Virus record (IMG/VR): IMGVR_UViG_3300025653_000030
Coordinates: 10,500-74,499 of that record
Direction: 5' to 3' (one strand)
Length of the DNA: 64,000 nucleotides
DNA from: a virus
Lineage: Duplodnaviria; Caudoviricetes
Shown here: piece after piece, positions 1 to 64,000 of the stretch
How the letters are laid out: the number at the start of each line of letters is the position of its first letter
Position numbering within the stretch: the stretch's first letter is position 1
Translations under genes and position numbers: made by a program
The notes under the pieces: generated by a model
What the model was told of the DNA's origin: nothing
Databases searched by the model: none
What the model saw: the letters and a program-made list of their open reading frames with translations, nothing else

Positions 1-1
1 T

Positions 2-151
2 CAACTAACTCTTTCTCAATGTGAAAGAATATATAAAGAAATGTATGATGTGTTAGAGCACAATTATAATCTAAGAAACAAGATTAAAAATAACTACCAA
101 CATGAGGGATGTTATTCTGATGTATCTTATATTAAAAATAATTTGAAATGA
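2..151 (+). CDS. 3' end of a gene truncated by the window edge (…QCERIYKEMYDVLEHNYNL…NNLK*)
   Basis: Open frame from base 2 to TGA 149-151, overlapping the next ATG (ATGA); resembles the C-termini of the GT10-like ORFs at 12844 and 55257. Confidence 0.7.
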   Translation, partial: QLTLSQCERIYKEMYDVLEHNYNLRNKIKNNYQHEGCYSDVSYIKNNLK

Positions 152-894
152 AAAACATAATAGTTAGTGGATGTTCGTATTCTCAGAATTGTGGTCATAT
201 ACCATATCCTGAATTACTTAAAAAAAGAACTACCTCATCGGTTACCAACCTTGCATGGCCAGGTCAAGGTAATGATTCTATTATAAGAATCATAAACGAA
301 CAAATAGAACAAGGTGCTAAAGATACTTTGTTTATTTGTCAATTATCTTATTTACATAGGATAAGTTTATTTTGTAATGCAAATCAAAAGTGGACTGATT
401 TTCAACCAAACTTTATAAATCAAAAACCACAAGTAAGAGATGGAAATGTTGTGTTTGATTTTAACAAAGATATAAAACATAACAAAGGAGGTATTGGTAC
501 ATTTAAATCTACAAAAGAAAAACAAGTAGGATTTACAGAAGAAGAATATCGTGAATTAATGATTTGGTATGAAACATATCTTAAAATAATATATGATGAA
601 AATCATAGGTTTGAATCTTTAATGAAAGATATAGATTCATTAAACTATTCGGTTGATAATAGTGGTAATAAAATTATATACCTTTATTGGCCACATGAAA
701 TAGTTGATATAGATGAACTAAAGAAAAGAAACTTTTTTAATATAGATGGAGAATACTCTATGTTAAAATGGAGTATAGATAATGAGATGATATCAAATGA
801 TTCACATCTTAATGATAAAGGACATGCAACACTTACAGAATTATTAATAGATAAACTGAATATTGAAACAAAAGAAAATTTAACAATTTTATAG
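148..894 (+). CDS. SGNH/GDSL-hydrolase-like protein
   Basis: IVSGCSYS (block I), NLAWPGQGND (block II), C-terminal DSHLNDKGH (block V DxH); paralogous to 19162. Confidence 0.6.
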   Translation: MKNIIVSGCSYSQNCGHIPYPELLKKRTTSSVTNLAWPGQGNDSIIRIINEQIEQGAKDTLFICQLSYLHRISLFCNANQKWTDFQPNFINQKPQVRDGNVVFDFNKDIKHNKGGIGTFKSTKEKQVGFTEEEYRELMIWYETYLKIIYDENHRFESLMKDIDSLNYSVDNSGNKIIYLYWPHEIVDIDELKKRNFFNIDGEYSMLKWSIDNEMISNDSHLNDKGHATLTELLIDKLNIETKENLTIL

Positions 895-911
895 AATATA
901 TACTTATATAC

Positions 912-1148
912 ATGGATACAATTATTACATTTATTTTCGGAATCGTAACGGCACTTATTCTCATAGGAGTAATATTTGCAGTTAGACAGTTGAACGCTTT
1001 AAATCAAAAGATAGAAGATTTACAAGATGATATTGAAGAACAAGAAAATGCATTAGAACAACTTGAACAAGATATCACAAGAGAAGTTCAACAGCTGTAT
1101 GATACAGCAATAGAACAGATTAACCAGAGATTTAACAACCAAGGTTAA
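912..1148 (+). CDS. small membrane-anchored coiled-coil protein
   Basis: N-terminal hydrophobic helix followed by a heptad-rich acidic tail. Confidence 0.7.
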   Translation: MDTIITFIFGIVTALILIGVIFAVRQLNALNQKIEDLQDDIEEQENALEQLEQDITREVQQLYDTAIEQINQRFNNQG

Positions 1149-1154
1149 ACTACC

Positions 1155-1227
1155 GCTCCGGTCGTCTATCGGTTTAGGACACCACCCTTTCACGGTGGAG
1201 AGCGGGGTTCGATTCCCCGTCGGAGTA
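1155..1227 (+). tRNA. tRNA-Glu (anticodon TTC)
   Basis: Acceptor GCTCCGG/TCGGAGT, anticodon arm CCACC-CTTTCAC-GGTGG, T loop GGTTCGATTCC; CCA not encoded. Confidence 0.95.
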
Positions 1228-1228
1228 C

Positions 1229-1657
1229 AACTATCGTTCATTGAAATATTAACTAAAATTAAAATTAAAAATTATGGAAACACTTTATATTGTAATAGGT
1301 GCATTCTCATCCATCTTTATATTCCTATTGGGGTATGCGGTGAGTGGTGTATTTAATGGAAAAAAGCGATTAGATTATTTAGAATCCTATATAGAGGATA
1401 CTGAAAGACAGATTAACAATCTTGATAGAGATATAAATCTGAGAGTAGATAAAGATATCGAAGATACACATCAAACATTTAGAGATGTAGAAATCGATTT
1501 AAGAAGTCAGTTAGATTCGAGACTGGATAAACTTACGAATCAAATAATTAAAAAGATTCCACCTACCAACGAAGAGTTGATAGAAAGAATCGAGAAAATA
1601 GAAGAAGAATCTTACAGACTTCGAATGAATATGTAAGATTTTATTTGAACGATAGTT
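1229..1657. repeat. 12-bp perfect inverted repeat AACTATCGTTCA (1229-1240) / TGAACGATAGTT (1646-1657)
   Basis: Exact reverse complements lying in the tRNA-Glu trailer and tRNA-Ala leader, bracketing ORF 1274-1636. Confidence 0.85.
1274..1636 (+). CDS. membrane-anchored coiled-coil protein
   Basis: N-terminal TM helix plus charged coiled coil; A-rich leader (aaaattaaaattATG). Confidence 0.75.
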   Translation: METLYIVIGAFSSIFIFLLGYAVSGVFNGKKRLDYLESYIEDTERQINNLDRDINLRVDKDIEDTHQTFRDVEIDLRSQLDSRLDKLTNQIIKKIPPTNEELIERIEKIEEESYRLRMNM

Positions 1658-1659
1658 AA

Positions 1660-1733
1660 GGGGAATTAGCTCAGCTGGCTAGAGCGCTTCGCTTGCACCG
1701 AAGAGGTCATCGGTTCGACTCCGATATTCTCCA
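1660..1733 (+). tRNA. tRNA-Ala (anticodon TGC)
   Basis: Acceptor GGGGAAT/ATTCTCC, anticodon arm CTTCG-CTTGCAC-CGAAG, GGTTCGACTCC. Confidence 0.95.
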
Positions 1734-1752
1734 CTAATTTTAAAACACAATT

Positions 1753-2214
1753 ATGAGTAAATTAAAAGAGAAGTTTGGTAAGTACTTTGAATTCAAAAAT
1801 ACCATTGATGGAATGACATATTTTCTGAGAGGATTAGCAACTATATTATTTGCTATTCCAATTGGAATATTCATGGGAATAGGAATTGTAACAATGGCAG
1901 CAAATGTACTTGTTGGTAGTTTACTTGTTTTATTAGGATGTTTGTTTATTATACCAATGATTTGGTTTTCACTAGCAACATCCTATAAAAGAATAAATGC
2001 ATTCTTTCCAAAACAGGCAACTCTTCTAACTATATTGACATTTCTTTGGTCTGGTATAGGAGAAGTTTTTAATCCTAATAGTGGAGTACAACCAGGTGAT
2101 ACTTTCGTAAACCCAGCAAGTAGTCCAATCTATATAGTAATAATCCTTGTAGGTTTGATTTGGAGTTTCTATTTACTATTTGGTAATTCCAAAGTTAAGA
2201 AACATATTGGATAA
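1753..2214 (+). CDS. multi-pass membrane protein, DUF805-like
   Basis: Four hydrophobic segments; 'F..TI....YFLR' start and '[11 protein letters not shown]' resemble DUF805. Confidence 0.55.
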
Positions 2215-2224
2215 ACTAAAGGTA

Positions 2225-2310
<86 letters not shown>

Positions 2311-2322
2311 AAAAAATAACAA

Positions 2323-2526
2323 ATGAGATTTCCTTCATATAAAAGACCGATACGATATATTAACAATACACCATATCTTGTTCATGCAATTATACCGATT
2401 GAAAGATGTAAGAATGTTAACATGATTAAGGAATGGTTGGGAGTTGATACGGCTTTTAAAGTACAAAGAGAAGGAAGTTATTGGTTTTGTGAAACAATCG
2501 AAGATGTAAATTGGGAACAGATATAA
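2323..2526 (+). CDS. hypothetical protein
   Basis: 67-aa ORF in the operon, normal codon usage. Confidence 0.65.
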
Positions 2527-2535
2527 TTATATAAT

Positions 2536-2991
2536 ATGAGGTGGGTAGAATACTTTAGAAAATTGGCACATACAGTTAAACTTAAATCCAAAGATGAGAG
2601 TACACAAATAGGTGCAATTATTGTTGGTAAAGATAAAGAAATAGTATCTACTGGTTACAACTCATTTCCAAGAGGATTAAAAGATTACGAAAAAGAAAGA
2701 CAGGAAAGACCAGAAAAGTATTTTTGGTTTGAACATGCAGAAAGAAATGCTATTTATAATGCTGCAAGAATAGGAGTATCAACTAAAGGTTGTACTATGT
2801 ATCTATCTTGTGGAATCCCTTGTTCAGATTGTACAAGAGGAATTATAAATTCAGGTATCACACGAATCTTTTGTGAAAGAGGTGATGTTACCAAAGGCCC
2901 ACATTGGGAAGAAAACTATGAAAGAAGTTGGGCCATGTTGGAAGAGGCTGGAGTTAATGTACAATTTTATGATGATGAATTCTATGGATAA
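2536..2991 (+). CDS. dCMP deaminase
   Basis: HAERNAI and PCSDC zinc motifs, GYNSFPRG. Confidence 0.92.
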   Translation: MRWVEYFRKLAHTVKLKSKDESTQIGAIIVGKDKEIVSTGYNSFPRGLKDYEKERQERPEKYFWFEHAERNAIYNAARIGVSTKGCTMYLSCGIPCSDCTRGIINSGITRIFCERGDVTKGPHWEENYERSWAMLEEAGVNVQFYDDEFYG

Positions 2992-3115
2992 TAAAGAAAA
3001 CAAACAGACAAAGGAAATACTCGATGAAATAGTAAAGTTGAAGCTTCAACATCCACTATCAGAAGAGGGTAAGTTACGAATACAAAAACTACAACAGAAG
3101 TTAAACAAGTCATGA
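2984..3115 (+). CDS. small hypothetical protein (MDNKENKQTKEILDEIVKLKL…)
   Basis: 43-aa 3' part of track ORF 2873-3115; the ATG overlaps the end of the deaminase gene. Confidence 0.55.
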   Translation: MDNKENKQTKEILDEIVKLKLQHPLSEEGKLRIQKLQQKLNKS

Positions 3116-3285
3116 CAGAAGAAAAGATGATTGAGGAAATTCTATACTCTTCTCATTCAGTAGGAAAGATGAGAGAGGTGATGGATAGAGCACATGATAT
3201 TATGGGGTCTGAAGAATTTAAAGAAAGAAGAGTAGATGCTTACACTCAAGCGTATAGAGAGTTAGTTTCTTCGGAAGGATATTAG
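3112..3285 (+). CDS. small hypothetical protein (MTEEKMIEEILYSSHS…)
   Basis: 57-aa ORF filling the gap, ATGA-coupled to the previous gene; below the track cutoff. Confidence 0.65.
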   Translation: MTEEKMIEEILYSSHSVGKMREVMDRAHDIMGSEEFKERRVDAYTQAYRELVSSEGY

Positions 3286-3288
3286 TGG

Positions 3289-4080
3289 GTGAATGATTAT
3301 ACACCAAAAACAAATTCAGCAGAATGGCATATTACTTATAAGTGTGATTTAAATTGTACTAATTGTAATAGGTTCTGTTTTTTACCACCCACCACTAAAG
3401 ATATGACTTTAGATGATGCAAGATTGTTTGTATCACAATGTAAAGAATTAAACTGGTCACCAAAGATTATTTTAATGGGTGGTGAACCAACACTACATAA
3501 AAATATATTCGAGTTTGTTGAAATAGCAAAAGAGATAACAGATGATATTGAAATATACTCAAACTGTTTTAGACCACAATCAAAACCCATATTAAGAAAA
3601 CTAAAAAAACTTGGAGTTAAATCACCAGAGTGGGCATATAAACCAAATGGAGATGTACCATTGCAGAATCAAAACCAAATGTTGGCTCCAATAGATTTTG
3701 GAGTAAAGAATCATGGCCCATGTGATTGGCACTCATCAAGATACTATAAAGATATAGGATGGAACTGTGGTATATCAGTTGATTCAGAAGGATATAGTGT
3801 TTGTATAGTTGGGGGAGCTGTTGATGGTTTACTTGATTTAAATTTAAGAACAAAAGATTTAAAAAAGATATTTGATAAAAAGTTTGCTGAATATCAAACA
3901 CATGAATTATGTAATAATTGTGGAGCTTGTTTTGATGTAAATGAACACGATAAGAATCACTCTATACCAGATGAAGTAAATCAATTCATTGATAAAGTAA
4001 GTTCTGTAAGAGGAGCATTAGTATCACCAAAATATAAACAAGCTATTGAAGATAAGTTTGGAGTGAGTTTTTTAGATTAA
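3289..4080 (+). CDS. radical SAM protein
   Basis: CDLNCTNC (CxxxCxxC), LMGGEPTLH, extra C-terminal Cys (SPASM/twitch-like); GTG start. Confidence 0.88.
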   Translation: MNDYTPKTNSAEWHITYKCDLNCTNCNRFCFLPPTTKDMTLDDARLFVSQCKELNWSPKIILMGGEPTLHKNIFEFVEIAKEITDDIEIYSNCFRPQSKPILRKLKKLGVKSPEWAYKPNGDVPLQNQNQMLAPIDFGVKNHGPCDWHSSRYYKDIGWNCGISVDSEGYSVCIVGGAVDGLLDLNLRTKDLKKIFDKKFAEYQTHELCNNCGACFDVNEHDKNHSIPDEVNQFIDKVSSVRGALVSPKYKQAIEDKFGVSFLD

Positions 4081-4081
4081 T

Positions 4082-4090
4082 ATATTTATT
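4082..4090 (+). promoter_or_regulatory. late-type promoter motif variant ATATTTATT
   Basis: One mismatch to the ATATTTATA consensus, 5 nt before ATG 4096. Confidence 0.4.
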
Positions 4091-4095
4091 AGTAT

Positions 4096-5496
4096 ATGGC
4101 ACTAAATAAATTTGGAAAAGATTCGGGCATCTTCGGATGGAGAAGGAAAAGAGAAAGTAGATTAAGGAGTAGACCTATTCAAGGAATTACACCTCCACCT
4201 CCCCCTGCCAATATTACACCCCCACCCCCACCACCAAGTAGTAAGAACGATGGTGGTAAAAAGGCAGGTGGTAGTGTAAGTAAACAAGTAAATAGACCAA
4301 CTCAAGCAAAGACAATTCCTGTTTCACCAATTCAATCAACATCAGCGATAAAATCAAATTCATCCTTACCTTATGTACAAAATCCATATCCAGCAGACAT
4401 AGGATTAGACCCAAGTGCGTATTATACAGCCGATGGTAAGGATATAAAATTTACAGGCAAATATCCTGATAACTTTTTAACATTTACTGAAGTGCCAGTT
4501 GGTGATATAACCGCTGTATCTGGTATCAACATTAACTTTATTGTAAAGTTTAGTGATGGAACTTTTTATACATCACCACAATTTAAAGGTATATTAGAAG
4601 CTGAACAAAGGTCAAGAAATCCATATAAAAACAGAAACACAGTTCCTACTATCAATATAGATTCTAATTTCTTAACCTCATATGCTGGAAAAAATAAATT
4701 CAAAACACCTGAAGATTATGCAGAAGTTTCTGTAACAAAAACAATATCATCAAAACAAGATATATTAACACACATCAATTGGTTAGTAGGTCCTGGTGAA
4801 ACACTAAGAGAGGCAAAAGAGATTGGAAGTTGGAGTGTTGAAAAAACTGAACAACTTGGGATGGACCACCAACCTGCATTAGATGCATTGGAAGGACAAG
4901 AAAGAATACAATCAGCTGAAGAACCAAATGTAGAAGTAGATGTAACAACGGCTTCAGACCCAGTCCCAACTACACCAATAGAAACTGATAACAATGAAGG
5001 TAATGATACAGCAACAACACCAACGGGAGATTCAACACCCCCACCTCCACCAAAACCTACACCAGACCCATTACCTCCACCACCTCCACCGCCACCGATA
5101 GTACCTCCGTTTAATGTGAGTGTACCTCCAATGACAGGTGGAAAGAAAATTATATGTGGTGAATTGTATAGACAAGGATATCTATCGGAAACAATATGGA
5201 AAGCTGACCAATTGTTTGGAAAGAAAGTATTTAAAACACATCCTCGTATAATGTTAGGATATACTTTTTGGGCAAGAAATGTGGTAAAGTATATGAAGAA
5301 TAATCCACATAGAACTGAGAGATTATATAGATTTTTTAAACCATGGACAGAACATATGGCATACCGAATGGGTGTTGTAGAAAAAGATAACTTGTTGGGT
5401 AATATTACTCATAAAGTTGGTTATGTTATTTCTTTAGTTGTTTACAACTATCACCAAATTAAATGGGGAAGGTTTAAATTTTCGTATGGTAAATAA
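4096..5496 (+). CDS. proline-rich protein with C-terminal GGKKIIC domain (probably virion-associated)
   Basis: Several poly-Pro tracts and a Thr/Asp-rich linker; C-terminal ~115-aa domain starting GGKKIICGELYRQG. Confidence 0.75.
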   Translation: MALNKFGKDSGIFGWRRKRESRLRSRPIQGITPPPPPANITPPPPPPSSKNDGGKKAGGSVSKQVNRPTQAKTIPVSPIQSTSAIKSNSSLPYVQNPYPADIGLDPSAYYTADGKDIKFTGKYPDNFLTFTEVPVGDITAVSGININFIVKFSDGTFYTSPQFKGILEAEQRSRNPYKNRNTVPTINIDSNFLTSYAGKNKFKTPEDYAEVSVTKTISSKQDILTHINWLVGPGETLREAKEIGSWSVEKTEQLGMDHQPALDALEGQERIQSAEEPNVEVDVTTASDPVPTTPIETDNNEGNDTATTPTGDSTPPPPPKPTPDPLPPPPPPPPIVPPFNVSVPPMTGGKKIICGELYRQGYLSETIWKADQLFGKKVFKTHPRIMLGYTFWARNVVKYMKNNPHRTERLYRFFKPWTEHMAYRMGVVEKDNLLGNITHKVGYVISLVVYNYHQIKWGRFKFSYGK

Positions 5497-5836
5497 ATAT
5501 TATAACATAGTTAGTTGGAAAAAGTATCTAATTCCACATACAGATAGAATAAAAAACTTCTTAGATTCGAGAGGAGTAGATGTGTTTACACAAATATCTG
5601 ATATGATAAATAAAGCAAGTATTACAAAACAAAAAGAAGTTGTTCTTGTTGTACATCCACACTTATCAAGTGCTATATCTATAAAAGAAAAAGATTATCT
5701 TGAAGTACTTAATTTGTGTATAGATTTTCTTGCATCAAAAGAACAATATGAAAGATGTAGTAAAATAAAAAAATATAAACAAAATCTAAAAAAGAACAAG
5801 AGTAAAGAATCAAAAACAACCAAAAGTTTAATTTGA
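5486..5836 (+). CDS. hypothetical protein with UvrB/UvrC-like helical motif
   Basis: Start moved to ATG 5486; 'FLASKEQYERCSKIK' resembles the UVR motif. Confidence 0.6.
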   Translation: MVNKYYNIVSWKKYLIPHTDRIKNFLDSRGVDVFTQISDMINKASITKQKEVVLVVHPHLSSAISIKEKDYLEVLNLCIDFLASKEQYERCSKIKKYKQNLKKNKSKESKTTKSLI

Positions 5837-5838
5837 AC

Positions 5839-5847
5839 ATATTTATA
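5839..5847 (+). promoter_or_regulatory. late-type promoter motif ATATTTATA
   Basis: Exact copy in the intergenic gap upstream of 5879. Confidence 0.6.
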
Positions 5848-5878
5848 GAAGTATAGATAAAAAGGATATATCCCACAT

Positions 5879-7834
5879 ATGAAAGGTACATTAATTTCAG
5901 TTGATTTTGTTAAGGATTCAGATGGCAATTATAGATTTGTCGAAATGAATACTGATACTGCAGCCTCAAACAACTTTATAAATACTCATTTAGATTGGAG
6001 TGAACTAATTGCTTGGTTTACATCAACACCAGAATTAGAATCAAGTGTTGATACTGTTGGTGTTGTATTTAAAGAAGAAATACATCGTAATTTAGTAAAC
6101 TCATTATCTCAATCAATACACACAAACCTTGGAGACCAGATTACTACATGGGTTGAAGAATCGGAAGATATTGATACTATCTATCCAACCACAATAGAAG
6201 ATAATTATAACAAAATGATTATTAGAATGGCCTATGATGAAAACGCCATTCTTGATTCAACTTATTGTAAAAACGCATCTAATGCACTTGAATTATTTGT
6301 AGATAATGATGATAGTGGTAGTTGTGTTAATTTTTATTACTCATCATCAGAAGATGGAGTATATGATAGTTTAGATATATCTGAAAACTCATCACCATTT
6401 CCTGATTTCGTTTACAAACATAAAACACCACACAATAGTGTTCAGTTTGGAAAGATACCTCATGTTTCTGACTCTGCAACATTACAAGAAAGATGGGATA
6501 AGTTAAAAGAATATAGTGCTTCAACAGGTAGTAATGATGAATTATTTATAATGAATTATCATGTTGCTCCATCATACTCTACTGATAATGTTGTTCAATC
6601 ATTAAGACAATATTATATTGTACATGGTGATAACTTATCATTGTTTCATATAGGAAGTCATGTAATTCCTGCTCAATATACATTACCATCAGCATCTGTT
6701 ATTGATACTGCTTCATATAATCAATGGTCATCATCTATTGAAATGATGAGTGGTAGTAATGTAGATGATATACCATATATGTACCCAAGAAAACATTACT
6801 ATGAATACTCAACATCTTTACCAAAAGAAAATAGAGTAAACATGGATGGTGTTTATGAAACAGAACAATTTGTTTCATCTTCAGATGAGAATGTAGTACC
6901 ATGGATGATACCAACTGGCTCTACATTAAAAACAATACATATTGCTGGAATGCCTGATACAGATGTTTCATCAGAATATTTACAATTTTCATATACAGGT
7001 TCTGCTTTACCATCTGGTTCATACGAAACTTCATCGGTAGTTACTTCAGTTTCATGGCAACCAATGAAAACAAATACTTTATTCGAAGTATCTCTTTCTA
7101 ATGATGATAAGAAATATTTTGGTGAAGGAGCTGCTGTATTAACATACTCAACATCATCTGATGAAACAAGATTTGAAATTGTAAACACATTAGAAGCAGA
7201 TGATAATTACTTTGTTAATAAAGATGGAAATTTAATAGATATAACTTCAGTTAAACATCTTGTTTTCACAGAACCAACCGGTAGTTTTGTAAAGATAGAT
7301 GTTGAATCAACTGATACACTTTTAACTGATGGTAACTATTTCTCGATTGTTGTACACAACGCTTGTTTTGTAGAAGGTACAACTATATCTTTATCAAATG
7401 GAGATACTAAAAACATTGAAGATATTATTGTTGGAGATGAAGTTCTTTCATATAACGAAGAAACTAAAGAAATAGAAAGTAAAAAAGTAATAGGTACACA
7501 AACACCAAACCATACTAATTTAGTTAAATATAAATTATCAAATGGAACTGAATTAGTTTGTACACATGACCATCCATTCTACATTGAATGTGATGCTAAA
7601 GATTTAGCTTCATTTAAACCTGGTAAAACTCTTTCAAGATACAATTGGAAAGATGATAGAGTTGCTTTAATAGAGGTTGGTGATAATCTTTATGATTCAA
7701 ACTTAGAACCAGTAACTATTGAATCGATAGAAGATATAAGTAATGAAACAGTTAAAACATTTATATTCCAAGTAGAAGATAATAGTAACTTCTTTGCAAA
7801 TGGAATATTAACACACAATAAAGGACAGGTATAA
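5879..7834 (+). CDS. permuted ATP-grasp-like protein with two tandem Hint-like domains
   Basis: N-terminal SVDFVKDSDGNYRFVEMNTDT; internal …IDVESTD…IVVHN directly followed by ACFVEGT…IVGDEV…CTHDHPF…NFFANGILTHN. Confidence 0.75.
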   Translation: MKGTLISVDFVKDSDGNYRFVEMNTDTAASNNFINTHLDWSELIAWFTSTPELESSVDTVGVVFKEEIHRNLVNSLSQSIHTNLGDQITTWVEESEDIDTIYPTTIEDNYNKMIIRMAYDENAILDSTYCKNASNALELFVDNDDSGSCVNFYYSSSEDGVYDSLDISENSSPFPDFVYKHKTPHNSVQFGKIPHVSDSATLQERWDKLKEYSASTGSNDELFIMNYHVAPSYSTDNVVQSLRQYYIVHGDNLSLFHIGSHVIPAQYTLPSASVIDTASYNQWSSSIEMMSGSNVDDIPYMYPRKHYYEYSTSLPKENRVNMDGVYETEQFVSSSDENVVPWMIPTGSTLKTIHIAGMPDTDVSSEYLQFSYTGSALPSGSYETSSVVTSVSWQPMKTNTLFEVSLSNDDKKYFGEGAAVLTYSTSSDETRFEIVNTLEADDNYFVNKDGNLIDITSVKHLVFTEPTGSFVKIDVESTDTLLTDGNYFSIVVHNACFVEGTTISLSNGDTKNIEDIIVGDEVLSYNEETKEIESKKVIGTQTPNHTNLVKYKLSNGTELVCTHDHPFYIECDAKDLASFKPGKTLSRYNWKDDRVALIEVGDNLYDSNLEPVTIESIEDISNETVKTFIFQVEDNSNFFANGILTHNKGQV

Positions 7835-7836
7835 TC

Positions 7837-7995
7837 ATGGCAGTACAAAAATCAGAAATACAAAATCATGTTTATCGTTCAAAAGAAAACGGTACAGTAT
7901 CAGCAAATATCACAGCGGTAAGTAACAGCGAAGTAACTTCATGTAAATCAGTTGTTACAAACTTAATGACATATATTATCGCAAAACACTCTTAG
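7837..7995 (+). CDS. 52-aa peptide MAVQKSEIQNHVYRSKENGTVSANITAVSNSEVTSCKSVVTNLMTYIIAKHS
   Basis: Clean ORF starting 2 nt after the 5879 stop and filling the gap; below the track cutoff. Confidence 0.7.
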   Translation: MAVQKSEIQNHVYRSKENGTVSANITAVSNSEVTSCKSVVTNLMTYIIAKHS

Positions 7996-8010
7996 TAAAT
8001 TAACTCTTCT

Positions 8011-8019
8011 ATATTTATA
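8011..8019 (+). promoter_or_regulatory. late-type promoter motif ATATTTATA
   Basis: Exact intergenic copy upstream of 8039. Confidence 0.6.
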
Positions 8020-8038
8020 TTCGTAAAGATGTTACTTT

Positions 8039-8593
8039 ATGGATACAACTAAGATACTACAACTAAAACTTACAAAAGAAAGTTTAGTTCCTTTTGAAAT
8101 CTTGGAAGATTATAAAATAGTTTTGGTAAATAAAGAAAACTATAATACTTATCTTCGTGAACTTTCCTATGTTTCACATTTAATGAAACAAGACTTCGAT
8201 TGGGTTGGGATTCCTGATGAACTTATGTTACATAGTAGGTTCGAAACACACAACTCTTCAGTACATTTATTTTACTACAACCATTCACCAATTGGTTGGA
8301 TGTGGGGTAATCCAAACCACACACCACTTTGGGAAGAAATGTATCAACCACTTAAGCCAAATGAGATGTTTGTTGGTGGTGCATTTGTTACTCAAAAATT
8401 AAAAAACAAACCAAAAGGATGTGGAGTTAGTATGTATCATTTAACTCTAAAAAAGTTTTTAGAGTATGATGGAGTTGATTGTTTGTATTCACATGCTGAC
8501 ACTTGGAATGATAAATCAATTCATATTTGTTATAAAGTGGGTTGGTATGATTTTAATTTTATAAAGGAGAATAATGGCAACACAGAACATTAG
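8039..8593 (+). CDS. GNAT-family N-acetyltransferase-like protein
   Basis: FVGGAFV…PKGCG (motif A-like) and WNDKSIHICYKVGW (motif B N..S....K.GF-like). Confidence 0.6.
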   Translation: MDTTKILQLKLTKESLVPFEILEDYKIVLVNKENYNTYLRELSYVSHLMKQDFDWVGIPDELMLHSRFETHNSSVHLFYYNHSPIGWMWGNPNHTPLWEEMYQPLKPNEMFVGGAFVTQKLKNKPKGCGVSMYHLTLKKFLEYDGVDCLYSHADTWNDKSIHICYKVGWYDFNFIKENNGNTEH

Positions 8594-9242
8594 TAAACAA
8601 GCACCAAAAGGTAAAATAAAGTTTTCAATAACTCTATCAGAAGAACAAAAGATGGCAAAGACAAATATCTTATACCATCCATATAACTTCGTAATGGGTA
8701 AAGCTGGTAGTGGTAAAACATTACTTGCAGTACAAATTGCATTAGATATGTTTTTTACTCGTAAGATAAATCAAATCGTTATAACAAGACCAACAGTATC
8801 AAATGAGGATAATGGATACCTACCAGGTTCATTAGATGAAAAGATGGAGCCATGGTTAGTACCGATTCGTTCTAATATGAGAAAGGTTTATAACAAACCA
8901 ACTATATTACAAAAGATGGAATCGGATGAAAACATCGAGTTAGTATCACTATCTCACTTTAGAGGTAGAACCTTTGATAATGCTTGTGTAATCGTAGATG
9001 AGTTTCAGAACTTAACTAAACAACAACTTAGTATGGTGTTAGGTAGATTAGGAAAAAAATCAACTATGATTCTTACAGGTGACCCACAACAAATAGATTT
9101 AAAGTTTCCAAATGATTCAGCAATACACGAAGTACCAAAAATCAAAGAATCACAATATGTATATCAAGTAAGTTTATTAGATAATCATAGACATGAATCA
9201 TTAGATGAAATACTAAGATTATTATCCGCTTATGCAACATAG
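8574..9242 (+). CDS. phoH: PhoH-like ATPase
   Basis: GKAGSGKT, ITRP, RGRTF, VDEFQN, GDPQQID. Confidence 0.93.
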   Translation: MATQNISKQAPKGKIKFSITLSEEQKMAKTNILYHPYNFVMGKAGSGKTLLAVQIALDMFFTRKINQIVITRPTVSNEDNGYLPGSLDEKMEPWLVPIRSNMRKVYNKPTILQKMESDENIELVSLSHFRGRTFDNACVIVDEFQNLTKQQLSMVLGRLGKKSTMILTGDPQQIDLKFPNDSAIHEVPKIKESQYVYQVSLLDNHRHESLDEILRLLSAYAT

Positions 9243-9245
9243 GTT

Positions 9246-9854
9246 ATGAATACACAAAGATTTTACCCTCCATCAGAGTGGAAGAGAACAAAACATAATG
9301 CAAATTTTATTGGGCTAATTCGTTTAATAAACGAGTTAAGTATATTTGTAGACGGTGGAAATATTGAAGTTAACTTTTCTGAAGAACCAACCATGATTGA
9401 GATTGGTAGTTATATGGGAGAATCAACTATGATGTTTGCATCTTCTGGTATATTTAAAAAAATATATACAATAGACCCACATGAAGGTGATGAGAACTTT
9501 AATAAGAAATATAATATTACATGGGATTGGGTGAAGACTCAATATCAAATAAACACTCGGCATTTTAAAAACATATCTTTAATATCAGATTATAGTTACA
9601 ATGTAGATTATTTATTTAATGATAATAGTATTGATTTTATTTATATTGATGGGAATCACTCATATGAATCTGTTAAAAAAGATTTAAAATTATATCTACC
9701 AAAGATAAAAAACAATGGAGTTATAGCAGGACATGATTATTCAACAGAATATAGTGGAGTCATGGATGCTGTAGATGAAATACTTGGAGAACCTAACCTA
9801 ACCTTTCTTGATTCAAGTTGGATTTACATTAAAAAAAATAAAAGTTTATTGTAA
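9246..9854 (+). CDS. class I SAM-dependent methyltransferase (Methyltransf_24-like)
   Basis: IEIGSYMGES; IDFIYIDGNHSYE…GVIAGHDY. Confidence 0.88.
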   Translation: MNTQRFYPPSEWKRTKHNANFIGLIRLINELSIFVDGGNIEVNFSEEPTMIEIGSYMGESTMMFASSGIFKKIYTIDPHEGDENFNKKYNITWDWVKTQYQINTRHFKNISLISDYSYNVDYLFNDNSIDFIYIDGNHSYESVKKDLKLYLPKIKNNGVIAGHDYSTEYSGVMDAVDEILGEPNLTFLDSSWIYIKKNKSLL

Positions 9855-9871
9855 AATAATCCACTTTCTGC

Positions 9872-9901
9872 TTGGATTTCTCATTTATTTTTCGTATATT
9901 T
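9872..9901 (+). promoter_or_regulatory. early/host-sigma promoter TTGG-N17-CGTATATTT
   Basis: One of 8 copies with identical spacing; resembles the Bacteroidota -33 TTTG / -7 TAnnTTTG consensus. Confidence 0.8.
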
Positions 9902-9938
9902 ACTATGTAAATAATTAATAACACTTAAAACTTAAATT

Positions 9939-10094
9939 ATGTATTCATTAGATTGTTCCTTTTTTACTGAAACCTTTAACACGATTGATGAGTTAATCAA
10001 CCATGTTATGATAAGTGGTTCAGACCCTAATTATGAAATCACCAAAAATGGTAACCCTACTGGTGAAATGGCAATTGATTTAATACAATTTTAA
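9939..10094 (+). CDS. small hypothetical protein (MYSLDCSFFTETFNTIDEL…)
   Basis: 51-aa ORF directly downstream of the promoter, A-rich leader. Confidence 0.65.
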   Translation: MYSLDCSFFTETFNTIDELINHVMISGSDPNYEITKNGNPTGEMAIDLIQF

Positions 10095-10104
10095 TAAACT
10101 TACT

Positions 10105-10413
10105 ATGACACAATTTGAAATTTGGTTAGATAAAGTAAACGAAAAACGAAAAACTTATTGGAACGATAATTACAATCACAAAGAATATGAACCATTAACA
10201 ATATCTAAAGGTAATAAATACATGAAGATTATTGATGGTGGTTCTGTTTGGGGATTCGTTTCAATGTTCGAAGGAGTTAATAAAGGTTCTCTTGTATGTA
10301 AGGGAGATTTATTGAAACCCGCTTCTTGGAATTCACCAGCCAAACACTCAAGAGGAAACATCTTTGATGGTTCTGATAAATGGAGTTATTACGGCCCAAC
10401 CTATCTTATATAA
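10105..10413 (+). CDS. conserved phage hypothetical protein
   Basis: GSVWGFV…GDLLKPASWNSPAK..RGNIF pattern recalled from other large phages. Confidence 0.7.
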   Translation: MTQFEIWLDKVNEKRKTYWNDNYNHKEYEPLTISKGNKYMKIIDGGSVWGFVSMFEGVNKGSLVCKGDLLKPASWNSPAKHSRGNIFDGSDKWSYYGPTYLI

Positions 10414-10430
10414 AAAAACTAATCTATTAT

Positions 10431-10460
10431 TTGGAAATTTAAATATTTCACCGTATCTTT
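10431..10460 (+). promoter_or_regulatory. early-type promoter variant TTGG-N17-CGTATCTTT driving the tRNA trio
   Basis: Same 21-nt TTGG-to-CGTA offset; lies 15 nt upstream of tRNA-Leu. Confidence 0.7.
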
Positions 10461-10474
10461 AAAAAGTTAAAGAA

Positions 10475-10560
10475 GCCAAAGTGGTGGAACTGGTAGACAC
10501 GAGGGACTTAAAATCCCTTGAACAGTAATGTTCGTGTGGGTTCGATTCCCACCTTTGGTA
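10475..10560 (+). tRNA. tRNA-Leu (anticodon TAA)
   Basis: Acceptor GCCAAAG/CTTTGGT, arm AGGGA-CTTAAAA-TCCCT, long variable arm. Confidence 0.95.
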
Positions 10561-10568
10561 CAAGATAT

Positions 10569-10642
10569 GGCTCCGTAGCTCAGTTGGATAGAGCATCTGC
10601 CTTCTAAGCAGACGGTCAAAGGTTCGAATCCTTTCGGAGTCA
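10569..10642 (+). tRNA. tRNA-Arg (anticodon TCT)
   Basis: Acceptor GGCTCCG/CGGAGTC, arm TCTGC-CTTCTAA-GCAGA. Confidence 0.95.
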
Positions 10643-10646
10643 CTAA

Positions 10647-10720
10647 GCTCTCATAGCTCAGTTGGTTAGAGCACTTCACTCATAATGAATAGGTCATAGG
10701 TTCGAGTCCTATTGGGAGCA
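10647..10720 (+). tRNA. tRNA with CAT anticodon (elongator Met, or Ile2 if lysidine-modified)
   Basis: Acceptor GCTCTCA/TGGGAGC, loop CTCATAA; no initiator GGG/CCC anticodon stem. Confidence 0.9.
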
Positions 10721-10752
10721 CCTAAAAAACTCAAAAATAATTCACTTTTTGC

Positions 10753-10782
10753 TTGGCAGTCTCGGCTTTTTTTCGTATATTT
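10753..10782 (+). promoter_or_regulatory. early-type promoter TTGG-N17-CGTATATTT
   Basis: Consensus copy; 10769-10799 is identical over 31 nt to 9888-9918. Confidence 0.8.
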
Positions 10783-10802
10783 ACTATGTAAATAATTAAG
10801 AT

Positions 10803-11192
10803 ATGAAGTTAAAAAAAGAAGATATTATAAAACTTAAAAACTATAAACACTACGAGAAGTTAGTAAAGAAATCAGAAGGTAAAGGTAAGATGCCACAACT
10901 AAGATGGGTTTCCGATTTACTTACTGAAATAAACATCGACCACAATTACTCTGATTGGAGTGAAACTAAGTGGAGACCAAATGGATTAAGATATCACACA
11001 AGTGGTGGTTCGAGAGAATATACTGGTGGTAGATTGAGAATCTCTGAGATTAACTTTGATGCTACTTCTACCGATACTTACTACTCTTGGAACACTTGGA
11101 GTTATGTTAGAGATATTCTAAACCTTATAAACGATAAGTTAAGTATCGAACATTTCTACTCTCAAGGAAAAGTATATATAAAAGAAAAATAA
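10803..11192 (+). CDS. hypothetical protein
   Basis: ORF immediately after the promoter. Confidence 0.75.
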   Translation: MKLKKEDIIKLKNYKHYEKLVKKSEGKGKMPQLRWVSDLLTEINIDHNYSDWSETKWRPNGLRYHTSGGSREYTGGRLRISEINFDATSTDTYYSWNTWSYVRDILNLINDKLSIEHFYSQGKVYIKEK

Positions 11193-11447
11193 AACCTTAA
11201 AATATGATAAAATATAAAAATTACAGTAATATAAACCAATCAAACTATATGGAGTTGGATTCCAAATTTTTAACTCTACTAAAGTTAGTAAAACAATGTC
11301 ATAAATCCGCTTCTTGGGGTGATGATGTATTTGTTGAAAAACTAATTTCTTCAGTTGTTGATTTAGATTCAATACCTGATTGGTTAGAGATTGATGAAGA
11401 TTATTTAAAAAAAGTTGCTAATAGTTAAAACCTTAAAATATGATAAA
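11190..11447 (+). repeat. 22-nt direct repeat TAAAACCTTAAAATATGATAAA (11190-11211, 11426-11447)
   Basis: Each copy contains the upstream TAA and the downstream ATG, flanking ORF 11204-11428. Confidence 0.85.
11204..11428 (+). CDS. small hypothetical protein
   Basis: 74-aa ORF between the direct repeats. Confidence 0.7.
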   Translation: MIKYKNYSNINQSNYMELDSKFLTLLKLVKQCHKSASWGDDVFVEKLISSVVDLDSIPDWLEIDEDYLKKVANS

Positions 11448-11628
11448 TAAAATAAAATCCAAAATGTTAACCTACCTATTTAAAGATTGGGTAGCCAATG
11501 AATATGATTTAGAAACCTTAGAGCTTACTAAGGGGATGATTCATAATAGAGAAGTTATGTTAAAAACCATAATTGATAAAGTACAACATAAACCAATCTT
11601 AGGATTCAGGCAACATACTAAAATATAA
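11440..11628 (+). CDS. small hypothetical protein
   Basis: 62-aa ORF, coupled to the next gene. Confidence 0.7.
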   Translation: MINKIKSKMLTYLFKDWVANEYDLETLELTKGMIHNREVMLKTIIDKVQHKPILGFRQHTKI

Positions 11629-12875
11629 TGAAAAAACTTATTGGACTATTATGCATTCTATTATTAATAGGATGTGAGAAGGAAGAACTGGTATCAATCG
11701 ATATTGATGATATCATTGTAGATGATAACACTACAAACCCCATAACACAAACAATTTATAAAGAATCTTATTTAAACCAAAAAAGTGGTATTGTATTTTT
11801 ATGGGGAGGCCCTGCTGGTGGTGGTGGAGTTCCTACCTATATTACAAATATGGGAATTAATACTCAAGGCCCACAAGGATTTAATCAAGGAGCGGCATAC
11901 CACGATGTAAATGGTGATGGGTATATTGATATACTTGCATCAAGAACATGGGATGATAATAATCAAGAAATACCATCTATCGATTGGTATATAAACCAAG
12001 GTGATAACAAAAATTTTAGGATAGATACTTCATACATAACACAGAGTACATCTGATATGAGAGCACATAAAATACTCAAAACAGATGTTAACAACGATGG
12101 TTTGGCTGATTTTATAATACTTGGTGTAGATGAAAGAGTTCAAGGAAACTATGGTGGTAATTTTACTGTATTGATTAGAAACTCTACATTTCCAATGTAT
12201 ATGGTAAAAGAAATTGATAATGGTACTGGTCTTTGGTATCACAATGGAGCTGCTGGAGATATAAATGGAGATGGTAATGTAGATGTAGTTGCGGCACAAT
12301 ACATATGGTATGGAGATGGTTCGGGTAACTTTACAAACACATATATTGATTTACATCAATGGACTAGTCCAATACTAAGTTATGAAATATTAGATTTTAA
12401 TTCAGATGGTTATAACGATATAATTGTTGGTACTCATAGTTCAAACCAAATGACCTCAACAATAATATGGGGAGATAGTAATGGATTTGATGTACAAAAC
12501 AAAACATCTCTACCAGAAACAAATTCAGATGGAACATTTGATATCGAGTTTTTAGATGTAGATAGAGATGGTGATTTAGATATTGTTGAAGGTAGATATT
12601 ACGCACCTAATACAGGATATGATTCTCAATTAGTAACATATTTAAATAATGATGGTATATTCACACTCGATACTACAATACTTGAACAATCAAAAGATGG
12701 CCAAGGATTAAACTCAGAACAATGGAACTCAGATAACTTTGGTTGGACACAATTCAAAGTAGATGATATTGATAACGATGGAATAGATGATATTATTGCT
12801 GAAAACTTTCACGATGGTAAATACAATGGTTTAAAACTTATAAATGGAACTTGGACAAAATACAGATTTAATTAA
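11628..12875 (+). CDS. lipoprotein with FG-GAP/VCBS-like beta-propeller repeats
   Basis: Lipobox LLIG-C; repeats DVNGDGYID, DVNNDGLAD, DINGDGNVD, DFNSDGYND, DVDRDGDLD, DIDNDGIDD. Confidence 0.85.
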   Translation: MKKLIGLLCILLLIGCEKEELVSIDIDDIIVDDNTTNPITQTIYKESYLNQKSGIVFLWGGPAGGGGVPTYITNMGINTQGPQGFNQGAAYHDVNGDGYIDILASRTWDDNNQEIPSIDWYINQGDNKNFRIDTSYITQSTSDMRAHKILKTDVNNDGLADFIILGVDERVQGNYGGNFTVLIRNSTFPMYMVKEIDNGTGLWYHNGAAGDINGDGNVDVVAAQYIWYGDGSGNFTNTYIDLHQWTSPILSYEILDFNSDGYNDIIVGTHSSNQMTSTIIWGDSNGFDVQNKTSLPETNSDGTFDIEFLDVDRDGDLDIVEGRYYAPNTGYDSQLVTYLNNDGIFTLDTTILEQSKDGQGLNSEQWNSDNFGWTQFKVDDIDNDGIDDIIAENFHDGKYNGLKLINGTWTKYRFN

Positions 12876-13758
12876 CCAACATAGATTATATCTTAATGAT
12901 AAAGTTTTAAGAATATATACGAACAATTCTTCTATTGATGATATTTTAATATCAATATTAGAATATTCTAAATCAAACCATTCTTTCATAATATTAAATG
13001 AAGAAGAAACTATAAATCAAAGTGAATACTTTGAGGCAATATGTAATTTAATTAAATCATTACCCAATGAGATTTATATAATGCAGAGTTCTTTAACAAA
13101 ACATCTGTATTCAGTTGAACCTCTTTTAAATCTTATTCAATGGAAGTATGGATATATCAGAAACAAACCAAGTGATACTAAAGATACACTCAAAATATTT
13201 CCAAACAACTTATTTGATAAATCATATAAAACAAACAAATCAAATAAACTAATATTATCAATTCGTTCAGATAATGACCAGAGAGATTATTTAAAAAGTA
13301 GATTAAAAAATAACTATGATGGGATAGTTAGATTAAATACAGATTCCAATATTGGTTGGCCAGAGTTACTTAAAGAATATGGTAAATCACTATTCTCTTT
13401 TGTAGTTGAAACAAACTATCCAACCACAACAAATCTATCAAGTGTAACTGAAAAGAGTGTTATACCTTTTATAACTAACTCTATTCCAATTGTTCTTGGT
13501 AAACAAAACATTGTAAAAGATTTAGAAGATTGTGGATTTTGGATTGCAAATAAAGATTTTGGTTTTGATATTGAAGATACATATGTTGATTACTCTAAAT
13601 CTAAAGTAAATGCATATGTGAGATGTTTAGAAATAATTAATAAGTTAAGTTATAAGAAATGTTTAGAATATTATAATCAAAACATAGATAGAATAAAAAC
13701 AAACAGAAAAATAATAGTTGATTTGTACCAAGAAAAATACTTAAAAAAGCTTGTGTAA
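12844..13758 (+). CDS. glycosyltransferase-like protein (GT10/fucosyltransferase-like C-terminus)
   Basis: FVVETNY…VTEKSVIPF…IPIVLG…GFW; paralogous to 55257; start uncertain. Confidence 0.5.
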   Translation: MELGQNTDLINQHRLYLNDKVLRIYTNNSSIDDILISILEYSKSNHSFIILNEEETINQSEYFEAICNLIKSLPNEIYIMQSSLTKHLYSVEPLLNLIQWKYGYIRNKPSDTKDTLKIFPNNLFDKSYKTNKSNKLILSIRSDNDQRDYLKSRLKNNYDGIVRLNTDSNIGWPELLKEYGKSLFSFVVETNYPTTTNLSSVTEKSVIPFITNSIPIVLGKQNIVKDLEDCGFWIANKDFGFDIEDTYVDYSKSKVNAYVRCLEIINKLSYKKCLEYYNQNIDRIKTNRKIIVDLYQEKYLKKLV

Positions 13759-13780
13759 TTCAAAAATTTTTCGTATATTT
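13751..13780 (+). promoter_or_regulatory. early-type promoter TTGT-N17-CGTATATTT
   Basis: Same spacing as the other copies. Confidence 0.75.
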
Positions 13781-13789
13781 ACATAGTAA

Positions 13790-14284
13790 ATGAGAGATAT
13801 GATAAAAAAGAAAATAGTTTATATTGATATGGATGGGGTCTTAGTTGACTTCGGTAAAGCAATTGATGATTGGTTTAAACAACATCCACATTTAGAAGAT
13901 AGATACAAAACCTTTCCTGACCACATACAAGGTTTATTCAGAATTGCTCCACCTATCAAGGGTGCTATCGAGGCAGTTAAGAAACTACATGAAAGTGGTA
14001 AGTATGAATTATTCATAGCTACTTCAGCTCCTTGGGGTAACCCACAATCAAATACTGATAAAAGATTTTGGATAGAAGATTACTTCGGTGATATCTTCCA
14101 CAAAAGAATGTTTATTACTCACAGAAAAGATTTACTGATGGGTGATTACCTAATCGATGATAGATTAAAGAATGGTGCCGGTGATTTTAAAGGTAAACTT
14201 TTGAGATTCGGTTTCGATTGGGAAAACGATAACAAACCAAATGAGTTTCCAACATGGAAAAGTATATTAGATTATTTATTATAG
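13790..14284 (+). CDS. 5'(3')-deoxyribonucleotidase (NT5C, HAD family)
   Basis: YIDMDGVLVDF, TSAPW, K..W, GDYLIDD. Confidence 0.9.
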   Translation: MRDMIKKKIVYIDMDGVLVDFGKAIDDWFKQHPHLEDRYKTFPDHIQGLFRIAPPIKGAIEAVKKLHESGKYELFIATSAPWGNPQSNTDKRFWIEDYFGDIFHKRMFITHRKDLLMGDYLIDDRLKNGAGDFKGKLLRFGFDWENDNKPNEFPTWKSILDYLL

Positions 14285-14673
14285 GAATACTATTATCATC
14301 TTGTTCAATAGCAGATGATGTGTTAGTATTAGATGAACCAACCTTAGAAATAGATGGTAGGTTACCAATGGATGATAATGGATATTATCACTTAGAATTA
14401 AATCAAGATACAAATCAAACCATCCATACGATTGGTGGTACAATTGATAATCATGAATTATATAATCCACTAAAAGTAGAGTGGAGTAGTAACTTAGATT
14501 GGGTATATCAAGATATGTTAGTTGATGTTACTAACCATTCTTCTTATTCTATAAATGGTGAAGTTAATAATGTAATTGCACCTGTTAGAACAATGGTTGG
14601 GGATACACTTATATTAACAGGCGTAATTAGAGAACACTTAACTTCTGATACAATAAAAATAGTTTTAGATTAA
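14254..14673 (+). CDS. putative lipoprotein
   Basis: Signal MEKYIRLFIIGILLSS-C, beta-rich (Ig-like) body. Confidence 0.7.
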   Translation: MEKYIRLFIIGILLSSCSIADDVLVLDEPTLEIDGRLPMDDNGYYHLELNQDTNQTIHTIGGTIDNHELYNPLKVEWSSNLDWVYQDMLVDVTNHSSYSINGEVNNVIAPVRTMVGDTLILTGVIREHLTSDTIKIVLD

Positions 14674-15005
14674 TGGTAAATACAATAGAGTTTCCAATGA
14701 CTCCTATAACCGAAGAAACATTTGAAAGACAGGGTTGGGAAAAACATATAGATTCAGATGGAGGAGCGAGCGAAGATGAACCATCTGAGTATTACTATTA
14801 TATGTTACCATTACCTAAAGATAATCCTGATGAACGAGCACCAGCTTTAGTTTCTTCAACGAATGATGAATATAAAGATATTGAAGAAATGAAAAAGGGA
14901 GAATATTATATTGAAATCGATGGATTGTTCGGCCTTGGGTTTTGTAGATACGAAGAAGAACTTGAATCGTTATATCAGAATTTGACAAAATTACCATTAG
15001 AATGA
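14673..15005 (+). CDS. acidic hypothetical protein
   Basis: ORF coupled to the previous gene. Confidence 0.7.
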   Translation: MVNTIEFPMTPITEETFERQGWEKHIDSDGGASEDEPSEYYYYMLPLPKDNPDERAPALVSSTNDEYKDIEEMKKGEYYIEIDGLFGLGFCRYEEELESLYQNLTKLPLE

Positions 15006-15065
15006 CATTTTGTCATACTATAACCTTACAAAACTGACAAATTGTCATACTATAACCTTACAAAA
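15002..15065. repeat. two 32-nt tandem repeats, each containing palindrome TGACA-N3-TGTCA (putative operator)
   Basis: ATGACATTTTGTCATACTATAACCTTACAAAA / CTGACAAATTGTCATACTATAACCTTACAAAA, 29/32 identical, upstream of Hsp20. Confidence 0.85.
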
Positions 15066-15129
15066 TGAATTGGTATGAATTTGGTACAATTAATAGTAAA
15101 ATATGTTTAATTAAAATAAAAGGAATATT

Positions 15130-15501
15130 ATGTTTTACACAATTAATGAAAACTTCGTAGATAATTTTTTTAGAGATATCTACACAACAAAAACAACAAA
15201 CAGATTAAATTCATCATTTGAAGCAGAAACTTTAGAAGATGGTAAACAAAAAGTTACAGTTAACACTATTGGACATAATCCAAAGGATATTACAGTAGAT
15301 GTTACTGAAGAGGAAATTACAATCAAATCTAAAAAAGGAGAAGATACTTCTTCATTTGTAAGAGATATTGATTTAACATTGACAGTTGGTACTGATTATG
15401 ATGGTACAAAAACAACTGCAAAATTTGATAATGGGTTACTCACTCTCCTCATTGATAAGAAGATTAATAAGAAGGCTAAAACCTTAAAAATCTCTTATTA
15501 A
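15130..15501 (+). CDS. small heat-shock protein (Hsp20/alpha-crystallin)
   Basis: G..PKDITVDV…ITIK…AKFDNGLLTL. Confidence 0.88.
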   Translation: MFYTINENFVDNFFRDIYTTKTTNRLNSSFEAETLEDGKQKVTVNTIGHNPKDITVDVTEEEITIKSKKGEDTSSFVRDIDLTLTVGTDYDGTKTTAKFDNGLLTLLIDKKINKKAKTLKISY

Positions 15502-15520
15502 TACTCATATCATTACTTAG

Positions 15521-15548
15521 AAAAGGGGGATGGAAATCCCCTTTTTTT
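15521..15548 (+). terminator. intrinsic terminator
   Basis: AAAAGGGGGA-TGGAAA-TCCCC followed by a T run, after Hsp20. Confidence 0.8.
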
Positions 15549-15556
15549 ATATTCTA

Positions 15557-15565
15557 ATATTTATA
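15557..15565 (+). promoter_or_regulatory. late-type promoter motif ATATTTATA
   Basis: Exact copy right after the terminator, upstream of 15590. Confidence 0.6.
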
Positions 15566-15589
15566 ATAGTACAACAAAATATATCATAT

Positions 15590-15769
15590 ATGAAAGATAT
15601 TTATATACCAAAGGTTTCGAACATTATAGATTCTTGTATAAACAAGAACAAAGTTGTAAAGGAAATGGTTACAGGAGAAAGACCTGCCGATTCTAAAACA
15701 GCAAGTACCTATTTACAAGAAATAGAAAAGGCTCTTGAAGAAATCAAAGAGTTTATTGAAAGAGGATAA
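15590..15769 (+). CDS. small hypothetical protein
   Basis: Start moved to ATG 15590, downstream of the terminator and motif. Confidence 0.65.
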   Translation: MKDIYIPKVSNIIDSCINKNKVVKEMVTGERPADSKTASTYLQEIEKALEEIKEFIERG

Positions 15770-15774
15770 TATAA

Positions 15775-17049
15775 ATGAAATTCAGAACATTACTATTGGG
15801 GTTATCCGCCCTATTTGTGGCATTTAACGCGGCTTTCTTTTCAGTTAGTGGTTTATCTAAACTATTCGCTGGTGCTTCACTATCAGTAATGTTAATGGCA
15901 AGTTCATTAGAATTAGCAAAACTTATTACGGCTGGTTATCTTTACAACTATTGGGAAAAGATAAACAAAGTATTTAGATGGTACTTGGTAACAGGTGTTG
16001 TTATACTTGTATTAATTACTTCACTTGGTATCTATGGATTCCTTACATCTGCATTTCAAGACACCTTTAATCAATTCTCAGTAAATGAAAAAGAAAAAAC
16101 ATTCCTACAACAAAAAGAAAAGTTCTACTCGGATGATGTTGCAAGATATGATGAAGAGCTTGAAAGAATATCTAATAATATTAGTACTCTTTCCAATGCT
16201 AAATCACAATCAATCCAAGTACGGGACACATCGGTTGTGGGGGGTGTTAGAACCACGATATCCACGGCTGAGTTACGCTTGGCACAAAGTAGAATCAATG
16301 TGGAAGAAGAAAATCGTAAAGGTGTTCAAGCGAAAAGAGAAGTAGCCGCTGATTCATTACAATCTATTCAGTTAAAGATTTTAGATTTAGATACAAACTT
16401 AGAAGGTGCATCTGAATTAGGACCACTACAATATCTAAGTGGATTAACTGGATATGGAATGGATAGAATCATCAACTGGTTAATCTTAATCATTATCTTT
16501 GTGTTCGACCCTCTTGCAGTTGCACTTGTAGTTGCATTTAACAATGCTTTAAAAGTTGATAAAGGAGTTGTTGATAAACAGAAAGTAATTCGTAAGAGAG
16601 AGTTATATGATGAAGTACCTGAAGAAGAGGTAATGGATGAATTAGATAATGATGAAGATGAAGAAGAAATTGTTGAAGAAGAGGAAGAACTTACAGAACT
16701 ACAAAAAACATTGTTAATGGATGTAGAAGATGAGGAAGAAGTTCTACCAGATGAAGCAAGAGGATTTGCTCCACCAATAGAACAAGATTTTGATAAAGAA
16801 GATTTAAATAAAGATGGTGAAGTAACCGAAGAAGAAAGAAGAAAGTTCTATGAACAAGGTGGATGGTCAAATTCTTATAATGGAAAAGATTACTGGCAAC
16901 ATCCTTGGTTTGATTGGAAAAAAACTGAAAGATGGATTAATAATAGACAAGCCGTAAACTTCTGGCTTAACCATCGAGGTGGTACAATTAGAACATTGGA
17001 TAACTTGAAAGATAATTATCCTGATGATTTCACAAAAAAAACTTACTAA
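15775..17049 (+). CDS. multi-pass membrane protein with coiled coil, acidic tract and EF-hand-like motif
   Basis: Three N-terminal TM helices, coiled coil, a fourth TM, Glu/Asp tract, DLNKDGEVTEEE. Confidence 0.8.
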   Translation: MKFRTLLLGLSALFVAFNAAFFSVSGLSKLFAGASLSVMLMASSLELAKLITAGYLYNYWEKINKVFRWYLVTGVVILVLITSLGIYGFLTSAFQDTFNQFSVNEKEKTFLQQKEKFYSDDVARYDEELERISNNISTLSNAKSQSIQVRDTSVVGGVRTTISTAELRLAQSRINVEEENRKGVQAKREVAADSLQSIQLKILDLDTNLEGASELGPLQYLSGLTGYGMDRIINWLILIIIFVFDPLAVALVVAFNNALKVDKGVVDKQKVIRKRELYDEVPEEEVMDELDNDEDEEEIVEEEEELTELQKTLLMDVEDEEEVLPDEARGFAPPIEQDFDKEDLNKDGEVTEEERRKFYEQGGWSNSYNGKDYWQHPWFDWKKTERWINNRQAVNFWLNHRGGTIRTLDNLKDNYPDDFTKKTY

Positions 17050-17054
17050 AATAT

Positions 17055-17084
17055 TTGGATAATTCGATTTTTTTTCGTATATTT
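17055..17084 (+). promoter_or_regulatory. early-type promoter TTGG-N17-CGTATATTT
   Basis: Consensus copy upstream of the UV endonuclease. Confidence 0.8.
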
Positions 17085-17115
17085 ACATTAGTAAATAAAC
17101 TATAAAAGAATAAAT

Positions 17116-18063
17116 ATGAATTTAGGATACGCTTGTATTAACATGACTTTGGGTAAACAAAAACCAAAAGTAACTACTAATCGTTCAATGATTAAGAGAA
17201 CCTTCTTAGAGAAGGGTTTAGAGTATGCTGGTGAATTATCTCTTCAAAACGCTAGAGATTTATTCACTATCTTAGAATGGAACAATCAGAACAACATCAA
17301 ATGTTTTAGATTATCTTCTGATATATTTCCATGGGCTTCAGAGTATGGTATTGAAAACTCACCATACTACAAACGAATTGAAACAGTACTTCAGGCGTGT
17401 GGGCATTATGCAACCACCAATGGTATTCGTATTACCTCGCATCCTGGTCCATTCAATGTACTTGTATCTCCAAGAGAAAATGTTGTAGAGAATACAATTA
17501 CTGATTTAGAATTACATGGTAAAGTATTTGATATGTTGGGATTATCTCGTACACCATATAACAAACTAAACATTCATTGTAATGGTGTGTATGGTGATAA
17601 ACAGTCTGCGATGGATAGGTTCTGTAAGAACTTCGAAAGGTTATCAGAATCAGTAAAATCCCGTCTAACGGTAGAAAACGATGATAAGGGTACAATGTAC
17701 TCAGTAAAAGATTTGATGTACATACACGAAAGAATTGGTATTCCTATTGTATTCGATTATCATCACCACAAATTCAACACAGGTGGTTTAACTGAACAAG
17801 AGGCACTTGAATTGGCAATCTCTACATGGCCAAAAGGTATCAAACCAATTGTTCATTATTCAGAATCAAAAGCATTACACGAAGGTAATGAAAAACTAAA
17901 ACCACAAGCTCACTCTGATTACATCAATGATTTACCTGATTTATATGGTAACGATGTAGATGTGATGGTTGAGGCTAAGGCAAAAGAATTATCTATACTA
18001 CCATTTATTAATTCTAATAAGTGTGAGTATAGTGGATTATTAAGTACATCAAGTTATGAATAA
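17116..18063 (+). CDS. uvsE: UV DNA damage endonuclease (UvsE/UVDE family)
   Basis: LGYAC, FRLSSDIFP, HPGPFNVL, LTVENDD, FDYHHH, HYSES, PQAHSD, MVEAKAKE. Confidence 0.93.
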   Translation: MNLGYACINMTLGKQKPKVTTNRSMIKRTFLEKGLEYAGELSLQNARDLFTILEWNNQNNIKCFRLSSDIFPWASEYGIENSPYYKRIETVLQACGHYATTNGIRITSHPGPFNVLVSPRENVVENTITDLELHGKVFDMLGLSRTPYNKLNIHCNGVYGDKQSAMDRFCKNFERLSESVKSRLTVENDDKGTMYSVKDLMYIHERIGIPIVFDYHHHKFNTGGLTEQEALELAISTWPKGIKPIVHYSESKALHEGNEKLKPQAHSDYINDLPDLYGNDVDVMVEAKAKELSILPFINSNKCEYSGLLSTSSYE

Positions 18064-18370
18064 AATAAAACAACACTTACAAAGATATATAGGTTGGTAC
18101 TTCTTAGTAGCATCTATATGGATGATGTTTCAAGAAGGATATGGAATGGAAGGATTCCTTATTTTCTTTTTAACCATTTTAAAAGTACCACCATTTGATT
18201 TAGTTGGTAGAGGATTCGATTGGGCTGGTAGAGTTGGTACAAAGTGGGGATTGAGGATGAAAGCTTGGAAAGAAAAACAAAACAAACCAGTTCAGGTATT
18301 AGTAACAATAATCGCTATTATTATAATGATACTAATCGTTTGGTTTATGCCAGAATGTGAATTATGTTAA
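18056..18370 (+). CDS. small membrane protein
   Basis: Two to three hydrophobic segments. Confidence 0.7.
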   Translation: MNKIKQHLQRYIGWYFLVASIWMMFQEGYGMEGFLIFFLTILKVPPFDLVGRGFDWAGRVGTKWGLRMKAWKEKQNKPVQVLVTIIAIIIMILIVWFMPECELC

Positions 18371-18540
18371 CAGCAAAAGAATGGTTAGATAAACAAGAGT
18401 GGGAAAATAAGTTCGTTGAATCCACTGCTTGGTCACATCATACAATGTTAGATACTTTGATGGAAGTATATGCAAAGTATTACATGAAAGAAAAATTAAA
18501 AGATATTGAAAAGAAAATCAATGTTAATAAATTTATTTAA
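18364..18540 (+). CDS. small hypothetical protein (MLTAKEWLDKQEW…)
   Basis: 58-aa ORF filling the gap, below the track cutoff. Confidence 0.65.
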   Translation: MLTAKEWLDKQEWENKFVESTAWSHHTMLDTLMEVYAKYYMKEKLKDIEKKINVNKFI

Positions 18541-18542
18541 TT

Positions 18543-18707
18543 ATGGATAGAGGTAAAAGGTTGCAGAAATCAGAAACTGCAAGAGAGAAAAGAAAGAAAG
18601 TTAAAGAGGTAGTAGATACCATCGAAAAAAGAAAACATGCTGATGTTAAAAATCTTAAAAAGAAATATAAAAAGATTAAAAATAGACATCACGATAATAA
18701 ATTATAA
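18543..18707 (+). CDS. small, very basic protein (MDRGKRLQKSETAREKRKK…)
   Basis: 54-aa Lys/Arg-rich ORF filling the gap. Confidence 0.65.
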   Translation: MDRGKRLQKSETAREKRKKVKEVVDTIEKRKHADVKNLKKKYKKIKNRHHDNKL

Positions 18708-18710
18708 GTT

Positions 18711-18944
18711 ATGGATAAATCAGAAATAGTAAAAAATTTAAAACAAATCAAAGAACTCGTATCAGATACACCAACTATGGCAAAAGCCAGAATGGATTTT
18801 TTAATAGATGAAATTGAAAAAGGTAGACAATATAGAAGTAATCAAGGAAGAAGTGATAGCCAAGTTCAAAGTAATCACAAAATGTTATTTTGGTCTGTGA
18901 TTGGTTTGGTTGTTACATTTCTTATTTCATTATTATTTTCTTAG
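18711..18944 (+). CDS. small protein with C-terminal TM helix
   Basis: C-terminal LFWSVIGLVVTFLISLLFS. Confidence 0.7.
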   Translation: MDKSEIVKNLKQIKELVSDTPTMAKARMDFLIDEIEKGRQYRSNQGRSDSQVQSNHKMLFWSVIGLVVTFLISLLFS

Positions 18945-18967
18945 ACATAGTGGGAAACTTAAATAGA

Positions 18968-19165
18968 ATGCCAGAGATAGTAGTAGTACATAAAAGACCA
19001 CGAAAGAATGGTAAAATATTTTTGGAAGTATTTGAAAATACACGAGTAGATGATATTATAGTTACCACAAAAAGAAAACCATTAATACCAAAAGAAAATG
19101 AAATTTTAGAATTGGGAGTTGGTATATCGTTTGTAGAAAAATATAAGAAAAAATATAAGTTATGA
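18968..19165 (+). CDS. small hypothetical protein (MPEIVVVHKRPRK…)
   Basis: Start moved to ATG 18968. Confidence 0.65.
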   Translation: MPEIVVVHKRPRKNGKIFLEVFENTRVDDIIVTTKRKPLIPKENEILELGVGISFVEKYKKKYKL

Positions 19166-19863
19166 TTGAACCGAATGGAAGTATTGTATTTTTAGGTGAT
19201 TCGTTTACATGGGGACAGGGTTTACAATATTATCATCTGATGTTACACCATGGATGGACTGAATCGCAATGTAACGAACTTTTTGATAGATGTTGTGATG
19301 GTTCGTTTAGATTTGAGTTTTTAGGATTTGAGGCAGATGAATATAGACGAAAACATTCCTATCCATATATTGTTTGTAAAGAACTAAACAAAATAATGGT
19401 AAATCCAATTTTTGAAAATGGTGGAGATAATTCAAGAATAATTGACTTTATTGAATTATTACCCCATCCACTTTTTATATCACATAATTCTGTGGATTAT
19501 ATAGTTGTTCAGTTTTCACATCCATTAAGACAAGTAGATATATCTAAATATAAAAGTGTAAATGAGTTAGTATTAGAACAAGTAAATAAAGTGAATGAGT
19601 TGTGTGAGAGATTAAATAAAAAGTGGTTTGGTATTTCTTGGATTGATGAAACTGCAAAAATAATTAAAGAAAACTATCCAGATAACCATGTTCCTATTTT
19701 ATATAAAGATAAAGAATATCTTTCAATGGATGAGAGAAATCATGATATAAAAGAATTACTTATAAATTATGATACTAAAATAAATGATTCACATCCAAGT
19801 AAAAAAGGTCATGAAGTTATGGCAAAATCAATTATAAATAAAATTAAATTAAGTTATGAATAA
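19162..19863 (+). CDS. SGNH/GDSL-hydrolase-like protein
   Basis: VFLGDSFTWG, GGDN, DSHPSKKGH. Confidence 0.75.
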   Translation: MIEPNGSIVFLGDSFTWGQGLQYYHLMLHHGWTESQCNELFDRCCDGSFRFEFLGFEADEYRRKHSYPYIVCKELNKIMVNPIFENGGDNSRIIDFIELLPHPLFISHNSVDYIVVQFSHPLRQVDISKYKSVNELVLEQVNKVNELCERLNKKWFGISWIDETAKIIKENYPDNHVPILYKDKEYLSMDERNHDIKELLINYDTKINDSHPSKKGHEVMAKSIINKIKLSYE

Positions 19864-20086
19864 ATTAAAATTATATTGGGAGTTATATTATCCCATACTA
19901 TTAGCATTCCTATCATTTTTATATTCAGTATCCCTATGGTTTACTGGTAATAAATTAGAAGGGATATTTGTTGGAATTTGGGTGCCATCTATTTTGGCAT
20001 TTGCAATTGCAATTAGACAAAGAAGAAATGATTTCTTTAGAAAAGAAGCGGCTAAGAGAAGATACAAATCTAAAAGAAGAAGATAA
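19856..20086 (+). CDS. small membrane protein
   Basis: Two TM segments and a basic tail. Confidence 0.7.
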   Translation: MNKLKLYWELYYPILLAFLSFLYSVSLWFTGNKLEGIFVGIWVPSILAFAIAIRQRRNDFFRKEAAKRRYKSKRRR

Positions 20087-20313
20087 TGACTGGTAACATG
20101 ACTGTGATGTTTATTGTTGGATTTATAATCTTTGCATTATACTTAGTTGGTTTACTAACTGTGATAACCAAAGCACATAAACAACAAAGAACAGAATTAG
20201 AGAATGACCCTGAATTACAAGGATTTGATTGGGAAGCATACGATAGAGGTATGGAACAAACATACAACCCAAAAAGAAAGAGAAGAACATATAAAAGAAA
20301 AACGAAGGTTTGA
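20086..20313 (+). CDS. small membrane protein
   Basis: N-terminal TM helix and a basic tail. Confidence 0.7.
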   Translation: MTGNMTVMFIVGFIIFALYLVGLLTVITKAHKQQRTELENDPELQGFDWEAYDRGMEQTYNPKRKRRTYKRKTKV

Positions 20314-20894
20314 AGCAAAAGAAGATTTTAATTGTAGTAGGACATCCTGATAAGAAATCATTCTGTTGGAATGGTATCTATAAAACTGCTACAAGACAGA
20401 TGAGGAAACACAAACAATCATATCGAGTGATTGATTTGTATAGAGATAGTTTCCAAAGACCAAGAACTGATTTGATTAAGAAGTATCAAGAATTGGTAAC
20501 TTGGTCAACTCACATTTATTTTATCTCACCTGTGTGGTGGTTTAGATTAACTCCAAGAATGGAAGTATTCTTTGATGAAGTATTTACACCAGGTTTTGCA
20601 TATAAGTTTGTAAACATAACTAAACTATATGCATATCCAAAACCATTCCTCAGAGATAAAAAAGTTAGAACTTATATTACACATGGAGCACCATCACTAC
20701 CTGTCAGAACTCTATATCTTAACTCAGTCAAACTAAGATTGGTGTTGGGTGTGTTTACCTTCGTCTTCGGATGGAAACTCAGCAGATGGATAAAAACAAA
20801 ACAATTCTGGTCTGTTCCTTTTGTTTCTCATAAAAAGAGAACCAAGTATTTAACAACAGTAAAGAATGATATTAGAAAAGATTTAGGTCTATGA
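20310..20894 (+). CDS. flavodoxin-like NAD(P)H-dependent oxidoreductase (MdaB/KefF-like)
   Basis: ILIVVGHPDKKSF, PVWWFRLTP.M..FFDEVFTPGFAY, THGAP. Confidence 0.82.
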   Translation: MKQKKILIVVGHPDKKSFCWNGIYKTATRQMRKHKQSYRVIDLYRDSFQRPRTDLIKKYQELVTWSTHIYFISPVWWFRLTPRMEVFFDEVFTPGFAYKFVNITKLYAYPKPFLRDKKVRTYITHGAPSLPVRTLYLNSVKLRLVLGVFTFVFGWKLSRWIKTKQFWSVPFVSHKKRTKYLTTVKNDIRKDLGL

Positions 20895-22270
20895 AATTAA
20901 GAGAGAACCAAATAGAACCTGTAGCAATTGGAGTTGAGTTTTTTAGAACTCCAAAAATGAAACCATCGATTATCGTGGCACCAACTGCCTTTGGTAAATC
21001 GATTGTAATTGCTGCAATTGCCAAAGAACTTGGTGAGAAGATTTTGGTTCTACAACCATCAAAAGAGTTATTAGAACAAAACTATAATAAGTTTGTTACT
21101 CTTGGTGGAACTGCATCAATCTATTCAGCTTCAATGGGTAGTAAAGAAATGGGTCGTGTAACATACGCAACAATTGGTTCGATAATCAATATTGCACACG
21201 AGTTCAAAAGTATGGGGGTCAGTAAGATTATAATCGATGAGTGCGATAGATATCCGAGAAACAAATCAGGACAATTGAGGAGATTTGTGGATGGTATGAA
21301 AGCAACTCATGTCCTTGGTCTTACTGCAACCCCCTTAAAATTACAAACCAACATGGGAGATACTGGCCCATACTCAAAGTTGGTAATGTTAACAAATCGC
21401 TCTAAACATGGAGTGTTCTTTAAATACATACTTCATGTTTCTCAGATTCAAGATATTGTTAAGTTGGGTTATTGGACACCATTAGAATATCAATCTTATG
21501 ATTTCGATACTGGTGCACTTGTTTACAATTCAAGTGGTGCTGAATATACACAAGAATCTATTGCTCGTTCTTATGAGAACCAAAACATTGGTGATAAGAT
21601 TGTAAAGAAGATTGAAGAAGTATATGATAGAAAATCTATTCTTGTTGCAGTACCAACGATAGAACAAGCAACAGAACTTGCAAGAAAGATTCCACAAGCT
21701 GCAGTTGTACATGGTGGAACTCCTAAGGCAGATAGAAAGAGAATCATAGAAGAGTTTAGAAACCAACAGATACGAGTTATTGTACAAGTTAATGTACTTA
21801 CAGTTGGATTCGATTATCCTGAATTAGATTGCTTGATTACAGGTAGACCAACCGCATCAATCTCTTGGTGGTATCAGTTTGTTGGTAGAGGAACTCGTAT
21901 CCACGATGAAAAAGAAAATTGTTTAGTTGTTGATTTCGTAGGTTCAGTAGAAAAGTTTGGTAAGGTAGAAGAACTATATTATAAAGATACTGGTGGCGAA
22001 GAATGGGAATTGTTTGGTGAAGGTAAGAAACAAATCACAGGTATTCCAATGCACGAAATAGGAATTCACTTAGAAGGTGGTGTAAATCTTGCAGAAAAAA
22101 CAAACGAAGATGGTGATATAGAAAAGGTTTATATGACCTTTGGAAAATATAAAGGTAAACCAGTTGCATCAATTCCACCTTATTACAGAAAGTGGTTGAT
22201 TGATAATATAACTTGGGGGCCTTGGAACATAAAAGTAAAACAAGAAATAGAAAGATTATCTAATTTATAA
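20891..22270 (+). CDS. superfamily 2 DExD/H helicase (RadD/UvsW-like) with C-terminal FGKYKG domain
   Basis: APTAFGKS, IIIDECD, LTATP, TVGFD.P, QFVGRGTR; C-terminal MTFGKYKG…YRKWL. Confidence 0.9.
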   Translation: MKLRENQIEPVAIGVEFFRTPKMKPSIIVAPTAFGKSIVIAAIAKELGEKILVLQPSKELLEQNYNKFVTLGGTASIYSASMGSKEMGRVTYATIGSIINIAHEFKSMGVSKIIIDECDRYPRNKSGQLRRFVDGMKATHVLGLTATPLKLQTNMGDTGPYSKLVMLTNRSKHGVFFKYILHVSQIQDIVKLGYWTPLEYQSYDFDTGALVYNSSGAEYTQESIARSYENQNIGDKIVKKIEEVYDRKSILVAVPTIEQATELARKIPQAAVVHGGTPKADRKRIIEEFRNQQIRVIVQVNVLTVGFDYPELDCLITGRPTASISWWYQFVGRGTRIHDEKENCLVVDFVGSVEKFGKVEELYYKDTGGEEWELFGEGKKQITGIPMHEIGIHLEGGVNLAEKTNEDGDIEKVYMTFGKYKGKPVASIPPYYRKWLIDNITWGPWNIKVKQEIERLSNL

Positions 22271-22947
22271 TGTATAGAAAACTTTTGTATAATGATAACT
22301 GTATTCTACATGAAGAAACGAATACAGTTATTTTTGATTTTAATGAAGAGTGGAATGATTATGTTGAATGGAAAAAAGATAATCCAAATCAATCATCTCA
22401 AATAACTAATGATAGAGATGCTATATTAAGATGGAATCAAGGGTTACCAATTAAAGAAGACAATAAAGAAACAAAGTATCATAAAAATGGAAACTTATTT
22501 TATGAAAAAATATTTAATAATGATAAACTAAAATCATATAGAGAATATTTTTTTGGTGGTAATATTCACAAAGAAACTTTATACAGAAACTCAATAAGAT
22601 TAGAATTAGAATATAATGAAAATCCTAATTTACTTTACCTAAAAAAATATTTTAAAGATAATCAGCTAAATAAAAAAATAACATATTATAAAACCTCATC
22701 TCAGATATTTACATCGAAAACAAAAATATCTGAATCTGAATTTTTATATAAAGAATATTACGAAACAGGTGTTTTACGCTCTATTGGTAATTTAGATATA
22801 AATAACAAAATGATTGGTGGTTGGTCTTTTTATTCGAGAGATGGTGTTATAGAATCAACACACTATTTTGCTGATGGTGAACTTGTTAACGAATCTGTAA
22901 TGTACACTCAATTGGGTGATATAAAAAATATTGTAAAACATGATTAG
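22270..22947 (+). CDS. MORN-variant repeat protein (YwqK-like)
   Basis: YHKNGNL, YYETGVLRSIG, GGWSFYSRDG repeats. Confidence 0.65.
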   Translation: MYRKLLYNDNCILHEETNTVIFDFNEEWNDYVEWKKDNPNQSSQITNDRDAILRWNQGLPIKEDNKETKYHKNGNLFYEKIFNNDKLKSYREYFFGGNIHKETLYRNSIRLELEYNENPNLLYLKKYFKDNQLNKKITYYKTSSQIFTSKTKISESEFLYKEYYETGVLRSIGNLDINNKMIGGWSFYSRDGVIESTHYFADGELVNESVMYTQLGDIKNIVKHD

Positions 22948-23836
22948 TATTATAATTCCATTTGCAAGTTCTGATTCTGGTAACGATATTAAGTTACCGA
23001 ATCATCCAATAACTGTAACTGCGGATATAATTTATAATACAATATGTTTAGTAAAAAATATAAATAAAAAAATAAAAGTTGATAAAGAAATTATTCTTGT
23101 AGATAATACACACTCTTTTCCAAATATAAAAATGGATAATTTAAAAATAGTAAAAGGGTGGCAATCTTTAAGTGAAGATGAAATAAAAAAACAACCAACA
23201 TTTAATCGATATAATATTGATGATTTTAATAATCTTACAATGTGGGTATCTATGGCATTTAATATTGGTATAGAACATGCTAAAGGAGATTATATTATTT
23301 GTCAACATAATGATGTATTTTATCACAATGATTTTATATCCGACATGATTACACAAATGGAATCAGAATCATTAGAATACATTTCAGCAGATTATAAAAA
23401 AATATTCTTATCAGCATATGTTAACAATAAAAAATCAATAGATAAGTTTTTATCCGATTATATAATATCACCAGAGGATGGTGGTTTTATTAGAACAAAA
23501 AAACTTGGGTTTGCTGATTGTTATTTCTTTATGTCTAAAAAAGAATTCTTTGATGATTATTATATTGATTGGGGATATGGTGATACAAATCATGGAGCTA
23601 CAATTAAGTGTTTAGAAAATAAAAAATCATTTTTACACTTAGAACCATTTCACGATAACCCAAACTTTAATACAAACACATTAGAGAGGGATTATTATTA
23701 CAAAGATAAACTTTTTATAACACACCTTAAGGGAGGATTTTCTGAAGATAAATTTTCATATTCAAATACTGCAGATAGTGGTGTGTTCAAAAAAGAAGTT
23801 GATACTTTTAAAGAAAGATTAGAAGAAGTATGTTAG
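22940..23836 (+). CDS. glycosyltransferase family 2
   Basis: ISIIIP, IILVDN, AFNIGIEHAKGDYIICQHND, DWGYGD. Confidence 0.85.
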   Translation: MISIIIPFASSDSGNDIKLPNHPITVTADIIYNTICLVKNINKKIKVDKEIILVDNTHSFPNIKMDNLKIVKGWQSLSEDEIKKQPTFNRYNIDDFNNLTMWVSMAFNIGIEHAKGDYIICQHNDVFYHNDFISDMITQMESESLEYISADYKKIFLSAYVNNKKSIDKFLSDYIISPEDGGFIRTKKLGFADCYFFMSKKEFFDDYYIDWGYGDTNHGATIKCLENKKSFLHLEPFHDNPNFNTNTLERDYYYKDKLFITHLKGGFSEDKFSYSNTADSGVFKKEVDTFKERLEEVC

Positions 23837-24558
23837 ATAGTTACATTATATATTTACCTAAATCAGAATTGAGTGTATCGACTGCAAATAAATCAATAGA
23901 ACGATTTGAAAAGATATATGGAACATCACCTATAAAGTGGGAAGGTGTTGATAAATACGATGTTTGGCAAAAATTTATAGATTCAAATTTTAAAGTAAAA
24001 CATAGAAGAAGGTTTACAAATATAGATGCTGAAATAGCAACTTTCTTTTCCCATTTCTCCTTATGGAAAAAATGTGTTGAGGTAAATAAAAACATTTTGA
24101 TACTTGAACACGATGCTTGGGTTGATAAAAAGATTGATGAAAACTTACTTGAACTTTACAATGGTGATGTATTAAATATAGGTAAACCGAATTGGGGAAG
24201 TTTTTTAAATCATCCAATAGAATCAAGTTGGTTAAGTAAACCAGATGGATTATACCAAAGAGAGATTTGTGATAAAGAACACGACTTACATAAACACAAT
24301 CCAATAAGAGATGATATTTGTTATTGTGATACAATGTGGTTGTTTGGAGCACATGCATATGTAGTAACACCACAAGGAGCTCAAAAGTTAATTGATGATT
24401 GTCATAATGGAATACTACCAACCGATGTTTATATAAGAAGAAACCTTGTTACTATTCATGATTTGTTACCACACTCTATAAGACAAAAATCAACCTTTTC
24501 ACTTATACAAAGATGGAGAGTTCACCATAGACAAGAAATAAATAATTGGGATTATTAA
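23830..24558 (+). CDS. glycosyltransferase family 25
   Basis: EGVD, FFSHFSLWKKC, ILILEHDA, GAHAYVVTPQGAQKL, PTDVYI. Confidence 0.85.
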   Translation: MLDSYIIYLPKSELSVSTANKSIERFEKIYGTSPIKWEGVDKYDVWQKFIDSNFKVKHRRRFTNIDAEIATFFSHFSLWKKCVEVNKNILILEHDAWVDKKIDENLLELYNGDVLNIGKPNWGSFLNHPIESSWLSKPDGLYQREICDKEHDLHKHNPIRDDICYCDTMWLFGAHAYVVTPQGAQKLIDDCHNGILPTDVYIRRNLVTIHDLLPHSIRQKSTFSLIQRWRVHHRQEINNWDY

Positions 24559-25049
24559 TGAAAGATGAATATCTAAATAACTGTACTACTTTGTTGAAAG
24601 ATAAATCAAAAAATTTATACATATATGTATCTACTACTATTTTAAGTAGAAGATATGAAATTACTGTAAATGCAAAATTACCAAATAATGTTTTATCAGA
24701 AATATCAGAATTTATAAACGAAGTAGAATCAGAAAATGTTGTATTAATATGTAGAAGTGAAAAAGAACAATACACACAAGAGTTTCCAAAAAAAGAACAA
24801 ATAGAATTTATCAAATCTTCAACTAATAAAAATATATCTGTATTTTATCAAAACCCATGGCCCGAAAGTGTTCCTAGCTTTATAGATAAGGATACAACAT
24901 TTATAAGATTTGGATATGATGAAGGATGTTTATTTGATAAACACATTGTAGATAAAAAATTTGAATCAAATAATAAAGATGGAACAAATCATTATTTGAT
25001 TAACAAAAATAAATTAGTAAAATTAAAAAATGGAAAAACATTAACATGA
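24558..25049 (+). CDS. hypothetical protein
   Basis: ATG overlaps the TAA of GT25 (TAATG). Confidence 0.7.
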   Translation: MKDEYLNNCTTLLKDKSKNLYIYVSTTILSRRYEITVNAKLPNNVLSEISEFINEVESENVVLICRSEKEQYTQEFPKKEQIEFIKSSTNKNISVFYQNPWPESVPSFIDKDTTFIRFGYDEGCLFDKHIVDKKFESNNKDGTNHYLINKNKLVKLKNGKTLT

Positions 25050-25954
25050 ATAACTTAGACTTACAATACCAGCATTTACTTCAAGATATTCTTCTTGAAG
25101 GTAAAGAAAAAACCGATAGAACTGGTACAGGTACAATATCTGTTTTCGGTAAACAAATCAGACACAAAATGAGTGAAGGGTTTCCACTTCTTACAACAAA
25201 AAAGATGGCAATAAAATCAATCATGACAGAACTAAAATGGTTTCTCAAAGGAGATACTAATATAAAGTATCTTGTTGATAATGGATGTAATATTTGGAAT
25301 GGGGATGCTTATAAAACTTATCAAAGAGCTTGTATGTATGAACTCGATAGAGATGAACTTACAATGGAAGAGTTTGTTAATAAAATAAAAAATGATTTTT
25401 CATTTGCTAAAGTATGGGGAGAACTTGGTCCTGTTTATGGAAAACAATGGAGAAGGATAACTAAAAGATATGGTTCATCACCAACATATAAAGTAGACCA
25501 AATTAAAAACCTTATAGAACTTATTAAAGAAAATCCTGATAGTAGAAGATTGATGGTAAACTCTTGGAATCCATCGGAGTTAGATGAGATGGTTTTGCCA
25601 CCTTGTCATTATGGATTTCAATGTTATGTAAACGATGGTAGATTATCACTATTATGGAATCAAAGAAGTGTTGATACTTTCTTAGGATTACCATTTAACA
25701 TTGCATCTTATGGAATGTTATTACTACTATTATGTGAAGAAACTAATTTAGAACCAGGTGAATTGATTGGTAACTTGGGTGATACTCACTTGTACAAAAA
25801 TCATTTAGAACAAGCTGAAGAACAGAGATTAAGAAAATCATTTCAATTACCAACTGTAAAATTATCAAATGTTGATATTTTAAATGGAGAATTTGATTAT
25901 GAAATTATAGGATACCAATCACAGCCAACAATTAAAGCACCATTAAGTAATTAA
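25046..25954 (+). CDS. thyA: thymidylate synthase
   Basis: DRTGTGT, LGPVYGKQWR, LPPCH, QRSVD, LGLPFNIASY, HLYKNH. Confidence 0.97.
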   Translation: MNNLDLQYQHLLQDILLEGKEKTDRTGTGTISVFGKQIRHKMSEGFPLLTTKKMAIKSIMTELKWFLKGDTNIKYLVDNGCNIWNGDAYKTYQRACMYELDRDELTMEEFVNKIKNDFSFAKVWGELGPVYGKQWRRITKRYGSSPTYKVDQIKNLIELIKENPDSRRLMVNSWNPSELDEMVLPPCHYGFQCYVNDGRLSLLWNQRSVDTFLGLPFNIASYGMLLLLLCEETNLEPGELIGNLGDTHLYKNHLEQAEEQRLRKSFQLPTVKLSNVDILNGEFDYEIIGYQSQPTIKAPLSN

Positions 25955-25960
25955 AAAAAT

Positions 25961-26944
25961 ATGAGAACAGCAGAATGTGTTTCACCGAAACATCCAGACA
26001 AAATGTGTGATAGAATTTCAGACACACTATTAGATTTACATTTAGAACAAGACCCGAACTCACGATGTGCAATTGAAACTTGTGGAGGGAATGGTAAAGT
26101 TTTTATAACAGGAGAAGTTACCTCTCAAGCAGATGTATCAGAGGATGATATCAAAACTATCGTACATAATATATCAGGTGTAGAAGATGTAATAATTCAT
26201 TTAAATCAACAATCACCAGAGATTGCTCAAGGAGTTGATACTGGTGGTGCAGGAGACCAAGGTATTATGATTGGTTATGCTTGTCAAGAAACAGATAACC
26301 TTATGCCTTTTGAGTATGAACATGCTCGTAGGTTAAACAAATTAATATACCAACATTTTCCATATGATGGTAAAACTCAAGTTACCATCAATGGTAGTGA
26401 TGTAACCGCAGTTGCTTCATTTCAAAATGCAAAAGCTTCTGATTTAAACGAACTTGTTCATCAGTACTTTAGAGAAACTGATTTTAATGTAACAACAACC
26501 CATTGCAATCCCGCAGGTGATTGGAATATTGGTGGTTTTGAAGCCGATGCTGGATTGACTGGTAGAAAACTTGCGGTTGATAATTATGGCCCAAGAGTTC
26601 CACTTGGCGGAGGTGCATTTAGTGGAAAGGACTCTACTAAAGTTGATAGAAGTGCGGCTTACATGGCTCGAAAAATTGCTGTTGATGCATTAAGAGAACA
26701 TCAATTACAATATGCTCTTGTAGAGTTATCATATGCAATTGGATATCCACAACCAATTCAAGCGGCAATTAAAGGAAACAGAGATGGTATTAATATAGAA
26801 ACTGGTCTATATTTTGAATATGTTGATAGAGAAAAATATGATTTATCACCAAAGGGAATTATAGATTTCTTAGATTTAAGAAAACCAATATTTGGGAAAA
26901 CAGCAGAGTACGGACATATGGGTGCTGGTTTTTCATGGGAGTAA
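25961..26944 (+). CDS. metK: S-adenosylmethionine synthetase
   Basis: ECVSPKHPDKMCDRISD, GAGDQG, TGRKLAVDNYG, GGGAFSGKDSTKVDRS. Confidence 0.96.
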   Translation: MRTAECVSPKHPDKMCDRISDTLLDLHLEQDPNSRCAIETCGGNGKVFITGEVTSQADVSEDDIKTIVHNISGVEDVIIHLNQQSPEIAQGVDTGGAGDQGIMIGYACQETDNLMPFEYEHARRLNKLIYQHFPYDGKTQVTINGSDVTAVASFQNAKASDLNELVHQYFRETDFNVTTTHCNPAGDWNIGGFEADAGLTGRKLAVDNYGPRVPLGGGAFSGKDSTKVDRSAAYMARKIAVDALREHQLQYALVELSYAIGYPQPIQAAIKGNRDGINIETGLYFEYVDREKYDLSPKGIIDFLDLRKPIFGKTAEYGHMGAGFSWE

Positions 26945-26945
26945 T

Positions 26946-27656
26946 ATGATAGAATTAATTTACACATTTACAAAGAAGTTATCAACTGATAATAAGTTAG
27001 AAGAAATTGTAAACATTTACAAACATTCTTACAACTTAAACTCATCGTATCATAAAGTTATTTTATATACAGATGATGAATCAAAATATCTTTTCGAAAA
27101 AGATTTTAAAGATATAATAATTGAAGATACTTCTGATGTGTATTTTTATGATGATTTAAAATATAAAGTTTTACCTAAGTTAAAAGCAAACCAATTATTA
27201 ACAGATGGAGATATTTGGTTATCTGATATGATTGAATTTGAATACAACTCACCTATTCTTTGTGATGTTACTATGAAAATATTAGGTAGAAAATATTATA
27301 AAGAAATTCCAAAAATATTAATAGATAGAGGTATTAAAAAAATTATACCATATTTTAATTCAAATATAGAACCGATTCCAAATATTGGATTTTTAAAATT
27401 TAAATCTAAAAAAATGGAATCAAATTATTTAAGTGATTATTATAAATTAAGAAGTTTTGTAATTGATAATTGTTTAGATTTAGAAAATACATATGGTAAG
27501 TTAAATCTATCTGCAGTAATAGCACAATATTTACTTGGGTGTTTTAATACAAATATACAATCACTTCGTTATGATAATTCTTATGTACATTATAGTGGTG
27601 ATGAAAAATATAAACAATCTTTTATGAAAAGATTTGAATCTAAAAAATTAATATGA
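26946..27656 (+). CDS. hypothetical protein, possibly GT-A-like
   Basis: Start moved to ATG 26946; ILYTD, TDGDI (DxD), PNIGFL. Confidence 0.55.
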   Translation: MIELIYTFTKKLSTDNKLEEIVNIYKHSYNLNSSYHKVILYTDDESKYLFEKDFKDIIIEDTSDVYFYDDLKYKVLPKLKANQLLTDGDIWLSDMIEFEYNSPILCDVTMKILGRKYYKEIPKILIDRGIKKIIPYFNSNIEPIPNIGFLKFKSKKMESNYLSDYYKLRSFVIDNCLDLENTYGKLNLSAVIAQYLLGCFNTNIQSLRYDNSYVHYSGDEKYKQSFMKRFESKKLI

Positions 27657-28156
27657 TAACATCTAATTCAATATTTACAATAGAAGAATGTAATGAGATT
27701 GTTGGATTTTTAAAAACAGCAGACCATCTCTTTGAGAAACAAAATAAAGATAATATGAGTTACTCTAAATGGCATCTCAATGACCATTCTTTTAAATATA
27801 AAAACAGACTTCAAGAATATGTAAATAATAAATTAAACATATCTTCAAAAGATACTGATATAATTTTTATAAAATATTCTAAAGATGATTACATGGGAAC
27901 TCATGTTGATAAAAATAATGAAAGTGAATATCACAGAGATTCTATGTATAATTTTAATGTACGATTGAATGATGATTTCGAAGGAGGTGAATTTAAATTA
28001 AAGAATAAAAAGTTTATAGCACCAATCGGAACTATTTATCATTATTCATCAAGTACTCCACATAGTGTAACAAAAATAAAAAAAGGTACAAGATATATGT
28101 TATTGTTTTATCTTAGAGAAAGAAATGTAACTGATTTCAAAAAAAGTATTATTTAA
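27653..28156 (+). CDS. 2OG-Fe(II) oxygenase (prolyl-4-hydroxylase-like)
   Basis: HVD (HxD), LNDDFEGGEF, HSVTKI..GTRY. Confidence 0.88.
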   Translation: MITSNSIFTIEECNEIVGFLKTADHLFEKQNKDNMSYSKWHLNDHSFKYKNRLQEYVNNKLNISSKDTDIIFIKYSKDDYMGTHVDKNNESEYHRDSMYNFNVRLNDDFEGGEFKLKNKKFIAPIGTIYHYSSSTPHSVTKIKKGTRYMLLFYLRERNVTDFKKSII

Positions 28157-28157
28157 T

Positions 28158-28187
28158 TTGGAATTGTAAAATAATTTTCGTATATTT
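28158..28187 (+). promoter_or_regulatory. early-type promoter TTGG-N17-CGTATATTT(G)
   Basis: Consensus copy containing the full TAnnTTTG. Confidence 0.8.
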
Positions 28188-28206
28188 GTATAACAAATAG
28201 TTTAAA

Positions 28207-28680
28207 ATGGCAAAAAAATATAAAGTAATTTTAATAAGTGGCGGATTTGACCCTGTTCATAAAGGCCATATCGAGTGTATCCAAAACGCTAAAAAGTTAG
28301 CGGATGAGGTTTGGATAGGTCTAAATAACGATAGTTGGTTATATAGAAAAAAAGGGAAACAATTTATGAAAGAAGATGAAAGAGCTTTTATAATGGAATC
28401 CTTAAGAGATGTGGATTATGTTTATATAATGAATCCACTCATACATGGAGATGATACAGCAATTGATTTCATAGACCATGCAAGAAGGAAGTATATACAC
28501 GAAAATGGTGATTTACCAAAAGGTGTAATGGCATTTGGTAATGGTGGTGATAGAACTGAAACAACCACACCAGAGAATGATGTATGTAATTCATATGGAA
28601 TAGAATCAGTATGGGGATTGGGAGATAAGATTCAATCTTCATCATGGTTATTAGAAAAATATTTAAATATGGCAGAGTAA
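28207..28680 (+). CDS. cytidylyl/nucleotidyltransferase (RfaE-II/TagD-like)
   Basis: SGGFDPVHKGH (HIGH motif), GLNND.WL, FGNGGDR, QSSSW. Confidence 0.9.
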   Translation: MAKKYKVILISGGFDPVHKGHIECIQNAKKLADEVWIGLNNDSWLYRKKGKQFMKEDERAFIMESLRDVDYVYIMNPLIHGDDTAIDFIDHARRKYIHENGDLPKGVMAFGNGGDRTETTTPENDVCNSYGIESVWGLGDKIQSSSWLLEKYLNMAE

Positions 28681-28684
28681 AAAA

Positions 28685-28921
28685 ATGAAAGTAGATATTA
28701 AACCTTTAGTAGAAAATACACCAAACGATTCAGAGTTAGGTGCAAAAGTTAGAAAAATTTATTGGGATAGAATAGATAAAATTAATAAACTTGATAAATG
28801 GGGAGGTACTATCTACGAATCACCAGATGGTGGTAAAACTATTTATGAAAGACCATTTGGCTCTGATATATCAGAAAGAAAATTAGTAAAAGACAAAACA
28901 CAATTAAATTTATTCGAATGA
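28685..28921 (+). CDS. small hypothetical protein
   Basis: IYESPDGGKTIY.R motif recalled from other large phages. Confidence 0.7.
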   Translation: MKVDIKPLVENTPNDSELGAKVRKIYWDRIDKINKLDKWGGTIYESPDGGKTIYERPFGSDISERKLVKDKTQLNLFE

Positions 28922-29535
28922 GATTAGTTAAAGACCCAAATAAATTAAGAAAGGCATTAGAATCTAAGCCTATAAACCAAGAAGATATTGATAAGATATC
29001 AACAACTCTTCTACAAGAATTAACAAGACATGGTGGTATCGGATTATCGGCAAACCAAATTGGTTTAGATGTTCGTGCCTGTGTAATTAATGTTAAAGAA
29101 CCTTTGGTTTTAATTAATCCAAAAGTAGTTGAAGTTTCAAAAGATACAGTTGCTTATGTAGAACAATGTTTATCTTTAGAAAAGACAATGCGTAAACCAG
29201 TTAAAACAGTAAGACATAAATCATTTACAGTAGAGTGTGATAACTTAGGTACTGTATTATTTTCACCAGATAAAAAAGATGGCCCTTGGAAAGACTCTAA
29301 TGAGTTCTTTTCTGATGAGGGATTATTGGAATGTGTTGTAGCACAACATGAGATAGACCATCTTAATGGAGTTCTGATTACAGACCCTTCACGAAGATAT
29401 ACAGAAACAATCACACGAGGAAAGAAATATGGTAGAAACGAAAGGGTAATGGTAAAATTATCCGATGGAACTACTGAATTTATGAAATACAAAAAGGCTG
29501 AACCTCTACTTTCAGAGGGAGCTGAAATCTTATAA
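28918..29535 (+). CDS. def: peptide deformylase
   Basis: GIGLSANQIG, EQCLS, QHEIDHLNG. Confidence 0.92.
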   Translation: MRLVKDPNKLRKALESKPINQEDIDKISTTLLQELTRHGGIGLSANQIGLDVRACVINVKEPLVLINPKVVEVSKDTVAYVEQCLSLEKTMRKPVKTVRHKSFTVECDNLGTVLFSPDKKDGPWKDSNEFFSDEGLLECVVAQHEIDHLNGVLITDPSRRYTETITRGKKYGRNERVMVKLSDGTTEFMKYKKAEPLLSEGAEIL

Positions 29536-29547
29536 AGAAACGAAAAC

Positions 29548-29820
29548 ATGGGAAAACTTATATTTAGCTATACAGACAAGGAGTTTATTGAATACCAAAG
29601 AGAGGCAAACAAAATAGAATTAGATGTGCCTGATGATATGGATATCAATGAATTTAAAGTGATTTGTGTAAGAATGGCATCAGCCATGGGTTATGGTAAT
29701 AAATCAATTACAAAAGCATTTGGTGACTTAGTCTACGGAACAGAAGATAAAGATAATTTAAAAGATTTATTAGATGAACTCAATATCACAAAGATTGGCA
29801 ATAAAAAGATTAAACGATAA
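29548..29820 (+). CDS. hypothetical protein
   Basis: ORF in the operon. Confidence 0.7.
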   Translation: MGKLIFSYTDKEFIEYQREANKIELDVPDDMDINEFKVICVRMASAMGYGNKSITKAFGDLVYGTEDKDNLKDLLDELNITKIGNKKIKR

Positions 29821-30031
29821 AGTTTTAACTCAAACTATACTCGTCCAAACTCTTGTTGATATTATTATTAATAGTGGAATAGTTACCGAACAAGAATTGG
29901 AAAAACAAATAGAAAAAAACATAGAGCAAACTACAAAGTTACTCGAAAGTTTTGAAAAAATGTCTTCAATCGAAGAATCCGAAGATGAAGTTATGAGTAC
30001 TATGTACTTTGGCCCTCAAGGGGAAGCTTAA
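29774..30031 (+). CDS. hypothetical protein
   Basis: ORF overlapping the previous gene by 47 nt. Confidence 0.65.
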   Translation: MNSISQRLAIKRLNDKVLTQTILVQTLVDIIINSGIVTEQELEKQIEKNIEQTTKLLESFEKMSSIEESEDEVMSTMYFGPQGEA

Positions 30032-30049
30032 AAATTTATTACTTTTTGC

Positions 30050-30078
30050 TTGGATATATCGAAAATTTTTCGTATATT
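30050..30078 (+). promoter_or_regulatory. early-type promoter TTGG-N17-CGTATATT
   Basis: Consensus spacing, upstream of the lysozyme-like/sigma operon. Confidence 0.75.
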
Positions 30079-30114
30079 AGTGGAAGTAATTTGTTTATCA
30101 AAAGGTAAAACCGT

Positions 30115-30714
30115 ATGAAAAGACGAATAATATTTACGATGATAGTTTCACTATTATCGTTTGGAATGATAGATTCCGCAATGACAAACGATATACCTTC
30201 TTCTGTATCGTTAGAAAAATTAGAAGAAGAAAGACTACTTCGAGAGATAGAAGAAAAAAGGCTCGAAGAAGAGAGAATCAAACAATATCATGAGGATGAA
30301 CTACAAAGATTCCTAACTGATATAGGACACAGAGAAAGTGGTAACAGATATGATATCACAAACACTTGGGGATATATGGGTAGATATCAATTCGGTAAAT
30401 CAACATTAAAAGGTTTAGGATTTGAAGTTACCAAAAAAGAATTCCTCAATAATCCACAACTACAAGATTCAGCTATGATGGCTTTATTAAATCACAACAA
30501 AGAAAAATTACAAAACTATATTGATATTTTCGATGGTAAAACTATTAATGGTATGTATGTTTCTGAAAGTGGTATATTAGCCGCTGCACATCTTGGAGGA
30601 CAAGGCTCTGTAAAAAGGTATTTTAAGAAAGGTAAAGTATTCTCAGATGCCTATGGTACAAAAATAACATCGTATATGAAACAGTTTAGTGGATACGATA
30701 TAAAATTAAATTAA
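30115..30714 (+). CDS. signal-peptide-bearing lysozyme/lytic transglycosylase-like protein
   Basis: N-terminal signal, coiled coil, RESGNRY…GYMGRYQFG, ILAAAHLGG. Confidence 0.75.
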   Translation: MKRRIIFTMIVSLLSFGMIDSAMTNDIPSSVSLEKLEEERLLREIEEKRLEEERIKQYHEDELQRFLTDIGHRESGNRYDITNTWGYMGRYQFGKSTLKGLGFEVTKKEFLNNPQLQDSAMMALLNHNKEKLQNYIDIFDGKTINGMYVSESGILAAAHLGGQGSVKRYFKKGKVFSDAYGTKITSYMKQFSGYDIKLN

Positions 30715-30718
30715 AGTT

Positions 30719-30994
30719 ATGATAGAATTATTAACAACCTATAATATTATTATAGGAGTTTCCGCCGTATTCAATATTGTTTTACTTATTGGAGTACGAA
30801 ACTTATTGCGTCAAAATGAACAACTCGAAGATAGATTAATAAAAACAATTGATGAAACAAGAGAGGCTGTATCAAAATCACTTGAACAAATGAGACAACT
30901 CGATAACAGAGAAGTTTTTGAAAAGGATGATGAGGTTGGAGTTACTTTCAACGAATTAAAAAAAGTAGTACAAGATTTAAACAACGAATTATAA
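30719..30994 (+). CDS. membrane-anchored coiled-coil protein
   Basis: N-terminal TM helix plus coiled coil. Confidence 0.7.
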   Translation: MIELLTTYNIIIGVSAVFNIVLLIGVRNLLRQNEQLEDRLIKTIDETREAVSKSLEQMRQLDNREVFEKDDEVGVTFNELKKVVQDLNNEL

Positions 30995-30995
30995 T

Positions 30996-31766
30996 ATGCC
31001 ACGACCAAGAAGAAAGAAATCCAAAATATATTTTGGTACACCTGCTCAAGAAGCAATAATTGAATATAACAAATGTAAAGACCCAGCTGAAAGGTCTAAA
31101 ATTTACGAAGAAAGAATTAAATATCCTTTTGAAAAATTAGCAGAGAATGTTTTAAATACATTTAAGTTTTCATATTTTGATGTATCCAAAAAAGATATAC
31201 AAACAGAAGTAGTTTCTACAATGGTAGAAAAAATGCATATGTTTAAAGAAGGTAAGGGTAGAGCCTTTTCTTACTTTACTATTATTGCAAAGAACCATTT
31301 GATTTTAAAGAACAATGGTAACTACAAAAGATGGAAACAAAATTCATTACTATCAGCAATGCCAGAAACATGGAATCCTGAAAATGATTTTTTCGAATCA
31401 GAAGAAAATAATGAGTTTAAAGAATTTAAACAAATAATGTTAAATTATTGGGATAGAAATTTAAATGTTGTTTTTAACAAAAAAAGAGATTTACAAATAG
31501 CAGATGCAATACTTGAATTATTTAGAAGAAGTGAACATATAGAAAACTTTAATAAAAAACATTTATATCTTCTAATCAGAGAAATGACCGATTGTAAAAC
31601 TCACTACATTACTAAAGTTGTAAATGTAATGAAAACACATCAAAAAAGAATGTTGAATGAATATCTTGAATATGGAGAGTTCAACGAAAAAAGAAACAAC
31701 TCTTTTTGGAATAAAGAAGAACCAATTGAAGATGAAAATCCATTTATAGATAATGAATATTTATAA
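30996..31766 (+). CDS. RNA polymerase sigma factor, T4 gp55-like (late)
   Basis: EKLAENV…DIQTEVV…FKEGKGRAFSYFTIIAKN resembles sigma region 2 / gp55 (NPFAYFT-type). Confidence 0.7.
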   Translation: MPRPRRKKSKIYFGTPAQEAIIEYNKCKDPAERSKIYEERIKYPFEKLAENVLNTFKFSYFDVSKKDIQTEVVSTMVEKMHMFKEGKGRAFSYFTIIAKNHLILKNNGNYKRWKQNSLLSAMPETWNPENDFFESEENNEFKEFKQIMLNYWDRNLNVVFNKKRDLQIADAILELFRRSEHIENFNKKHLYLLIREMTDCKTHYITKVVNVMKTHQKRMLNEYLEYGEFNEKRNNSFWNKEEPIEDENPFIDNEYL

Positions 31767-31768
31767 TA

Positions 31769-33493
31769 ATGAAGAAAGGTTATATTTTAGGAATAAGTTG
31801 TGGATATCATGATTCAGCCGCCTCTCTAATAGATGTAAGGACAGGTAGAGTTTTAGGTGCTTGTGAAGAAGAAAGATTTACAGGTATCAAACACGATTAT
31901 TCTTTTCCTCAAAATACAATTGATTGGCTTTTTAGAACTTATAAAGTTAACAATGATGAAGTAGAGGCTATTTGTTTTTATGAAAATCCTGATTTAAAGA
32001 TTGATAGAATACATCAAACTACTAAACGAGGTGGAATATTTAATTTTTTCAAAAGAAGAAATATACTTAAAAGAAATAATTTAGAGTATAAAAAAACAGA
32101 TTCTTTAATAAAAAAAATAGGTGATAAGAATACAAAGATTACATACTTAGACCATCACCTATCTCACTTATCATATTCCTATTATACATCTCCATTTGAA
32201 TCAAGTGCATTATTATCGGTTGATGGTGTTGGTGAATGGGAAACTACTTCATTGGCATTTGGTGATAATAAAAGTATTAAAAAGTTTTCATCTATACAAT
32301 ATCCTCATTCACTTGGTATGTTGTATTCAACAATAACTGCATTCTTAGGATTCAAACCAAACGAAGGTGAATATAAAGTTATGGGATTGGCTCCTTATGG
32401 TACTCATGTATTTTATGAAAAAAAGTTCAACGAGTTAATTAAAGAAACTCAAAATGGATATGAACTTAATATGGAATACTTTGAATATGATTGGTCTGAT
32501 TCACATATGTTTAATGAGAAATTAGGACAACTATTTGAAATACCGAATAGATTACCAGATGAACCTCTTACTGATAAACATAAAAATATAGCGGCTGCTT
32601 TACAATACACATACGAGAAACATTTTTTTAAACTTCTTGATACATTGTATAATACAACCAAATCCGAAAACTTATGTTTAAGTGGTGGATGTGCTTACAA
32701 TGGAACGGCGAATGGAAAGATATTAGAAAAAACAAAATTTAAAAACTTATACATTCCACCAGCTCCATCCGATGCTGGTTCTGCAATTGGATGTGCTTTA
32801 CACTATCTATATAATAAAGATGTAGAGGTTGTAACTAATTTAAGATTCAATAACTCAGTTCCTTTCTTAGGCCCACAATATTCTAATAATGAAATAGCAG
32901 AAGTACTTTCTGAATTTGAAAAGGATGTTTACTATGAAAAGAAACTCATGGAACAAATTACAGATGTTGTTTCAGATGAAATCATTGATGGTAATGTTAT
33001 TGGTTGGGTTCAAGGAAGAATGGAATTTGGTGCAAGAGCATTGGGTAATCGTTCTATACTTGCAAATCCAAGAGACCCTCAAATGAAATCGAGATTAAAT
33101 CGTATGATTAAAAAGAGAGAAGGATTCAGACCCTTTGCTCCAATTGTAAAAGAAGATAAATCAAACTTATATTTTAACTATGAAGATACTGTTCCATATA
33201 TGAATCAAGTAGTAAAAGTAAAAGATGAATTTGTAGAAGAACTACCATCAATAACCCATGTTGATAACTCGGCTAGAATTCAAACATTAAATAAACTTCA
33301 AAATAGATATGTGTACGAGTTGTTAGATAAGTTAGAATCTAAAAACAAATTTCCAATTGTAATTAATACCTCATTCAATTTAAAAGACCAAACAATGGTT
33401 TTAACTCCAACCGATGCAATTAAAACATTTCTAAATTGTGAAATGGACACTCTTGTATTAGGAAACTATATCGTAAAAAAGAAAATACTTTAA
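31769..33493 (+). CDS. carbamoyltransferase (NodU/CmcH family)
   Basis: GISCGYHDSAA, EEERFT.IKH, HHLSH, VDGVGE, GEYKVMGLAPYG, LSGGCAYN, EFGARALGNRSIL, RPFAP, NTSFN. Confidence 0.95.
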   Translation: MKKGYILGISCGYHDSAASLIDVRTGRVLGACEEERFTGIKHDYSFPQNTIDWLFRTYKVNNDEVEAICFYENPDLKIDRIHQTTKRGGIFNFFKRRNILKRNNLEYKKTDSLIKKIGDKNTKITYLDHHLSHLSYSYYTSPFESSALLSVDGVGEWETTSLAFGDNKSIKKFSSIQYPHSLGMLYSTITAFLGFKPNEGEYKVMGLAPYGTHVFYEKKFNELIKETQNGYELNMEYFEYDWSDSHMFNEKLGQLFEIPNRLPDEPLTDKHKNIAAALQYTYEKHFFKLLDTLYNTTKSENLCLSGGCAYNGTANGKILEKTKFKNLYIPPAPSDAGSAIGCALHYLYNKDVEVVTNLRFNNSVPFLGPQYSNNEIAEVLSEFEKDVYYEKKLMEQITDVVSDEIIDGNVIGWVQGRMEFGARALGNRSILANPRDPQMKSRLNRMIKKREGFRPFAPIVKEDKSNLYFNYEDTVPYMNQVVKVKDEFVEELPSITHVDNSARIQTLNKLQNRYVYELLDKLESKNKFPIVINTSFNLKDQTMVLTPTDAIKTFLNCEMDTLVLGNYIVKKKIL

Positions 33494-33527
33494 TTTTACA
33501 ATTTGGTAACAATTTCTTAACATTGGT

Positions 33528-33536
33528 ATATTTATA
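33528..33536 (+). promoter_or_regulatory. late-type promoter motif ATATTTATA
   Basis: Exact intergenic copy upstream of 33551. Confidence 0.6.
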
Positions 33537-33550
33537 CTAAAGGAGGAATT

Positions 33551-33928
33551 ATGAATGAACAATTACTTAAAGTAAAGGTTGTTCAAATAATAGCAATCCT
33601 ATTATTTTCTCTGTGTACCATTCCGCTCTTCGGACAAGAATCCAAAGTTATTACACAGGTAGACAACAATCTTTACGAGTATAGAGCTTACAACGAAGAT
33701 GGTTCTATACACCAAAAAGGAACTTACATCGGAACAGAAGATGGCAAATTATTAGTCCACTCTTATTGGAGTGATGATGTAGGAACAAAGGCTTTGTATA
33801 ACAAAGGAAAGTTAGTTTGGATTAAACCTAAAGGACAACCTCGTTATACTTATGAAGAGATAGAGTTCGAACAAATGAAGGCTCGTATCGCATTCTTAGA
33901 AAATAAACTGGCAAGTTATATGCCCTAA
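33551..33928 (+). CDS. secreted hypothetical protein
   Basis: Signal-like N-terminus; AAGGAGG SD upstream; followed by a terminator. Confidence 0.75.
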   Translation: MNEQLLKVKVVQIIAILLFSLCTIPLFGQESKVITQVDNNLYEYRAYNEDGSIHQKGTYIGTEDGKLLVHSYWSDDVGTKALYNKGKLVWIKPKGQPRYTYEEIEFEQMKARIAFLENKLASYMP

Positions 33929-33957
33929 TCGTAATTCAAAGTGATTAGTACAGTTTC

Positions 33958-33984
33958 AACCCCTCACAACAGAGGGGTTTTTTT
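33958..33984 (+). terminator. intrinsic terminator
   Basis: AACCCCTC-ACAACA-GAGGGGTT followed by a T run. Confidence 0.85.
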
Positions 33985-34130
33985 ATTGACACCCAATATT
34001 GTTTGCCCATTGGGTGTGAAAATCAAAAATGAACTTTTTATTTCATATATATCATAGTTATTAGTGGATATCCCAATGTTTTGCAAGATGGAAAAGTTAT
34101 TAACATTAATTAAAACAAAAGGAGAAACAT

Positions 34131-34361
34131 ATGGAATTTTTGAAAAAAATCGGCTCTTGGGCTGATGAATTAACAAAAATTGGTATTAGTATCGTTGCCT
34201 TAGGAGTTGTACTTGAAGTATTATTCAAAGGAGCAAACATCCCATTCTGGCCAGAAGTATCAGTAGTTGATAACATCATGGGCATTTTAGGAAGTTTGAG
34301 TGCTGAAGGTCTATTAGGACTAGTTGGTGCTTTCGTACTTTACCATATAATCAAGAAGTAA
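34131..34361 (+). CDS. small two-TM membrane protein
   Basis: WADELTKIGISIVALGVVLEVLF…PFW…EGLLGLVGAFVL; GGAGA SD upstream. Confidence 0.75.
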   Translation: MEFLKKIGSWADELTKIGISIVALGVVLEVLFKGANIPFWPEVSVVDNIMGILGSLSAEGLLGLVGAFVLYHIIKK

Positions 34362-34397
34362 TAATTACTAATTGATTCCATAACGCGTTAACAATTT

Positions 34398-34423
34398 AAA
34401 ACCTCTCTTCGGAGAGGTTTTTT
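34398..34423 (+). terminator. intrinsic terminator with cUUCGg loop
   Basis: AAAACCTCTC-TTCG-GAGAGGTTTTTT. Confidence 0.9.
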
Positions 34424-34431
34424 ATTTTACC

Positions 34432-34440
34432 ATATTTATA
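34432..34440 (+). promoter_or_regulatory. late-type promoter motif ATATTTATA
   Basis: Exact copy at the head of the baseplate operon. Confidence 0.65.
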
Positions 34441-34462
34441 TACAACATAATATGGTATAATC

Positions 34463-34879
34463 ATGAGTACAGATTTTGAATTATTTCCTGGCAAAAACTT
34501 AAGTGGATTGTTTAAAGATATCTACGATAATCAACAAAACAAGAAACAAAGAATCTCAGAACTAATTGCTGAAATGAAAAAAGTAATTAGACATGCTGGA
34601 GATATGGCCGTAATTGGTCCAATCATAAAAGATTTAGTTGATACTTCGGTTAAGAATGATGATGCTCTTATTAAGATGGCAGCAATTGCTCAAAGAATTA
34701 TTGGTGCTCAACATAAGGCAGAAGGAGATGCTGGGTTCTTATCAGATGAAGAAAAAGAACAACTTTTAAAACAATTAGATGAAACTATTGCTGAAGTTGC
34801 TGATGAGCAAGAAATAAAAGTTGATGAACTTACAAACGAAATAGAAGAACTGAAACAGAAGGTAAAAACAAATGAGTAG
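34463..34879 (+). CDS. helical hypothetical protein
   Basis: First gene of the structural operon; coiled coil. Confidence 0.75.
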   Translation: MSTDFELFPGKNLSGLFKDIYDNQQNKKQRISELIAEMKKVIRHAGDMAVIGPIIKDLVDTSVKNDDALIKMAAIAQRIIGAQHKAEGDAGFLSDEEKEQLLKQLDETIAEVADEQEIKVDELTNEIEELKQKVKTNE

Positions 34880-36077
34880 ATTAACACAAGCAAATCAAGT
34901 TGTAACTCCATCTGTTAGAAAAAAAGTTTTAATTGGAATAGTTATCGATGTTGTTACAAATGATGAACATCCAATTATAACTGAACCTGCTAAAACATTT
35001 CTTGTAGGAGCAGCTAAAATTAGAAGAGTAGATGATACTTCATCATCACCAAATCAATTAAGATACTATCAACCACATGACCATTCAAATTTAGATTTAC
35101 CTATTGTTGGTGAAACTGTTGAGTTGATAGAAAGAAACAATGCAACAATTGTTTACAGAAGAATAGGAAACAATCAACCTAATAGTGGTAACTTTACACC
35201 CAAAGTAGATAAAGTAGTAAACCCATTTAATGATGATAGTGAAACTGGTGGAGATTATGCAGCTTCATCACAAACAGGTACACCATCATCAAGTGGTGGG
35301 GGTGGGGAATCTGAATTTAAAAATCAATACTTTGAATCAACTCAAGTTAACCCATTAAATCTCTATGAGGGAGATAAAATTATACAAGGTAGATTTGGTC
35401 AATCAATTAGATTTAGTGGATATAATAATGTTGATAATGTTTTAGCTCCAACAATTATTATAAGAAACAGACAAGGGCAAAAATCACTTGATGAAACACA
35501 AGGAGAACCCACTAAACCTATTTATGAAAATATTATTGATGATGGTTCAACTATCATATTAACAAGTGGAGAACATTTATTAGAATTTGCACCAGGTACA
35601 TTAGATACTCCATTAGAAACAGAACCAATATATGCAGAAGAACCTGAACTTAAGGGAACAGACCAAACATTAATTAATAGTGGTAGAATTATATTATCAT
35701 CAAAGGATTCTGAAATGTTATTTTACTCAAAAGGAAATTATTCATTTATATCAGATGGTAAACTTACAATAGATAATGGATTAGATGGAGCTGAAATAGA
35801 TTTAAATGGTGAGTATAGAACCACTACTAATGATAACAATATGTACTTCTTAGGTGGTACTGGTGAGATATATCTTAATACAGAAGAAACAACAGAACCT
35901 TTAGTAAGAGGAGAAACCTTAAAGGGTTTGATGGAACAATTAATTGATGCAATTAATGCACAAGTATTCTCTACTCCATGTGGGCCAACTGCAGTAGGGC
36001 CGAATAACAGAGGTGATTTCAATAAAATAAAATCTAAATTAGTAGAATTCCTATCAACTCTTAATTATACGGAGTAA
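34872..36077 (+). CDS. baseplate hub/spike protein (gp5/VgrG-like)
   Basis: N-terminal OB-like LPIVGETV; GDKIIQGRFGQSIRF; beta-helix-like C-terminus ending EPLVRG…TPCGPT; adjacent to gp25 and gp6. Confidence 0.65.
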   Translation: MSRLTQANQVVTPSVRKKVLIGIVIDVVTNDEHPIITEPAKTFLVGAAKIRRVDDTSSSPNQLRYYQPHDHSNLDLPIVGETVELIERNNATIVYRRIGNNQPNSGNFTPKVDKVVNPFNDDSETGGDYAASSQTGTPSSSGGGGESEFKNQYFESTQVNPLNLYEGDKIIQGRFGQSIRFSGYNNVDNVLAPTIIIRNRQGQKSLDETQGEPTKPIYENIIDDGSTIILTSGEHLLEFAPGTLDTPLETEPIYAEEPELKGTDQTLINSGRIILSSKDSEMLFYSKGNYSFISDGKLTIDNGLDGAEIDLNGEYRTTTNDNNMYFLGGTGEIYLNTEETTEPLVRGETLKGLMEQLIDAINAQVFSTPCGPTAVGPNNRGDFNKIKSKLVEFLSTLNYTE

Positions 36078-36079
36078 TT

Positions 36080-36643
36080 ATGTCTTTCGCAATATTCAAA
36101 CAAAGTATGTTATCATACATGAGTAATCAAGAAAGTATAGAATCATACGATGATTTTGCAGCTAAGATTACCAAAGAGTATGATATGTGTATCAAGAGAG
36201 GATTACAAACTATAAATCAAATTCCCATTCAGAAAGGTAACAACAATCTAATGGAAACTTTAGTTAAAGTTGCTTGTGCAACTGCATTAGGTAAAAAGGA
36301 TGGGTTACATACTTTTGGAGATGATATTGGTAAAGGGGTAGTTGGATATTGGACAGGAGCTGTATTAGTAACTGGTATCCCACCAGTAATTCCAGCACCT
36401 GGTTCTATGTTAAACATTTCAACAACATCAGCACCTGTAACTGTACCTGGTACTTGGTCACCAATCGGCCCATTAAACCCAACCGATAATATAGGTTTAT
36501 TTCTTGATAGATTAATTGCACATATGCAAATTCATATAACAACAGTACAAGGAATTTATGTAACAACTTCTTTATATCCTGGTGCACCACCATTTGTTGC
36601 ACCTGGTATTTTAAATTGGACTGGGTTTACAATACCAGGATAG
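36080..36643 (+). CDS. putative baseplate/structural protein
   Basis: Pro/Gly/Thr-rich, within the baseplate operon. Confidence 0.55.
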   Translation: MSFAIFKQSMLSYMSNQESIESYDDFAAKITKEYDMCIKRGLQTINQIPIQKGNNNLMETLVKVACATALGKKDGLHTFGDDIGKGVVGYWTGAVLVTGIPPVIPAPGSMLNISTTSAPVTVPGTWSPIGPLNPTDNIGLFLDRLIAHMQIHITTVQGIYVTTSLYPGAPPFVAPGILNWTGFTIPG

Positions 36644-36660
36644 ATAAAAATGATAAAGAT

Positions 36661-36669
36661 ATATTTATA
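36661..36669 (+). promoter_or_regulatory. late-type promoter motif ATATTTATA
   Basis: Exact intergenic copy. Confidence 0.6.
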
Positions 36670-36688
36670 TTAAGAACAATAGATTTCA

Positions 36689-37279
36689 ATGATGAATAAC
36701 AAACAATTAATTAAAGTAATAAAGACACTTGTTGAGGCCGAGGTTGCCAAACGACAAGAACATTTTTTGTCTAAAACATTCCCAAAGATTTTAGATGAAG
36801 AAGTTAAGAAACGATTAGCAGAGGTGAAAGGAGGTGTAGTCAGCGTTCCCTCTCCGCAGGTAACTGAGGAGGATGTAATAGACCCATTCGAACAAGCAGA
36901 ATTGGCTTTACAAGAACAAAGACGAGCACCACAAAAACAATTCACCAAGAATCCAGTATTGAATGAGGTTTTAAATCAAACAAAGCCGTTCACTAAGGCA
37001 CAAAGACAAGGTGGACCAGCAGGTAGAAAATCTGTTTTAGATAATTTACCACAACAAGAACCTATTCAAGAAAGTATGGATAAGACAGTTACATTTACAT
37101 CACAAGGAGCAGGAGCAGGAATCGGAGGTATGAGAGCTCAAATGGCATCTAAGATGGGATATGGTGATGTATCAAGAGGGCCAAGTAAACAAGGTTTGGG
37201 AGTAAAAACAGGTTTACCAGGTCTTGATAAAATATTAAATAGAGATAATTCTGAACTTGTAAAAAAGTTCAAAAGATAA
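36689..37279 (+). CDS. hypothetical protein (structural module)
   Basis: ORF in the late operon; 'FTKNPVLNEVLNQT' conserved-looking core. Confidence 0.7.
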   Translation: MMNNKQLIKVIKTLVEAEVAKRQEHFLSKTFPKILDEEVKKRLAEVKGGVVSVPSPQVTEEDVIDPFEQAELALQEQRRAPQKQFTKNPVLNEVLNQTKPFTKAQRQGGPAGRKSVLDNLPQQEPIQESMDKTVTFTSQGAGAGIGGMRAQMASKMGYGDVSRGPSKQGLGVKTGLPGLDKILNRDNSELVKKFKR

Positions 37280-37289
37280 GGAGTAGTTA

Positions 37290-37721
37290 GTGGCTTATAT
37301 TCTTAACAAGAAGTTAGTAAAAGATACTGAAGAGTTTAGTAACTCGGCGTATGGAATTACTTTACCTGTACAGAGAGGTGGTAATGGATACTTTAATCAA
37401 GCATTCACTTCATTTGAGCAGGCAAAAAGTAATTTAAAAAATTTACTACTTACTCGAAAGGGAGAAAGAATATTTCAGCCAAACTTTGGTACTGGTCTTC
37501 ATGAGTTGTTATTTGAACAACTTACTGATGATTTAGAATCGAAGTTAGAAAGTGTAGTTACTGATAGTGTAAACTTTTGGTTACCATACATTGATATTGA
37601 TGAAATTGAAGTAACAATGACAGATGATATGAAGGATATGAATAAAGCTGAAATGTCTATTCAATTCTCAGTAGCTGGACAACCAGAAACTCAAGAAATA
37701 ACATTTACAGTAGGGGAATAA
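37290..37721 (+). CDS. baseplate wedge subunit gp25-like
   Basis: NLKNLLLTRKGERIFQPNFGTGL..LLFE…I..WLPYI; GTG start. Confidence 0.9.
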   Translation: MAYILNKKLVKDTEEFSNSAYGITLPVQRGGNGYFNQAFTSFEQAKSNLKNLLLTRKGERIFQPNFGTGLHELLFEQLTDDLESKLESVVTDSVNFWLPYIDIDEIEVTMTDDMKDMNKAEMSIQFSVAGQPETQEITFTVGE

Positions 37722-37727
37722 TAAAAG

Positions 37728-39740
37728 ATGGCTTTAAATAGTATAACAAAGAAAACAAATTCTAATAGAGATATAAAATATCTTAATAAGGATTTCTCTA
37801 AATTCAGAGAAAACCTAATTGAGTATGCTAAAACCTATTTCCCACAAACATATTCTGATTTTAATGAAGCATCACCAGGTATGATGTTTATTGAAATGGC
37901 ATCTTATGTAGGAGATGTTCTTTCATATTATACTGATGATACTTTAAAAGAATCAATGATGTTATATGCTGAAGATAAAGAGAATGTTATCGCATTGGCA
38001 GAATATCTTGGATACAAATCAAAAGTAACATCACCAGCAATTGCTAAATTAGCAGTTTACCAAACTGTACCAGCAACCGGTACTGGTGTAGATGTTAGAC
38101 CAGATGAAGATTACTACTTAAGAATCAAAGAAGGAATGGTTATCAAATCAAATGATGCACAATCTTTGTTTAGAACAACTGAACTATTAGATTTTGCAGT
38201 TGAAGATGATAGAGAGATAACAATATATAGAAGTGATAGTGGAACTCCTACAACATATCTTGTAAAAAAATATGTAAATGCTATTTCTGCTGAACTTAGA
38301 AGTATCACATTTGATTTTGGAACTACTGCTAAACAATTTTCAAAAGTAGATTTGGGTGATGATAATGTAATTGATATTTACGATGTAAGAGATTCAAATG
38401 GAAACAAGTGGTACAAAGTTCCTTACTTAGCACAAGAAATGGTTTATGTTGATTACCCTAACTCTGAACAAAATGATAAAGATTTAGCACAATTCAAAGA
38501 TTCAGTACCAAACATTTTAAAGGTAATAAAAACATCTCGTAGATTTACTACAAAAATAAATGAAGATAATACTACTTCACTTGTATTTGGTGGAGGTTCT
38601 GCTGCAAATGATGAAACACTTATTCCTAATTTTAAAAATGTAGGATTAGGATTAAACTCATCTATTGATAGATTGGGTTCTTCATTTGACCCATCAAACT
38701 TCTTAAAAAGTAAAACATATGGACAAGCACCAACAGGTGAGTTTACAATTTCTTACTTAGTAGGTGGTGGTGTTTCTGCAAATGTGGGAACTGGTCAATT
38801 AAATAATATTGAAACTATTTCATTCGATGAAGATAGAAAAGTATTCACCGAATCAGAAACTACATTGTACAATCAATCAAAAGCTTCAGTAGCGTGTGAT
38901 AACGAAGAACCAGCAACTGGTGGTAGAGGTCCTGAAACTATTGATGAGATACGAGAAAATGCATTAGCAAACTTTGGTTCACAGAATAGAGCAGTAACAA
39001 GAAAAGATTATCAAGTTAGAGCACTTGCTTTACCTCCAAAGTTTGGTGGTATTGCAAAAGCATTTTGTGCACCTGATGGGGAATTAGATAATAACTCTCC
39101 AAGTTCAATACTAAATAATCCTGATTCATTAGAAGAATTTGCAGGATTAGTTCAAGGACTAAACGACAAAAAATTATCAGAACAAGAAATTAAAGATGAA
39201 CTTGTAAAATTCTTAGGTGCTAAAAAAGGAAATTCAACTGAAAAGAATAATCCATTTGCGATTAACCTTTATATATTAGGATATGATTCAAATAAAAATT
39301 TATCTACATTAAACAGAGCGGTTAAAGAAAACTTAAAAACATATATTAGTGAATATAGATTGTTAACTGATGGTGTGAATCTTTTAGATGGATTCATTAT
39401 AAACATTGGTGTTGACTTTGAGATTAGAGTATATGGTGGATATAACAAAAGAGAAGTTTTAACAAAAGTACAAAACGAATTATCAAAATATTTTAATATA
39501 GATAATTGGACATTCAATATGGCTATCAATATTTCCGAAATAGAATTATTGATTGCAGGAGTTGAGGGAGTACAGTCAGTACCTAAGTGTGAAATTACTA
39601 ACAAATGTTTAGGAAACTATTCATCACATTCATACAACATATCAGATGCAACAAAGGGTAAAATGGTTTATCCATCTTTAGACCCATCTGTATTTGAAGT
39701 TAAGTTTCCTAACAAAGATATAAGAGGGAGGGTTATCTAA
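37728..39740 (+). CDS. baseplate wedge protein gp6-like
   Basis: YLNKDF..FRENLI, DFNEASPGMMFIE, GGRGPETIDEIR, QNRAVTRKDY. Confidence 0.88.
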   Translation: MALNSITKKTNSNRDIKYLNKDFSKFRENLIEYAKTYFPQTYSDFNEASPGMMFIEMASYVGDVLSYYTDDTLKESMMLYAEDKENVIALAEYLGYKSKVTSPAIAKLAVYQTVPATGTGVDVRPDEDYYLRIKEGMVIKSNDAQSLFRTTELLDFAVEDDREITIYRSDSGTPTTYLVKKYVNAISAELRSITFDFGTTAKQFSKVDLGDDNVIDIYDVRDSNGNKWYKVPYLAQEMVYVDYPNSEQNDKDLAQFKDSVPNILKVIKTSRRFTTKINEDNTTSLVFGGGSAANDETLIPNFKNVGLGLNSSIDRLGSSFDPSNFLKSKTYGQAPTGEFTISYLVGGGVSANVGTGQLNNIETISFDEDRKVFTESETTLYNQSKASVACDNEEPATGGRGPETIDEIRENALANFGSQNRAVTRKDYQVRALALPPKFGGIAKAFCAPDGELDNNSPSSILNNPDSLEEFAGLVQGLNDKKLSEQEIKDELVKFLGAKKGNSTEKNNPFAINLYILGYDSNKNLSTLNRAVKENLKTYISEYRLLTDGVNLLDGFIINIGVDFEIRVYGGYNKREVLTKVQNELSKYFNIDNWTFNMAINISEIELLIAGVEGVQSVPKCEITNKCLGNYSSHSYNISDATKGKMVYPSLDPSVFEVKFPNKDIRGRVI

Positions 39741-40801
39741 TGTATTATTTCGTAACAGCATCAAAAGATGCATCAATATACTTACAACAACCAACTCAGA
39801 ATACTGGTTTTGATGAGATATTAGAAATATCAAAAACTTATTATGGTAGTTTAAAAGATATTTCTCGTTCTCTTATACAATTCGATATAAATTCTGTATC
39901 ACAATCAGTTGCAAGTGGAGATATAACCGCTTCATCTGCCGAGTTAGTAATTAGAGAATGTGAATCAATTGAAATACCTGTTAACTATTCTATCTATGCA
40001 TATCCTGTATCCGAATCTTGGGATATGGGAATCGGAACAAGGTTTGATGATATATCAACTGATGGTTGTAGTTGGAATAAAAGAAATTCATCTACTGATT
40101 GGTTAGTTGGTTCTGCATCTTTAGAAAGTTCTGGCTCATTTAATGGTAAGGGGGGAATGTGGTTTACTGGCTCATTTGCTACACAATCATTCTCATATGA
40201 ATCAAGTGATATAGTAATGGATGTATCCGAATCTGTATCATCATGGATTGATGGTGATTTACCAAACAATGGATTTATATTAAAACACGATTCATCTTTA
40301 GAAAATGATACTGAAGATTATGGTCAATTAAAATTCTTTTCAAAAGAAACAAATACTATTTACCAACCTAAGTTAAGAATTGGTTGGGATGATTCTACTT
40401 ACAATACTGGTTCATTAACTGAACTTACCGCTGATGATATTCATGTAACATTCAAAAGATTAAAAACCAGATATAAGAGAGGAAGTAAACCTACAATCAG
40501 AGTTTTTGCAAGAGAGAAATATCCTCTTAAAACTTACACCAATACATATTCTTACAATGATGTAAAGTATTTACCCTCAACTGTTTACTATCAAATAAAA
40601 GATATTATAACAGATGAGGTGATAGTACCATTCCATGATGATTATACTAAAGTCAGTTGTGATGCAAATGGGCACTTTTTTAAATTAAATTTACAAAATT
40701 GGGAAATAAATAGAGATTATTATATTGAAATAAAAATAAATAGAAATGGTGTGGTTGAATACTTTGAAGATAAGGATTTAACTTTCACAGTAGAATTATA
40801 A
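39740..40801 (+). CDS. putative virion structural protein
   Basis: ASKDASIY…NTG.DEILE, SRSLIQFD, FSKET.TIYQPKL; beta-rich. Confidence 0.6.
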   Translation: MYYFVTASKDASIYLQQPTQNTGFDEILEISKTYYGSLKDISRSLIQFDINSVSQSVASGDITASSAELVIRECESIEIPVNYSIYAYPVSESWDMGIGTRFDDISTDGCSWNKRNSSTDWLVGSASLESSGSFNGKGGMWFTGSFATQSFSYESSDIVMDVSESVSSWIDGDLPNNGFILKHDSSLENDTEDYGQLKFFSKETNTIYQPKLRIGWDDSTYNTGSLTELTADDIHVTFKRLKTRYKRGSKPTIRVFAREKYPLKTYTNTYSYNDVKYLPSTVYYQIKDIITDEVIVPFHDDYTKVSCDANGHFFKLNLQNWEINRDYYIEIKINRNGVVEYFEDKDLTFTVEL

Positions 40802-40802
40802 A

Positions 40803-42077
40803 ATGGCATTACAAGATAAATTTAGATTAAACGAACTTGTTAGTAAAGGTTCAAAAGCTATACCACGAGATAAATCTGGTGGTCTTGTTGTGCGTAAAAA
40901 AGATGAAAGACCAATTCCATCTCATCTTAAAAACGAAGAAGCTAAAAAGTTTGTTGACCTTAAAAGAAAAAAGTTACCAATACCTCCTTCTATTATTAAA
41001 AAACCAAAAAGAGATATTCCCTTTGGATTAAAACCAATTAAGGGTAAACAAATATCTCCAAAATATAAATCAGATTGGGTAGATACTGATGAGTTTGAAA
41101 AGATTAATGAAGAACAAGAATCATTTGGAGGAGAAACTGCAGGATACTTAGAAAAACCAACTTATAACGAAGAAGAACTTAAGAAAGCGGTTGATGTTGA
41201 GGTTGATGAATTAATTAAAAAGAAAAAACCCCAAAAGGGTCCGTATATTCTTTTAAAGAAATATAATGATTTACAAGCTCTTTACGATGCTAAAGTAGAT
41301 GAAGTAGAAGATTTAAGAAAACAATTAGATGAAGCAAATTCAGAGATAACTGCTTTAATAGGTGAAGTAGAATCACTAAGAGTACAATTAGATTCTGCTG
41401 AATTACAAAGAGCGGCATCTGAAAATGAAACACAAGTTGCAAATGAAAGATATGCTAAACTATTAGAAGATTTCCAACAAGCACTTATCAAAGGTACAAA
41501 AGAAGGTATTGAAAGAGTTTCATTAACTGCTCAAGTAAGAGGTTTACAGGCACAGAAAGCAACACTTGTAGAACAAGTTAAACTTGCAGATAGAATAGAA
41601 CAACAAGAAGAAGAAGCACAAGCAAGTACTGCAGATGCAATGGCGGCGGCTGAAGGTGCAGTACAATCGGGTGATTCTGCTTACAAAGTTACAAACAGAA
41701 CAACCGAAGATTATGATTTCAGATTCCAATCACTTAGAAAATCTGCAGGATGGACTAAGAATGGAAATAAATTAGAATTACTTAACTTAGATAATGAAAA
41801 AGAAGTAAGTTATTCAATCACAGTTAAAGCTAAAAGTGGTGGACATGGTTCACCATGGATTGGGTTCAGTCCAGCAAGTGGAACTATTCCAAAGAGAAGT
41901 GGTACTAATCCTGGTGTAGTTGGAGGTATAACTGCATCTAAAATAAGAAATGTTAGGTCACCAAAAGGTAGAAAGAAAACATTTGAAGATGAAGTAACAA
42001 TTAAAATAGGTGATAAAACATTAACAGCAAAAGCATTGTTTTATAGAAAACGAAGAAAAAAAGGTAAGAGTAACTAA
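40803..42077 (+). CDS. coiled-coil protein with beta-rich C-terminus
   Basis: Long heptad region and a basic C-terminus. Confidence 0.7.
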   Translation: MALQDKFRLNELVSKGSKAIPRDKSGGLVVRKKDERPIPSHLKNEEAKKFVDLKRKKLPIPPSIIKKPKRDIPFGLKPIKGKQISPKYKSDWVDTDEFEKINEEQESFGGETAGYLEKPTYNEEELKKAVDVEVDELIKKKKPQKGPYILLKKYNDLQALYDAKVDEVEDLRKQLDEANSEITALIGEVESLRVQLDSAELQRAASENETQVANERYAKLLEDFQQALIKGTKEGIERVSLTAQVRGLQAQKATLVEQVKLADRIEQQEEEAQASTADAMAAAEGAVQSGDSAYKVTNRTTEDYDFRFQSLRKSAGWTKNGNKLELLNLDNEKEVSYSITVKAKSGGHGSPWIGFSPASGTIPKRSGTNPGVVGGITASKIRNVRSPKGRKKTFEDEVTIKIGDKTLTAKALFYRKRRKKGKSN

Positions 42078-43990
42078 TGGCAATTCAAGGATTTAAAGAT
42101 ATAATCGATAGAAGAGGCTACAAGGTAGAACTTGAAGATAGAAAGATATTTGAAAAAGAAATGTCTAAATCTAACTTTGGGTTAGGGTGCTCTGATATGA
42201 TTGAATTTATCTTATATGATGTAAGTGAAAACCAATTACCTCAAGGTGATGATGGTAAGATGGTTCGTTATATCAGTATAAATGATTCAAACATAAATGA
42301 ATACTTTATCTTATCTGATAATCCTAATACCAAAAAGAAAAACGATACACCAGAATTTATTGTTGATATTGAAAAACTAATTAGAGAGGCAGGATACAAC
42401 AATGGTATTTTCAAAACTCAAGTAACATTATTAAACAGAAGAGTTGGTACTGAAGGTGGTGATGGTGATAACTTATGGATACATGAAATATCTCCATCAA
42501 GAACTGAGATAAGAATTTTACCTAACAGAGCTAAAGGACAAAATGTAGATTTAGAACAAAGATATTCAATCCTTACAGACGGTAGAAACTTTAGAGATGA
42601 TATTATTTATTATGTAAACACATATATAGAGAATTTAGATTTAGAAAAAATTCTTAATAACTTTTTATTTTCAAAAGGAAAAGAATCAGATGGTGTTCAA
42701 TATATAAATCTTATTAAAAAAGAATTTAACATTTCAAGCTTTGAAGTTTTTATAAATAGAATCAAAACAAAGTTCATTGAATCCATGAAATACTATGTTA
42801 GAGGTGCAGAGTGGGATATCAATAATATAAACTTTGGTAAATCAAAAAATGATATTGATTGTGTTGAGTTATCTTTAAAACAAATACAGAGTGATGCACA
42901 ACAATCATTATTAAATTGTATTGAATTTTATTTACCAAAAAGAAATATACAAAAAGATAACATCCTAACTAAAGAACAACAAGTAACACTTGATAAGGTT
43001 AAACAAATATTAAAATCATCTACATCCAACTCAGTATATAATTCAACTGTACCTGATACAATAGAAGGAGTTGTACGAGGATGTAATGACCCAAGTGCTG
43101 AAAACTATAATCCATTAGCAAAAGAAAATGATGGAAGTTGTAGGTACAAAGAGGTGGAAGAAGAAATTATAATTAAAGGATGTACTAAATCAAATGCATT
43201 AAACTACAACCCAAAGGCTACACAAGATGATGGAAGTTGTAAATATAAAAATGAACCTGATTGTGTAACTAAAAAATATTATGTATGGTCTGCAACCGCA
43301 AATATGAAGTGGAAACTGAATGGTCAAATCGGTGGTAACCAAAGAGGAGTTGAATACGATTCATTCTCAATTAAACATGATGTTGGTTCGTTTAAATTCG
43401 TAGGTGATGTTAGAGAAGTACCTAAACCAGTAACACAAGTACAAAGAACATTTAGATATGTTGTTACTAATGAAAATCACAAACCAAGATACAATCCTAT
43501 ACCAAACCCATATGATTTCAAAAGAGGATTCTATGGTGCTGGTTCTGGCGTAGGTGATATGTTTGGTCAAGGAAGAATACCATTTGGAGATAGACCTAAT
43601 CCATATTATGCAGATGAGGCACCGCCTGTATCAGTAACTTATATGGATGCACTTGGTAATAGAAAAACAAGTAGAATGTTAGCACCTGGTGATTCAACTA
43701 CAATATGTGCAAGAGAAGGTTCAGTAACACCTTCACCTGGTATAAGAATATCAAAAGGAGCAGTTTGTACTGGTGCAATTACACCACCAAAACCTCCAAT
43801 TGTAAGAATAGAACCACCAAGACCTACACCATCTCGTGGAGGAGGTGGAGGCTTTCAAGTCACCGGAGGTGGTGGAGGAGGCGGAGGCTTTCAAGATGAG
43901 TTTATAGAAGTTGGGGATGAGAGTGTTAATCCATTCACAAGACCTGGCGATAGAACAGATAGAGCAGTATTTACAAGGAATTATTACTAA
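42077..43990 (+). CDS. putative structural protein with GCxDxxAxNY…DGSC repeats
   Basis: I.EISPSRTEIR motif; two Cys repeats; Pro/Gly-rich tail. Confidence 0.7.
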   Translation: MAIQGFKDIIDRRGYKVELEDRKIFEKEMSKSNFGLGCSDMIEFILYDVSENQLPQGDDGKMVRYISINDSNINEYFILSDNPNTKKKNDTPEFIVDIEKLIREAGYNNGIFKTQVTLLNRRVGTEGGDGDNLWIHEISPSRTEIRILPNRAKGQNVDLEQRYSILTDGRNFRDDIIYYVNTYIENLDLEKILNNFLFSKGKESDGVQYINLIKKEFNISSFEVFINRIKTKFIESMKYYVRGAEWDINNINFGKSKNDIDCVELSLKQIQSDAQQSLLNCIEFYLPKRNIQKDNILTKEQQVTLDKVKQILKSSTSNSVYNSTVPDTIEGVVRGCNDPSAENYNPLAKENDGSCRYKEVEEEIIIKGCTKSNALNYNPKATQDDGSCKYKNEPDCVTKKYYVWSATANMKWKLNGQIGGNQRGVEYDSFSIKHDVGSFKFVGDVREVPKPVTQVQRTFRYVVTNENHKPRYNPIPNPYDFKRGFYGAGSGVGDMFGQGRIPFGDRPNPYYADEAPPVSVTYMDALGNRKTSRMLAPGDSTTICAREGSVTPSPGIRISKGAVCTGAITPPKPPIVRIEPPRPTPSRGGGGGFQVTGGGGGGGGFQDEFIEVGDESVNPFTRPGDRTDRAVFTRNYY

Positions 43991-46900
43991 TGGGAATATT
44001 TGATAGATTATTTTTCGGTGGGTTTGGTTCTTCTCAAAAGAATCAAAGAGCGGCAGAAAAGAGTAGAGAGATGAATTCTCCTCTACCTTTAATAATGCCT
44101 CCTATATCAACCCCTGCTCCAATTCCAACTACTATACCGATTAGAAACATCCCTGCTCCAGCACCAAGGATACAACCAAGACCAATTGCTCCAGGAATTA
44201 CCCCATCAGCATACGATAGAGATATTGGTGATGCGGCATCACGAACAATTATTCAAAGTAATCCATTAGATGTTGTAAGAGAAAGATTCGATAGAACTGA
44301 TATAGTAGCTGCCTCTCCATTTACACGAGGTAATGACCCGATGAGAGATGCTCTTATAGAAGATAGAGAAACTCGTCTTAGAGAAAGACCTTTAGATGTA
44401 CCAAGAGGTGATTTGGTTGATGATGTTATAATTAAAACACCACCACCGCCACCACCTCCACCTATCGTAAGTGGATGTATGGATAGAAGTGCAACAAACT
44501 TTAATCCAAGAGCAACTGTATCAAAACCTTCAATGTGTAAATATGAGGTGAAGGCACCTAAACCAATGTCAGAAAGTAGAACGATTTCTGTAACCGTTAC
44601 TTCTAACAAACCTGGTAATATTTTTATTGATGGAAAAGATACAAGTTCAGTTCCAAGTAAAACTTTTAATTATTCTGGTAAAGAATTATTAACACCAAAG
44701 TTTTTTAAAGTTAAAAAAGCTGGATTTACATCTGAAGATGAATATAAATTATATTCGGTAAGAAAAAAGTTTAAAAAAGAAATTAAACCACTTATACCAT
44801 TTGATGATATCGTAATTAACGAACCAGATGAGTTAGTACCTATTAGACCTAATGGTGTATTTGGTGAGATAGGTAATTTCGGTGGTCCTCTTGGGTTTAA
44901 TGATGGATTCAGAGATGGTAGATTTGGATTTAATCCAAGACAAACTTCTTTAGGATTTGCAAGACCTGTAAAACCAAAGATAATTACAAAACCAAGACCA
45001 ATCAGTATAGTAGAATATGATTTCTACGAGTTTAGATTAGAAAAAAATGGTAAGGAAGTTCCAGTATTAAATCAGATAAATAAAATAACTGATACTATTA
45101 ATAAAATACAATCAGTAACTTTAGATTTTGATTTAGATAAAATTATAGTAATAGACCCTCCAAAACAAACACCTTATGAAGTTAATATAGAAAGCTTCTT
45201 AGGTGAGGATGGTATTGTAAGATATGAAACTTCTTGGGGACAAAAAGGTTCATTATTAGATGATGATGATTTGGTTATAAAACATTTATCAGATGGTAAT
45301 AAAGAAGAAGATACACCTGAATATATTAAATTCACAGCACCAACTATATCTGATTTTACTCATACAGTAACTTTTACATATGATACACCAAACAAAAGAA
45401 AGAAAACTACAAATGTAACAAAAGACTTAACAATAGAACTTTCAAGTGGTGTAACAAATGTAGTTGTTAATGCAACTAAAGTTCCTGTTGAAGAATCTCC
45501 AACTAAACCAAGTATCAAAGCATCGGTAAATCGTGTTAAGTTAAATTTAGCATCTGATAGTAATGTTAAGATACCTTACACAAGTATAAATGCTGATAAA
45601 GTAATTTACACTCTTGGTAAAACAAAAAGAGAAATTGATTTAAGTGGTAGTTTAGTATTATCTAAAAGTGATTTCTACAATGGTGTTGGTAATTATACAA
45701 TTTATTTACAACCATCATCTAACAGAGGTGGAAGTGGTAATATAGAAAAGATTACGGTAACTGTTGAAAGTAAAGCTTTCATTCCTGGTCCTGATATTAC
45801 AACAATCAACTACCCTCAAAATATTAAGGGTGCCGATTTCAAAGGATTAAATGTTCCATTTGAAGTTAGTTGGCAATCTATAAACACAAACTATGTCCAC
45901 ATTTATGCTGGAAAGAAAAATGGTGCATCCTTCTTAGGTAAATTCTCACCATCAGGTTTAGCATCATTTAATGTTGTTGATATTGTAAGAAAATTAAAAG
46001 CGGGTAAAATAAGAATTGATGAAAACAGAGATGTTATACAATTCAGTTTAGTTTTAATTCCTTTTAACGAAGAAGGTGATGAAAAAACAGAAGGCAAGAA
46101 TGAAGTAATTAATATTACTTTTGATAAAGGAGATTTAACTCTTAGAAGAGGTAATGTAATTACAGATTTACAATCTGCTTTTGTAAGTCAGTTTGATGAT
46201 AGTTTATTCCAAGAATCAGTATCACCATTCCTAACACATTACTTACACTTAGGTGAGGGTGATAATAAATTAGTTGCAACATGGGGAGTTGATGAGGATA
46301 CTTTATCTACATTTGAAGATGACCTCGAAAATAATACTCGTAAAAGAGTTAAAACAGTAAAATCGTTAGTTTTAAAACTTTACGAACCATTACCACCAAC
46401 TGTAAATCCAAACGATAGTATTTGGTTATCGAAGGTACAGGCAATTCCTTTAATTGACCAGATTACTATAATCAATGATATTACAAAAGATTGTATTCCT
46501 CTTACTCCAAACTTTGCATTAGAAACAAATGATGCAATTGGATATCAAGTTCTTGATGATTTAGTTGCTAGTGGTTCATCAACTTCATCTGATTTAATAG
46601 GACAATTTGTTTCATCATCTGAATTTTCTTTAGAAAATCTTGATATACAATTTACAACATCTTCAAAAATATTAGTAGAAAGTAATAATGGTGGAAATTA
46701 TTTTTCAGAAACAGATACAGAAGACTACTATTGGAAAAACTTTGTAAAATATTCTTCAGCAGAAGAAAGAGTAGAAAATTTTGTTTACAAAGTAAAATTA
46801 ATTGAATCATACGAATCAAAATATAATGGTTTAGTATCTGGTAGTTCAATTGATTTTGGTAGTGGAACATCATCATCTATTACAGGTTCTGCTTCAAGTT

Positions 46901-49629
46901 CTGTTGCAATTACAAACGAAGCTAAAAGAACATTAAATAAAATAAATGATACTAAAAAAGGATTTGATGCATTTGAAAAGTATCTTTACAAAACAAGTGG
47001 TTCGTTAACTCTACCAGGTGCAGGTGGTTCGGCATTATCTGCTTCATCTGATTCATCATTTGCAAATTGGTATGGTGGAATAATAACATCTGCAAGGGAT
47101 TATGATTATTACAATACTGATAGGTTTGTAAACAACTTACCTCAACATATAAAAGATGACCAAGAGGGTGCATCTTTTACATTATTCTTTGATATGATTG
47201 GTCAACACTTTGATGTTTTATATACACACATTAAAGCAATTAACCAAACAAGAAAAACAGAACATAAATTTGAAAAAGGAATTAATGGTGATTTAATTTA
47301 CCATATGTTAGAATCTCTTGGATTCGATGCAGATTTAGGAGTACAATCACAAGCCCTTTGGGAATATGCATTTGGTAAACACTCCGATGGTACTGTTATA
47401 ACAGAAATGAGTGGTAAAGATAGACAACATGAAATTTGGAGAAGAGTTTTAAATAACTTACCATATCTTTACAAACACAAAGGTACTAAGAGAGCAATAT
47501 CAGCTGCTTTAAGTTGTTATGGTGTACCTAATTCACTACTAACCGTAATGGAATTTGGTGGGCCTCAAAATAGAAACTCTGAGGCTACTACCACATTTAC
47601 TTTTGAAGATAGAACGGCATCTTTAAATATTAGTGGTTCTGAATCTATAATAGTTCCATGGAAATCTCATAACTCATATTATCCTGAGGCGGTTGAGGTT
47701 AGAATAAATACAGAACAAAGACAAGACCAAAGAGTTATTAGTGGTTCTGGTTGGAGTGTTGATATCGACTATCTTGGAAGTGGTTCACTTGGTGTATTTA
47801 GATTAAATGTTGATAATGGCACAGAATTCGTATCTTCATCTACTTCACAAATGGCTTTCTTTAATGATGAATATACACAAATAGCAGTAAACAGAGTAAC
47901 AAGTAGTACTGATGATACATTTACTCTTCATGTAAAGGAAGGATTCCAAGGAAGAATAAGAAACGAAGTATCAACTTCTTTAGATGTTGCAAACTCAACA
48001 AATAAATGGGAAGATGGAACTTTACTTCAGATTGGTGGAACAACCTTAACTGGTTCGATTGATGAATTTAGATTATGGTCTGCTCCTTTAAGTGAATCTG
48101 TAATTAGAAATCACACATTAATGCCTGATGGGATAAATGGTAATCATATTTCATCATCAACTGATGATTTATTATTTAGATTAGATTTCGAATATCCTAA
48201 AAACAGGTCAGCAGCAAATGACCCATATATTAAGAATGTTTCAATCAATAGAACATATGAAACATTTGCAACCGCATCTAATTTCCAAGATGTATCTTCG
48301 TATCCTTACCAATATAAAACATATGATAGAGATGTAACTGCAGAAGTTCCATCAAGTGGTTTTGGATTAGGAAATAAAGTAAGATTTGAATCACAAACAT
48401 TAAAATCAAATCTAACTTACAGACAAAGAGCAACCACAAAATCATTTGACCAAGCACCACTTGATTCAGATAAATTAGGATTATTCTTTTCTCCAATAAA
48501 AGAGATTAATATGGATATTATGAAATCTCTTGGTGGATTTAATATAGATGATTATATAGGAGACCCATCTGATGAATACAATGATGGATACAGAAGTCTT
48601 GAAAGTTTAAGAAAATATTACTTCGATAGATATAATTTAAATCTATCAGAATATATTCAACTTGTTAGATATATTGATAAATCATTATTTACAACTTTAG
48701 AATCTCTTGTACCTGCAAGAGCAAAAGTATCGAGTGGATTATTGATTGAACCACACATACTTGAAAGAAGTAAGGTTCAGAGAAAACCAACTACTGCTTT
48801 AAAAAATGATTTTGCAAGTAGTATAAATGTTGATGATAATGTAAATGTATCATCTACAAAGAGTGGATTTGTTGGTATCGTAACTGAATCAAAAGAAGGA
48901 ACTTTAAGTGGTAATAAAGGACATTACGAAACATTTATTTCTTCATCAGACCCATCATTAGCTGGTTCTGATAATAGTTATAGTAGTACTATAATTGCAT
49001 CAGACGATATAAATCAACAAGGATTTATAACAGTAAACTCTGGTTCAGACATGGGTGGAATTAGTATTAATGTTAATGCACAATTTACTGGTTCATTAGT
49101 AGGAGAATATGATTCAACTCAATACGAACAAATTGGAATGAGTCCTGATTCACTTACTGTTGCAACATTTGGTTTATTCGGTGAAAATGGACATGCTATT
49201 ATAACAAGATTAGATAAAGATAATAATTTTGTAAAAGAAAGAAAAAGAGTTGATATAGTTACAGAAAGATACACAGTAGATGTACCACAAAATATTGATT
49301 CTAATGATTCATCAAAAGGTAGAGAATTTGTAACAAAAACATTTAACAGAAAAAAATTAACTATTAGAGATTTTGCACAATCAGGTTCACTTGTAAGTGG
49401 AGATGTTATATCACAAGTACCATTAAATGGACATGGTGTTTATCATTACAGAAATGTTGGTGATTTAACAACTGGTTTAGAAAACTCATATTTTAATGGT
49501 TCAAAACAAACGAGTACAACTACTTTAGATGGTGGTTCGCCGGTTGAAACATTTACTACGAATCCAAATACACTAAGAGTTTCGGATACAGGTAGAGGTA
49601 GTGGAGAACCAATTTTAGAAGTAGACTAA
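43990..49629 (+). CDS. very large virion structural (baseplate/tail) protein, 1879 aa
   Basis: Pro-rich N-terminus; NNLPYLYKHKGT.RAI (baseplate-wedge-like); LamG-like GSIDEFRLWS. Confidence 0.7.
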   Translation: MGIFDRLFFGGFGSSQKNQRAAEKSREMNSPLPLIMPPISTPAPIPTTIPIRNIPAPAPRIQPRPIAPGITPSAYDRDIGDAASRTIIQSNPLDVVRERFDRTDIVAASPFTRGNDPMRDALIEDRETRLRERPLDVPRGDLVDDVIIKTPPPPPPPPIVSGCMDRSATNFNPRATVSKPSMCKYEVKAPKPMSESRTISVTVTSNKPGNIFIDGKDTSSVPSKTFNYSGKELLTPKFFKVKKAGFTSEDEYKLYSVRKKFKKEIKPLIPFDDIVINEPDELVPIRPNGVFGEIGNFGGPLGFNDGFRDGRFGFNPRQTSLGFARPVKPKIITKPRPISIVEYDFYEFRLEKNGKEVPVLNQINKITDTINKIQSVTLDFDLDKIIVIDPPKQTPYEVNIESFLGEDGIVRYETSWGQKGSLLDDDDLVIKHLSDGNKEEDTPEYIKFTAPTISDFTHTVTFTYDTPNKRKKTTNVTKDLTIELSSGVTNVVVNATKVPVEESPTKPSIKASVNRVKLNLASDSNVKIPYTSINADKVIYTLGKTKREIDLSGSLVLSKSDFYNGVGNYTIYLQPSSNRGGSGNIEKITVTVESKAFIPGPDITTINYPQNIKGADFKGLNVPFEVSWQSINTNYVHIYAGKKNGASFLGKFSPSGLASFNVVDIVRKLKAGKIRIDENRDVIQFSLVLIPFNEEGDEKTEGKNEVINITFDKGDLTLRRGNVITDLQSAFVSQFDDSLFQESVSPFLTHYLHLGEGDNKLVATWGVDEDTLSTFEDDLENNTRKRVKTVKSLVLKLYEPLPPTVNPNDSIWLSKVQAIPLIDQITIINDITKDCIPLTPNFALETNDAIGYQVLDDLVASGSSTSSDLIGQFVSSSEFSLENLDIQFTTSSKILVESNNGGNYFSETDTEDYYWKNFVKYSSAEERVENFVYKVKLIESYESKYNGLVSGSSIDFGSGTSSSITGSASSSVAITNEAKRTLNKINDTKKGFDAFEKYLYKTSGSLTLPGAGGSALSASSDSSFANWYGGIITSARDYDYYNTDRFVNNLPQHIKDDQEGASFTLFFDMIGQHFDVLYTHIKAINQTRKTEHKFEKGINGDLIYHMLESLGFDADLGVQSQALWEYAFGKHSDGTVITEMSGKDRQHEIWRRVLNNLPYLYKHKGTKRAISAALSCYGVPNSLLTVMEFGGPQNRNSEATTTFTFEDRTASLNISGSESIIVPWKSHNSYYPEAVEVRINTEQRQDQRVISGSGWSVDIDYLGSGSLGVFRLNVDNGTEFVSSSTSQMAFFNDEYTQIAVNRVTSSTDDTFTLHVKEGFQGRIRNEVSTSLDVANSTNKWEDGTLLQIGGTTLTGSIDEFRLWSAPLSESVIRNHTLMPDGINGNHISSSTDDLLFRLDFEYPKNRSAANDPYIKNVSINRTYETFATASNFQDVSSYPYQYKTYDRDVTAEVPSSGFGLGNKVRFESQTLKSNLTYRQRATTKSFDQAPLDSDKLGLFFSPIKEINMDIMKSLGGFNIDDYIGDPSDEYNDGYRSLESLRKYYFDRYNLNLSEYIQLVRYIDKSLFTTLESLVPARAKVSSGLLIEPHILERSKVQRKPTTALKNDFASSINVDDNVNVSSTKSGFVGIVTESKEGTLSGNKGHYETFISSSDPSLAGSDNSYSSTIIASDDINQQGFITVNSGSDMGGISINVNAQFTGSLVGEYDSTQYEQIGMSPDSLTVATFGLFGENGHAIITRLDKDNNFVKERKRVDIVTERYTVDVPQNIDSNDSSKGREFVTKTFNRKKLTIRDFAQSGSLVSGDVISQVPLNGHGVYHYRNVGDLTTGLENSYFNGSKQTSTTTLDGGSPVETFTTNPNTLRVSDTGRGSGEPILEVD

Positions 49630-49670
49630 TATTTATAAGAGAACAAAAATTACTAAAAATATAAATTGTT

Positions 49671-49679
49671 ATATTTATA
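49671..49679 (+). promoter_or_regulatory. late-type promoter motif ATATTTATA (second copy at 49629-49637)
   Basis: Exact intergenic copies upstream of 49708. Confidence 0.6.
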
Positions 49680-49707
49680 TATTGAATAACAAAGGGAAAA
49701 TTTAATT

Positions 49708-50337
49708 ATGGCTTATTTAAATAACACAGAAATTACAGTCGATGCTATTCTTACTAAAAAAGGTAGAGAAAAATTAGCATCAGGCGAAGGTCTTAACATT
49801 ACCAAGTTTGCATTGGGTGATGATGAGATTGATTACACACTATATGAACCAGCACACCCAAAGGGAAGTGCTTATTATGATGCGGCAATCAAAGCGATTC
49901 CAATTACTGAAGCATCACCAGATGAAACACAAGTACTAAGACACAAATTAGTAACATTACCAAAAGGAACAACTAAGATACCAAAGGTAGAATTTGGTAT
50001 TCCATCAATATCTGTAAATCAGAACTCTGGCCAAGTTCAACTTTCCCCAACTACTTCACCAAGTGGTAATACACAAAGTGGATATACTGTTATTCTTTCT
50101 AACAAGAACGCAGGTTCTATCGTTGGAAGTGGATTGGCATCAGGAGCTAGTTCTACTCCTTCATTCTTAGGAGATGAAATTACGGCAACTGCGGCTATTG
50201 AGACTGGATTAAACTTTACATTTATTCCTAATCCAAATATTACAACAACAATTTCAACAACTATAACCGTATATGGTAATGAAACTGGAGGTTCACAATC
50301 AATACCAGTAACCGTAACTTATGTACAACCAAGTTAA
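49708..50337 (+). CDS. putative tail/baseplate structural protein
   Basis: DAILTKKGRE.LA…ITKFALGDDEIDY resembles the N-terminus of tail-collar/fibre proteins. Confidence 0.65.
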   Translation: MAYLNNTEITVDAILTKKGREKLASGEGLNITKFALGDDEIDYTLYEPAHPKGSAYYDAAIKAIPITEASPDETQVLRHKLVTLPKGTTKIPKVEFGIPSISVNQNSGQVQLSPTTSPSGNTQSGYTVILSNKNAGSIVGSGLASGASSTPSFLGDEITATAAIETGLNFTFIPNPNITTTISTTITVYGNETGGSQSIPVTVTYVQPS

Positions 50338-50356
50338 TAAAGAGGAAAATTAAAAA

Positions 50357-51583
50357 ATGGCACAAATAACAGGACAAGCGGGAGTAAATTTATCACAAGA
50401 GTTGGCAAACTATTTAGATGCCAATCAAGGTAATCTTACCTCGGAACAAATAACAGAGATTATCAATCAGTATTTATCTGGTGGTGATAAGTTGGGTGCA
50501 ACTGGAGGTTCAATCTCCAATGGTATCTATAAAAGATTCGGTGAATTCGACCAAGTTAATGGTAAGATTGAAGTAGTTACAACTGGTCTTTGGAGTGGTG
50601 ATACAGGAAGTTTATCATCTTTCTTTACTTCATCAACTCAAGCGGCGGCAAGTTTAAACTATTATGTAAATGTTTACAATGCTGACCCAGCAAGTGATAC
50701 ATCAGCAGCTGTTCAATATGCAATTGCATATGGACACAAAAATGCAAGTGGTTCTATATCACTAACAAATTCTGATGATTCAAATCTTGCAACTAAAGCA
50801 ACTTATGCTCAATATCGTTCAATATTATTAGACAATGATGATAATACATTTACATTTGCATCATCATCAACTGCTGGAACTCATGATTCTGATGAAATCT
50901 ATGTTATCAATGTAGCTCGTGCCCGTTACAAAGAAAAGATGGATGCAGGAAACTGGTCATTAGTAATTAGTGGTTCAAGTGGAACATCAACTTTAATTGA
51001 CGATAGTGGAAAGAAATTCTCAGATTCAGTTGGTAAGGCTGGTAGAGTATTTAATGTAGGTAGTGGTTCATTAAACTTAGGAACAGAAAACGAAGCAACT
51101 ATAAGTTCATTATATGATAGTAATGGTTCTGGTATTGGATTATTCTATCCTGACCAAGGATTAATTGTACTTAACCCAACTGCTGTTCATAATTTAATTG
51201 GAACATCAATTGATAGTGGTTCAACTCAAGGAAAATCAATATATGCAGGTGATGATTATGAAGGACAAAACCAATTCTTATTACACAATGCAATTGCAGG
51301 TGGAGGAGATTTCCAAGCAAGAAGAACAGAAAATGTTTCTACATCACATTATTTCGTAAGAGCAACAAATAGAGAATTTAACTTCTCTAACAACCCAACA
51401 TTCGTAACAGGTTCAGATGGTTCATTTGTAGAATCAACATTCGAAAAAGACCCAAGAACATTTATTACAACAGTTGGATTATTAAACGATGCGAATGAAA
51501 CAATCGCTGTGGCTAAAACATCACAACCAATCCCTAAATCATTTGATAAAGAAGTGTTAATCAAAGTAAAACTTGATTTTTAA
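50357..51583 (+). CDS. putative tail structural protein
   Basis: C-terminal EFNFSNNPT…ITTVGL.ND..E.IAVAK.SQPI; paralogous to 51673. Confidence 0.65.
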   Translation: MAQITGQAGVNLSQELANYLDANQGNLTSEQITEIINQYLSGGDKLGATGGSISNGIYKRFGEFDQVNGKIEVVTTGLWSGDTGSLSSFFTSSTQAAASLNYYVNVYNADPASDTSAAVQYAIAYGHKNASGSISLTNSDDSNLATKATYAQYRSILLDNDDNTFTFASSSTAGTHDSDEIYVINVARARYKEKMDAGNWSLVISGSSGTSTLIDDSGKKFSDSVGKAGRVFNVGSGSLNLGTENEATISSLYDSNGSGIGLFYPDQGLIVLNPTAVHNLIGTSIDSGSTQGKSIYAGDDYEGQNQFLLHNAIAGGGDFQARRTENVSTSHYFVRATNREFNFSNNPTFVTGSDGSFVESTFEKDPRTFITTVGLLNDANETIAVAKTSQPIPKSFDKEVLIKVKLDF

Positions 51584-51611
51584 ACCGTAGGCACACATTT
51601 TCAAACATAAC

Positions 51612-51637
51612 AAACCCCATCGAGTATGGGGTTTTTT
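51612..51637 (+). terminator. intrinsic terminator
   Basis: AAACCCCAT-CGAGT-ATGGGGTTTTTT. Confidence 0.88.
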
Positions 51638-51645
51638 ATTTCAAT

Positions 51646-51654
51646 ATATTTATA
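51646..51654 (+). promoter_or_regulatory. late-type promoter motif ATATTTATA
   Basis: Exact copy right after the terminator. Confidence 0.65.
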
Positions 51655-51672
51655 TAGAGGAGTAATAACTAT

Positions 51673-52833
51673 ATGTTAAAGACAATACCAAAATCAAGCG
51701 TAAATCAAAGAAGCTTCAAAGTTAATAAAACTTGGGAAGTTAGTAATACCGATTATCCTATAATATCGGGTTCTTATGATACTATACTTTCATCATTTGA
51801 TAGTGGTAGTGCAACAACTCAAGAAGGTGTTTATACAGGACCTCTTTTTAAATCGATTAAATCTCAATATTATACTGATATTGGAAATCCATTTGTTCTC
51901 AAAGGTAGAATGGATAATGTTGGTGGTAGAGATGAAAGAACAATAGGAACTAATGGTTTTGTAATTGCATTACCCCAAAGTAAATATGGTGAAGGAATAC
52001 AACCTGAGAGTTTATTATTAAGTGATTTAACAAATGATGATGTTTATAGTGATGATGGGAATAGTAATATAACATCTCAAAATCCAAGATATAGTTTAAA
52101 AGAAATTGATTTAGAAAGTGGAGTAATTGTAGTATCTGATTTAGATGATGGGGAGTTTACAGGTTCTCTTTGGTCAACACCTGGTGAACCGGCCTTTGAT
52201 ATGGAATCTGGTTTAGCAAAAATGACATTCAACAATGATACAGATTCATTTTATATAGTACGAATAGATTTAGAAGCTGGTACTTTAACAACTGAACTAC
52301 AATTAGATTTTGGTGGTTTAGATATTGATGAAATTAGATTTGGTAATATATTCTATTCAGATGGATTAATTGTATTAAATGATACATTAAGTTCATTCAA
52401 TCAATACACAATGAAATTTAATTCAACAAAAACAATAAATGAATTAGAAGTATTGGTTACATCTAAGGCTGGGGAATTTAACTATTCACAGAATCCAACT
52501 GCAGTAGAAGTTGATGTAAGTGGTTCATATGATTTCCCAACGAGTGCAATATTCAACTCAAGACCAGCTGGTACTAAAAAGATAAAAGTTATTAATGATA
52601 TTAAAAGAAGAGAACAATATAGTGGTAGTATAGACCATACTGTAAGTGGTTCATGGGATGATTACCATGCTTCTTCATCAGTAGACCCTACTGGTTCTTA
52701 TTTATCTACTTATATATCTACAATTGGATTGTATGATAAGAGTGGAGAAATGATTGCAGTAGCTAAATTACCACAACCAATTAAAAATTTACCAGATTAT
52801 GATATGAACTTTATTGTTCGTTTAGATACATAA
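51673..52833 (+). CDS. putative tail structural protein
   Basis: EFNYSQNPT…ISTIGLYD..GE.IAVAKLPQPI shared with 50357. Confidence 0.65.
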   Translation: MLKTIPKSSVNQRSFKVNKTWEVSNTDYPIISGSYDTILSSFDSGSATTQEGVYTGPLFKSIKSQYYTDIGNPFVLKGRMDNVGGRDERTIGTNGFVIALPQSKYGEGIQPESLLLSDLTNDDVYSDDGNSNITSQNPRYSLKEIDLESGVIVVSDLDDGEFTGSLWSTPGEPAFDMESGLAKMTFNNDTDSFYIVRIDLEAGTLTTELQLDFGGLDIDEIRFGNIFYSDGLIVLNDTLSSFNQYTMKFNSTKTINELEVLVTSKAGEFNYSQNPTAVEVDVSGSYDFPTSAIFNSRPAGTKKIKVINDIKRREQYSGSIDHTVSGSWDDYHASSSVDPTGSYLSTYISTIGLYDKSGEMIAVAKLPQPIKNLPDYDMNFIVRLDT

Positions 52834-52836
52834 TCT

Positions 52837-52845
52837 ATATTTATA
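52837..52845 (+). promoter_or_regulatory. late-type promoter motif ATATTTATA
   Basis: Exact intergenic copy. Confidence 0.6.
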
Positions 52846-52879
52846 TAAGAAGTTTAATTTAAAAAAGGAAAAAATAATT

Positions 52880-53080
52880 ATGGCAGTATATCAATTATTA
52901 AATTCAGACCAATCAGTTGCAGTAGCGGAAATCGAATTAGCGGATAACGATGCAGTACTCGCTTATTGTGAAGAAGCTGAAATGAATGTTTATCAGTATG
53001 ATGAAAACGAAGATGGTGAATCTATTTTCGAAACATTTGGTGATAACGGAGAATATCAAGTTTTAAAATTAGTAGGATAA
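52880..53080 (+). CDS. small acidic protein
   Basis: 66 aa, Asp/Glu-rich, A-rich leader. Confidence 0.7.
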   Translation: MAVYQLLNSDQSVAVAEIELADNDAVLAYCEEAEMNVYQYDENEDGESIFETFGDNGEYQVLKLVG

Positions 53081-53084
53081 TCAA

Positions 53085-53264
53085 ATGAGTATCGAAGATT
53101 TATATAAAAAATCAGAATTCGCAAAGCTTGCTGATAATTCTAAAGATAAAACACCATTATCTGCAAATGAAGGAAATAAACTTCATAAAGATGATAAGGC
53201 TCTTGCAACGGCCAGAGGTGGTAAATTAAACTTGAAGAAATACTCAGATTCAGTAACAAGATAA
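53085..53264 (+). CDS. small hypothetical protein (MSIEDLYKKSEFAKLAD…)
   Basis: 59-aa ORF filling the gap, just below the track cutoff. Confidence 0.7.
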   Translation: MSIEDLYKKSEFAKLADNSKDKTPLSANEGNKLHKDDKALATARGGKLNLKKYSDSVTR

Positions 53265-53274
53265 AGCTAACCAT

Positions 53275-53853
53275 TTGGGCTTAATTAAAAACAATGCTCA
53301 GAAATGGGCATTTATTCACATACCAAAGACTGGCGGAACTTCACTAACTTCTATAATACAAAATATAGAAGGTAGTGAACTCGTTGCCGTCCATGACTCA
53401 ATAAGAGTATTTGAAGATGTTTCTGACTTCTTCATATTTACTATTGTGAGAAATCCATTTACAAGGATAGCATCTGCTTATTCTCACCGGCTCCGAAAAA
53501 ATGAGTATAAAAAATCATTCGGAGAGTTTATAACAGAATTGAGTGAAAATCATTTAGATTTGATTCCTCAAAGTTATTATATCAATGCGGGTAAAGATGA
53601 AAACAAAGAAGTTTCATTTATAGCAAAATATGAGAACTATACACACGACATACAAAAGATATTAAAAAAGATTAATCATCGTTCTTCTATACCTCATTTA
53701 AACAGAAATCCAATATATGATAAACATCCCCACTTGAATCAAGAAAAGTTTTACAGAAACTTATATAGTCAAGATTGGATGATTGAAAATATATTAGAAA
53801 GGTATAAGGATGACTTCAAGATTTTTAACTATGAGTTGGACTTACCAAGGTAG
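53275..53853 (+). CDS. sulfotransferase (Sulfotransfer_2-like)
   Basis: FIHIPKTGGTS (5'-PSB), VRNPFTRIASAY (3'-PB); TTG start. Confidence 0.88.
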   Translation: MGLIKNNAQKWAFIHIPKTGGTSLTSIIQNIEGSELVAVHDSIRVFEDVSDFFIFTIVRNPFTRIASAYSHRLRKNEYKKSFGEFITELSENHLDLIPQSYYINAGKDENKEVSFIAKYENYTHDIQKILKKINHRSSIPHLNRNPIYDKHPHLNQEKFYRNLYSQDWMIENILERYKDDFKIFNYELDLPR

Positions 53854-54283
53854 ACCTATAACAGAAATATCTGATATGCCTGAAGGTACTATTGGATTTA
53901 TATACAAAATAACAAATCACCAAACAGGTGAATATTATATAGGGAAAAAATCCTTATATTCTAAACGAACTTTACCACCACTAAAAGGTTATAAAAGAAA
54001 AAGAAAGGTTATAAAAGAATCTAAATGGTTAGATTATCGTTCTTCAAATACTTCAGTTCAGTTGTGGTTTCACGAAAGCGAAGCTGCAAAATTAGAAGGA
54101 AATAACGATAAAATAAACGATAGTTTAGAATTAAAAATACTAAGATTCTGCAGTACCCCAAAATCCTTAACTTATTACGAAGTAGAAGAATTATTCCAAC
54201 ATAGAGTGTTATCTGATGAATTATCACTCAATGATAATATTTTGGGAAAATTTTTTAGAAAAGACTTGGATATTACGGAATAA
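53831..54283 (+). CDS. GIY-YIG-family nuclease-like protein
   Basis: GFIYKITN…YYIGKK; start moved to MSWTY. Confidence 0.7.
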   Translation: MSWTYQGRPITEISDMPEGTIGFIYKITNHQTGEYYIGKKSLYSKRTLPPLKGYKRKRKVIKESKWLDYRSSNTSVQLWFHESEAAKLEGNNDKINDSLELKILRFCSTPKSLTYYEVEELFQHRVLSDELSLNDNILGKFFRKDLDITE

Positions 54284-54295
54284 TTTCGTATATTT
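54266..54295 (+). promoter_or_regulatory. early-type promoter TTGG-N17-CGTATATTT(G)
   Basis: Consensus copy upstream of primase. Confidence 0.8.
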
Positions 54296-54315
54296 GTATT
54301 GTTAAAAGTATAATT

Positions 54316-55260
54316 ATGCTCTCACACCACGAGAAACAACAGGTTATAAACATATTAGATGATGTGTTGGGTCCTGGTACATCTATGAAAAATGATGAAC
54401 AGGCACACTATTGTCCCTTTTGTCATCACCATAAAAAAAAGTTACAAATTAACTTAAAAACTCAAAAATGGCATTGTTGGGTTTGTGATGCAAAAGGAAA
54501 AAGAATCAACAGATTACTTAAAAGACTTCATGTAGATTCTCGTAGATTAAAACAAATTTATGAGATTTATGGTGATGATTATGTAGTTTATTCGAAAGAT
54601 ACCGAAGATGAAAAGGTAGAACTTAGGTTACCTAATGAGTTTCAATCACTGTTAAAAGTACCAAAGGGTAAGATAAATCCTGTGTACAGAAAGGCTCTTA
54701 AGTATGCTGAAGATAGAGGTATTACTAAAGAAGATATTACAAAGTATAATATCGGTTATTGCGATTCTGGTCATTATGCCAATCGTATTATTATTCCATC
54801 TTATGATTCTGATAATAGACTCAATTACTTCATCGCGAGGTCTGTATTTGCTGAGGAAAAATTTAAGTATAAAAATCCACCAGTATCGAAAAATGTTATC
54901 ATGTTCGAAAACCAAATAAATTGGGATGAGCCTATAACTTTAGTAGAAGGTGTATTTGATGCAATGGCGGTGAAGAGAAATGCCATTCCTATATTGGGTA
55001 AGTTTGTTCCTAAAAAGTTAAATGATGCTATATTTAAAAATGGAGTAAAGAGTGTTAACATCCTACTCGATGAAGATGCTCAACAAGAAGCGTTACGATA
55101 CACTATGCAATTTACCAATCAAGGTATAAAGACAAAAAATATTATTCCATCTGATAAAGATGCATCTGAAATGGGATTCTCAGAAGTAAATTCAAAACTA
55201 AAAGAAACAGAAGAAACTGGCTTTAGTGATATCATATCACAAAAGCTAAAAGGGTTATGA
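54316..55260 (+). CDS. DNA primase (DnaG-type, zinc finger plus TOPRIM)
   Basis: CPFCHH…WHCWVC, RIIIP, NYFIAR, VEGVFDA, LDEDA, KDASE. Confidence 0.92.
   Translation: MLSHHEKQQVINILDDVLGPGTSMKNDEQAHYCPFCHHHKKKLQINLKTQKWHCWVCDAKGKRINRLLKRLHVDSRRLKQIYEIYGDDYVVYSKDTEDEKVELRLPNEFQSLLKVPKGKINPVYRKALKYAEDRGITKEDITKYNIGYCDSGHYANRIIIPSYDSDNRLNYFIARSVFAEEKFKYKNPPVSKNVIMFENQINWDEPITLVEGVFDAMAVKRNAIPILGKFVPKKLNDAIFKNGVKSVNILLDEDAQQEALRYTMQFTNQGIKTKNIIPSDKDASEMGFSEVNSKLKETEETGFSDIISQKLKGL
54704..54919 (+). CDS. candidate overprinted single-pass membrane microprotein inside primase (+1 frame)
   Basis: 71 aa with a ~28-residue uncharged hydrophobic helix; host-gene codons here almost all end in T/C. Confidence 0.4.
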   Translation: MLKIEVLLKKILQSIISVIAILVIMPIVLLFHLMILIIDSITSSRGLYLLRKNLSIKIHQYRKMLSCSKTK

Positions 55261-56375
55261 TTCATTTGATACCACATCACATTAAAAAGGGTAGTTATGC
55301 TCCTTGGTATTCTTTAATTGAATTTAAAGATGATGTTATTATACATAAGTTTGATAATAAACTTGAAATAGAAAGAGCAAAATTCGATAATGGAAATTTA
55401 CCTTATTACAATGAACTTGTAAATCAAATAACAAAAATAAATCCAAATATTAATGATACTGTTATTTGTGATGTTCAGTATTTTCCAACTGAAGAACCAT
55501 ATGACTTACAGAATACATTAAAAGAAATATCTAACAAATTTAAAATTAAAATTGTAAGTGTAGATGATGATAATAGACAATCATATGAAGATACTGAATT
55601 CTATACAATATTCTCTAATAAGTTTCAAACAGATGTACTTAGTAAAACTTATAATTTAAATTATTATAGATATAGAGCTGCCAAAGAAGATTACTTTAGT
55701 TCTATTCAAAATATAGTACCACATTTTTGGGGTAACTTAAGACAGAAAAAATGTAACTTAATTATAGGAGTAGATAAGATTGAAAGATTAGAAATTTTTA
55801 AGTACACACATAACATAGGATTAGATAAAGAAACTTATCTTGCATATAGTGGATTTACATCTAACTATGATGATAGTGAAATTAGTCCAAAGTTAAGAGA
55901 ATGGAAAGGTAAAAACATACCAACAATATTAGATACTTCATTCAAAAAAAGTCAAGAGGGAACTGTTAATCCCCAAATACCACCGATTCCATTTTGTTTA
56001 AACAGCTATGTAAGCTGTATTATGGAAACACAAATATTAGAAAAACCATTTGTTCATCTAAGTGAAAAATCGTGGAATCCATTTATATCAATGAATATAC
56101 CATTGATACTTGGAAGTGAAGGAATAAATGATTATTTAAAAGAAATAGGATTTTGGATGGCTAATGATTTATTTGATTTATCATTTGTAAAAGGTAAAGC
56201 AAATATACTAAAACAATATAAATCTAATTTAGATATAATTAATAAAATGAGTAAATTAGAATTACATGATTACTATACAAACAACTATCGTAGTATTGAG
56301 CGTAATTATAATTTGATGGGAAAACAAAAGTTTGTTTATGATAGTAAAAATTATAAACAACCAAACTATAAATAA
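55257..56375 (+). CDS. glycosyltransferase-like protein (GT10-like C-terminus)
   Basis: SCIMETQ…LSEKSWNPF…IPLILG…GFW; paralogous to 12844. Confidence 0.5.
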   Translation: MIHLIPHHIKKGSYAPWYSLIEFKDDVIIHKFDNKLEIERAKFDNGNLPYYNELVNQITKINPNINDTVICDVQYFPTEEPYDLQNTLKEISNKFKIKIVSVDDDNRQSYEDTEFYTIFSNKFQTDVLSKTYNLNYYRYRAAKEDYFSSIQNIVPHFWGNLRQKKCNLIIGVDKIERLEIFKYTHNIGLDKETYLAYSGFTSNYDDSEISPKLREWKGKNIPTILDTSFKKSQEGTVNPQIPPIPFCLNSYVSCIMETQILEKPFVHLSEKSWNPFISMNIPLILGSEGINDYLKEIGFWMANDLFDLSFVKGKANILKQYKSNLDIINKMSKLELHDYYTNNYRSIERNYNLMGKQKFVYDSKNYKQPNYK

Positions 56376-56380
56376 AGTTT

Positions 56381-59300
56381 ATGATAATTAATAAAGTTTA
56401 TCACTTGGCAGATTTACATATTCGTAATCTCCAAAGACACAAAGAATACAGACAAGTATTCAAAAAATTCTTAAAACAAGTAAAAGAAGATAAAATCGAG
56501 GATTCCCTCATTTATATTGCTGGTGATATTGCTCATGCTAAAACTGAGATGTCACCCGAACTCGTACACGAAATTAGTTGGTTTCTCACCGAGTGTGCGA
56601 AGTTAAGAGAAACTGTGTTAATCACAGGTAATCATGATTGTAATTTAAATAATTCCCACAGACTAGATGTACTCACACCAATTATCGAAAATCTTGGAAA
56701 TAATCGAATTCATTATCTTCGTGATACTGGTATCTATAATATCCATAATCTTACTTTTGTTGTCTATTCTATATTGGATGACAAGGAAAATTGGCCTAAA
56801 GGAGATACCGTTGATGGAGAAAATAAAATCGTTTTATTTCACGGACCAGTAAACAAAGCCCAAACTGATATAGGCTATACCGTTTCTTCAAACTCATTTC
56901 AAGTAGATATGTTCGATGGATACGATATGGCCATGTTGGGTGATATCCATAAGAGACAAACATTCGGACCTGGTTATGAACACATTGCTTATGCAGGTTC
57001 AATGATTCAACAGAATCATGGTGAGTTATTAGAGAATCATGGTTATTTACTTTGGGATATTCCAACACGAACTTTTACAGAACACCATATCCACAATGAT
57101 TATGGATTCTTAACAGTTGATGTAGTTGATGGTAAGATACCTCAATGGGTGTATGATGAAGTTGGTACTAAACTTCCAAAGTATCCAAGATTAAGATTGA
57201 GATTCACAAGAACAGAAGCAAGTGATATGAAGAGAAGAATAACTGAACTAAAGAAGTTATTCAAAGTTGCTGAAGTTACTGTAACGAGAACCGATACAAT
57301 CGGACAACTAAAAACAAATCAAAAGGTAAATAAAAATATTGTTGGTGATGTTAAAAACGAAACTTTCCAAAACCAACTCATCAGAGATTACTTAGAAAGA
57401 CAGTATCTATTAGAAGATGAAGAGTTAGATAGGATTGCGGAAATCAACTCAGAGTTAAATGGACAGATAGATGATTCAGATTCAGCAGGTAACATCTTAT
57501 GGACACCTAAAGAGTTTGAGTTCTCTAATATGTTCTCTTATGGTGAAGGTAACAAAGTAAGGTTTAATAAGGCTCAAGGTATCGTTGGTATCTTCGCTCC
57601 AAATGCCTCTGGTAAATCCTCTCTCTTCGATGCATTATCATTTTGTATATATGATAAGACTTCTCGTACAAACATCTCTAAGAACATCTTAAACAACCGT
57701 AAAACGAACTTCTATTGTAAGTTTAACTTCGAGATAGATGGAATTGATTATTATATTGAAAGAAGAGCCAAATATGTTAGAAAACAAACATCGGTTAAAG
57801 TAGATGTAGATTTTTGGAGAGATAACAATGGAGTTATAGAATCACTCAATGGTGAACAAAGAAAAGATACTAATAAAGAAATAGAAAAGTACTTAGGTAA
57901 GTTCGAGGATTTTGTTTTAACTGCACTATCCTTACAAGGAAATAATGCACTATTCATTGATAAATCACAATCGGAAAGAAAAGAAATCTTATCTCAATTC
58001 ATTGGTGTAAACATCTTTGATAAATTATATCAAAAGGCTGCTGATGAGAATAGAGACAATGCAACACTTATCAGAAAATTTAAGAGTGATGATTTTACGA
58101 CAAAATTAGCTCAAATCGACACTGATTTAAAAACAAACAAAAACGAATATAAGTTGTTAGAGGTTTCTCAAAAATCTTTAAAGGACGAAGAAGATGTATT
58201 GAACAAAAGGATTATATCCCTAAACGAGAAAATCGTTAAGTTGAATGCTGATAGTGGAGTTTCAATCGAAGAGTTAGAAAAAAGATTGAAAAACCTCGAA
58301 ACCAAAAAGGATGGGGTTTCAACCACAAAAGGTTCGGTTCAAGAAAGAATCACCTTTAGAGAAGAACAACAAATTACTTTAGAAGAAATCTTAGATAAGT
58401 TTGATGAAGAAGATTTAGAAGAAGGAATTACAAAATTAAAAAGATTAAGAAAAGATTTATCTAACATTGATTCTGAAATAGAAAAAATTAATATTAAGTT
58501 AGAATCTTTATACGAAAGAAAACAGCACTTAGATTCACACAAATACAATGAAGAGTGTGATATCTGTATGGAAAATTCTAAATCTATTTTAGATACAAAA
58601 TCTGAAGTAGAATCAAAGATAAAGGAGTTGGAAGAATCTTTACAACACAATGAAAAAGAAAAGTTAGATTTAAACATTGAGATTGATTCTTTGAAAGGAT
58701 ATGAAGATGAGTGGGATAAGTATAAAGATGCTAAAGATAAAGAGGATAAATTAGATAGAGAAATATCCCAACTTATCAACAAGTTATCAACAACCGAAAC
58801 TGAAGAAATCCGATTAGATACACAAATTGCTCAACAGCAACAACTTATCGAAGAATATTATAAGAATGAGAAACAAATTCAGAAGAATAAAGAAATCAGA
58901 GATGAGATTAGTGGAGTAAGAGAAAAACTTACAATTATTAAGGATGAACTCAAAGGAGTAAATACAGATATCCTTAAGTTAAATGGTAAAGTTTCTGCTC
59001 TTCAAAATCAAAAAGAAACAATCGAAGATAGAATTAATGAAGTAAAAGAATTAGAATCACAAAGTAGATTGTTTGATTTCTATCTGAATGCATTATCTAA
59101 AGATGGTGTATCTTATGAATTGATTGAAAAGGCATTACCAATGATTGAAGGTGAGGTAAATAATATCTTAGCTCAAATCGTAGAGTTTGGAATGCAATTA
59201 GAGATTGATGGTAAGAACATTAATGCTTACTTAGTGTATGGAGACCAAAGATGGAGTTTGGAAATGTGTAGTGGTATGGAAAGATTTATTAGTGGTTTAG

Positions 59301-59539
59301 CAATTAGAGTTGCTTTAATCAATGTATGTAATCTACCAAGACCTAATTTCCTTGTGATAGATGAAGGATTTGGTACATTAGATAGTGAGAACCTACAATC
59401 TTTATTTATGTTGTTTACATATCTTAAAACTCAGTTTGATTTCGTTATGATTATTTCACATATCGATTCAATGAGAGATGTTGTAGATGGTCTTATTGAG
59501 ATAAAGAAAGAAAAAGGATTTTCCCAAGTTAAGTTTTAG
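56381..59539 (+). CDS. fused SbcD/Mre11 nuclease - SbcC/Rad50 ATPase (gp47-gp46-like)
   Basis: HLADLH, GDIAH, GNHD, GDIH; Walker A APNASGKSS; zinc hook CDIC; CSGME; Walker B IDEGFGTLD; one continuous ORF. Confidence 0.92.
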   Translation: MIINKVYHLADLHIRNLQRHKEYRQVFKKFLKQVKEDKIEDSLIYIAGDIAHAKTEMSPELVHEISWFLTECAKLRETVLITGNHDCNLNNSHRLDVLTPIIENLGNNRIHYLRDTGIYNIHNLTFVVYSILDDKENWPKGDTVDGENKIVLFHGPVNKAQTDIGYTVSSNSFQVDMFDGYDMAMLGDIHKRQTFGPGYEHIAYAGSMIQQNHGELLENHGYLLWDIPTRTFTEHHIHNDYGFLTVDVVDGKIPQWVYDEVGTKLPKYPRLRLRFTRTEASDMKRRITELKKLFKVAEVTVTRTDTIGQLKTNQKVNKNIVGDVKNETFQNQLIRDYLERQYLLEDEELDRIAEINSELNGQIDDSDSAGNILWTPKEFEFSNMFSYGEGNKVRFNKAQGIVGIFAPNASGKSSLFDALSFCIYDKTSRTNISKNILNNRKTNFYCKFNFEIDGIDYYIERRAKYVRKQTSVKVDVDFWRDNNGVIESLNGEQRKDTNKEIEKYLGKFEDFVLTALSLQGNNALFIDKSQSERKEILSQFIGVNIFDKLYQKAADENRDNATLIRKFKSDDFTTKLAQIDTDLKTNKNEYKLLEVSQKSLKDEEDVLNKRIISLNEKIVKLNADSGVSIEELEKRLKNLETKKDGVSTTKGSVQERITFREEQQITLEEILDKFDEEDLEEGITKLKRLRKDLSNIDSEIEKINIKLESLYERKQHLDSHKYNEECDICMENSKSILDTKSEVESKIKELEESLQHNEKEKLDLNIEIDSLKGYEDEWDKYKDAKDKEDKLDREISQLINKLSTTETEEIRLDTQIAQQQQLIEEYYKNEKQIQKNKEIRDEISGVREKLTIIKDELKGVNTDILKLNGKVSALQNQKETIEDRINEVKELESQSRLFDFYLNALSKDGVSYELIEKALPMIEGEVNNILAQIVEFGMQLEIDGKNINAYLVYGDQRWSLEMCSGMERFISGLAIRVALINVCNLPRPNFLVIDEGFGTLDSENLQSLFMLFTYLKTQFDFVMIISHIDSMRDVVDGLIEIKKEKGFSQVKF
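56667..56852 (+). CDS. candidate overprinted single-pass membrane microprotein inside the nuclease domain (+1 frame)
   Basis: 61 aa, TM FIIFVILVSIISIILLLLSILYWM then RK; 21 consecutive T/C-ending host codons. Confidence 0.42.
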   Translation: MYSHQLSKILEIIEFIIFVILVSIISIILLLLSILYWMTRKIGLKEIPLMEKIKSFYFTDQ

Positions 59540-59693
59540 AAACCCTTAACACATTACTTGGTTTAGGTTGCTTAATTCTTTGTTTAATCAATCTTTCAAT
59601 CAATCCACTTTTAGTATATCCATTCTCACAACAATAATCATGCAGTTCTCTGTACAATTCTCTTTTTATTTGTATTGTAGTATATTTTCCCAT
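59529..59693 (-). CDS. ribbon-helix-helix (Arc/CopG-like) DNA-binding protein
   Basis: MGKYTTIQIKRELYRELHDYCCENGYTKSGLIERLIKQRIKQPKPSNVLRVSKT: strand TTIQI, helix, G-turn, helix; 54 aa, not in the track. Confidence 0.75.
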   Translation of the reverse strand: MGKYTTIQIKRELYRELHDYCCENGYTKSGLIERLIKQRIKQPKPSNVLRVSKT

Positions 59694-59740
59694 AATATAT
59701 AGATTTCTATATAATATATATTAACAAAAAATAATTCGAT

Positions 59741-59749
59741 ATATTTATA
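59741..59749 (+). promoter_or_regulatory. late-type promoter motif ATATTTATA
   Basis: Exact copy in the divergent gap between the RHH gene and 59771. Confidence 0.6.
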
Positions 59750-59770
59750 TAAAGAAATTAGGAAATTTTT

Positions 59771-62700
59771 ATGGCTATTATAAAATCATTTGCACCTTTT
59801 CTAAACCTATCAAACTTTCAAGTATTTGAAAATGATGATTTACCACAATCAGAATATTTCAGAATTACTGAATTAAATGAAACACTTACTGGTGGTAAGA
59901 ATGGGTTTTTAATAGAAGGTTCTGAACATCTAAAAGAATCTACTGAAGTTAAGATAGAAATACTTGATGTAGAAGGAAATCCTATTTACTTTGAACCTGG
60001 TGATGGAACACCTGAATATTACGAAGGTAATTCAAAATTAATTGCTGTTCATGTTTATGATGATACTCCAATTGGTATTGGTAAAATTACAGTACTTGGT
60101 GAATTAAAAACTTATCTTGGAGAAAATGATGCGGTAACTGATATACCAAGTGAATGGCAGGGTGTTTACAATGTTAAGTGGGAAAGAAGTATTCAAGTAA
60201 ATAAAAATCTTTCTAATGAAACAATTGTAAGATTTTATAAAAGACCTGTTGTTACAATAGATGAAATTGTAAAACCAATAATAACAAAAACAATTCCACA
60301 AGTAACACAAACAGGTAGTTTATCTGGTATTCCTTTAAACCCACCATTCGGAACAGATTTAAGAACATGGAGAGCAGGAATACAATATAGATTAAGAATC
60401 AATGATGGACCAACATGGTCATCTTCGGTTGATGAAAATATAGTTTCTGTACCATCATTAGGATATAGTGCAAAAATTAGAGAGATATTAAGTAAAACAG
60501 ATGTAGTAGTTGATACTCCATATACGGCAAGTGATAATACAGTAACAACACTTCCTTCATCTGATTATTCAGTAACTTTTGATAACAAAGAAGCAAAGGT
60601 AATCGGAGAATCAGCATTGACTGGTTCGTTTGCAAAGATGAACTTTTCAAATCTTAAAACATTTGTTGGTGATGTTGCAAGAGTAAAAGTATTTAGAAAA
60701 TCAAGAAATGCTGTTGGTGATTTTCAATTTGTACAAGAATCAAAATTAGAATCATCAGAATTACTTAGAGATATTACAACTTCACAAGATACTGAATTAT
60801 CTTATGGATTGTTTGATGCTTATAACTTAGAAACTTATTGGGTAACCTCTTCAGAAGACCATCCTGTATCTATTGATAATGATGTTTTGATGGCATCTGT
60901 GAAAACAGATTATAATGAATCTTCTGGTGGAACTCAAACTATATCAACAAGTGGTAGTTTCAGTATATCTAAAGATGTAGAATACACACTTAACTTTAGA
61001 ACTTTATTAAGTGGTGCTCTTGATGATAGTGGTAAATCTGTTAGAGCTTATTTTAGTGGTTCTAATTATGAACAAAACTTTTTAACTGCAAGTGGTTCTG
61101 CAATTTATCGTGCAAGACAAAGCCTCACACAAAATATATTAGCAACAAATACAGTAGATGATGTTCATCTTAAGTTTGATATATCTGGTTCAGATTGGTA
61201 TATATCAAATGTATCTTTAAAAAATGCACAAGATACTTCATTCTCACCAGATGAATTTACTTTGATTCAAGATATTCCAAGAAAGTTAGCAGTTGAATCA
61301 TTTGATTTTAAATTTGAATTTTATGATATCAACAACAACTATATTCCTGTTGATGTTCTTGCTACAAAAGAATTTGATGGTGGTAATGATTTCCCAACAA
61401 GTGGACAATTATTAACATTCGAATCGGATAGAAATGCATTTAGATTTATAAGTGGTTCTGTTCAGAATCCTGAAAACCAAACAATTAAATTTTCTTTAAC
61501 ACGAGCAAACTTAACAGGTTCAGTAACATTTGCATCTTCTGCATTTGATATTGCTGGTAATTTCTTAGACCCATCCGATTATACTGTTTATCCTGGTGCT
61601 TTAACATCGGTATCACCTGCAGGTGCTTTAATTACAATAGATAACTTTACTGGTTCGAGAGTAGATGGTAGTGAATCACCATATGTTGGTTCTGTTGTTT
61701 ATACTGCATCATTAGAAGATTTAGAAGAATTTGAAACGATATATAGATTAGAGGATGGTGAGAATGCACCTCAACTAATTGTAACTTCAAATGCAAATCA
61801 ATTTATTTATGAACCAACTACTTTATCTGCAAAACCACAAGGACAAAGTATTACTATAAATGCCAAAAGAAAAAACTTGGCATCATTCACAACACCAATA
61901 ACAGTAAACTCAGGTAGTGGTGCACCAGGAATATCAGGTTCTACTGATAATACAACTGGTGTTGATACATACACAATACATTCTGATTATTATTCTGCTT
62001 CATTTGCAGGAAGTACATTGGAAGAAGTAACTTATTCATTTACAGGTTCAGACCAATTTGGAATTGCATATTCAGATGAAGTAACAATATCACCTGTAAT
62101 AAACTTTGATGGAGTATCTCTTGTACTTTCAAATGAATCAACTGCATTTCCAGCCAAATCAACTGGTGAAGTTGAGGGTGGATTTGCTTCATCTAAAGGA
62201 AATGTTCAAATGTTTATTGGTGGAAATCAAATCACACATGATGATATTGGTGGTGGTAGAGCTAAAAACACATTTGATATAACATCTATAACTGGAGATA
62301 ATGTAACACCTGCGGAAACTTCACCAACTACAAACGAATATGGTATTTCGGCATTTGATAATTCTGCAAGTAGTGGTTCACTTACTTTGAATATAGAATA
62401 TCTTGCTGGTGATAATTCAACATCACAATCATTCCAAAAGGTTGTATCTTATTCAAAATCTAAAAAAGCAGTTCCAAATGTAGAAGTATTTGCACAACCA
62501 GCTGCTCAAACAATAAATGCAAATTCTGTTGGTAGTGGTTCGAGTACACCTGAAAATATTGTTGTTAAAGCAAAAGAGGGTAATACTGATAGATTTACAA
62601 GTATAGGAGCAGTAACTGGTAGTAATGGATTAACAACATCAGTTTCGAATGAAGTAATAACAATTACATCTACTGCATCTGATATGACAAGTGATACAGG

Positions 62701-64000
62701 TGTACTTCAGATTCCAATCAACTTTACAGATGGTGAAGGTACAAGTGGTAGTAAGTTGGTTGAAGTAACAGTATCAAGAGTAAGAGTTGGTACTCCAAAT
62801 GTTGAAGTATCAGTATCTCCTTCAGGTCAAACAATAGATGCAAATTCTGTTGGTAGTGGTTCTGTTTCACCACAAACAATTACTGTGAAAGCACTTGAAG
62901 GTGGTACAGATAGATTTACAAGTATTGGTAATCCAACTTTTAGTGGAGGATTGACTGGAAGTATTTCATCTAATACAATTACTTTTACAGATACTGCTTC
63001 AGATATGATATCTGATACAGAAACGATTTCAATTCCAATTAATTTTACAGATGGTGAAGGAACTACTGGTACTAAGACAATAGAGGCTAGTATTTCAAGA
63101 GTAAGAATTGGTACTCCAAATGTTGAAGTATCTGTACGACCTTCTGCACAAACTATTGATGGAAACTCACAAGGTAGTGGTTCTGTTTCACCACAACCAA
63201 TATTAGTAGCTGCAAGTGAAGGTGGTACAAGTAGATTTACTGGTTTTGGTACTATTGAATTTAGTGGAGGACTTTCAGGTACAGCAAATGCATTTAACGA
63301 ACTATCACCATCTGATGTGGATTATACATGGAGTCAAGCTACAACTGATACTAACCCTGGAACTGGTGGAATAAAATCAGTAGCAGGTAATGGAGCATCA
63401 ACATCTAATGCTCAATCAATTACTTCATTCAGAAGAATAAATATTGGTAGTGGTAATTTAAATACACTCCTTAGTTCAATTACTGGTTCTGTTGGTAGTG
63501 ATGGATATCACTATGTATTAAGAATAGAACATTCAGCCGGTGGTGGGAGATTTAAAGAATATGAAATAGAAGGAGTTACTGAAGTTAGTAATTGGTTTAG
63601 AGTAGATTTAGCAGCAAATTCTCATAGTGGTTCTATTGCATCTTATGGTTCATTTGTAAATAGTTCAACCGTACCGGTAACAATTAAAAGAAGAGCAAGT
63701 AATGTTATAGTATTCACCGATACAGCTAGTGATATGACATCTGATACAGAAACTATTACTATACCTGTAAACTTTACTGATAGTGAAGGAACTACTGGTA
63801 CTAAGACAGTTGAGGCAAGTATCACACGAACAAGAACTGCAACACCAGTTACAACAATATCTGCAAACCCACAAGCTCAATCAGTAGCATCTAATGCAAA
63901 TTTCAGTAGTGTTGGTACTCCAAGTGCAGTAACGATTAGTGTAAATGAAGGTGGTAGTGATTATACACACACAACTAATAATACTGTAAGTGCAAACGAA
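59771..64000 (+). CDS. large tail-fibre/adhesin-like virion protein (partial, runs off the window)
   Basis: ATG 59771 (MAIIKSFAPF…GGKNGFLIEGS…); the frame is still open at the last codon wherever I checked it, and the ORF is absent from the track, consistent with no stop; Ser/Thr/Gly-rich with 107-aa repeats. Confidence 0.8.
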   Translation, partial: MAIIKSFAPFLNLSNFQVFENDDLPQSEYFRITELNETLTGGKNGFLIEGSEHLKESTEVKIEILDVEGNPIYFEPGDGTPEYYEGNSKLIAVHVYDDTPIGIGKITVLGELKTYLGENDAVTDIPSEWQGVYNVKWERSIQVNKNLSNETIVRFYKRPVVTIDEIVKPIITKTIPQVTQTGSLSGIPLNPPFGTDLRTWRAGIQYRLRINDGPTWSSSVDENIVSVPSLGYSAKIREILSKTDVVVDTPYTASDNTVTTLPSSDYSVTFDNKEAKVIGESALTGSFAKMNFSNLKTFVGDVARVKVFRKSRNAVGDFQFVQESKLESSELLRDITTSQDTELSYGLFDAYNLETYWVTSSEDHPVSIDNDVLMASVKTDYNESSGGTQTISTSGSFSISKDVEYTLNFRTLLSGALDDSGKSVRAYFSGSNYEQNFLTASGSAIYRARQSLTQNILATNTVDDVHLKFDISGSDWYISNVSLKNAQDTSFSPDEFTLIQDIPRKLAVESFDFKFEFYDINNNYIPVDVLATKEFDGGNDFPTSGQLLTFESDRNAFRFISGSVQNPENQTIKFSLTRANLTGSVTFASSAFDIAGNFLDPSDYTVYPGALTSVSPAGALITIDNFTGSRVDGSESPYVGSVVYTASLEDLEEFETIYRLEDGENAPQLIVTSNANQFIYEPTTLSAKPQGQSITINAKRKNLASFTTPITVNSGSGAPGISGSTDNTTGVDTYTIHSDYYSASFAGSTLEEVTYSFTGSDQFGIAYSDEVTISPVINFDGVSLVLSNESTAFPAKSTGEVEGGFASSKGNVQMFIGGNQITHDDIGGGRAKNTFDITSITGDNVTPAETSPTTNEYGISAFDNSASSGSLTLNIEYLAGDNSTSQSFQKVVSYSKSKKAVPNVEVFAQPAAQTINANSVGSGSSTPENIVVKAKEGNTDRFTSIGAVTGSNGLTTSVSNEVITITSTASDMTSDTGVLQIPINFTDGEGTSGSKLVEVTVSRVRVGTPNVEVSVSPSGQTIDANSVGSGSVSPQTITVKALEGGTDRFTSIGNPTFSGGLTGSISSNTITFTDTASDMISDTETISIPINFTDGEGTTGTKTIEASISRVRIGTPNVEVSVRPSAQTIDGNSQGSGSVSPQPILVAASEGGTSRFTGFGTIEFSGGLSGTANAFNELSPSDVDYTWSQATTDTNPGTGGIKSVAGNGASTSNAQSITSFRRINIGSGNLNTLLSSITGSVGSDGYHYVLRIEHSAGGGRFKEYEIEGVTEVSNWFRVDLAANSHSGSIASYGSFVNSSTVPVTIKRRASNVIVFTDTASDMTSDTETITIPVNFTDSEGTTGTKTVEASITRTRTATPVTTISANPQAQSVASNANFSSVGTPSAVTISVNEGGSDYTHTTNNTVSANE
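62474..64000 (+). repeat. intragenic 321-nt (107-aa) Ig-like tandem repeats
   Basis: PNVEV…QTI.ANS.GSGS…TASDM.SDT…NFTD.EGT.G.K; units start at 62474, 62795, 63116 and 63845. Confidence 0.85.

Follow-up and report, generated by a model that had tools for sequence, protein, structure and literature searches.

Both self-cleaving Hint/BIL domains and ATP-grasp ligases with small-protein substrates are already known. The hGSH synthetase, YgiC/YjfC and Cp1B have been grouped as structural relatives, and R139, D141, E163 and N165 are conserved in Cp1B (PMC12568646). Enzymes of the YgiC/GspS/Cp1B type activate a peptide or acid at its terminal carboxylate and couple it to an amine (PMC12568646, and the RefSeq name of YgiC, which is peptide--spermidine ligase). 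Among the BIL domains, BIL2 forms a Lys-epsilon isopeptide with the C-terminus of the upstream domain (PMC8616854).

Here we analysed a window of 64,000 nucleotides from an uncultured aquatic phage (positions 10,500 to 74,499 of IMG/VR record IMGVR_UViG_3300025653_000030). In this window, three adjoining ORFs on the + strand encode proteins of 651 aa (5879-7834), 52 aa (7837-7995) and 184 aa (8039-8593), and 2 nt separate the TAA stop of the first from the start of the 52-aa ORF, as a preliminary description of the locus had reported. That description had interpreted the three genes as a peptide-modification system of an ATP-grasp/Hint protein, a small peptide and a GNAT acetyltransferase, similar in layout to graspetide clusters. 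From this interpretation the ATP-grasp domain, the C-terminal Hint and the partner small ORF are retained in our analysis, while the GNAT membership and the graspetide analogy are given up. The 651-aa protein is very probably composed of a permuted ATP-grasp domain, a degenerate Hint domain and an intact BIL-type Hint domain, and its gene together with the small-protein gene probably makes a functional pair.

Domains of the ligase protein

The 651-aa protein begins with MKGTLI-SVDFVKDSDGNYRFVEMNTDT, and the string quoted in the preliminary description corresponds to residues 7-27. The start codon is secure, because an in-frame TAA lies 18 nt upstream and residues M1-K2-G3-T4 are invariant or nearly so across the aligned relatives. 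An upstream 132-aa ORF was considered as the supplier of a missing ATP-grasp piece and was rejected, because tblastn found it again in no more than 9 of 80 loci and because the ligase N-terminus behind the in-frame stop is itself invariant.

Residues 1-317 (5879..6829, + strand) are predicted to form a circularly permuted ATP-grasp domain of the glutathione synthetase/GspS/YgiC class, as had been supposed from the N-terminal motif, and the fold check by AF2 models of the ligase (pLDDT 84.8 and 85.1), VIA-align and Foldseek agreed with this assignment. The invariant residues of the domain were D9, E22, N24, T25, D26, K65, R116, Y119, D126, Y129, K180 and H306. The motif D9-x12-E22-x-N24-x-D26-T27, whose spacing had been read correctly, was invariant among 57-66 aligned relatives, and D9, E22 and N24 were invariant in each of three sets of 26, 66 and 57 sequences. 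Its E-x-N-x-D-T signature aligns with the YgiC motif, at an hhalign probability of just 8% against YgiC.

In VIA-align, residues 1-317 matched 5oeu (Z 9.5, 231 aa), 2io7 (Z 8.9) and 7uka (Z 8.7), where Z 8-9.5 is called middling by the program itself. At least 10 ATP-grasp enzymes were found at Z 7.3-9.5 over 191-231 residues, and no other fold was comparable for this region. Glutathione synthetases, GspS, YgiC/YjfC, trypanothione synthetase and Cp1B aligned from residue 1 (Z 7.3-9.5), whereas classical ATP-grasps aligned only from residues 55-58 (~56) of the ligase. The motif strands, at residues 9-24, come ahead of the remainder of the domain in the sequence, which is a permutation relative to Ddl/RimK. 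Foldseek gave E-values of 6-7e-6 for YjfC and YgiC, and 6e-6 to 1e-4 for YjfC, YgiC and the glutathione synthetases overall. ArgX/LysW, RimK and TTLL11 were also among the VIA-align fold matches (Z 5.4-6.4), with RimK at Z 6.0 against Z 8-9.5 for the glutathione-synthetase/GspS class, and there was no solved graspetide cyclase among the matches listed.

No model of Pfam, PHROG or NCBIfam matched residues 1-317, and neither GSP_synth (PF03738) nor other curated ATP-grasp models had a significant match in the window protein or the contig. Pfam on the 57 relatives gave single sub-threshold matches only (ATPgrasp_ST, E 0.039; R2K_3, E 0.1), and a BFVD search returned only Hint and unnamed proteins. 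The phage ligase begins at the first catalytic strand, without the N-terminal ~95-145 residues of YgiC/glutathione synthetase, a part that may hold substrate-binding elements. The ATP-grasp domain and the degenerate Hint (here Hint0) are the fixed core in 178 relatives, with 0-3 active Hints behind it. Among shorter forms there was no stand-alone ATP-grasp protein, the matches being fragments apart from a 348-aa protein on a 2.2-kb contig and a 245-aa protein on a 112-kb contig, and the search found no longer fusions of the ligase family.

A single Hint domain had been counted in the 651-aa protein; the C-terminal one is real, and there are two in total. The first, Hint0 (residues 320-494; 6836..7360, + strand), is by its modelled fold a degenerate Hint domain that had been unrecognised until now. 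It matched the C. thermocellum BIL domain 2lwy with Z 17.7 and rmsd 1.6 A over 138 aa (VIA-align), the N-module profile matched BIL2 with E 0.007, and a jackhmmer profile seeded with the Hint matched the Hint0 region in 87 of the 178 proteins. Residue 1 of seven inteins aligned to Gly324, which means that Hint0 has no nucleophile, and the block-B His is absent as well. Conserved in the alignments were E476, D479 and the terminal H493-N494, of which the His-Asn is invariant. The persistence of this His-Asn in members without active Hints poorly fits a purely structural role of Hint0.

Ala495 (7361..7363, + strand) alone separates the His-Asn of Hint0 from Cys1 of the following Hint; this spacer is AP in 48 relatives, SP in 15 and A in 8, and none is present in 38. 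AF2 confidence is low at residues 491-495 (pLDDT <50).

The intact domain, Hint1 (residues 496-647; 7364..7819, + strand), has Cys496, a block B of T562-x-x-H565 and the terminal H646-N647. Pfam recognised it as Intein_splicing (E 8.8e-13, residues 503-647) and PT-HINT (E 3.4e-9), and NCBIfam as intein_Nterm and intein_Cterm. All of its top five structural matches (26-30% identity) were to BIL2 and the C. thermocellum BIL domain, with Foldseek E 2e-12, TM 0.87-0.89 and 27% identity for BIL2 (6y75) and 30% identity for 2lwy. Of the canonical intein features, Hint1 has the position-1 nucleophile, Cys496, where Hint0 has Gly324 instead. The +1 Cys/Ser/Thr and the C-extein are absent: H646-N647 is followed by K648 and the tail ends as K648-G-Q-V plus stop (7820..7834, + strand), so that K648 stands four residues before the stop. 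In the relatives, the residue after the final His-Asn was Lys in 129 and Arg in 4 (133 of 164 proteins), and never Cys, Ser or Thr. With intein-like blocks, a terminal His-Asn, no +1 nucleophile and BILs as nearest matches, Hint1 agrees with the definition of a BIL domain.

The number of active Hints per protein varies from 0 to 3 by HMM counts, and 14 of the 178 family members have none. In one sub-lineage, a self-cleaving Peptidase_S74 domain (PF13884) stands in place of the active Hints. The variable number and this substitution suggest that the trailing domains are dispensable and self-removing. The retention of up to three tandem cargo-less Hints sits unexplained by the model proposed below.

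The small protein and the surrounding genes

The 52-aa ORF represents a genuine gene. In nearly all of 57 distinct viral loci, the ligase gene is followed, typically at 2-24 nt, by a homologous ORF (43-63 aa) that encodes a basic protein of ~47 aa; this ORF is retained in loci with a Hint-less ligase. This conservation was established by positional ORF analysis and alignment starting from the ligase loci; tblastn with the window's small ORF reached only 3 of 80 loci, the homologues being too divergent for it. A profile search detected 234 cluster representatives at E <= 0.001, and among the 150 matches listed the proteins were free-standing with 36-59 aa, the profile ending at or near the protein end in nearly all.

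The hallmarks of the family are an invariant Tyr13, Lys/Arg14 (Arg in 11%), Ser/Thr29 and the C-terminus Lys50-His51-x-stop, with His at -2 in 91%. The Lys content is 13% and an amphipathic C-terminal helix is predicted. No Asp or Glu is conserved in the alignment, all acidic columns showing <=57% conservation, and the sole carboxylate conserved family-wide is the C-terminal alpha-carboxylate after the fixed K-H-x tail. There is also no conserved Cys and no Hint-like block, and on these grounds the small protein was rejected as a split-intein fragment or trans C-extein. No model of Pfam, PHROG or NCBIfam covered the small protein, and a protein atlas gave nothing usable for it.

The synteny in relatives, which links the ligase with the small ORF as the preliminary description expected, does not extend to the third gene. 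At the third position after the pair, in 56 distinct loci, the family of the window's 184-aa protein was found in 8, 2OG-Fe(II) oxygenases in 21, SET-domain proteins in 16, and other genes in the rest; the conserved trio of ATP-grasp, peptide and GNAT that had been supposed is not borne out by these counts. The third-position families are mutually unrelated in hhalign profile-profile comparison, an HMM built iteratively on the family of the window's third gene picked up none of the others, and tblastn with the 184-aa protein found it in 10 of 80 loci. The 184-aa ORF is present as described, and its GNAT identity is a weak lead: it matched Pfam Acetyltransf_1 with E 0.15 and 12.8 bits (cut-off 20.7 bits), its best PDB profile match was weak (acetyltransferase Ta0821, E 0.4), and its language-model features placed it beside GNAT clusters (score 0.94). 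We regard it as a lineage-specific neighbour outside the conserved module, with a possible GNAT fold judging from its sequence. In the wider neighbourhood, 2OG oxygenases were found in 49 of 57 loci, radical SAM proteins in 23 and carbamoyltransferases in 17, and besides the small ORF no neighbour of the ligase has a fixed position. No defence system was matched by PADLOC.

The promoter-like motif ATATTTATA was confirmed at 5839..5847 (+ strand), 31 nt upstream of the ligase start codon, and at 8011..8019 (+ strand), between the gene pair and the third gene. The window contains 13 copies, exclusively on the + strand, where 5.5 +/- 2.2 would be expected and none of 100 shuffles gave more than 11. 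These copies precede non-structural genes as well as the baseplate region, which leaves the 'late-type' label of the preliminary description tentative. TATTTATA (or TATAAATA) occurs <=80 nt upstream of the ligase homologue in 40 of 56 distinct loci, mainly at 20-35 nt in those that were read individually; a motif ahead of the third gene belongs to the window's sub-lineage only (7 of 56). RNA-library contigs, which are no proof of transcription, span the junction of ligase and small ORF in four runs, and in three runs they stop at 7981-8053, before the third gene, where the contig depth drops.

The module is abundant in aquatic viromes, with 112 IMG/VR loci and at least 178 distinct ligase proteins, and the exact stretch of the window is present in 20 sequencing runs from 18 studies. 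Among ~50,700 deposited phage genomes it did not occur at all, and 185,579 prokaryotic species genomes were essentially free of it. Literature searches found no account of an ATP-grasp/Hint fusion, of a degenerate Hint as a permanent enzyme domain, or of up to three tandem cargo-less C-terminal Hints. This widespread two-gene unit appears to be undescribed, and may represent a new route by which phages modify a small protein.

Proposed mechanism and alternative explanations

The best explanation of the locus as a whole, in which we place about even confidence, is a permuted ATP-grasp amide ligase with a dedicated small substrate and a self-removing Hint, the pair forming a phage-specific module with its own promoter-like motif. 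What the analysis shows is the domain architecture, the conserved catalytic motifs, the linkage of the two genes and the occurrence of the region in RNA libraries; enzyme activity, self-cleavage and the small protein as substrate are what we infer here. The first gene would produce a minimal circularly permuted ATP-grasp amide ligase permanently joined to Hint0. Because it has Gly at position 1, Hint0 would be unable to cleave its own N-terminus and would stay attached, probably in a structural or substrate-binding role. Hint1 would cut itself off through a thioester at Cys496 and/or Asn cyclisation, and would be limited to self-excision because there is no C-extein and Lys is at +1; its removal would leave a mature enzyme of ~56 kDa.

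The ~47-aa basic protein from the second gene would be the ligase's dedicated substrate, an assignment that we make tentatively, our confidence falling slightly short of even. With ATP, the ligase would phosphorylate the C-terminal alpha-carboxylate of this protein, and the activated C-terminus would be coupled to an amine such as a polyamine, an amino acid or a protein lysine. The C-terminal carboxylate is proposed as the site because it is the sole carboxylate conserved across the family, and amidation because it is the chemistry of the ligase's closest structural relatives. We lean against this C-terminal amidation while keeping it as a possible chemistry, and the choice of the C-terminus as site and of the amine is the most speculative part of the model.

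It is unlikely, though worth serious consideration, that the enzyme is instead a small-molecule ligase, whose product, for instance a conjugate of glutathione-like or polyamine type, would serve infection or DNA packaging as an auxiliary metabolite; the small protein would then act as regulator or chaperone or be an unrelated co-transcribed partner, and the Hints would be self-removing pro-domains or selfish passengers. The closest structural relatives all use small molecules or short peptides, and the frequent 2OG oxygenase, radical SAM and carbamoyltransferase neighbours counted above are metabolic or tailoring genes. However, the small ORF remains tightly linked across divergent loci (ligase identity 30-40%) and keeps a fixed C-terminus, as expected of a dedicated substrate or subunit, and no other neighbour gene keeps its position.

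An extended form of the ligase model is distinctly unlikely in our estimate: a Pup/ubiquitin-like phage tagging system, in which the ATP-grasp enzyme would attach the ~47-aa protein by its C-terminus to phage or host lysines or to polyamines, the variable 2OG oxygenase, SET or GNAT-like enzymes would tailor the tag, and the tandem Hints, as pro-domains used once and then self-destroyed, would time or limit the ligase.

Very unlikely is a Hint-driven conjugation like that of Tetrahymena BUBL/BIL2, where a lysine of the small protein, a virion protein or a host protein would react with the Cys496 thioester, linking its protein covalently to ATP-grasp plus Hint0 in an ATP-free coupling. The nearest matches of Hint1 to BIL2, which forms such a Lys-epsilon isopeptide (PMC8616854), and to the C. 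thermocellum BIL domain would fit this scheme, as would the Lys content of the small protein, the Lys/Arg beside its invariant Tyr and the Lys after the final His-Asn in 129 proteins. But 14 of 178 ligases have no active Hint, some having Peptidase_S74, and the Hint-less loci keep the small ORF, so conjugation by the Hint is not the core function of the module; position 14 is moreover Arg in 11% of the small proteins.

Least probable is the graspetide/microviridin-like RiPP suggested by the preliminary description, with ATP-grasp making side-chain ester or amide crosslinks in a 52-aa precursor acetylated by the GNAT: the window's order of ATP-grasp, small ORF and possible GNAT and the Ser/Thr/Lys-rich small protein resemble it, but the small protein is basic without any conserved Asp/Glu as acyl donor and therefore does not support it, the GNAT-like family is third in so few loci and has its own promoter motif there, the ligase is by Z-score nearer to glutathione-synthetase/GspS-type enzymes acting on peptide C-termini than to RimK, and the small proteins listed are free-standing with a conserved C-terminus and no leader/core repeats.

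If the small protein is the substrate of the ATP-grasp ligase as we propose, the module would bring a new phage post-translational modification or tagging chemistry, and its compact pair of enzyme and substrate would extend the ligation toolbox. The tandem Hints are relevant to the purpose of cargo-less BIL domains.

Comparison with known systems

LysX/ArgX with LysW, RimK with S6 and TTL/TTLL with tubulin are ATP-grasp systems working on the C-terminal region of a specific protein, sometimes of ~54 aa. The C-terminal tails of the substrates LysW, S6 and tubulin are acidic, and LysW also contains a zinc-binding motif. The phage small protein differs from them in being basic, in ending with K-H-x and in having no conserved Cys.

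Graspetide (microviridin-type) clusters likewise have an ATP-grasp gene adjoining a small ORF, with tailoring-type enzymes close by. They differ from the phage locus in the absence of conserved acidic residues from the phage small protein, in the apparent structural class of the ligase and in the acetyltransferase-like gene, which is not conserved.

With the BIL domains (2lwy; Tetrahymena BUBL1 BIL2, 6y75 and 6tmm), Hint1 shares the fold, Cys1, the block-B Thr/His, the His-Asn and the absence of a +1 Cys/Ser/Thr. Unlike them, the phage Hint lies at the extreme C-terminus with no downstream cargo, the phage Hints number 0-3 in tandem, after a degenerate Hint that lacks the nucleophile, and the upstream 'cargo' is an enzyme rather than a ubiquitin-like domain or a secreted protein.

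In E. coli YgiC/YjfC, GspS, trypanothione synthetase, eukaryotic glutathione synthetase and fungal Cp1B, as in the phage ligase, the D...E-x-N-x-D-T strands precede the rest of the ATP-grasp domain. The phage domain differs from the YgiC/GspS/glutathione-synthetase group in having no significant sequence-model match and none of their ~95-145 N-terminal residues, and the phage enzyme is fused to Hints and paired with a dedicated ~47-aa protein.

ATP-grasp and Hint domains of the ligase

The three open reading frames given in the preliminary description, all on the + strand, are present as stated: the ligase of 651 aa (5879-7834), the small ORF of 52 aa (7837-7995), which starts 2 nt past the ligase stop codon, and a third gene of 184 aa (8039-8593). 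The string quoted there for the ligase corresponds to residues 7-27, and the true start is MKGTLI; a longer reading frame was excluded because an in-frame TAA sits 18 nt upstream.

Curated sequence libraries detected the C-terminal Hint domain that had been claimed for this protein, and nothing for the rest of it. AlphaFold2 models (whole protein, pLDDT 84.8; residues 1-494, pLDDT 85.1 and pTM 0.79) were searched against the PDB, and residues 1-317 matched ATP-grasp enzymes, in agreement with the fold first proposed. The top match was glutathione synthetase-like 5oeu (Z 9.5 over 231 aa), followed by E. coli GspS (2io7, Z 8.9) and YgiC (7uka, Z 8.7), with trypanothione synthetase and Cp1B also among the best. 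All of these align from residue 1, whereas classical ATP-grasps (ArgX, RimK, LysX/ArgX, TTLL11, DdlA, PurD; Z 4.8-6.4) align only from residues 55-58. Foldseek concurred, with YjfC and YgiC at E 6-7e-6. The motif D9-x12-E22-x-N24-x-D26-T27 is invariant at the extreme N-terminus of the family, and together with the alignment pattern this is what circular permutation predicts. Among permuted ATP-grasps the textbook example is eukaryotic glutathione synthetase, and the Asp-Glu spacing of DdlB is likewise 13. The match to E. coli YgiC in hhalign was weak (probability 8%), and the aligned stretch was exactly the D9...T27 motif. On the modelled structure, residues 1-317 are thus assigned to the GspS/glutathione-synthetase class of ATP-grasp.

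Residues 320-494, a degenerate Hint domain (Hint0), form a complete Hint fold in the model (138 residues superposed on the C. thermocellum BIL domain at rmsd 1.6 A, Z 17.7), and residue 324 superposes on residue 1 of seven inteins. The N-module profile alone matches BIL2 (E 0.007), and a Hint-seeded profile detects the region in 87 of 178 relatives. Position 1 of Hint0 is a nearly invariant Gly and the block-B His is absent; E476, D479 and the terminal H493-N494 are retained, this His-Asn being invariant even in Hint-less family members. The second domain, Hint1 (496-647), is an intact BIL-type Hint with Cys496, T562-x-x-H565 and H646-N647; its best matches are Tetrahymena BIL2 and the C. thermocellum BIL domain (E 2e-12, 26-30% identity). 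K648 and three further residues follow H646-N647, so there is neither a +1 nucleophile nor a C-extein. The only disordered junction in the model is residues 491-495, and the pTM of residues 1-494 suggests that ATP-grasp and Hint0 keep a fixed mutual arrangement.

A large unnamed family with a constant core

Proteins that share the N-terminal ~494 residues form a large unnamed family: scoring of 8,000 candidates gave more than 176 members after clustering at 90%. A relative is encoded in 112 IMG/VR loci; the 80 retrieved lie on contigs of up to 326 kb. The only match in 185,579 prokaryotic species genomes lies on a 2.8-kb contig, and about 50,700 deposited phage genomes gave none to the ligase N-terminal part.

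In 178 distinct proteins, Hint0 is followed by no active Hint (14 proteins), one (56), two (91) or three (17). The spacer between the Hint0 His-Asn and the next Cys is AP in 48 relatives, absent in 38, SP in 15 and A in 8. The last His-Asn is followed by Lys (129) or Arg (4) and never by Cys, Ser or Thr; it is missing in 31 of 164 Hint-bearing proteins. In one sub-lineage a Peptidase_S74-type tail takes the place of these Hints (PF13884, precomputed for the relative P0075). Searches for shorter forms gave no convincing ATP-grasp on its own, and those for longer forms gave no larger fusion. Because the trailing domains vary, the constant unit is ATP-grasp plus Hint0, and the trailing domains, of self-cleaving types, are optional. 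A sub-lineage of ~591-aa relatives (P0033, P0039, P0079 and similar) has a shorter, divergent C-terminal Hint of Vint/Hom_end_hint type, ending in ...NQI without His-Asn. The 916-aa relatives P0099-P0101 have a ~190-residue insertion (columns ~330-490 of alignment A1) at the point of the disordered loop 281-291 of the window's protein (pLDDT below 50), which suggests that this loop tolerates a whole extra domain.

The small protein and its candidate modification

A tblastn search found the small ORF in only three of the 80 loci. By position, nearly every locus has an ORF of 45-55 aa just past the ligase gene, usually 2-24 nt downstream; six more loci have one just under the 45-aa cut-off, recovered at a 30-aa threshold, and the four Hint-less loci also carry it. 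These ORFs align as a single family, for which a profile search of 1.84 billion proteins gave 234 representatives (E <= 0.001). Lengths among the 150 listed run from 36 to 59 aa, and in nearly all of them the profile match reaches the protein end or stops close to it. The small ORF is a genuine gene that is constantly paired with the ligase, and its proposed linkage holds in nearly all loci.

In the alignment Tyr13 is invariant, position 14 is always Lys or Arg, and Arg/Lys23 and Ser/Thr29 reach 88% each. The C-terminal segment is hydrophobic-periodic and ends with Lys50 (77%), His51 (91%), one variable residue and the stop. Lys makes up 13% of residues, Cys occurs in the window's copy only, and no acidic position is conserved. 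The sole universally conserved carboxylate is the C-terminal alpha-carboxylate, behind the fixed K-H-x tail.

In our proposal the ligase would be catalytically active, and Hint1 would cut itself off through Asn cyclisation, through an N-S acyl shift at Cys496 with subsequent hydrolysis, or through both, leaving Hint0 attached as part of the enzyme. The small protein would be the substrate, with the C-terminal alpha-carboxylate as the proposed site, because ATP-grasp requires a carboxylate and no other is universally conserved. This is also the kind of carboxylate that the ligase's closest structural relatives activate and couple to amines, so C-terminal amidation or conjugation of the small protein is the leading proposal, and a tentative one, which may well be wrong.

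Genomic context, expression and comparison with known systems

The viral record is 74.5 kb (completeness about 43% by CheckV) with G+C of about 30%. It carries six tRNA genes, in clusters at 10475-10722 (Leu-UAA, Arg-UCU, Met-CAU) and 1155-2310 (Glu-UUC, Ala-UGC, Ser-UGA), and encodes PhoH, a radical SAM enzyme, a methyltransferase, a helicase, a baseplate wedge protein and an SbcC-like nuclease. Gene content, G+C and tRNAs fit a large T4-like aquatic myovirus. Upstream of the ligase, a 466-aa protein (4096-5496), which contains several poly-proline tracts (PPPPP, PPPPPPPP) and is conserved in its C-terminal region, had no family match and stands there in only 6 of 80 loci. A 132-aa ORF (5438-5836), overlapping the end of the preceding gene by ~60 nt, is kept beside the ligase gene in nine of 80 loci, mostly directly upstream; these belong to the window's sub-lineage, with PhoH 85-94% identical. 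The ligase reaches only 30-40% identity; these neighbours differ strikingly in evolutionary rate. The 184-aa gene, ending at 8593, shares its last 20 nt with the PhoH gene, which starts at 8574.

The motif noticed earlier is real: ATATTTATA has 13 copies in the window (5.5 expected; maximum of 100 shuffles, 11), all on the + strand, at 5839, 8011, 15557, 15597, 31757, 33528, 34432, 36661, 49629, 49671, 51646, 52837 and 59741, each 10-70 nt upstream of an ORF start. Its core TATTTATA (16 copies on +, 6 on -) is the reverse complement of the T4 late-promoter consensus TATAAATA, yet lies on the coding strand. Of 56 distinct loci, 40 have TATTTATA or TATAAATA in the 80 nt before the ligase gene, mostly at 20-35 nt among the loci read. 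The motif also precedes a carbamoyltransferase and genes of unassigned function, and the baseplate wedge gene lies about 1 kb downstream of the copy at 36661. It is probably a promoter element of this phage lineage.

The exact stretch was found in 20 runs from 18 aquatic studies, six metatranscriptomes among them. In four RNA libraries one contig spans the ligase stop and the small ORF, and in three of these it stops at 7981-8053, the next contig having 2- to 3-fold lower depth. This is a weak hint of one transcription unit for the two genes; contigs from RNA libraries are not proof of transcription. A contig of metatranscriptome run X9 begins 5 nt ahead of the ligase start codon (at 5874), after 29 unmatched letters; it may be a chimera of the assembly or may begin close to a transcript 5' end.

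The preliminary description had a GNAT-like gene completing a linked trio, and this did not hold. The third position, in most loci 0-20 nt past the small ORF, is taken by unrelated families (hhalign probabilities 0.2-6%): a 2OG-Fe(II) oxygenase in 21 distinct loci, a SET domain in 16, the window's family in only 8 and others in 11. For the 184-aa protein itself, GNAT likeness serves only as a lead. A second TATTTATA between the small ORF and the third gene is found in the window's sub-lineage (7 of 56 loci). The wider neighbourhood of 57 loci contains 2OG oxygenases (49), radical SAM (23), SET proteins (21) and carbamoyltransferases (17), and PADLOC gave no sign of a defence system.

The combination of ATP-grasp, Hint and small protein was not found in the searchable literature or any curated family library, and there is a modest chance that the module is a new tagging system. 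Its component types are already known, namely the ATP-grasp of GspS/glutathione-synthetase class, BIL domains, and a small-protein partner of the sort seen in LysW/LysX and RimK/S6.

Follow-up and report, generated by a model that had tools for sequence, protein, structure and literature searches.

Evidence for a gene overprinted in the +1 frame of a phage primase gene and predicted to encode a membrane microprotein

Very small phages are well known for genes nested out of frame inside other genes. To our knowledge, such genes have rarely been demonstrated in large double-stranded DNA (dsDNA) phages, and annotation pipelines never call them. In phage T7, the small +1-frame open reading frames (ORFs) 4.1 and 4.2 are annotated inside gene 4 (primase/helicase), and we know of no published comparative or functional evidence of selection on either. 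Holins and other small phage membrane effectors, such as T4 Imm and Sp and SPO1 gp56, are alike in having 60 to 90 amino acids (aa), one membrane helix, and a highly charged C-terminal tail. In phiX174, the T-ending codons of gene D give E its Leu/Ile-rich N-terminal membrane helix (PMC8227390). The dsDNA phage lambda carries Rz1, the gene of a small envelope protein, nested in the +1 frame of Rz (PMC6139136), and the gnd gene of Escherichia coli contains GndA, a 36-aa microprotein encoded on the same strand in a shifted frame, for which genetic data indicate an independent function and which associates with membrane complexes (PMC11230408).

Here, we describe a +1-frame ORF that lies wholly within a gene for a DnaG-like DNA primase and on the same strand (Table 1). 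The window under analysis, a stretch of 64,000 nucleotides, belongs to a 74.5-kb IMG/VR phage record that is only 43% complete; its G+C content is 31%, and almost all of its genes are on the plus strand. Three complete relatives measure 213.6, 276.0, and 288.7 kb, one of them with direct terminal repeats, and the lineage is therefore one of jumbo-size phages. The primase gave weak Pfam matches to DNAG_N, Zn_ribbon_DnaG, and Toprim_3 and no sequence match in the PDB. When it was compared with annotated phage primases by tblastn, the nearest cultured relatives were found in the Flavobacterium phage immuto group (42% identity), and identity to the primase of Microcystis phage Mel-JY01 was 36%. 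The primase gene is surrounded by genes for a SegE-like endonuclease, a 372-aa protein without assigned function, and SbcCD. In phage Mel-JY01, a GIY-YIG gene likewise lies directly upstream of the primase gene.

Table 1. Coordinates of the features discussed, given as positions in the window
Feature	Position	Strand	Remarks
SegE-like GIY-YIG endonuclease gene	53810-54283	+	Pfam E=9e-23; directly upstream of primase
DnaG-like DNA primase gene (host, ancestral frame)	54316-55260	+	314 aa; from ORF listing, Pfam, and tblastn
Antisense ORF	54652-54915	-	87 codons, TTG start; same triplet register as primase
GAAAGG, Shine-Dalgarno-like purine block	54689-54694	+	9 nt upstream of internal ATG; weak support
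Putative overprinted +1-frame ORF	54704-54919	+	71 codons plus TAA; 64-87 codons in relatives
ATG start of the putative overprinted ORF	54704-54706	+	Tyr TAT plus G of the next codon
Predicted hydrophobic helix	54734-54817	+	Residues 11-38, core about 15-35; T-rich primase third positions
Juxtamembrane motif DSITSS	54818-54835	+	Rare C-ending primase codons CTC-AAT-TAC-TTC-ATC
Basic C-terminal tail	54836-54916	+	Primase 4-fold sites G-enriched; mean net charge +6.8
Second +1 ORF, predicted single-pass membrane product	56667-56852	+	Inside SbcCD-like gene 56381-59539

This arrangement resembles that of phiX174 E in several respects. The ORF is fully nested in an older gene and read in its +1 frame, T-ending codons in that gene yield an N-terminal membrane helix followed by a basic C-terminal part, and many relatives have a Pro inside the helix. 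However, database searches returned no match between the two sequences, and while phiX174 is a single-stranded DNA phage of 5.4 kb, the host gene here encodes a replication enzyme and the complete relatives reach 214 to 289 kb. The embedded +1 gene for a small envelope protein is also the architecture of lambda Rz1 in Rz. Rz1 is nevertheless a secreted lipoprotein with a lipobox and a partner of the product of its containing gene, whereas the ORF described here, set in a primase gene, is predicted to encode a membrane helix whose basic tail lies in the cytoplasm. An embedded o-spanin of the Rz1 type was thus rejected, as the N-terminus carries no lipobox and the host gene does not encode an i-spanin. 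With regard to the T7 ORFs, which share the location inside a primase gene, the +1 peptide showed no similarity to 4.2, the product of 4.1 is hydrophilic with no membrane helix (translation judged by eye), and gp4 has another primase architecture. GndA is similarly a nested same-strand microprotein, but it is bacterial, half the size, and unrelated in sequence, and the evidence there is genetic while the evidence here is evolutionary. Finally, the predicted product is small, with a membrane helix and a charged C-terminus, as holin-like proteins are, yet no match to a holin, Imm, or Sp family was obtained in Pfam or PHROGs. We consider a holin less likely given this lack of a family match, the lack of an adjoining endolysin, and the position inside a replication gene. 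The ORF would add a new family to an established class of nested genes, in this case from a large dsDNA phage.

A preliminary description, made from the sequence alone, had reported a 71-aa +1 ORF with an uncharged helix of about 28 residues followed by a basic tail, and these features are present as claimed, the uncharged stretch occupying residues 11 to 38. Its codon counts also proved exact, with 17 consecutive primase codons ending in T or C (54745-54795) and 28 of 30 up to 54834, and the codons that it called locally uncommon (TGC, GCC, CTC, GCG, and AGG) each make up 3 to 6% of their own synonymous family in the window. To obtain a null for the single sequence, the primase protein was kept fixed and synonymous codons were either resampled from window usage or shuffled within the gene. 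Such ORFs were rarely produced, a +1 ATG-initiated ORF of at least 71 codons being found in 0.4% of trials and a run of at least 17 T/C-ending codons in 0.1 to 0.8%. Under synonymous shuffling, the primase +1 ORF was the strongest outlier among the 55 genes of the window (P about 0.004 per gene). Considering that 55 genes were tested, and that 1.85 of them were expected to contain a +1 ORF of at least 60 codons while 4 were seen to do so, the signal fails multiple testing unaided, and the single-sequence statistics are by themselves only moderately suggestive of an ORF beyond chance. The caveat that +1 frames of such genes are hydrophobic by default was well founded, as the stop-free null is already similar to a transmembrane segment, with a mean maximum 19-residue hydropathy of 2.1 versus 3.05 for the observed peptide. 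The helix by itself therefore proves little.

Comparison with related phages offered much stronger evidence. Relatives were collected from four IMG/VR scans, in which roughly 490 were detected, and about 130 primase genes were compared, namely, an ingroup of 69 unique genes (69 to 91% primase identity), six further nested relatives (65 to 68% identity), and a sister clade of 56 unique Flavobacterium phage immuto-like genes. Most ingroup pairs differ at 40 to 70% of their 4-fold degenerate sites, where saturation at this base composition lies near 58%, and the ingroup therefore amounts to 7 to 10 effectively independent lineages. The number of +1 stops expected was calculated from each protein sequence and from the codon usage of the gene itself outside the ORF. 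Inside the ORF, 4.49 to 4.94 stops were expected per unique ingroup sequence and only 0.17 to 0.42 were observed, whereas the remainder of the primase gene contained 19.4 stops for 20.3 expected. Although the probability of the frame being open by chance is about 0.0003 to 0.003 per lineage, 61 of the 69 unique relatives possess both the open frame and the ATG despite their near-saturated synonymous sites. The frame thus stays open far more often than expected from the primase sequence and the codon usage of the gene, and it is purifying selection that keeps it so.

The codons involved show how the stops are avoided. ATA is almost absent from six conserved Ile codons that precede an A or a G, while it represents 45% of Ile codons elsewhere, and the conserved Leu is encoded by CTC or CTT and never by TTA, the codon of 58% of Leu residues elsewhere. 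When changes were counted as parsimony events on the tree, only 2 of the 38 synonymous changes at the conserved Ile codons of the ORF led to ATA, in comparison to 105 of 156 changes involving ATA at Ile codons outside the ORF (Fisher P=6e-13; P=1e-10 for context-matched sites). In contrast, the same primase residues in the 56 unique sister-clade sequences showed no such avoidance, with 5.64 stops observed for 5.40 expected and with ATA, TTA, and CTA used at residues where the ingroup avoids them. The distant primases of Mel-JY01 and LR756508 also have stops in the +1 frame. The overprinted gene hence arose after the split from the immuto-like phages.

A control scan was performed over the syntenic region of ten related genomes, three of them complete (214, 276, and 289 kb), and covered 33 genes and 4758 segments of 45 codons in the +1 and +2 frames. 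The scan was well calibrated, with 9518 stops expected versus 9130 observed and 14401 versus 14419. Two ORFs stood out as extreme from a background that began near 1e-5 to 1e-6, and the primase +1 ORF was one of them, with 1 stop observed for 36.8 expected (P=4e-15). For most of the family, +1 stops and missing ATG codons are not found, synonymous variation is not normal, and shuffles do not yield such ORFs frequently.

The composition of the synonymous sites follows the predicted peptide. Third positions of primase codons are second positions of +1-frame codons, and the 4-fold sites under the helix showed frequencies of 0.67 for T and 0.10 for A, in comparison to 0.40 and 0.47 outside the ORF. 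At the same helix columns, the sister clade showed 0.20 for T and 0.59 for A, and the frequency of A reached 0.33 in clades where the ORF has decayed. Under the basic tail, it is G that is enriched (0.20 versus 0.07 outside). Furthermore, the rare codons CTC-AAT-TAC-TTC-ATC, which spell SITSS in the +1 frame, were kept in 50 to 59 of the 61 intact relatives. At these residues, which belong to the primase motif LNYFIARS, their place is taken by TTA/TTG/CTA, TAT, TTT, and ATT in the sister clade and in the decayed relatives. The avoidance of ATA and TTA, the T and G composition, and the rare C-ending codons, all relaxed in the decayed clades, bear out the proposal that synonymous sites are constrained as the +1 frame requires. 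Hydropathy was also above the stop-free null in each of the 18 sequences tested (P of 0.000 to 0.08 each). Selection on this locus thus shapes the amino acid composition of the +1 product as well.

An alignment of 41 peptides of 64 to 87 residues revealed that M1 and L29 are invariant, followed by a near-invariant hydrophobic block, D39, and I41-T42-S43-S44. In some lineages, the helix accommodates E, R, Q, or W, and the last 6 to 7 residues are dispensable given that forms of 64 or 65 codons occur in relatives. An AlphaFold2 model based on this alignment (mean pLDDT of 85.8) consisted of a helix at residues 2 to 43, a kink at residue 44, and a second helix at residues 45 to 70. Trypsin would cut the tail into very short peptides only and leave the helix as a single, very hydrophobic peptide of about 35 residues, and shotgun proteomics is therefore unlikely to be informative. 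The positive-inside rule is an established basis for reading membrane topology from charge. With a mean net charge of +1.4 at the N-terminus and +6.8 in the tail (residue 39 to the end), an N-out/C-in topology is predicted.

Searches of protein databases returned no Pfam match for the peptide, scattered weak matches in PHROGs with none for the peptide of the window itself, and generic look-alikes with an N-terminal helix in the ESM Atlas, below the recognition threshold. Among 5.8 billion proteins, only four matches were obtained, all of them frameshift chimeras of the same locus, and thus no free-standing homologue was found there. These four proteins come from other assemblies and switch between the +1 and primase frames, apparently through indels or sequencing errors in the primase gene, which indicates that gene callers report the +1 frame only when the primase is broken.

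The internal ATG is the first ATG, GTG, or TTG codon past the upstream +1 stop at 54674-54676. It was kept in 63 of 69 relatives, and all six cases of ACG were within two decayed clades. Stops in the +1 frame occurred at the expected rate right up to this codon, 37% and 12% of sequences carrying one at the two codons that precede it. The GAAAGG block upstream owes one of its G residues to the rarer Lys codon AAG, which was found in 53 of 66 relatives at this column versus 26 to 30% elsewhere; AAGG or AGGA motifs precede about 20 to 30% of the genes of the window. However, event counts placed neither the ATG nor the AAG column above certain other Tyr and Lys columns in conservation. The start site is consequently assigned mostly from where the stop-free zone begins and from the joint loss of the ATG and the frame.

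Fourteen unique relatives (8 plus 6) nested within the ingroup, in three to four clades, do not have the gene. In two decayed clades, ACG replaces ATG and the frame also contains either an internal stop or, within the helix, charged residues, and one relative retains the ATG with early +1 stops. A six-member clade has ATC or ACG at the start and 3 to 4 stops per sequence, near the neutral expectation of 4.5 to 4.9. In the decayed relatives, the invariant LNYFIARS motif of the primase is again encoded by common codons, and independent clades have lost the rare codons jointly with the ATG and the open frame. The overprinted gene was therefore lost independently several times, which makes it dispensable, and it is absent from viable lineages that include the 289-kb genome with terminal repeats. 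Unlike phiX174 E, it is thus unlikely to be the sole lysis gene. A single-gene lysis protein of the E type was rejected on the basis of these losses and of the lack of any PHROG, Pfam, or database relative, and a classical lysis role is the less likely one for the +1 product. Taken together, the stop depletion, the sister-clade control, the decayed relatives, and the rarity of such ORFs in shuffles support the preliminary claim of a hidden membrane-microprotein gene inside the primase gene, and we consider it very likely that a real protein-coding gene is overprinted in the +1 frame.

Other explanations were considered for these observations. Non-coding constraint, such as a binding site, an origin, an internal promoter, or a requirement on the speed of primase translation, might fix T and C at the third positions and leave the open frame as a by-product. 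Such a constraint would be in line with a 20-nt block around 54817-54836 that is nearly invariant, synonymous sites included, and with a regional 4-fold diversity that is only modestly lowered (0.40 to 0.44 versus 0.50 to 0.68). Nevertheless, the constrained zone spans 65 codons and is bounded by the ATG and the stop, it is precisely the stop-forming codons that are removed while T/C exchanges remain free, and the composition turns from T to G where the peptide turns from helix to basic tail. Moreover, RNAalifold detected no conserved structure in 20 diverse copies (-3.3 kcal/mol), a scan for promoters and terminators revealed no terminator-like site and promoter-like sites no commoner than in shuffles, the sister clade is unconstrained at the same primase residues, and the ATG, the frame, and the rare codons vanish jointly in independent clades. 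We thus regard a non-coding origin of the pattern as improbable. An unselected ORF arising by chance from T-ending codon usage would agree with the default hydrophobicity of the +1 frame and with a single-sequence P of 0.004 that fails correction for 55 genes, but it is hardly compatible with openness being kept across lineages whose synonymous sites are saturated, with the event-based Fisher P of 6e-13, with the lack of stop avoidance in the sister clade, or with a P of 4e-15 in a well-calibrated genome-wide scan, and we find it very improbable.

A similarly small probability was assigned to a programmed +1 (or -2) frameshift near codon 130, by which the zinc-finger N-terminal domain of the primase would be fused to the membrane helix and the +1 ORF would have no initiation of its own. 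Indeed, neither the ATG nor the Shine-Dalgarno-like block is significantly conserved when taken singly, and four database proteins join both frames, although they resemble indels or assembly errors. Since +1 stops continue right up to the ATG, however, there is almost no room for a shift site; each loss of the ATG is accompanied by decay of the frame, and the conserved codons that precede it show no evident slippery or stall motif. Shifts to the +1 frame are also rare in phages. Finally, selection could act on the antisense ORF rather than on the +1 ORF, as antisense stops are depleted in this region (2.75 expected, 0.46 observed). Yet only 26 of the 61 intact relatives have this frame open, stops being spread over seven columns, and the antisense frame cannot account for the avoidance of ATA at Ile codons, while its stop depletion is explained by the avoidance of TCA and TTA that the +1 frame imposes. 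The antisense ORF was therefore rejected as a by-product of the +1 constraint, and we give its selection hardly any credence.

If a protein-coding gene is indeed overprinted in the primase gene, its ORF would be carried on the primase mRNA, in line with the co-transcription suggested in the preliminary description, and translation would begin at its own internal ATG, probably aided by the GAAAGG block. The 64- to 87-residue product would comprise a short N-terminus placed outside and one helix inserted in the membrane; the conserved polar stretch DSITSS and a kink would lead from there into a second, strongly basic helix reaching into the cytoplasm. As the gene would be expressed with replication genes, an inner-membrane effector made alongside the replication proteins, in early or middle infection, appears to be the most likely role. 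In the absence of a homologue of known function, this role is a guess, and such an effector might act in superinfection exclusion or interfere with host division, envelope, or energy functions.

The primase ORF provides a clean natural example of gene birth by overprinting. It constitutes a natural experiment in which the gain is dated after the split from the immuto-like phages and dozens of diverged carriers are available along with several independent losses, which show neutral decay at the same primase residues. It is also a good system in which to study how an old gene, through its T-rich third positions, can give rise to a new membrane protein and how the constraints of two frames are reconciled in a conserved catalytic domain, as well as to calibrate detectors of overlapping genes.

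The other extreme outlier of the scan, and its top one (P=2e-16), was the +1 ORF that starts at 56667 within the SbcCD-like gene. Its first 48 codons contained 0.62 stops for 3.95 expected and were open in 43 of 55 unique relatives. Intact lineages use CTT or CTC for Leu in place of TTA, and the frequency of T at 4-fold sites under the helix reached 0.81. This ORF has no sequence similarity to the primase ORF and was lost in other lineages; it is probably a second overprinted gene. We lean toward the view that genes have been born by overprinting repeatedly in this large-phage lineage, in which at least two replication or recombination genes, for the primase and the SbcCD-like nuclease, would each harbor a conserved +1 gene whose product is a single-pass membrane microprotein ending in a basic tail, such genes being born from T-ending codons of the host frame and then lost independently in different sublineages. 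If so, these phages would contain a hidden set of membrane microproteins that are invisible to gene callers. Because the genomes are so large, genome compaction is not a plausible driver of the overlaps, and the case would favor overlaps arising for novelty over compression. The same comparison of expected and observed stops also pointed to the second gene close by, and AT-rich phage genomes may therefore conceal others.

Several other +1 frames of the window were noted along the way. Two ORFs were longer than single-sequence shuffles predict, one of 56 codons at 51776 in gene 51673-52833 (P of 0.01), a gene with no outlier segment in the comparative scan, and one of 61 codons at 8217 in gene 8039-8593 (P of 0.015), for which orthologues were too few for that scan. 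A third candidate from the scan, a very basic 86-codon +1 ORF at 16085-16345 (plus strand) inside 15775-17049, showed 4 stops for 28.4 expected over 7 genomes (P=1.5e-8), but the ATG and a fully open frame were present in only 3 of the 7, and we did not find it convincing. At about 58700-58900, where the window has only a 30-codon ORF starting with TTG, the +1 frame of the SbcC-like coiled-coil part of gene 56381-59539 contained 18 stops across relatives for 47.2 expected (P=1e-6).

Follow-up and report, generated by a model that had tools for sequence, protein, structure and literature searches.

The window, by which we mean the whole stretch of DNA analysed, is the final 64 kb of a 74.5-kb phage contig with a GC content of 31%. 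A fused SbcD-SbcC gene (hereafter SbcDC) was located on the plus strand at positions 56381..59539, encoding a single 1052-aa polypeptide in which an SbcD/Mre11 nuclease is joined to an SbcC/Rad50 ATPase. The N-terminal Metallophos/SbcD domain (PF00149) was assigned to residues 5-191 (36.4 bits, cutoff 21.5), the SbcC/Rad50 modules were identified through AAA_23 (PF13476, 43.2 bits, cutoff 27), and the protein matched phrog_77 with an E-value of 4e-60. A GNHD motif was found at SbcD residues 83-86, slightly upstream of the point where the nested reading frame described below begins. Judged by its domains and motifs, the product has the features of an SbcD/Mre11-SbcC/Rad50 protein, i.e. a phosphoesterase with GNHD and a Rad50-type ATPase head with coiled coil. 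SbcD and SbcC are ancient protein families, and fused full-length homologues of 1043-1097 aa were present in 52 relatives of this phage.

The SbcDC gene is the third in a block that consists of a primase gene, a gene for a 372-aa protein and SbcDC itself. Among the neighbouring genes that were scanned, the primase, a GIY-YIG endonuclease and a sulfotransferase were recognised, the remainder had no family match, and no endolysin was seen. The phage is of a large dsDNA type with baseplate genes, and its relatives were found on contigs of up to 288 kb. A DNA search against cultured phages returned no close relative; by protein, the nearest cultured phage was Microcystis phage Mel-JY01 (38%).

The nested open reading frame and its predicted peptide

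A second open reading frame (ORF) was found at 56667..56852 on the plus strand, running from ATG to TAA and encoding 61 aa (P0001), and is here treated as a putative overprinted membrane microprotein gene. It lies wholly within the older SbcDC gene, on the same strand and in the +1 frame, its start being offset by 286 nt from that of the host gene. The predicted peptide has a short N-terminus, a very hydrophobic stretch of about 29 residues and a basic juxtamembrane patch. The single hydrophobic helix (approximately residues 9-37) is encoded at 56691..56777 (plus strand) and is followed by the basic patch; the Kyte-Doolittle (KD) maximum over 19 residues was 3.36. Conservation was limited to the first 48 codons or so, with several lineages stopping at codon 49, and the conserved unit is essentially one helix with its basic patch. 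The peptide contains no Cys and no lipobox. Much of the peptide, namely the ATG, the Y-W motif, its basic patch (R/K-K-I-G, set by the conserved SbcD residues K-E-N-W) and a baseline hydrophobicity, is dictated by the highly conserved SbcD sequence and the genetic code; in resampled sequences, this baseline amounted to a KD of about 2.0-2.4 once the +1 frame was open.

No Pfam or PHROG match was obtained for the nested peptide, and no annotated or free-standing homologue was found among the 33-107-aa proteins of a collection of 5.8 billion proteins. A search of the contig and the related loci gave no paralogue, apart from a weak TM-to-TM similarity (E about 0.03-0.16) with the peptide of another nested ORF, located in the primase gene and described in the last section.

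Pyrimidine-ending codons in the window

Inside the nested ORF, 21 consecutive SbcD codons end in a pyrimidine (56708..56770, plus strand; 18 T, 3 C). Position 3 of the host codon is position 2 of the nested codon, and the nested frame over the run is composed of xTx and xCx codons. Both this run and the +1-frame ORF with its single-pass helix inside SbcD had been reported in the first-pass annotation, and both were recovered exactly. The same annotation had described the run as made up of codons that are uncommon in this genome, which is correct for CTT (18% vs 57% for TTA), CGT (7% vs 79% for AGA), ACT (38% vs 51% for ACA) and ATC (13%), but not for Gly, whose most frequent codon in the genome is GGT itself (54%).

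The run was the longest of its kind in the 74.5-kb contig. Nine of its 21 codons are forced to end in T or C by their amino acid (His, Tyr, Asp, Asn, Phe), and the probability that all 21 end in a pyrimidine, given the amino acids and the codon usage of the genome, was 9.6e-6. When synonymous codons were resampled from genome usage, a longest run of at least 21 codons occurred genome-wide with a probability of 0.013-0.015, i.e. the observed length exceeds the genome-wide expectation. The second-longest run (17 codons, at 54745) falls in the primase-nested ORF, for a joint P of 0.00085. A scan of the genes for TM-like +1 nested ORFs against a synonymous resampling null, as the first-pass annotation had proposed, gave two genome-wide where 0.33 were expected (P = 0.043), a modest excess, and +1 nested ORFs of at least 60 aa numbered four against 2.2 expected (P = 0.16). 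A run of T- or C-ending codons is automatically free of +1 stops and yields xTx or xCx residues, which are hydrophobic or small, so the pyrimidine run, the open frame and the 'helix' have to be counted as one observation and not as three. As a T-rich third position by itself produces an open and hydrophobic +1 frame, the window taken alone is merely suggestive.

Conservation of the open frame in related phages

Approximately 600 or more homologous loci are available in IMG/VR, of which 157 were fetched and analysed. These comprised 89 unique N-terminal sequences and 45 non-redundant full-length genes, with protein identities of 60-97%. The SbcD residues of the overlap (R-I-H-Y-L-R-D-T-G-V-Y-N-I-H-N-L-T-F-V-V-Y-S-I-L-D) were almost invariant across all analysed homologues. 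The +1 frame was intact from the same ATG, over 48-61 codons, in 54 of the 89 unique sequences; in the other homologues, termed broken here, it was full of TAA, TAG and TGA stops. One natural variant, L023, has ACG in place of the ATG, and natural broken lineages have TTA for CTT at Leu codon 104, which gives a +1 stop. Among the non-redundant full-length homologues, the 48-codon +1 window starting at the ATG was free of stops in 34/45 (76%), while the best other real 48-codon window of the SbcDC gene was open in 20% of sequences. The probability of 48 open codons given the amino acids and codon usage of each sequence itself was 0.0005-0.004, or about 0.002 per sequence. The ORF is thus conserved in related SbcD genes, and its frame is open far more often than the host protein and its codon usage predict. 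Windows in the -1 frame that were open in all sequences (alignment columns ~996-1044) are trivial, as -1 stops require Tyr, His or Gln codons. An alternative genetic code in the broken lineages was rejected, since TAA is among their +1 stops and translation with table 11 gives full-length host genes.

When the overlap columns were left out of the trees and an outgroup was used as root, intact ORFs were present in at least five deep clades, and the nested ORF was absent from the most divergent sequences (L143/L157, L151 and L134). At least seven changes between the intact and the broken state were counted on the tree, of which at least four are forced by well-supported branches. By sequence comparison, this distribution fits an ORF that arose once and was then lost several times, with a degree of recombination. 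Recombination was apparent in two homologues (L061/L062) carrying a tract like that of the window, which weakens the strict independence of the lineages. With at least four to seven losses, the nested ORF is dispensable. No compensating small TM gene was found near the locus in lineages without the nested ORF.

Codon-level signatures of selection

Intact and broken lineages were compared without phylogenetic correction, and the values below are to be read accordingly. In the helix core, 95.9% (374/390) of the non-forced codons of intact lineages ended in T or C, compared with 46.8% over the remainder of the gene, and the corresponding values for broken lineages were 50.4% and 47.1%. The Arg codon of column 113 was CGT or CGC in 27/33 intact and 0/11 broken lineages, although CGT makes up just 7% of the Arg codons of the genome. 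A +1 stop cannot arise from a codon with a second base other than T; at such codons, a third-position T was found in 72% of cases in intact lineages, as opposed to 41% among broken lineages and 40% over the remainder of the gene. The codon bias therefore goes beyond the avoidance of stops. Conditional on an open frame, the hydrophobicity of the nested peptide was above the resampled null in all six deep lineages, with P ranging from <0.005 to 0.17.

Substitutions at 4-fold sites were evaluated in 12 deep intact lineages. Transitions and transversions amounted to 0.217 and 0.147 within the region, and to 0.099 and 0.394 in the rest of the gene. The combination of many T<->C changes with few transversions indicates that time has passed and that purines at nested position 2, where they give a charged or polar residue or a stop, are being removed. 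In intact lineages, the ratio of observed to expected synonymous differences was 0.63-0.72 (z about -5); for broken lineages it was about 1.0-1.1. Other 21-codon windows of the SbcDC gene had dips of the same depth in their synonymous variation, for which reason the conclusion rests on the tests combined and not on the synonymous-dip statistic alone. Taken together, biased or reduced synonymous change was confined to the overlap and to the lineages that keep the ORF. Lineages with +1 stops encode the same SbcD amino acids, yet have none of these signatures.

Preference for optimal codons at conserved residues (the Akashi effect) was considered and rejected, as the fraction of pyrimidine-ending codons was flat (0.44-0.50) over all conservation classes in both sets of lineages, and broken lineages use A-ending codons for identical residues. 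RNA structure was likewise rejected (fold z-score -0.13). Both explanations are excluded by the broken lineages, which have the same SbcD amino acids without the signatures.

Start site

The start region (56637..56696, plus strand) contains the nested ATG (56667-56669), which lies in the middle of a trough in the predicted mRNA structure. The ensemble dG from -30 to +30 around this ATG was -2.24 kcal/mol, and 99% of the internal out-of-frame ATGs are more structured than this; mean values were -5.06 kcal/mol for the true starts of the phage and -8.96 kcal/mol for internal out-of-frame ATGs. Across the relatives, the mean dG at the nested ATG was -3.59 in intact and -8.23 in broken lineages, with control values of -8.3 and -8.7 (P = 3e-5, without phylogenetic correction). 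The trough is centred on the ATG and does not extend over the pyrimidine run, and is therefore not a by-product of base composition.

No Shine-Dalgarno motif was found upstream of the nested ATG; most genes of this phage are also without one, and most start in A/U-rich sequence. A +1-frame TAG stands immediately 5' of the ATG in 23/33 intact lineages, including the window, and the avoidance of stops in the +1 frame begins right after the ATG. These two observations argue for initiation at the ATG and against frameshifting from upstream. Internal sigma-70-like promoters were not enriched (7 found vs 8.3 expected).

Interpretation of the overlap

The open frame, the third-position pyrimidines (mostly T) and the unstructured window around the ATG are conserved together amid saturated synonymous sites, and all are lost in broken lineages. 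We consider it probable, on these comparative data, that 56667..56852 is a real overprinted membrane microprotein gene kept by selection. The functional TM microprotein proposed in the first-pass annotation is strongly supported by the conserved openness, the purine avoidance, the excess hydrophobicity and the unstructured start, each of which is absent in the broken lineages.

Three other explanations were weighed against this one. The ORF could be a chance by-product, in which forced T- or C-ending codons together with AT-rich usage opened a hydrophobic frame that was then spread by descent and recombination. The nine forced codons of the run are in line with this, as are the hydrophobicity of xTx codons under the genetic code (by which open resampled frames reach the KD of about 2.0-2.4 given above), the modest genome-wide excess of TM-like ORFs, the recombinant tract in L061/L062 and the decay of the ORF in many lineages. 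Yet the deep intact lineages are near synonymous saturation elsewhere and have undergone many T<->C changes in the region, and 96% of their free codons nonetheless end in a pyrimidine; rare codons such as CGT are kept where stops cannot arise, the accessibility trough at the start co-varies with the integrity of the ORF, and an open frame has a probability of only about 0.002 per lineage. We regard a chance origin and spread as improbable. Nearly the same, if slightly lower, standing is given to a non-coding constraint at the nucleotide level, where an RNA or DNA element or the kinetics of SbcD translation would demand third-base pyrimidines and the ORF would be incidental. The cause of a synonymous constraint cannot be read from the constraint itself, similar dips were seen in parts of the gene that have no conserved alternative ORF, and 27/45 sequences have an open antisense -0 frame as well. 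Against such a constraint, no stable RNA structure was predicted (z = -0.13), pyrimidine-ending codons were not linked to residue conservation anywhere in the gene (0.46-0.49 in every conservation class), and the signal, which starts at the ATG and ends near a stop, keeps +1 stops out and makes the +1 product more hydrophobic. The open -0 frame follows from the avoidance of TTA, CTA and TCA, and the window has no -0 ORF of at least 40 aa, on which grounds an antisense gene was rejected as well.

Programmed +1 ribosomal frameshifting from SbcD, by which a truncated N-terminal fragment of about 100 aa would be fused to a membrane anchor, was judged the least probable of all, and very unlikely. 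It would agree with the +1 relationship of the frames and with the lack of a Shine-Dalgarno motif before the ATG, and a membrane-anchored nuclease fragment is conceivable. However, the TAG that abuts the ATG in 23/33 intact lineages, with a TAA six codons further upstream in the window, leaves scarcely any space for a shift site, and no sequence was recognised as a slippery motif. The trough in mRNA structure has its centre at the ATG, like that of a true start, and the fragment would be without phosphoesterase motifs IV-V.

For the selected membrane microprotein gene, we propose a de novo birth, in which the +1 frame of the SbcD nuclease domain would have been overprinted in an ancestor of an uncultured, AT-rich clade of marine phages; selection would since have maintained the gene in most descendants, several others having lost it. 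Translation would take place from the SbcDC mRNA, probably at a low level, by internal and Shine-Dalgarno-independent initiation at the accessible ATG. The product of 48-61 aa is predicted to be inserted, by way of its one helix, in the cytoplasmic membrane of the host, with the N-terminus out and the basic C-tail in according to the positive-inside rule, and may act through the helix itself.

Provided that the gene is real, the leading candidate role, with somewhat less than an even chance, is that of a small early or middle membrane effector, e.g. in superinfection exclusion or in the modulation of host membrane proteins. A lysis-related timer or holin-like function seems unlikely, and membrane anchoring of replication or recombination more unlikely again. 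An early or middle effector is favoured over a lysis protein because the peptide rides on a replication/recombination mRNA. With respect to holins and pinholins, which are very diverse, the peptide has one TMD and a basic tail, but no Pfam or PHROG match and no endolysin among the scanned neighbours.

Comparison with known embedded genes and membrane peptides

In phage lambda, the gene for the small envelope-targeted protein Rz1 lies entirely within Rz, in its +1 frame, and is routinely missed by gene callers (PMC6139136). The nested ORF resembles Rz1/Rz in lying fully inside a larger gene of a dsDNA phage and in its +1 frame. Rz1, however, is an outer-membrane lipoprotein, lipidated on Cys, whose gene is embedded in that of its functional partner and belongs to a lysis cassette, whereas the nested peptide would be a plain transmembrane helix encoded in a DNA-repair nuclease gene of a replication/recombination operon. 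A role as an Rz1-like o-spanin was rejected, the peptide being without Cys and the host gene being SbcD-SbcC and not an i-spanin.

The lysis proteins E of phiX174 (in gene D) and L of MS2 (overlapping coat and replicase) are short single-helix proteins that were overprinted de novo in the +1 frame and are made at a low level from the host mRNA. The nested ORF shares with them the probable overprinting and the short predicted product with a single hydrophobic helix. E and L belong to tiny ssDNA and ssRNA genomes under strong size pressure, while the nested ORF belongs to a large dsDNA phage. Membership of either family was rejected for lack of sequence similarity and of any Pfam or PHROG match, and in view of the large dsDNA genome with baseplate genes. 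By analogy with these proteins the peptide might serve as a low-level lysis 'timer', which we consider less likely.

The small early membrane proteins Imm, Sp and RI of phage T4, as well as Hok, TisB and Fst among the small membrane regulators and type I toxins of bacteria, are proteins of 30-100 aa with a single hydrophobic helix and a charged tail, which the nested peptide resembles, and action via the membrane helix would be expected. All of these are free-standing genes, in contrast to the embedded ORF, and no homology was detected. No antisense RNA or partner was identified for the nested ORF either, and the comparison is one of analogy and not of membership.

From its sequence and position, the nested ORF is a new and unrelated case among embedded +1-frame phage genes, with an unusual host gene (the core of the SbcD nuclease) and in an unusual genome class (a large marine phage). 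The relatives document its upkeep and loss with a clarity that is out of the ordinary. To our knowledge, convincing embedded genes in large dsDNA phages are few and mostly related to lysis, as in the case of Rz1. Annotation pipelines systematically discard embedded genes, and this ORF is a concrete candidate for an unannotated phage membrane effector. The dozens of diverged genomes that share the same nuclease residues, with or without the second reading frame, amount to a well-sampled natural experiment, which would record how a de novo membrane protein was born, maintained and several times lost again, together with the codon-level cost to an essential enzyme gene. Lineage-specific avoidance of third-position purines combined with an accessibility trough at the start site offers a recipe for finding more cases.

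The primase-nested ORF

The second +1-frame nested TM ORF (54704..54919, plus strand; 71 aa, P0003) lies inside the primase gene (54316..55260) and was intact in 37/67 unique relatives, a narrower distribution than that of the SbcD-nested ORF. In its core, 82% of the free codons ended in a pyrimidine, compared with 39% in other parts of the gene and 51% where the ORF is broken. As the core codons show the same preference as those of the SbcD-nested ORF, the primase-nested ORF is likely to be real too. The first-pass annotation had described the two ORFs as matching in architecture and frame. The primase-nested ATG is not in an unstructured mRNA window. With two cases in one operon, one could suppose that large marine dsDNA phages repeatedly overprint membrane microproteins on T3-rich essential replication and recombination genes, and that the peptides are no unrelated hitch-hikers but have functions linked to the genes in which they are nested, for instance as anchors or gates of the replication and recombination machinery at the membrane, or as a connection between DNA metabolism and the time at which membrane events occur. 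We hold this broader proposal to be rather unlikely.

It had also been suggested that the two nested ORFs form one system, for which membrane tethering of the replisome, exclusion or lysis timing were put forward as speculative roles. Strict co-conservation was not observed and, given that the two ORFs occur independently, an obligate two-part system is not supported: among the 45 non-redundant genomes, both ORFs were present in 24, the SbcD-nested ORF alone in nine, the primase-nested ORF alone in three and neither in nine.

A second +1 nested transmembrane ORF in the primase gene

A second transmembrane ORF nested in the +1 frame was located at window positions 54704-54919, inside the primase gene (54316-55260). 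Its open frame was kept in 37 of 67 unique relatives, a narrower spread than that of the SbcD-nested ORF (the candidate membrane microprotein in the +1 frame of the SbcD-SbcC gene) and independent of it. Free codons, in which a final T or C is not forced by the amino acid, were pyrimidine-ending in 82% of cases in the ORF core, compared to 39% in the remainder of the primase gene, and the mRNA around the ATG of the ORF was structured (-9.9 kcal/mol).

Several genes, the primase among them, were preceded by a recurrent motif, TCGTATATTTGTAT / TATATTTATAT, located 10-30 nt before the start, with sites at 54286-54315, 28177-28206 and 13760-13789 and similar sites at 8009-8038, 36659-36688 and 51643-51672. 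This motif is probably a phage-specific promoter.

The primase-SbcDC neighbourhood

The 372-aa gene between primase and SbcDC (55257-56375), not assigned to a family, varied among the related loci (L001-L080); in many relatives SbcDC directly adjoined the primase, or the interval gene was of another size (179-418 aa). As a SegE-like GIY-YIG homing endonuclease also lies immediately upstream of the primase (53810-54283), this variability suggests a mobile-element hotspot.

Synonymous variation in the SbcD-SbcC gene

All 52 full-length relatives, of 1043-1097 aa, carried SbcD and SbcC as a single fused polypeptide, as in the window gene (56381-59539), and the nearest cultured relative, from Microcystis phage Mel-JY01, shared only 38% identity. 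Two homologous loci, L061 and L062, encoded proteins ~68% identical overall to that of the window. Synonymous differences amounted to ~45% in the flanking sequence and to zero at codons ~100-130 (homologous to window ~56680-56790), a pattern that looks like acquisition of the window-type overlap region via a short recombination tract.

Synonymous differences were also deficient (z about -5.4 to -6) in two 21-codon windows of the SbcC coiled-coil, 58400-58462 (codons ~673-693) and 58769-58831 (codons ~796-816), both as strongly as over the SbcD-nested ORF region. A conserved alternative frame was sought at both and none was found; a recombination tract may be the cause, as may an RNA or DNA element. 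The deficit at 58769-58831 was seen also in lineages without the SbcD-nested ORF (observed/expected 0.39).
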